Source: Promethearchaeota archaeon
Lineage (GTDB): Archaea; Asgardarchaeota; Lokiarchaeia; Sigyniarchaeales; SOKP01
Length of the DNA stretch: 17,797 bases
Direction: 5' to 3'
Assembly (NCBI GenBank): GCA_016839765.1
Contig: JAEOTP010000095.1
Coordinates: 1-17,797, forward strand
In this document: piece by piece, positions 1 through 17,797 of the stretch
Position numbering within the stretch: the first letter of the stretch is position 1
Layout of the letters: each line of letters begins with the position of its first letter
The notes under the pieces: generated by a model
The model's database searches: none
Told to the model about the DNA's origin: nothing
The model's input: the letters and a program-made list of their open reading frames with translations, nothing else
Position numbers and translations under genes: made by a program

Positions 1-732
1 AAACTGCAATGCCCAATCTGCCATAGTCCTTTTAACCTTAGATCCATCCAAAATAACTTTAATTTCTGGTCTACTATCTAGTTTATTTTCTGGAATTGCT
101 AGCTTTCCGCCCCGAATTGGTTCCATAATAATTACAGCAATATCTTTACTAGCAGCATATCTTAAGCCTTTAAGTCCTGCTTGATAATTAATGTCAATAT
201 AATTATATTGAATTTGACAGCAGTCCCATGCATAATAATCAATAATCTCTTTAAATACCTCAAAATTATCATGAAATGAGAACCCTATATATTTAATTAA
301 ACCCTGATCCCTTAGTTCTTCCATTTTTTTAATTAAACCAAGATTCTTAATTTTTTCTAATCGATCCTTAGCTAAGCCATGAAATAAGTATAAATCCGGA
401 TTCGTTTGTAATCTTTTAACTTGTTTATTGAAATATTTATTAATATGTTCTGTTTTTCTAACTAACCACATTGGTACTTTTGTTGCTAGATAAACTTTCT
501 CACGATAACCATCTTTTAATGCTTTTCCTAGAAGTATTTCGCTCCGACCGCCATGATAAGGATAGGCAGTATCAACATAATTTACTCCTTGATCAATCGC
601 ATAACGAATCATTTTAATGGCCTCATCCTCAATAATTTGATACTTCTTATCCACAGGTAAGCGCATAGATCCAAAACCTAATGCAGATACCTCCCAACCT
701 AATGTACCCATTATCCTATACTTTATATTCAT
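1..732 (-). CDS. Aldo/keto reductase family protein, 3'-truncated by the window edge
   Basis: Not in the ORF track. Hand translation from the ATG at 732 gives MNIKYRIMGTLGWEVSALGFGSMRLP...AIKMIRYAIDQGVNYVDTAYPYHGGRSE..., which contains the AKR motifs LGFGxMRL and G(V/I)NY(V/F)DTAxxY (catalytic Asp/Tyr). The frame appears to stay open to position 1. Confidence 0.9.
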   Translation of the reverse strand, partial: MNIKYRIMGTLGWEVSALGFGSMRLPVDKKYQIIEDEAIKMIRYAIDQGVNYVDTAYPYHGGRSEILLGKALKDGYREKVYLATKVPMWLVRKTEHINKYFNKQVKRLQTNPDLYLFHGLAKDRLEKIKNLGLIKKMEELRDQGLIKYIGFSFHDNFEVFKEIIDYYAWDCCQIQYNYIDINYQAGLKGLRYAASKDIAVIIMEPIRGGKLAIPENKLDSRPEIKVILDGSKVKRTMADWALQF

Positions 733-914
733 CACTATAAAAGTCCTTTTTGTAGTTAGATTTGTGAAACATAATAACTTTACGCTTAATTAGAAACATA
801 TTTCATGCTTAATAACAAGAGTTTATTGTTGTTATGAAAATTGCTTGGAAATAATACAGTTTAAAATCCTTAAAACCCAAACATTATTAATATTTGCTGT
901 AATCTATTGTAATT

Positions 915-1898
915 ATGAATCTTAAAAAATTTGACATATTTTATATAATTGGCTTAGTTGCAACTACTATTTTTATGATACTGGAATTAATTTTTGAGTT
1001 TGTACCATTAGATTTCACTTTCTTAATATTCTTTTGGACAATGAAACTTCTTTCTGGTTTTGGCTTGATATTAACTATTGCGAACGGTATTTTATGGATT
1101 TTAAATCGGTTTACTGAAAAATTTGAAAAAAAACACGTTCAAGCTCTTGTAATTATTCAAGTGATAGTTCCAGCAATTTTTACTGGTTATGCAATTTATA
1201 GTATTTTCTCAAATTTACCACCCACAACTCCTTTGACAGGTCTGCGATATTGGTTTGACCTTTTATTGTTCCTTTATGGGATCATTTCTTTAATGACCTC
1301 ATTATATATAATTCCTTTAATTAGAGAAGAATTTCAAGAAGCTGTAGAACAAGGGTTAATAAAGCGGATTAAAAGTGGTGCTAAAAAAATAGGACGAGGG
1401 ATTAAGAAAAAATATTTTACTTGGAGAGGGAAGTATGCTAAGGTTCAAATTCAAGACCAAATGACCTTAGGAGAAGTACTTGAAATTTGGAGAAGTCGAT
1501 TTGCAGTATATTTACTCATACCTCTTGCCATAGGTTCACTAATTTTTACACCAGTAGCATTTATTTGTATTGTTTTCTGGTTAAAAATATTTATCCTTGA
1601 TAAAGGAGAACCAAAGCTTTATGAAAGAATAGCTTTAATAATATCTATGATTTGGATTACAATAATTGCATCACTGTCCTATGCCTTCGATTTAATATTC
1701 TATACATCAATAAAACCGTCATTCTGGACCATTCAAATATTTTTTCTTGCTGGAATTCTAATTTCTAGTGTTATATTCATTTATAGATTTGCTAAACTTA
1801 AAGGAATCACTATTAAAAAAATTAAAGAAGAAATCAAAGAGATAAAAGGTAAAATAACTAAAGAAGAGAAGGCTGAAGAAACAGAAAAGTCGGAATAA
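915..1898 (+). CDS. Hypothetical polytopic membrane protein (about 7-8 hydrophobic segments, basic central loop, charged C-terminal tail)
   Basis: 327-aa ORF with repeated long hydrophobic stretches and a Lys/Arg-rich loop (KRIKSGAKKIGRGIKKKYF). No recognisable family motif. Confidence 0.8.
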   Translation: MNLKKFDIFYIIGLVATTIFMILELIFEFVPLDFTFLIFFWTMKLLSGFGLILTIANGILWILNRFTEKFEKKHVQALVIIQVIVPAIFTGYAIYSIFSNLPPTTPLTGLRYWFDLLLFLYGIISLMTSLYIIPLIREEFQEAVEQGLIKRIKSGAKKIGRGIKKKYFTWRGKYAKVQIQDQMTLGEVLEIWRSRFAVYLLIPLAIGSLIFTPVAFICIVFWLKIFILDKGEPKLYERIALIISMIWITIIASLSYAFDLIFYTSIKPSFWTIQIFFLAGILISSVIFIYRFAKLKGITIKKIKEEIKEIKGKITKEEKAEETEKSE

Positions 1899-1988
1899 TA
1901 GTGAATATATAAAATTACTAAAATTCTTTTTAAATTTTTTTCATAAATTAAATTGAAAAGAAAAACATTAAGAAACCGAAATTATTTA

Positions 1989-2510
1989 TTATTCGGTAAA
2001 TGCTATATTTAACATCTTTTTTGTTAGGATTTCGAATAATTTTCCTACATTTTCACCAGTTTTGCTGGAACATTCGATAAAATCATCCAAATCCATAGAT
2101 CTAGCGACTCTTAAACCCTCTTCATAAGGTACTTCTCGAGATACTTCTAAATCTGCCTTACTACCGCTTAGAATAATTGGAAATTGCTTATTGGTTCCAT
2201 TCATAATCGATAACCAATCATAAACATGAGAAAGGGAGGCGTAACTAGTGATATCATACAACAAAATCCCCCCCATAGCACCACGAATATATTTAGGAAA
2301 GATAAACCGAAATCTTTCTTCGCCAGCAAAATCCCATACCATTAATTTGACTTGTATACTATCAATCGCAAGGTTTTTAGTGTCAAAATCAACTCCGATA
2401 GTCATTTGAGTGTCTGGGATAAATACGCCGGACATATATCTCTTTAATAAAGTGGTTTTACCACTACCTGCATCTCCAAAAATAACCACTTTAAAAATAG
2501 CATCATACAT
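1989..2510 (-). CDS. Rab-like small GTPase (Ras superfamily, Asgard type)
   Basis: G1 GDAGSGKT, G2/RabF1 TIGVDF, RabF2-like KLMVW, G3 WDFAGEE, RabF3-like RFRFIF, RabF4-like YIRGA, RabF5-like LLYDIT, G4 variant SKAD, G5 CSSK. No C-terminal Cys prenylation motif. Confidence 0.93.
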   Translation of the reverse strand: MYDAIFKVVIFGDAGSGKTTLLKRYMSGVFIPDTQMTIGVDFDTKNLAIDSIQVKLMVWDFAGEERFRFIFPKYIRGAMGGILLYDITSYASLSHVYDWLSIMNGTNKQFPIILSGSKADLEVSREVPYEEGLRVARSMDLDDFIECSSKTGENVGKLFEILTKKMLNIAFTE

Positions 2511-2625
2511 ATTTTTCTTTTTAAAACCTCAATATATTAGATAATTTTGTCGATATTCTAACTCAATAACATCTAAATAAAAATAAGCCTATTTAATCTT
2601 TTTTAAAGTGTTAATTTTTACTCTA

Positions 2626-3207
2626 TTACTTCAATTTTAGCCCTTCTTTAAAGACATTGAGGTTTATACTCAAAATATTTTCTGAAAATTTTTGAATTAA
2701 AGAGTTCTCAAGCTCTTTTTCATTTAATGGTAAAAATCTTACAATATATCCCAATATAACTATATTTGCTGTTTTTGGATTTTTGACTAGCTTTTCCGCT
2801 ATATTTGTCGCTGGAATTAAATAAATATTATTCGAATTTTCATGGAGAACATTAAATAAGTACTTTTCCGAGGGATATTCCACGTTAATTAATTTTTCTT
2901 CATATGTAGAAATAACCAATTTTGTACTTTTATCAGGTTTTGAATACTTTAAAACTTCCAAAATACAACTCTTCTCAGTCGCAATTATTATATCTGCTGT
3001 ACCTATTAGTGGTATTGGAGCTGTCAACATGCTTCCGAAGCGAAGGAAGCATACGACCCTACCACCTCTCTGACTAAGACCGTGGGTTTCAGCAGTTGTG
3101 ACTTTATATCCATTCTTCATCAATACATCTCCTAAAATTTGTAATAAACTGATTAAACCTTGTCCACCTATTCCAGTCATGACTATCGTATAATTATCGA
3201 ATATCAT
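2626..3207 (-). CDS. iorB: Indolepyruvate:ferredoxin oxidoreductase beta subunit
   Basis: Motifs GIGGQG, ETHGLSQRGG and NIVILG of the POR gamma/IorB fold. Its start overlaps the iorA stop (TAATG). Confidence 0.9.
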   Translation of the reverse strand: MIFDNYTIVMTGIGGQGLISLLQILGDVLMKNGYKVTTAETHGLSQRGGRVVCFLRFGSMLTAPIPLIGTADIIIATEKSCILEVLKYSKPDKSTKLVISTYEEKLINVEYPSEKYLFNVLHENSNNIYLIPATNIAEKLVKNPKTANIVILGYIVRFLPLNEKELENSLIQKFSENILSINLNVFKEGLKLK

Positions 3208-5153
3208 TATAAGTCCTCCCTCTTAATAGCGTCATTTGGGCAAATTTCTTCACAAATCCCACAACCTAAGCATAAGGTTGATTTAATATAGGCTGAATCA
3301 TCTTTTTCAATTATTGCAGGGCACAAAAATTGGTTATAACATAAACCACAATTTGTACATAATTCCATATTAACAGATCTAACTTCTGGTTTATAACGCT
3401 TAATTATTTTCTGGATACATTCATCTCTTACCACTATAACCTGCAAATTTTTATTTTCCAAAACATCAAGTCCTTTTTCATAGATAAGATCCTCTAATTT
3501 AGTTTCATACTCTTGTTCCACGCTTTTTTGATGAGTAATTACGCTAACAAGTGCACCAGTACCTTGTAAAAATTCAACCAATTTTATTGCCTGCTTAAAA
3601 AATCCCTCTTTATAATATCGAGTATCACTTCCGGGATGGGGTTGTTGTCCAGTCATTCCGATCCACCCATTGTCTAAAATCAATACTAAAATTGGAGCTT
3701 TATTATAGATTCCATTCAAGAGTGCAGATATTCCGGAATGAAAGAAAGTTCCGTCTCCTATTATCGCAATGTTTAGACTTCCATTGATTTGAGCAACGCC
3801 TTGGGCTAATGCTATGCTTGATCCCATACAATATTTAACATTAGCAAAAGATAGGGGCGGATATGCTAATAATGTATAGCAACCAATATCTTGATAAAAG
3901 TATATTTTCTTTCTGGTTTTTGATTTAATTTTAGCGGTTGCTTGTTTTATTGCAAATCCTGTTGTTCTATGTGGACATCCAGGGCATAGTCTGGGAATTC
4001 TTCCTAATAATTCATAATCTTTCCCTTCTATTAAGTTTAAATCGAATTTTGGTGTAATATTAGTGATTTTAATTAGCGCATGAGCAATCTTAGTAGGATT
4101 TAATTCTCCAACAAATGGTAATAATGAATCTTCTTTCGAATAAGCAAAAGGATCTTTTCCGTGAATTTTCACTTTAAGTCCTATTTTTTGAGCAATAGCT
4201 AAAACCTGGGTTTCGATATAACCGTCATTCTCTTCTACAACAAATACTTGTTGAAGGTGTTCAAGAAATTTTGCTATCTTTTGCGCTGGTAACGGATTTA
4301 TAAAGCCAATTTTTAAAATTGGTATTTTCAATTCAAGGAAATCCAATGCTTCACGAACATAACTGTATGATACACCACTAGTTATAATTCCCAATTCATA
4401 GTCATTTTTTACATTCTCATTTTCAATTTTATTTATTGAACTATTCTCTGACATTTCCAATGCTCGATTCATTCTAATATATATCTGATCTTCCTTTAAC
4501 TTTAGAAAATAAAGTCTTGACGCTACATTAGCTTCCTTCGATAAGTCAAAATCATCTTGAATTTCTGATTGCTTTATTTTTCCAATGATAACATTACTTC
4601 TGGCATGAGAAACCATCGTAACTGTTCTTATTATGACTGGGAGTTTTAATTCTCTTGAAATTTCAAATGCCCTTTTTGTAAACTCTAAGCATTCTTGAGG
4701 ATTGCTTGGTTCTAGGGCTGGTATCTTAAAAAGCTTTAAGTAATTTCTTGAATCCATTTCTACGGCACTAGAATGTTGTTGAGGATCATCAGCAACTAAA
4801 ATAACTAAAGCCGAATTCTTGTTTTTTGGATGTGTAGTTACAAGCGCAAATAAAGGGTCAGAAGCAACATTTAATCCTACATTCTTCATACCCACCATAG
4901 CACTTGCTCCTCTAGCATACGCAGCACCTGCAACTTCCATCGCAACCTTTTCGTTAATACTGCTTTCCACCCATTTCATTCCAACTTTCTTAAAAGTTTC
5001 CATAAAAGCCTCTCCAACTTCAGAGCTGGGTGTGCCAGGATAATAAGTGTATACATCTATTCCACTTTCCAAAGCACCGCGTACAATTGCTTCGTTTCCT
5101 AAAAAGAATTTTTCAGTCCCAGGTTTGCCTATAACAATTTTATTATAACTCAT
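3207..5153 (-). CDS. iorA: Indolepyruvate:ferredoxin oxidoreductase alpha subunit
   Basis: LGNEAIVRG, YPGTPSSE, NEKVAME, KNVGLNVASD, CPGCPH, DIGCYTL, the TPP motif GDGTFFHSG...LDN, MTGQQ, and two C-terminal CxxCxxC...CP 4Fe-4S motifs. Confidence 0.95.
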   Translation of the reverse strand: MSYNKIVIGKPGTEKFFLGNEAIVRGALESGIDVYTYYPGTPSSEVGEAFMETFKKVGMKWVESSINEKVAMEVAGAAYARGASAMVGMKNVGLNVASDPLFALVTTHPKNKNSALVILVADDPQQHSSAVEMDSRNYLKLFKIPALEPSNPQECLEFTKRAFEISRELKLPVIIRTVTMVSHARSNVIIGKIKQSEIQDDFDLSKEANVASRLYFLKLKEDQIYIRMNRALEMSENSSINKIENENVKNDYELGIITSGVSYSYVREALDFLELKIPILKIGFINPLPAQKIAKFLEHLQQVFVVEENDGYIETQVLAIAQKIGLKVKIHGKDPFAYSKEDSLLPFVGELNPTKIAHALIKITNITPKFDLNLIEGKDYELLGRIPRLCPGCPHRTTGFAIKQATAKIKSKTRKKIYFYQDIGCYTLLAYPPLSFANVKYCMGSSIALAQGVAQINGSLNIAIIGDGTFFHSGISALLNGIYNKAPILVLILDNGWIGMTGQQPHPGSDTRYYKEGFFKQAIKLVEFLQGTGALVSVITHQKSVEQEYETKLEDLIYEKGLDVLENKNLQVIVVRDECIQKIIKRYKPEVRSVNMELCTNCGLCYNQFLCPAIIEKDDSAYIKSTLCLGCGICEEICPNDAIKREDL

Positions 5154-5316
5154 AGCTTTTCGAGCTCAAATTCACAATTTATTTGTATATTAAGAAAGAT
5201 TCTGTATGCAATAAATCTTTACAATTTCATGATAAAAATTGTTAAATATCAATCAATAATCATCTTTTTTATAAAACTCATTATTGGAATTACATCAAAA
5301 AAATTGAGATTATCAT

Positions 5317-6156
5317 ATGAAACATTTAGAAGGAGTATTTGAAGGAGTAAAAGGATTAAAAATTTATTATCAAGCTTGGCTTCCCGAATCCTCAATAGCT
5401 GTTATTCAACTTGTACATGGAGGATTTGAACATTCAGGCAGATATAAAAATGTTGTAGATGAGTTAATCCCGTGTAATTATGCAATTTACGCCAATGATC
5501 ATCGTGGTCACGGCAGATCCGAAGGACTAAGGAATTATATAGATTCTTTTGACCAATACATAGAAGATGAGAAAATTTTATATGATTTAATAAAAGGATT
5601 CCATCCTAATCTGCCAATATTTATGTTGGGTCATTCACTAGGTTCATATATTGCCATTTATTTTACAAAGAAATATGAACACTTTTTAGATGGGCTTATT
5701 CTTTCAGGTACGGGAACAGAGCCAGGTAAAGAAACTAGTGGATTCCTAAAAGTAATAGCTAAAGCTTTCTCAAAAATAGCCCCTAAAATGAAGTTTAACC
5801 CTAGAATTGATCCTAAATTTTTAAGCCACGATCCAGAAGTCGTGAAAAAATATGGAAATGATCCTTTAGTAAATGCCAAGAAAATCACCGCCAGATTAAG
5901 TTATGAAATGCTAACTAATTTCAAAAATCTCAAATCATTTATAGGTAATTTTAAAATTAATTTATTAGTTCAGTGTGGATCAGAAGATAAATTAATTAAA
6001 GGAAGCGAAAATCTGAAAAATTTGTTTAAAATGCCAGATAAAACCATTAAAATCTATGAAGGTTTGTACCATGAAGTATATAACGAAATGGAAGAAGACC
6101 GAATAAAAGTTTTAAAAGACCTTAGCAATTGGTTAAACAACCATGTTTCTCAATGA
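5317..6156 (+). CDS. Alpha/beta hydrolase, monoacylglycerol lipase/lysophospholipase (Hydrolase_4) family
   Basis: VHGGFEHSGRY, DHRGHGRS, nucleophile elbow GHSLG, GSEDKL (catalytic Asp) and YHEVYNE (catalytic His). Confidence 0.92.
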   Translation: MKHLEGVFEGVKGLKIYYQAWLPESSIAVIQLVHGGFEHSGRYKNVVDELIPCNYAIYANDHRGHGRSEGLRNYIDSFDQYIEDEKILYDLIKGFHPNLPIFMLGHSLGSYIAIYFTKKYEHFLDGLILSGTGTEPGKETSGFLKVIAKAFSKIAPKMKFNPRIDPKFLSHDPEVVKKYGNDPLVNAKKITARLSYEMLTNFKNLKSFIGNFKINLLVQCGSEDKLIKGSENLKNLFKMPDKTIKIYEGLYHEVYNEMEEDRIKVLKDLSNWLNNHVSQ

Positions 6157-6266
6157 TTTAGAATCTTTTTTGGAAAAACCATATTTTCCTTAATAATTCA
6201 CATACATTTTATTATTCATTACTGAATTTAGGTAAATTTTATAAACATATAATAATCAAGTATTTA

Positions 6267-6692
6267 TCATAGTAGAGTTCTTGAAGTACTAGATTGATTA
6301 GATTTCTCCATATAGTCATTATATTCTTTTACCTTTTTTTTAATTCTTTTAATTAAATATGCGGGAAACTCGTCGAATGGTTTATCCTTAAACTTTTTAT
6401 AACACGAACAACAGAATTTCAATTCAAAAACTTCAAAATTTTTATGAAATTTATGGTTTTTTCCTGCTAAGCTGTCAAGTTTTTTTTCACAATTAATACA
6501 ATAATCAAAAAAATTGAATATTTTTAATTTTCCAAGCTCTTTCTCTAACTTTTGAGCTAGTCCCATTTCTTTTAATAAAAATTGTTTAATTGCTACTCGG
6601 AGAAGTTCTGATCTACTCGCACATGTGCGAGAACTTATTTCTTCTATTAACTTTATATATGAATCTGGTACATTAGCTGTAACTATTTTCAT
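6267..6692 (-). CDS. CopG/ribbon-helix-helix regulator with a C-terminal putative Zn-binding Cys cluster
   Basis: The N-terminus MKIVTANVP...SRSELLRVAIKQFL fits the RHH pattern. CINC and CCSC motifs occur downstream. Confidence 0.8.
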   Translation of the reverse strand: MKIVTANVPDSYIKLIEEISSRTCASRSELLRVAIKQFLLKEMGLAQKLEKELGKLKIFNFFDYCINCEKKLDSLAGKNHKFHKNFEVFELKFCCSCYKKFKDKPFDEFPAYLIKRIKKKVKEYNDYMEKSNQSSTSRTLL

Positions 6693-6752
6693 AATACTAC
6701 TTCTTTTTAAAAATAAATTCCTCTTTCATTGAATATATAGATGCAATCTGCC

Positions 6753-6760
6753 TTTATAAA
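6753..6760 (-). promoter_or_regulatory. Candidate archaeal TATA box (TTTATAAA) for the RHH gene
   Basis: TTTATAAA about 60 nt upstream of the RHH ATG, preceded on the minus strand by a purine-rich BRE-like GGTAAAAAC. The AT-rich background lowers confidence. Confidence 0.35.
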
Positions 6761-6788
6761 CGTTTTTACCTTTCCAATCATTTATAAG

Positions 6789-6843
6789 TTGGCTAAAATT
6801 ATTTTTTTCATTATTAAATATAATATGAAAATATTTTAGCCAA
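6789..6843. repeat. Inverted repeat / long imperfect hairpin
   Basis: Perfect 11-bp arms TTGGCTAAAAT (6789-6799) and ATTTTAGCCAA (6833-6843), with further internal pairing TTTTCA/TGAAAA and TATTA/TAATA. Confidence 0.75.
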
Positions 6844-6875
6844 TTAAAGAGTATAAAAAAATTTCTTATTGAAGC

Positions 6876-7307
6876 CTAATCTTTTATTGATTTTGCCCTT
6901 ACTTCCATAATCGCTTTATAACCTAGAGCTGACCAGGTAGCCTTACCTTCCTCATTATTGACTCTAACTACTAAATCCACAGTTTCCACACCCTTAGCTT
7001 TCAAATATTCAATAACACTTTGCTCTAATACTTTTAATATTCCCTGTCTGCGATATTCAAGCTCTATATAAGCGTCAGAAATTGCAGCACTTTTCTTAGT
7101 TTTTATTTCAAAAGCAATAGTGCCCACTAAGGTATCATTCACCGTAGCAACGTAGATAAAATAGTCGTTCTTACGTAGTCTCTGGTTAATATAATTTATC
7201 ATCATTTCCTGAGTTCCTCCTACATTCATCGTATGACGTCTTAATTTTAAGTATAGGTTTGCTAACTTAGGAATATCCTTATCTTCTAAAAAACGAATGT
7301 TTACCAT
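6876..7307 (-). CDS. GNAT-family N-acetyltransferase
   Basis: Acetyl-CoA motif A, AYIELEYRRQGI, and motif B-like NEEGKATWSALGY. 143 aa. Confidence 0.88.
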   Translation of the reverse strand: MVNIRFLEDKDIPKLANLYLKLRRHTMNVGGTQEMMINYINQRLRKNDYFIYVATVNDTLVGTIAFEIKTKKSAAISDAYIELEYRRQGILKVLEQSVIEYLKAKGVETVDLVVRVNNEEGKATWSALGYKAIMEVRAKSIKD

Positions 7308-7321
7308 TTGTGTCTTTTACC

Positions 7322-7819
7322 TTACATCTTTATTTTACTTAAAATATCATCAAGATAATAGATATTTTCCTGTTCAACTTCTCCCTTTAATGTGTTTGCT
7401 AAAGAGTATCGAAACGCCCACAATTCCACTTTTTTATTTAATTTCTTTACTTTCTTAACAACAGGTACAAAATCTCCATCTCCAGATACCAATACCGCCG
7501 TATCGTATGCGTTTTCATATGCAAGAGAGACAATATCAATCGCAATTTTAATATCAATTTTTTTTTCAATCGCATCATTAAAAGAAATTTTATCAAAACT
7601 CGCTTTAATCACGTATCCACTTTTATTGCTCAAATCCTTATACCACTTTTTTTTCTCTGGGCTCATGGGATAGATTACACCTTCATATAAAAATATACCA
7701 TTTAGTTTTCGTCCTTGCGTTATAATGTTTTTTAGCTTTTCATAATCTGCCTTGATAGTATACTTTCTAAAGCCCTTGAAAATATTACTATTATCTATGA
7801 ATACTACGATTTGTTCCAT
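7322..7819 (-). CDS. NYN (LabA/DUF88, PIN-like) domain putative nuclease
   Basis: VFIDNSNI, EKKIDIKIAIDI and LVSGDGDFVP carry the conserved acidic residues of the NYN family. Confidence 0.92.
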   Translation of the reverse strand: MEQIVVFIDNSNIFKGFRKYTIKADYEKLKNIITQGRKLNGIFLYEGVIYPMSPEKKKWYKDLSNKSGYVIKASFDKISFNDAIEKKIDIKIAIDIVSLAYENAYDTAVLVSGDGDFVPVVKKVKKLNKKVELWAFRYSLANTLKGEVEQENIYYLDDILSKIKM

Positions 7820-7859
7820 AGAAAAACCATTTATTAGATTAAAAAAGTAAAAAATCTTA

Positions 7860-8570
7860 TTATATTGAACCCTTGGAGAAAGTTTCTTTTAGAGAATTTG
7901 GTTTCTCAAACATAAGTTCAAATATCTCTTTTGCCCTCTTTTTGATTTGTTCCTTTTTAAGAGAATTATTTTTCAGATGCTTTTTATTTCTCCTCTCAGC
8001 AGTCTTTCTCCATTTCTTTTCCCAAGAGGGAAACCCCGTCTTGACGAAATATTCGCGATTTGGAAAGTCTCGGCACACCCAATCAAATAAAACAAAATAT
8101 CTCTGTGCACCAGATTCTTTTGTAAGCTTATTGGAAGTTATTCCAAGTTTTCTAAGGTGCTGAATAAATCTACCTTCCACAGCATCTTGAAGCTCTCCTT
8201 CTATGATAGCAGGTTCATAATATATGTTATTTTCATTAAAGTATTCTCTAACAAGATTAAAACAATCACCTCTACATAGAAGTATCCTATCTCCCTTGCC
8301 GTGATTAAGTATTTTAAGAGTCTTCATTACAACCTTTATTATATGTTTTTTAGGGCGATCAACGTCCTTATTATCTTTATTATAGAGACCCACGGGAACT
8401 GATTGAAATATTATCTTTCCGCTTACCGTGTCTCGGAACCCAATGAAAGCATCCCCGACGAGATCTCCAGTCCCAGCATCATCAATCTCTATTGTTCTTC
8501 CATTCCACTCGCTGGGATTATTAGAGGATTGGCACGATTCATCATCGTCTTTATTTTTTTTTATCTTCAT
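7860..8570 (-). CDS. Conserved hypothetical protein with an RNase HII-like N-terminal motif (putative RNase H-fold nuclease)
   Basis: IEIDDAGTGDLVG resembles the RNase HII GIDEAGRG(P)xxG signature. It also has CRG, IEGELQD and KTGFPSW motifs. The functional call is an inference. Confidence 0.6.
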   Translation of the reverse strand: MKIKKNKDDDESCQSSNNPSEWNGRTIEIDDAGTGDLVGDAFIGFRDTVSGKIIFQSVPVGLYNKDNKDVDRPKKHIIKVVMKTLKILNHGKGDRILLCRGDCFNLVREYFNENNIYYEPAIIEGELQDAVEGRFIQHLRKLGITSNKLTKESGAQRYFVLFDWVCRDFPNREYFVKTGFPSWEKKWRKTAERRNKKHLKNNSLKKEQIKKRAKEIFELMFEKPNSLKETFSKGSI

Positions 8571-8705
8571 TACTAATCTAAATGTCTGGGCTCATAAATA
8601 AATTATGAATTCCCCTTTTCTTCCCTAAAATAATCTTCGATATTCTTTATTTTTATCTTAAAAATGCATAGATTTAAATAGCCACATAAGGATTATTAAG
8701 TTGGA

Positions 8706-9212
8706 TTGAAAGTTGATGTAATATCTCGAAAATACGGTTGGTATTTAGCCAAAATAACTGCCAGTATTGAGAATTTTAAGAATATAGTTGCCACTAGTTT
8801 AGAAACTATAACGAAATATAACTTAAATTCTGGTAGATATATCAAGATAAGTAGTTTAATACAAGCTCATTCTAAGAGAAGATTTTTAGATAAATTTATA
8901 TTATTACCCTATTTTCGAGAATTTATTAGAAATTACTGTTTATTGCAAGACGTTATTCAATCGCTCACTAATGCGACCTTTCAATATGTTGATAAGGAAT
9001 ATATAAGTGAGATAATTCAATTAATGAGCACCTTTTATCAGGCAAGAAATGACAAGAAAGGCGTAAGATTAAGCGAATTACTTGAATTTGATGAAAAAGA
9101 TAACTATCAAATGAAAATTGCGGTGCCAGAATCTTGGCTAAATGAACACAGCGTAGATTTAGGAGAAATAGTATTATTAAGAAATGATGTACCTTCACCA
9201 GTTATTTTATAA
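8706..9212 (+). CDS. Hypothetical protein (TTG start, uncertain)
   Basis: 168-codon ORF that fills the gap between neighbouring genes in AT-rich DNA. No motif recognised. Confidence 0.6.
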   Translation: MKVDVISRKYGWYLAKITASIENFKNIVATSLETITKYNLNSGRYIKISSLIQAHSKRRFLDKFILLPYFREFIRNYCLLQDVIQSLTNATFQYVDKEYISEIIQLMSTFYQARNDKKGVRLSELLEFDEKDNYQMKIAVPESWLNEHSVDLGEIVLLRNDVPSPVIL

Positions 9213-9226
9213 AATGATTATAAACC

Positions 9227-10024
9227 TTAAACTCTTTTTGGAGTCCGTGGAGGTATCCGATAATATGTTAAATCAGGAAAACCAATAGTGAAAGCAGCTA
9301 CGACAATACCCTTAACATTCGCGATTTTTTTTATTTCTTTATTCCTTTCTATAGCTATTTGAGTCCAACCATTCCAACAAGTTCCTAGACCGAGCGATTG
9401 AGCTGCTAATCTCCCAAACGTGATTATATTTCCAATATTAAAACCACCCGTCATAATATTTAGGTTATTGGATACAAAAATTACGTGTGGGGCGTCAAAA
9501 TATATAGGATATTGAAAAATTTGACTATGTCTCCTTATTTGCTCATTAAATTGATCTTTTAACATTTGATCTTTACCCATTTCTTCTATAACTGCATCTG
9601 ACAATTCTTTTAGCTTAGATTTATCCGAAATGATGAAAAATTTCTCAGATCTCATATTAGCCCCAGTAGCGCCATATTCCATTGCCCTTATCACTTTTTT
9701 TAATAACTCATCAGGTACTTTATCTGGTTTATAACGGCGAATTGAACGAAGACTTGCAAGAAAATTAAATAATTTGTCATAAGAGACAATTTTATCAGGC
9801 GTTCCAACATTTTCAATCGAAATTGCTTCACCCATTCCTTCGTATAATATTGCTTCTTCTGGACATTGAGCAATACATTGTCCACATAACACACACCTTT
9901 TGATAGGTCCAACAAATTCTATTTGAGCTTTCTCTTCATTTTCTTGATATAAATATCTAGGACAAGCGGTTAAACAAGTTCTGCATACAGTACATTTACT
10001 ATAATCAATCCCAATTATAGGCAT
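9227..10024 (-). CDS. Nitroreductase family protein with an N-terminal 2x[4Fe-4S] ferredoxin domain
   Basis: CTVCRTCLTACP and CVLCGQCIAQCP, followed by RSIRRYK (FMN binding) and AAQSLGLGTCWNG. AGGTGA RBS 4 nt upstream of the ATG. Confidence 0.93.
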   Translation of the reverse strand: MPIIGIDYSKCTVCRTCLTACPRYLYQENEEKAQIEFVGPIKRCVLCGQCIAQCPEEAILYEGMGEAISIENVGTPDKIVSYDKLFNFLASLRSIRRYKPDKVPDELLKKVIRAMEYGATGANMRSEKFFIISDKSKLKELSDAVIEEMGKDQMLKDQFNEQIRRHSQIFQYPIYFDAPHVIFVSNNLNIMTGGFNIGNIITFGRLAAQSLGLGTCWNGWTQIAIERNKEIKKIANVKGIVVAAFTIGFPDLTYYRIPPRTPKRV

Positions 10025-10199
10025 AAAATCACCTTACTTTTTACAAAAGTTAAGTTATATAAAATGAGTAATCGGTTAGTAAATAAAAATGTTCAAATTA
10101 TGTTTTAACAAAATTGGAAAAGTTTTTATTAATTTTGAAATAATCATACAATACTGTTAAATCCAATCTAACTAAAAAAAAATTAAAACTAAAATAGAG

Positions 10200-10535
10200 G
10201 TGAACTATATAGTCATAGTAATGGCAACTACCTATTTTCCAGCTGGTAAATCAGCTGAAGTTGGAAAAAGATATCTTGAAGTCGTAAAAAAACTCCCTGC
10301 AGATAGATCAATAGATAAGCCAATTTTACCTGTAGCTGTAAGAACAACAACTAATGGTATGAAAGCAATTTCCATTGCTGAAGTTAAAGACGGCAAATTT
10401 AAAGAGTATATGAAGCGTTTCTACCAGAACATACTCGAATATTTCGACATAGAGGGATATACGGTAGATTTTGAGGTTTTTATGTCAGGTGCCGAAGCAT
10501 TACCACTTGTTGGCCTTGAAATGCCCGAAGTATAA
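10200..10535 (+). CDS. Small hypothetical protein (possible dimeric alpha-beta barrel/ferredoxin-like fold), start codon uncertain
   Basis: Clean ORF with an alternating beta/alpha pattern. The annotated GTG lies inside a GAGGTGA RBS-like motif, so the real start may be ATA at 10209 or ATG at 10221. Confidence 0.75.
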   Translation: MNYIVIVMATTYFPAGKSAEVGKRYLEVVKKLPADRSIDKPILPVAVRTTTNGMKAISIAEVKDGKFKEYMKRFYQNILEYFDIEGYTVDFEVFMSGAEALPLVGLEMPEV

Positions 10536-10577
10536 GAAATTTAAAAGGTTTTTTAAAAAAAATTATTTTCCTTTTTT

Positions 10578-11732
10578 TTATTTATAGTATTCTAATGAAT
10601 CTACAATAAATTTACAAAGCTTTTTTAATACTGATACATCTACATTTTCTAATGAGTCATATTCAGAATGCATAAATTTACCCACCTCAGAGCTTCCATA
10701 TTCAATCAGGTTAAAATTTTTTTGAAATAGATATATACCATCTGTATGGATACCTAGAGGGAGTGGGTTGATAAATGTTTTAAAATTATACTCTTTTGCT
10801 TTATTTATAAGGAAATTATAGTATCCCAAATTATTTTTAAGATTGTTTTTAGAAGCTACGATGTTAACACTTTTTCCTAAAGATTCGAAGTTGTTAACGA
10901 TTGATTTAATTGGATTAATAACACTTATAGTTTTATAAAAGCTACGAATCCCCATAGTCCCTGATTCTTCTGCTCCTGTAAATACAAACCAAAGATTATA
11001 ATCTCTTAATTCATTTTTCTTAATAGAAAAGTAATTTAATAACTCTAAAACACATGCTATCCCAGAGGCATTATCAACAACACCCTTAGATTTATTATTA
11101 GTAGTGTTTGAGCTGAGGATTACTGTTGTTATCAAACTTATTGTCAAAGGAATAATTCCGATTAAAGTAAACAGAAAATAAAACGAGGATAAAACAAGTC
11201 TTAAAACTAAAATTATAAGATTAGCAAATAAGGAAATTGTCCAAAAAAATATACTTAAACCTCTTGTTCTTGCTGTAATCCTTTGACCTTTTGAATCTAG
11301 ATGGGCCATGAAAAAAATGTTTATTTTTTCACTTTCTTGACTAGATTTTAAATTCTCTGAAGTTAACGGGCTTAGCTTTACATAAAGATTTTGAGATTCA
11401 AAAATTTTTCCGATTTTGATATTTTCAGGTTTCCTAGTTATTATAAAAAATGGTATGAATATTAAAATAGTTAAAAACAAACTAACTAACACAAATATGA
11501 GACTTAAATTTAAATAAAATGTAAAAAATACCCAAAACACAAGGGGAAATGCTATTTTAGGGTATATTCTTGAATAGAAGGTCGAAAATTTAAAAGTTTG
11601 AATTTCTGGATTTAAATTCATCTCCTCAATTTTTTCTTTGGCAATGTTAAATGCTTTTTTTTCATATAGAGTCCCTGATAATCTTGGAAATGCAAATAGT
11701 TCCAAGTTTTCCCTTATTCTATTTTCATCCAT
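10578..11732 (-). CDS. Membrane-embedded M28-family Zn metallopeptidase
   Basis: PRLSGT, AHLDS, GVVDNASG, FTGAEESG, HTDG and HSEYDS Zn-ligand motifs, with two inserted pairs of hydrophobic helices. Confidence 0.88.
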   Translation of the reverse strand: MDENRIRENLELFAFPRLSGTLYEKKAFNIAKEKIEEMNLNPEIQTFKFSTFYSRIYPKIAFPLVFWVFFTFYLNLSLIFVLVSLFLTILIFIPFFIITRKPENIKIGKIFESQNLYVKLSPLTSENLKSSQESEKINIFFMAHLDSKGQRITARTRGLSIFFWTISLFANLIILVLRLVLSSFYFLFTLIGIIPLTISLITTVILSSNTTNNKSKGVVDNASGIACVLELLNYFSIKKNELRDYNLWFVFTGAEESGTMGIRSFYKTISVINPIKSIVNNFESLGKSVNIVASKNNLKNNLGYYNFLINKAKEYNFKTFINPLPLGIHTDGIYLFQKNFNLIEYGSSEVGKFMHSEYDSLENVDVSVLKKLCKFIVDSLEYYK

Positions 11733-11999
11733 AAGTATAGTTCCTCTCCTTATTTTGAGTATTGATTGTGATTAATATACTTATTCTTTATATTTTACAA
11801 AAGTTTTAGTTAAAAGCAGATCTTTTAGCGAATTAAAGTTCACTAATAAATATATTAACTTTCTGGCTAAGAACATATGGAGAAATATTTGAAATATCTC
11901 CTCTTTGCATTTCGTAACGAATTTTTTTGGTAAAAATTAGAGTAATGTCGGAAATTCGACCCTCAATTTGATATATGTTTATAATAATAAGAATAGAAT

Positions 12000-12007
12000 A
12001 AAAAAAA
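12000..12007 (-). terminator. Oligo-T (T8) archaeal terminator candidate after the Lys-rich small gene
   Basis: A8 on the plus strand, which is T8 on the minus strand, 26 nt past the TAA stop of 12034-12135. Confidence 0.5.
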
Positions 12008-12033
12008 GGGTGTTAACAATGAATTAATGATTA

Positions 12034-12135
12034 TTATTTCTTACCTGCTGGCTTCTTTTTAGGAGCTGGCTTCTTTTTAGGAGCTGATTTTTTTTTAGGA
12101 GCTGGCTTCTTTTTAGGAGCTTTCTTCTTTGCCAT
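12034..12135 (-). CDS. 33-aa Lys/Pro/Ala repeat peptide MAKKKAPKKKPAPKKKSAPKKKPAPKKKPAGKK (histone H1/tail-like, putative nucleic-acid-binding small protein)
   Basis: Hand translation: ATG at 12135, TAA at 12034-12036, a second in-frame TAA immediately after, a purine-rich leader GGGAAAAGGGAAGTAAT before the ATG, and an in-frame 18-nt repeat with synonymous AAG/AAA variation. Confidence 0.8.
   Translation of the reverse strand: MAKKKAPKKKPAPKKKSAPKKKPAPKKKPAGKK
12049..12120 (-). repeat. 4 x 18-bp coding tandem repeat (GCTCCTAAAAAGAAGCCA = APKKKP)
   Basis: Units 1, 3 and 4 are identical. Unit 2 is GCTCCTAAAAAAAAATCA (APKKKS). There are no spacers. Confidence 0.95.
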
Positions 12136-12439
12136 ATTACTTCCCTTTTCCCTTGTTCTTTTTACTTTTTTTAAAAATTTTTAAAAATATGCTTAAAATA
12201 TACACATAACTTACATTTAAATATTTAGATTTTGAATGTGTGGTCAAATCACTACTTTACCTTAATTTGTCCCAAATAGCAATGTGAGCTACAACATTGA
12301 TAGAAGTAATATTTTTCATTTTATCGATTTTCCTTTCTCATATAACATATTGAATTGGTGCTTTAATATTTTTAATATATCTCTCACGGACTGTTAAAAG
12401 AAATATATAATTAATAATTTATTTTGTCTTTAGTTTTAA

Positions 12440-13702
12440 TTATAACAGAGAAATCATATCTTTAATGGCTCTACTAACTAAATAGAGCTGTATATTTCGA
12501 GCACCTCCTATTATTTCCTGAACTTTAGCAACTTCTAATGCTTTATCAATCCGTAGATTATCAGTAAAAGCAATTCCCCCACATAATTGTTGTGTTTCAT
12601 AAGATATTTTATGAGCTAAATGTGATGCAAGGTATTTTGTACCTGAACTAAAGGCAGCATTATATTTAATGAATTTCTGTTGATCAAAATGTTTCCGCTC
12701 AATAATTTTGTTATACTCAGAGGCTGATTTAAATCCTAATTCTGTAGCTGCCATAAGTTCAGTAAAATTCTGGGTTTGAGGAAGCGAAACTCCTTGAAAA
12801 TCATATAGAGGTCGACCAAATTGAATTCTCAAGTTTGTATATATAAGACCGGTAACTGCCGTTAACCATGCAATCCCTAAACTAGACCCAATAATTGAAC
12901 ACCTTTCAGCTACAAGCCCAGAAAATAAATTTTTATAACCTTGACCTTTATCTCCAAGAATATTTTCTCTGGGGATTTTTACAGAATTAAAAAGAGTCTG
13001 TCCAATTTGTACACGTGGAACTGATTGAATGCCAAGTCTATTAGTTATCAATCCTTCATGTCCTCTTTCTGCAATTGCTTGATACATTGTTCCTCGTGGA
13101 TCTGAGACATCTGATACGCCATATACTATAAAATAATCTGCTACTGGACCATTAGTCGTATATAATTTTTCTCCAGTAAAAAGTAAATGATCTCCTTTAT
13201 CAATAACCTTCGTTTCCATATTAACAGCATCAGAACCATGCTTTCTCTCAGTGATACAAATGCAACCTATCTTTTTACCTTTCATAATCTGATTTAAAAT
13301 TTCAGAAATTCTATCTCCTCTGCCAAATTGAAACAACGGATTGGCAAATATTACTCCAGTCACCACTCTAGCTAAATCTAATTCGGGATCAATGATCGAT
13401 GTTGCCATCGCTAAAAGCATTTCATACCGCATATTGTACCTTTCAAAATCTCCATAAGGATTTAATCTCTGGATATAGTTTTTCTTCCCCAGGATTGGAA
13501 AAAGATCATAAACTTCTTCACTTAAATTTATTTTAGGTTCAATTTTCTTGAGTAGGAAACGCTCCAATTCCTCCAGAAATTCCCGTTCTTCCTCTGTTAT
13601 AAGAGGGATAATAAAATTATTAAAAATTTTGTAAATGTTTTCTGTTCTTAATTTCTCTTTTATCTGTTCATCTAAAATATCTACACCCGTAATCATTTTC
13701 AT
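12440..13702 (-). CDS. Acyl-CoA dehydrogenase family protein
   Basis: ITERKHGSDA, GEKLYTTNG, RIQFGRPL..FQGV, QLCGGIAF and EIIGGARNIQ motifs. GGTGA RBS upstream. Confidence 0.92.
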   Translation of the reverse strand: MKMITGVDILDEQIKEKLRTENIYKIFNNFIIPLITEEEREFLEELERFLLKKIEPKINLSEEVYDLFPILGKKNYIQRLNPYGDFERYNMRYEMLLAMATSIIDPELDLARVVTGVIFANPLFQFGRGDRISEILNQIMKGKKIGCICITERKHGSDAVNMETKVIDKGDHLLFTGEKLYTTNGPVADYFIVYGVSDVSDPRGTMYQAIAERGHEGLITNRLGIQSVPRVQIGQTLFNSVKIPRENILGDKGQGYKNLFSGLVAERCSIIGSSLGIAWLTAVTGLIYTNLRIQFGRPLYDFQGVSLPQTQNFTELMAATELGFKSASEYNKIIERKHFDQQKFIKYNAAFSSGTKYLASHLAHKISYETQQLCGGIAFTDNLRIDKALEVAKVQEIIGGARNIQLYLVSRAIKDMISLL

Positions 13703-13898
13703 TGATAGATCACCTTTGATTCTATTAAGATTAAGTTTTTAAAATAATTAGTAGAAATAGTGTAATTCATTTTAAAAAAATAACTAATTGATTTTGAAAA
13801 TTTGACTATCTCAATAATATTTCAGAAGTTAAACTCTTATTAATGAATAAAGAGAAATTAAAAACATAAAAAAAATTATTATAGGTTTTGGAATAAAA

Positions 13899-15236
13899 AT
13901 GGTTAGACCTAAGGTAGTTTTACCCGAAAATGGTATCCATGGCAATGAACTCATAAAAGAAATGGAATTAATTAGTAAAGATGACGTAGAATGGAAAGAT
14001 GGGAAGGTTTGGAGTTTAGTATATCATGCTTCGGATGAGCATACAGAACTACTTAAGAAAAGTTATAACATGTTTTTCTCAAAGAACGCATTAAGCCCAC
14101 TTGCTTTTCCAAGTCTAAAAAAATTTGAAACTGAAGTAGTTTCGATGGCTATTGACTTATTTGGAGGAGATAAAAAATGCTGTGGGAGTATGACTTCTGG
14201 AGGAACTGAAAGTATTGTGATGGCTGTAAAAACTTATAGAGATTGGGCAAGGGATAAGTTTCCCGATATTAGAAATCCTGAAATGTTATTACCTAGCTCC
14301 GCTCATCCAGCATTTTATAAAGGAGCAGATTATTTTGATGTAAAAGCAGTAATTGTACCAGTGGATAAAAATACTCATCGAGCAGATGTAAAAGCTATGG
14401 AAAAAGCAATAAATAAGAATACAATATTAATAGTAGGTTCTGCATGCGATTTCCCCAGAGGTGTTGTGGATCCAATCCCCGAATTAGCAGCCATAGCTCA
14501 AGATCGTGGAATAGGAATGCATGTTGATTCATGTCTCGGAGGATTTATGTTGCCTTTTGTTAAAAAACTCGGGTATGAAGTTCCTGAGTTTGATTTTTCT
14601 GTTCCAGGGGTAACATCCATGTCTGCTGATGTCCATAAATATGGATATGGGGCAAAGGGCGCATCAACAATCCTCTATCGTAGTGATAAAATATGGAAAT
14701 ACCAATTTTCTGTGTATACAGATTGGTCAGGTGGCGTGTATATTTCAACCACTATGCGAGGAACACGTCCTGGGGGGGCAATGGCTGCAGCTTGGGTTGC
14801 TATGAAAACTCTAGGAATAAATGGTTATTTGAAATTAGCAAAAATCGTTATGGATGCTACAAAGAAATTAATTGAAGGAATAAATCGATTCCCAGAGCTA
14901 TACATTATTGGGAAACCCGTGATGAGCGTTTTCTCTTTTACTTCTGATGATATTAATATTTTTCAACTAGGAGATGTATTAGATGAGAAAGGATGGCATT
15001 TAGATAGAATACAGTTCCCATCGGCATTACACATGATGGTAAATCCTCACCATGCTGATATTGTTGATGATTTCTTAACAGATCTCAGAGACGCAGTCAA
15101 TGAAGTTCGTAAAAATCCTGAAAAAGTTTCTGAGGGTGAAGCTGCGATGTATGGTATGATTGCAAGTTTACCTGATCGTACTAAAGTCAAGAACTTTATT
15201 ATTAATTTCCTAAAAACTCAATATAAAATTAATTAG
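13899..15236 (+). CDS. Sphingosine-1-phosphate lyase-like PLP-dependent enzyme (group II decarboxylase fold)
   Basis: TSGGTESI, SAHPAFYK, HVDSCLGGF, SADVHKYG (PLP Lys), GTRPGG and C-terminal AAMYG. No N-terminal transmembrane anchor. Confidence 0.88.
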   Translation: MVRPKVVLPENGIHGNELIKEMELISKDDVEWKDGKVWSLVYHASDEHTELLKKSYNMFFSKNALSPLAFPSLKKFETEVVSMAIDLFGGDKKCCGSMTSGGTESIVMAVKTYRDWARDKFPDIRNPEMLLPSSAHPAFYKGADYFDVKAVIVPVDKNTHRADVKAMEKAINKNTILIVGSACDFPRGVVDPIPELAAIAQDRGIGMHVDSCLGGFMLPFVKKLGYEVPEFDFSVPGVTSMSADVHKYGYGAKGASTILYRSDKIWKYQFSVYTDWSGGVYISTTMRGTRPGGAMAAAWVAMKTLGINGYLKLAKIVMDATKKLIEGINRFPELYIIGKPVMSVFSFTSDDINIFQLGDVLDEKGWHLDRIQFPSALHMMVNPHHADIVDDFLTDLRDAVNEVRKNPEKVSEGEAAMYGMIASLPDRTKVKNFIINFLKTQYKIN

Positions 15237-15261
15237 ACATTAACCTTTTTTTTTCCTATTC

Positions 15262-16014
15262 TTATTCTATCTTCTTCATTATTAAATTATGTATTTCCTT
15301 AATATTTTGCTGAAGATCAAAAGGATCAAATTGCACGCCTAACCTAGTTTTTAAAATTGGAGGTATATGATCTGGATTACTAAAAATAGGAATTATTGGT
15401 TTTCCCATAATATCGGCTGCAGTCCACTCCTTTTCAACAGGTTCAGATGATAATGCATTTGGAGAACAAAATAAAAGCATTATATCACATCTACCAAGGT
15501 TATCATTCATATATTTGATAATATTATCTTTCATATCTTCTTGCCAATAAAGAACATTAGCTATTTTTTCACGTTTTGTTAAATTTTCTGCAACCTCTCT
15601 GATTTTAAATATATCAGCATCTTTTGTAGCATAACTTACAAATACTAAAATATCTTCTTTTGCCCCTTTTACCCTATCAGCGTAATAAATGGACTGCTTT
15701 TGAATTTTTTTAATTTCTACTTTTTTCTTAATTAAATTTTGAATTATCCTCTTTTGAACTTTTTTTTTTAACGTTCGCTCTATAATTTCGGTTGGAAGAA
15801 TAACAATCACTAAAATAGCACTGTAAATAAAGATATTAGTATATTCCTGCTCAATAACGCTTAAAATTATAAAAATAATTAAAGTAATTCCTAATAATAA
15901 TCCAATAATTTCTGATAGAACCCTAATAGCTTTTTCTGTTGAACTGTAATGCCGAAATTTTACTTTAAAATCTTTAACGTTAACATGGTTCGAATTGTTA
16001 GTCCTATCTGACAT
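15262..16014 (-). CDS. Two-TM membrane protein with a C-terminal TIR domain
   Basis: Two hydrophobic helices (about aa 32-77), a Lys-rich linker, then the TIR motifs VFVSYATKD, LLFCSPNALSSEPVEKEW (conserved Glu) and IIPIF. Confidence 0.88.
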   Translation of the reverse strand: MSDRTNNSNHVNVKDFKVKFRHYSSTEKAIRVLSEIIGLLLGITLIIFIILSVIEQEYTNIFIYSAILVIVILPTEIIERTLKKKVQKRIIQNLIKKKVEIKKIQKQSIYYADRVKGAKEDILVFVSYATKDADIFKIREVAENLTKREKIANVLYWQEDMKDNIIKYMNDNLGRCDIMLLFCSPNALSSEPVEKEWTAADIMGKPIIPIFSNPDHIPPILKTRLGVQFDPFDLQQNIKEIHNLIMKKIE

Positions 16015-16148
16015 TTTAAACCATCATTGTTCATTTCGCAATTAAACTTAAGCTTTTATAGAATATGATTCCAATTAATCTTTTAAAGATTATTAAAGAA
16101 AAAAATCACAGTATCTAAAACTATTAAAATAAAATAAAAAAATTAAAA

Positions 16149-16376
16149 TTATTTAAAATAAATTTGAAGGGCTTGTTCAAAATCCTCCAAGAAGGGATTA
16201 TCAATCTCAGCACAATTCAATTGTTCAAAATTCTCAATTATTTCCGAATAATATGGAGTCTTCTTTTCTCTAGAAAAATATAGATTAATAGATTTTTCAT
16301 AGTCAATTAAACTGGAATTATCTATTTCAGCTGTACCAAATTGTTCAAAAATTAATGTATATTCTAAAGCAATCAT
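16149..16376 (-). CDS. Small acidic protein made of two ~25-aa internal repeats
   Basis: FEQFGTAEIDNSSLIDYEKSINLYF versus FEQLNCAEIDNPFLEDFEQALQIYF. It starts 18 nt downstream of the NMO-like gene. Confidence 0.7.
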   Translation of the reverse strand: MIALEYTLIFEQFGTAEIDNSSLIDYEKSINLYFSREKKTPYYSEIIENFEQLNCAEIDNPFLEDFEQALQIYFK

Positions 16377-16394
16377 CTTATTGTCAACCTTAAC

Positions 16395-17471
16395 TTAAAT
16401 TATCAAATTATTTATTTCTAATGCATCAGCTCTAGCATTTTCTGCTTTTAACATTTCAAAAGCGTTTTTCAAGCAGATCTCAGCATCATTAACAATCTTA
16501 TTGATTATATCAGAAACATATTCTATATTATCGATAAGACCACTACTTTGTCCTAAAAGAACAGTGCCATCATCAACGTTTCCTTCATAACTCTTTTCCA
16601 ATTTCACTAAACTATCATTAATTAATGACATTGAAGTCTCTTCTGCCTTTTTTTCTACTTTATTTGAAACAGCTACTTTATCCTCAGCATATATATTCTT
16701 CCAAACCCTGGCTGGTCCAAAAACACCAGTAACAAGCTTAGTATCAGAAACATCCGAATTTATGATAACTTCTTTATATTTTTCGTGAAATTCACATTCC
16801 TTTGAAGCGATGAACCGAGATCCCATTGCTATAGCGCCCGCTCCCATCGCTATAGCCGAGGCTAAACCCTCCCCCGTTGCATATCCGCCACAGGCAATTA
16901 CAGGAATTTCAGGTAATTTTTGCCTTATATGTTGCAATAAAACTAAAGTGCTTATGTTTTCATATGATTGATGACCTCCACCTTCATTCCCAGTAGCAAC
17001 TATACCATCTAATCCATGTTTAGCAACTTTTTTAGCTAATTTTAGAGAAGGAACAACATGAAAATGTTTTATATCTGAACCACTATCTCTTAATGCTTTA
17101 AAGTATTTGTTATATACCATTCGTGGCGAACCAGCGCTTGTGACTAAATATTTACATTGTTCCTTTATTTTCGAATTGTTCATAATAAATTGTGGAAGTT
17201 TTCGACAAAGTTTGACAGCATCTGGTTGTAGTGTAGCAGTTCTAATGTTAAAACCAAAAGGTTTATCGGTATGTTCAACAACATACTTCATTCCTTCCTT
17301 CATTTTTTCAAGACTTACCGTTCCATGCAAAGTAATATGGCTTAAAACTCCTAATCCACCTGCTTCTGAAACAGCTACTGTTAATTTATTAGTATAAAAT
17401 GGACCCATTGGAGCTGCTATGATAGGATGTTTAATTCCCAACATTTGCGTTATGTTAGTTTCGATTACCAT
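16395..17471 (-). CDS. Nitronate monooxygenase / FabK-like FMN-dependent TIM-barrel oxidoreductase
   Basis: HPIIAAPM, AVSEAGGLG, EGGGH (catalytic His), PVIACGG, GAGAIAMGSRF and GQSSGLI motifs. GGTGA RBS upstream. Confidence 0.9.
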   Translation of the reverse strand: MVIETNITQMLGIKHPIIAAPMGPFYTNKLTVAVSEAGGLGVLSHITLHGTVSLEKMKEGMKYVVEHTDKPFGFNIRTATLQPDAVKLCRKLPQFIMNNSKIKEQCKYLVTSAGSPRMVYNKYFKALRDSGSDIKHFHVVPSLKLAKKVAKHGLDGIVATGNEGGGHQSYENISTLVLLQHIRQKLPEIPVIACGGYATGEGLASAIAMGAGAIAMGSRFIASKECEFHEKYKEVIINSDVSDTKLVTGVFGPARVWKNIYAEDKVAVSNKVEKKAEETSMSLINDSLVKLEKSYEGNVDDGTVLLGQSSGLIDNIEYVSDIINKIVNDAEICLKNAFEMLKAENARADALEINNLII

Positions 17472-17755
17472 TGTTTTTCACCTTAATTTAATTAGTAATT
17501 TTTCATTAGAAAAATCATTAATTAAATAGATAAATACTTGATCTATGACAATAATATATAAAGTTTAACCAACCTTACACAATTTAAGAAGTATTATCGT
17601 ATTATGGATATTATTTCAACGTAAAACCTTCTCAATATAATTTTTTATACTTCTTCTTTTTCATGTTAATAAGGAAAGAGAAAAACCTCCTTTCAAAAAT
17701 TATTTATAAATATTGCACATATTGTTTAAATTAATGGCTAGAAAAGGTGAAAATA

Positions 17756-17797
17756 ATGGTTAAATTCAAAAGGGGTCATCTTTATTATCCTGAAATA
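17756..17797 (+). CDS. 5' end of a gene truncated by the window edge (MVKFKRGHLYYPEI...)
   Basis: AGGTGA RBS 5 nt before the ATG, and an open frame to the end of the window. Confidence 0.55.
   Translation, partial: MVKFKRGHLYYPEI

Follow-up and report, generated by a model that had tools for sequence, protein, structure and literature searches.

The window, as we call the whole stretch of 17,797 nt analysed here, stems from a genome of the Lokiarchaeia (Promethearchaeia), and the Asgard host that an earlier note on this DNA had thought probable is thus confirmed. The host genome (G000) comprises 3.3 Mb with 29.7% GC and is 96% complete. A micro-gene, P0001, lies alone in a gap between the genes for an M28 peptidase and an acyl-CoA dehydrogenase (ACAD), all three on the minus strand; the gap, put at about 700 bp before, measures 707 bp. 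The features of the locus are listed below, with the evidence in brackets.

10578..11732, minus strand: M28 peptidase, downstream neighbour, partnership not conserved (adjacent in G143 alone)
12000..12007, minus strand: T8 tract 27 nt past the stop, probable archaeal terminator (sequence; T run of at least 6 in 45/46 orthologues)
12031..12033, minus strand: second in-frame TAA (sequence)
12034..12135, minus strand: Lys/Ala/Pro micro-protein gene P0001, 33 aa (open reading frame, translation, orthologues in 45 other genomes)
12140..12154, minus strand: purine-rich leader, weakly Shine-Dalgarno-like (anti-Shine-Dalgarno of the host genome's own 16S)
12216..12223, minus strand: TATA box TATTTAAA, 81 nt upstream of the ATG (modal spacing across orthologues, 81 nt)
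12224..12233, minus strand: A-rich stretch upstream of the TATA box, presumably BRE-like in its role (sequence and family consensus)
12440..13702, minus strand: ACAD, upstream neighbour, partnership not conserved (adjacent in G019 alone)

The Lys-rich repeat frame of 33 aa with its double TAA, as read in the earlier note, was borne out by translation and codon inspection on the minus strand, and the TATA-like octamer, the purine-rich leader and the T8 tract that it had named were all recovered at the positions above. From its ATG, P0001 runs through about five repeat units of 18 nt in which AAA and AAG codons are mixed. The product has 17 Lys, no acidic or aromatic residues and a pI of 11.2; after removal of Met, 32 residues (3.45 kDa) are left. 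No other ORF of the 3.3-Mb host genome has such a composition, and five shuffled genomes contained none. TATA box, leader and T-tract occur together at only 3 of the 736 intergenic ORFs of 25-40 codons in the host genome, P0001 included. The leader is a weak Shine-Dalgarno sequence with a duplex energy of -5.3 kcal/mol, which is equalled by 23% of long genes. It is kept in the eight closest genomes, most other family members having a stronger AGGAG-type leader.

Further genes were noted in the window. A Rab/Ras-like small GTPase (1989-2510, minus strand) is a typical Asgard signature, and in G018 and G134 the micro-gene is flanked by homologues of it. Divergent from ACAD, a PLP-dependent decarboxylase family gene (13899-15236, plus strand), which we take to be sphingosine-1-phosphate-lyase-like, is also found near the micro-gene in G013, G019, G022 and G143. 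A membrane-anchored TIR_2 domain protein is encoded at 15262-16014 on the minus strand (E 5.7e-14).

We scanned 400 Asgard genomes with a start pattern, using the reversed pattern as control. Matches were found in 128 of the 400 genomes, 98 of them from the window's own family, compared with a single one for the reversed control. On translation, the loci could be sorted into tailed histones, micro-ORFs standing alone and, as a small third group, unrelated proteins. The stand-alone micro-ORFs amount to 47 copies of 27-38 aa, present in 46 of the 135 genomes of the window's Lokiarchaeia family and composed of 50% Lys, 28% Ala and 17% Pro. Among family genomes with a completeness of at least 90%, 38 of 89 are carriers; in the two large genera of the family, the ratios are 15/42 and 29/54. 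The single-contig genome G088 belongs to the carriers. The same micro-gene was seen on ten metagenome contigs, and no viral contig with the peptide was found. With an independent internal-repeat pattern, none of the new loci that were examined proved to be another stand-alone gene. A loose hydrophilic-codon pattern was uninformative and was dropped.

In the neighbouring family, that of the cultured Loki, three patterns applied to the complete genomes (including G042) revealed no stand-alone gene of this kind. They gave tailed histones and long proteins, plus one Lys/Thr-rich 25-mer in G030; the histone tail of G042 matches the L. ossiferum peptide of Cho et al. (see below). The NCBI titles Odin-, Hermod- and Hodarchaeota (L206, L211, L214) do not show a wider range, since these genomes fall in the window's own Lokiarchaeia genus and the records are mislabelled. 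Shorter, different Lys-rich stand-alone ORFs of 20-25 aa (L250-L253, L075, L228) exist in the Thorarchaeia and one other family. Those of the Thorarchaeia (L250-L253) lie immediately behind a gene with an acidic Asp/Trp tail at its end, with conserved synteny, and might constitute an acidic/basic pair. Two details within the window's family may be mentioned. At L040 (G115), two diverged micro-genes of 37 and 31 aa stand in tandem, both equipped with a TATA box and leader of their own. L092 (G055) and L180 (G122) have the same micro-gene and flanks in different assigned genera, probably as a result of bin contamination.

On a tree of the locus of the tailed histone HLoB (see below), presence of the micro-gene is clustered, with 16 changes versus 27.6 after shuffling and at least 12 forced gains or losses. 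This clustering agrees with a gene that is inherited and either repeatedly lost or missed in assembly. Given its patchy occurrence, the micro-gene is not essential, and some of the absences may represent failed assembly. The genes adjoining it differ from clade to clade, with no conserved chromatin neighbour among them. The earlier note had considered synteny with ACAD and the M28 peptidase, which holds for two close relatives (G019, G143) and not for the rest. The variable neighbours indicate an independent unit. Together with the conserved signals described below, they agree with the separate transcription unit that had been proposed.

The coding frame has been under evident constraint. Beyond the searched start, the Lys codons of the 47 copies are AAA (351) and AAG (157), and non-Lys single-step variants of AAA are confined to three AGA (GAA 0, AAT/AAC 0); Ile codons never occur. 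Comparison of the thirteen 37-mers yielded 587 synonymous versus 185 non-synonymous codon differences, counted over pairs that are not independent. Copies differ in length by whole codons, show third-position-only variation and have a fixed ATG. Pro residues are mainly spaced by 6 (94 cases) or 5 (75 cases) residues. In at least five genomes the repeat continues past a stop codon that has replaced a Lys codon. Such stops never lie before residue 28 (rough P of about 0.007), which points to a loose C-terminus and a minimum length that is kept. Pyrrolysine or read-through at these premature stops was considered and discarded: most are TAA, and the remnant is decayed in the form seen in G124 and four metagenome contigs.

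The expression signals are equally well conserved. A TATA box was detected in 45/47 copies, a purine leader in 44/47 (35/47 by a strict GGAG/GAGG/GGTG definition) and a T-tract in 45/46. Very similar values were obtained for the genes of HLoB (83/86, 78/86 and 83/85, respectively). For random small ORFs, the background is 17%, 8% and 23%, and for long genes 31%, 15% and 35%. Judged from codons and signals, selection acts on the encoded protein, and the micro-gene is a real and conserved gene, in all probability separately transcribed and translated. It was overlooked by annotation, as the earlier note had claimed: gene calling missed it, yet it is conserved in the family.

The premature stops, and the lack of a protein record for any of the 11 peptides that we looked up (see below), would also suit a locus that is no protein gene at all, be it an 18-nt repeat of a non-coding or selfish nature or a histone gene decaying to a stump. 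The third-position variation, whole-codon length changes, fixed ATG and conserved promoter and terminator speak against both forms, and Rfam gave no credible match for the micro-gene. The stump can be assessed by comparison with the histones themselves.

The host genome encodes five histones, one of them with a Lys/Ala/Pro tail (C59:44716-44952). This tailed histone is of the class HLoB in the sense of Cho et al. (bioRxiv 10.64898/2026.07.02.735847) and is carried by about 85 genomes. Going by sequence, the N-terminal tail of HLoB is the closest look-alike of the peptide, a relation absent from the earlier note, and the two coexist in the same genomes including the host. HLoB is reported to be abundant, to localise to the nucleoid and to be Lys-methylated on its tail; a similar tail peptide of L. 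ossiferum is methylated at K9, LoHAT2 acetylates synthetic HLoB tail peptides, and no reader domains were found (10.64898/2026.07.02.735847). A word search of the main text of that study gave no mention of a stand-alone tail peptide, nor did we find one described for Lokiarchaeia in the literature.

Peptide and HLoB tail both start with MAKKK followed by Ala/Pro-Lys units and have up to 10 identical residues within one genome (G015, G077, G134). Their genes have the same single-gene layout, with a TATA box about 80-90 nt upstream, a Shine-Dalgarno sequence and a T-tract. In contrast to HLoB, the peptide has no histone fold and is a pure repeat of 27-38 aa, the HLoB tail having a median of 13 aa in the family. 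Its locus is another one, patchily occupied and with variable neighbours, whereas that of HLoB is conserved (HIT protein/TrmB-like neighbours). No histone-fold remnant was found downstream of the repeat in any frame, and HLoB is intact at its own locus in micro-gene-bearing genomes. Moreover, an 8-nt leader precedes all five host histone genes and 73 of 78 HLoB genes, but none of the 47 micro-genes. We therefore rejected a broken or truncated histone gene, and consider it very improbable that the locus is a histone stump or a non-coding repeat.

Recent duplication of, or conversion from, HLoB was not supported: third-position identity with the histone of the same genome is 60% (77/128), versus 54% across genomes and 60% between micro-genes. 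Compensation for short histone tails also failed as an explanation, as the HLoB tail has a median of 13 residues with and 13 without the peptide within the family. An ancient split or convergence is possible for the relation between the two sequences. As to the histone leader, GTGGAGGA is common to all five histone genes of the host (C51, C57, C59, C67, C80) and to a 378-aa actin-like ORF (C64); it precedes only 8 of the 4015 ORFs of this genome and may mark its most strongly translated genes. Short histones of 67-73 aa, of the face-to-face type by eye, have MAKK Lys/Ala/Pro tails as well (L071, L116, L249).

The similarity raises the question if the peptide, as a multivalent copy of the HLoB tail in trans, offers the methylases, acetylases and sirtuins of the tail a substrate, decoy or buffer, or competes for tail-binding surfaces. 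The motif KKAPAKK is present in one to five copies in 34/47 members, as in most HLoB tails of the family; the tail modifications reported by Cho et al. (10.64898/2026.07.02.735847) and four sirtuin genes in the host genome would suit such a role. However, P0001 itself has no KKAPAKK, only PAPKK twice, and motifs of peptide and tail do not co-vary consistently (G079, G096, G104, G110). In addition, the same motif occurs in the tails of RNA polymerase subunit A' (RpoA'), and Cho et al. found no reader domains. We regard this role as improbable.

Similar repeats are not restricted to histones. In Lokiarchaeia, RpoA' and a gelsolin-like protein have tails of Lys/Ala/Pro repeats as well, so the composition does not point to chromatin alone. 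RpoA' of several family genomes (L043, L053, L066, L293, L298, L300, L302, L305) has a C-terminal Lys/Ala/Pro repeat and, behind it, a conserved module of small size that bears a KAIWRGK-type motif; a 44-aa ORF of G075 (L121) combines a histone-like tail with this module. The second protein (355-400 aa; L039, L044, L050, L064, L276) has an N-terminus that is gelsolin-like by eye and ends in Lys/Ala/Pro repeats of variable length. A scan of 185,579 genomes uncovered a P0001-type start in three bacteria, among them a stand-alone peptide of 49 aa in Ignavibacteria (L209:3844-3993) that is 82% identical to P0001. Another one is a stand-alone peptide of 17 aa with the same repeat in Ca. Thermosaccharophagus (L210), and the third (L208) runs off its contig; the peptides of 49 and 17 aa have Shine-Dalgarno leaders. 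At the level of sequence, the Lys/Ala/Pro tail is thus a design that recurs in unrelated proteins and lineages.

Exact look-up of P0001 and ten look-alikes in a collection of 15 billion proteins returned no record, which may reflect database filters, as the bacterial peptide of 49 aa is missing too. Homology searches (alignment query; phmmer against 1.84 billion representatives; PDB; Pfam) gave no matches because the peptide is short and of low complexity. The nearest named ESM cluster is HC2 (0.89, 17% of members), which can serve as a lead only. An H1-like structural cluster (bioRxiv 10.64898/2026.10.28.762692) was set aside as well, being mentioned there in passing and with no tie to the peptide established.

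What the peptide might do is suggested by its charge pattern and by analogy. If translated, it very likely binds nucleic acid, and given such binding, DNA or chromatin would rather probably be the main target. The 32-residue chain with a charge of about +17 is expected to be disordered, considering its composition. Clusters of two to three Lys every 5-6 residues, separated by Ala-Pro spacers, would contact the phosphate backbone without sequence specificity and so neutralise and bridge nucleoid DNA next to the five histones. Each molecule would offset the charge of about 8 bp and could connect segments between the stacks of histones. Its role would be accessory and tunable by dose and length; a control by the enzymes that modify the lysines of HLoB tails is speculative. 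With tail-only H1 or Hc2 as models, we give an even chance to non-specific binding and condensation of DNA beside histones. A more specific version, a free-standing, multiplied histone tail acting in trans as a hypernucleosome linker and written and erased by the HLoB-tail enzymes, appears doubtful. If true, it would be an archaeal counterpart, in function, of linker histone H1 that annotation and tryptic proteomics have so far been unable to see.

The charge pattern cannot separate DNA from RNA. The peptide could hence be a polycation that binds RNA in general or associates with ribosomes (as an RNA chaperone, a damper of translation or a polyamine substitute) instead of a chromatin protein, and the absence of chromatin genes from its neighbourhood would agree with this. 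Hc2 binds RNA better than Hc1 does and represses translation (PMC2848022). On the other hand, a peptide of 27-38 aa with a freely truncated C-terminus and an often absent gene is unlike a structural ribosomal protein, and a motif common to peptide and HLoB tail also argues against RNA as the target. The peptide is Lys-only, whereas eL41, bS22 and other small basic proteins of the ribosome are rich in Arg. An RNA-directed role seems unlikely to us.

A further option is binding to some other polyanion or to a surface, such as polyphosphate granules, acidic proteins or membranes, in the manner of AlgP/PhaF tails, or activity as an antimicrobial-type cationic peptide. The KPAA repeats of AlgP link polyphosphate granules to the nucleoid (PMC11894788), and Loki proteins contain many acidic tracts. 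Yet neither PPK1 nor PPK2 was found in the 96%-complete host genome, and the translated P0001 has no targeting domain, signal peptide or hydrophobic face. We deem such targets improbable, too. With DNA condensation as the favoured reading, a conserved 3.5-kDa polycation that is all tail and has histone-like promoter signals would be an instance of a detached tail put to use in an archaeon that has histones. Missing from protein databases and shredded by trypsin, it is of the sort that surveys would overlook.

The peptide resembles canonical linker histone H1 (PF00538) in the K/A/P-rich composition of the H1 C-terminal domain. The winged-helix globular domain PF00538 had no Pfam match in the peptide and none in the host genome at E<=0.1, and [ST]PxK phosphorylation motifs are absent from all 47 members. 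The relevance to the origin of H1 and of eukaryotic histone tails that the earlier note saw here is not supported: the gene is patchy and restricted to one Lokiarchaeia family, an Ignavibacteria peptide is 82% identical, similar repeats sit on RpoA' and the gelsolin-like protein, and no H1 globular domain was found in the genome. Reviews find no homology of Asgard and eukaryotic histone tails (PMC10919886, 10.1101/2021.11.30.470311). The histones of Lokiarchaeia underwent a diversification of their own, apart from the lineage that is closest to eukaryotes (PMC10919886). The narrow range and the bacterial look-alikes lead us to favour convergence over common descent with eukaryotic H1. The peptide would thus inform how linker-type proteins arise, repeatedly and convergently, more than the actual ancestry of H1.

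Closer parallels are provided by proteins that are tail only. The H1 of kinetoplastids is a single Lys/Ala/Pro domain without a globular domain, has its own gene and coexists with true histones; in T. brucei, it compacts chromatin, and its AAPKK repeats resemble the units of the peptide (PMC3486875). Unlike T. brucei H1 (at least 73 aa), the peptide is at most about half as long; it also differs from kinetoplastid H1 in its archaeal hypernucleosome context and in lacking the [ST]PxK motif, and homology is not demonstrable for such sequence. With Chlamydia Hc2 (PF07382), Bordetella BpH1 and Pseudomonas AlgP's C-terminal domain it shares Lys clusters set at even distances in repeats of 5-6 residues, a length that varies in frame, and the absence of acidic residues. 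Those proteins are 165-237 aa long or fused to a folded domain, whereas the peptide has 27-38 aa and no HC2 Pfam match; their hosts are without archaeal-type histones. BpH1, like the micro-gene in its patchy family, is dispensable (PMC2848022, PMC11894788). By its sequence, the peptide is therefore neither a canonical H1 nor Hc2 nor HLoB, though it resembles the tail-only H1-like polycations. It is of a known kind in this respect, and new in being very small, archaeal and coexistent with histones that bear the same tail.
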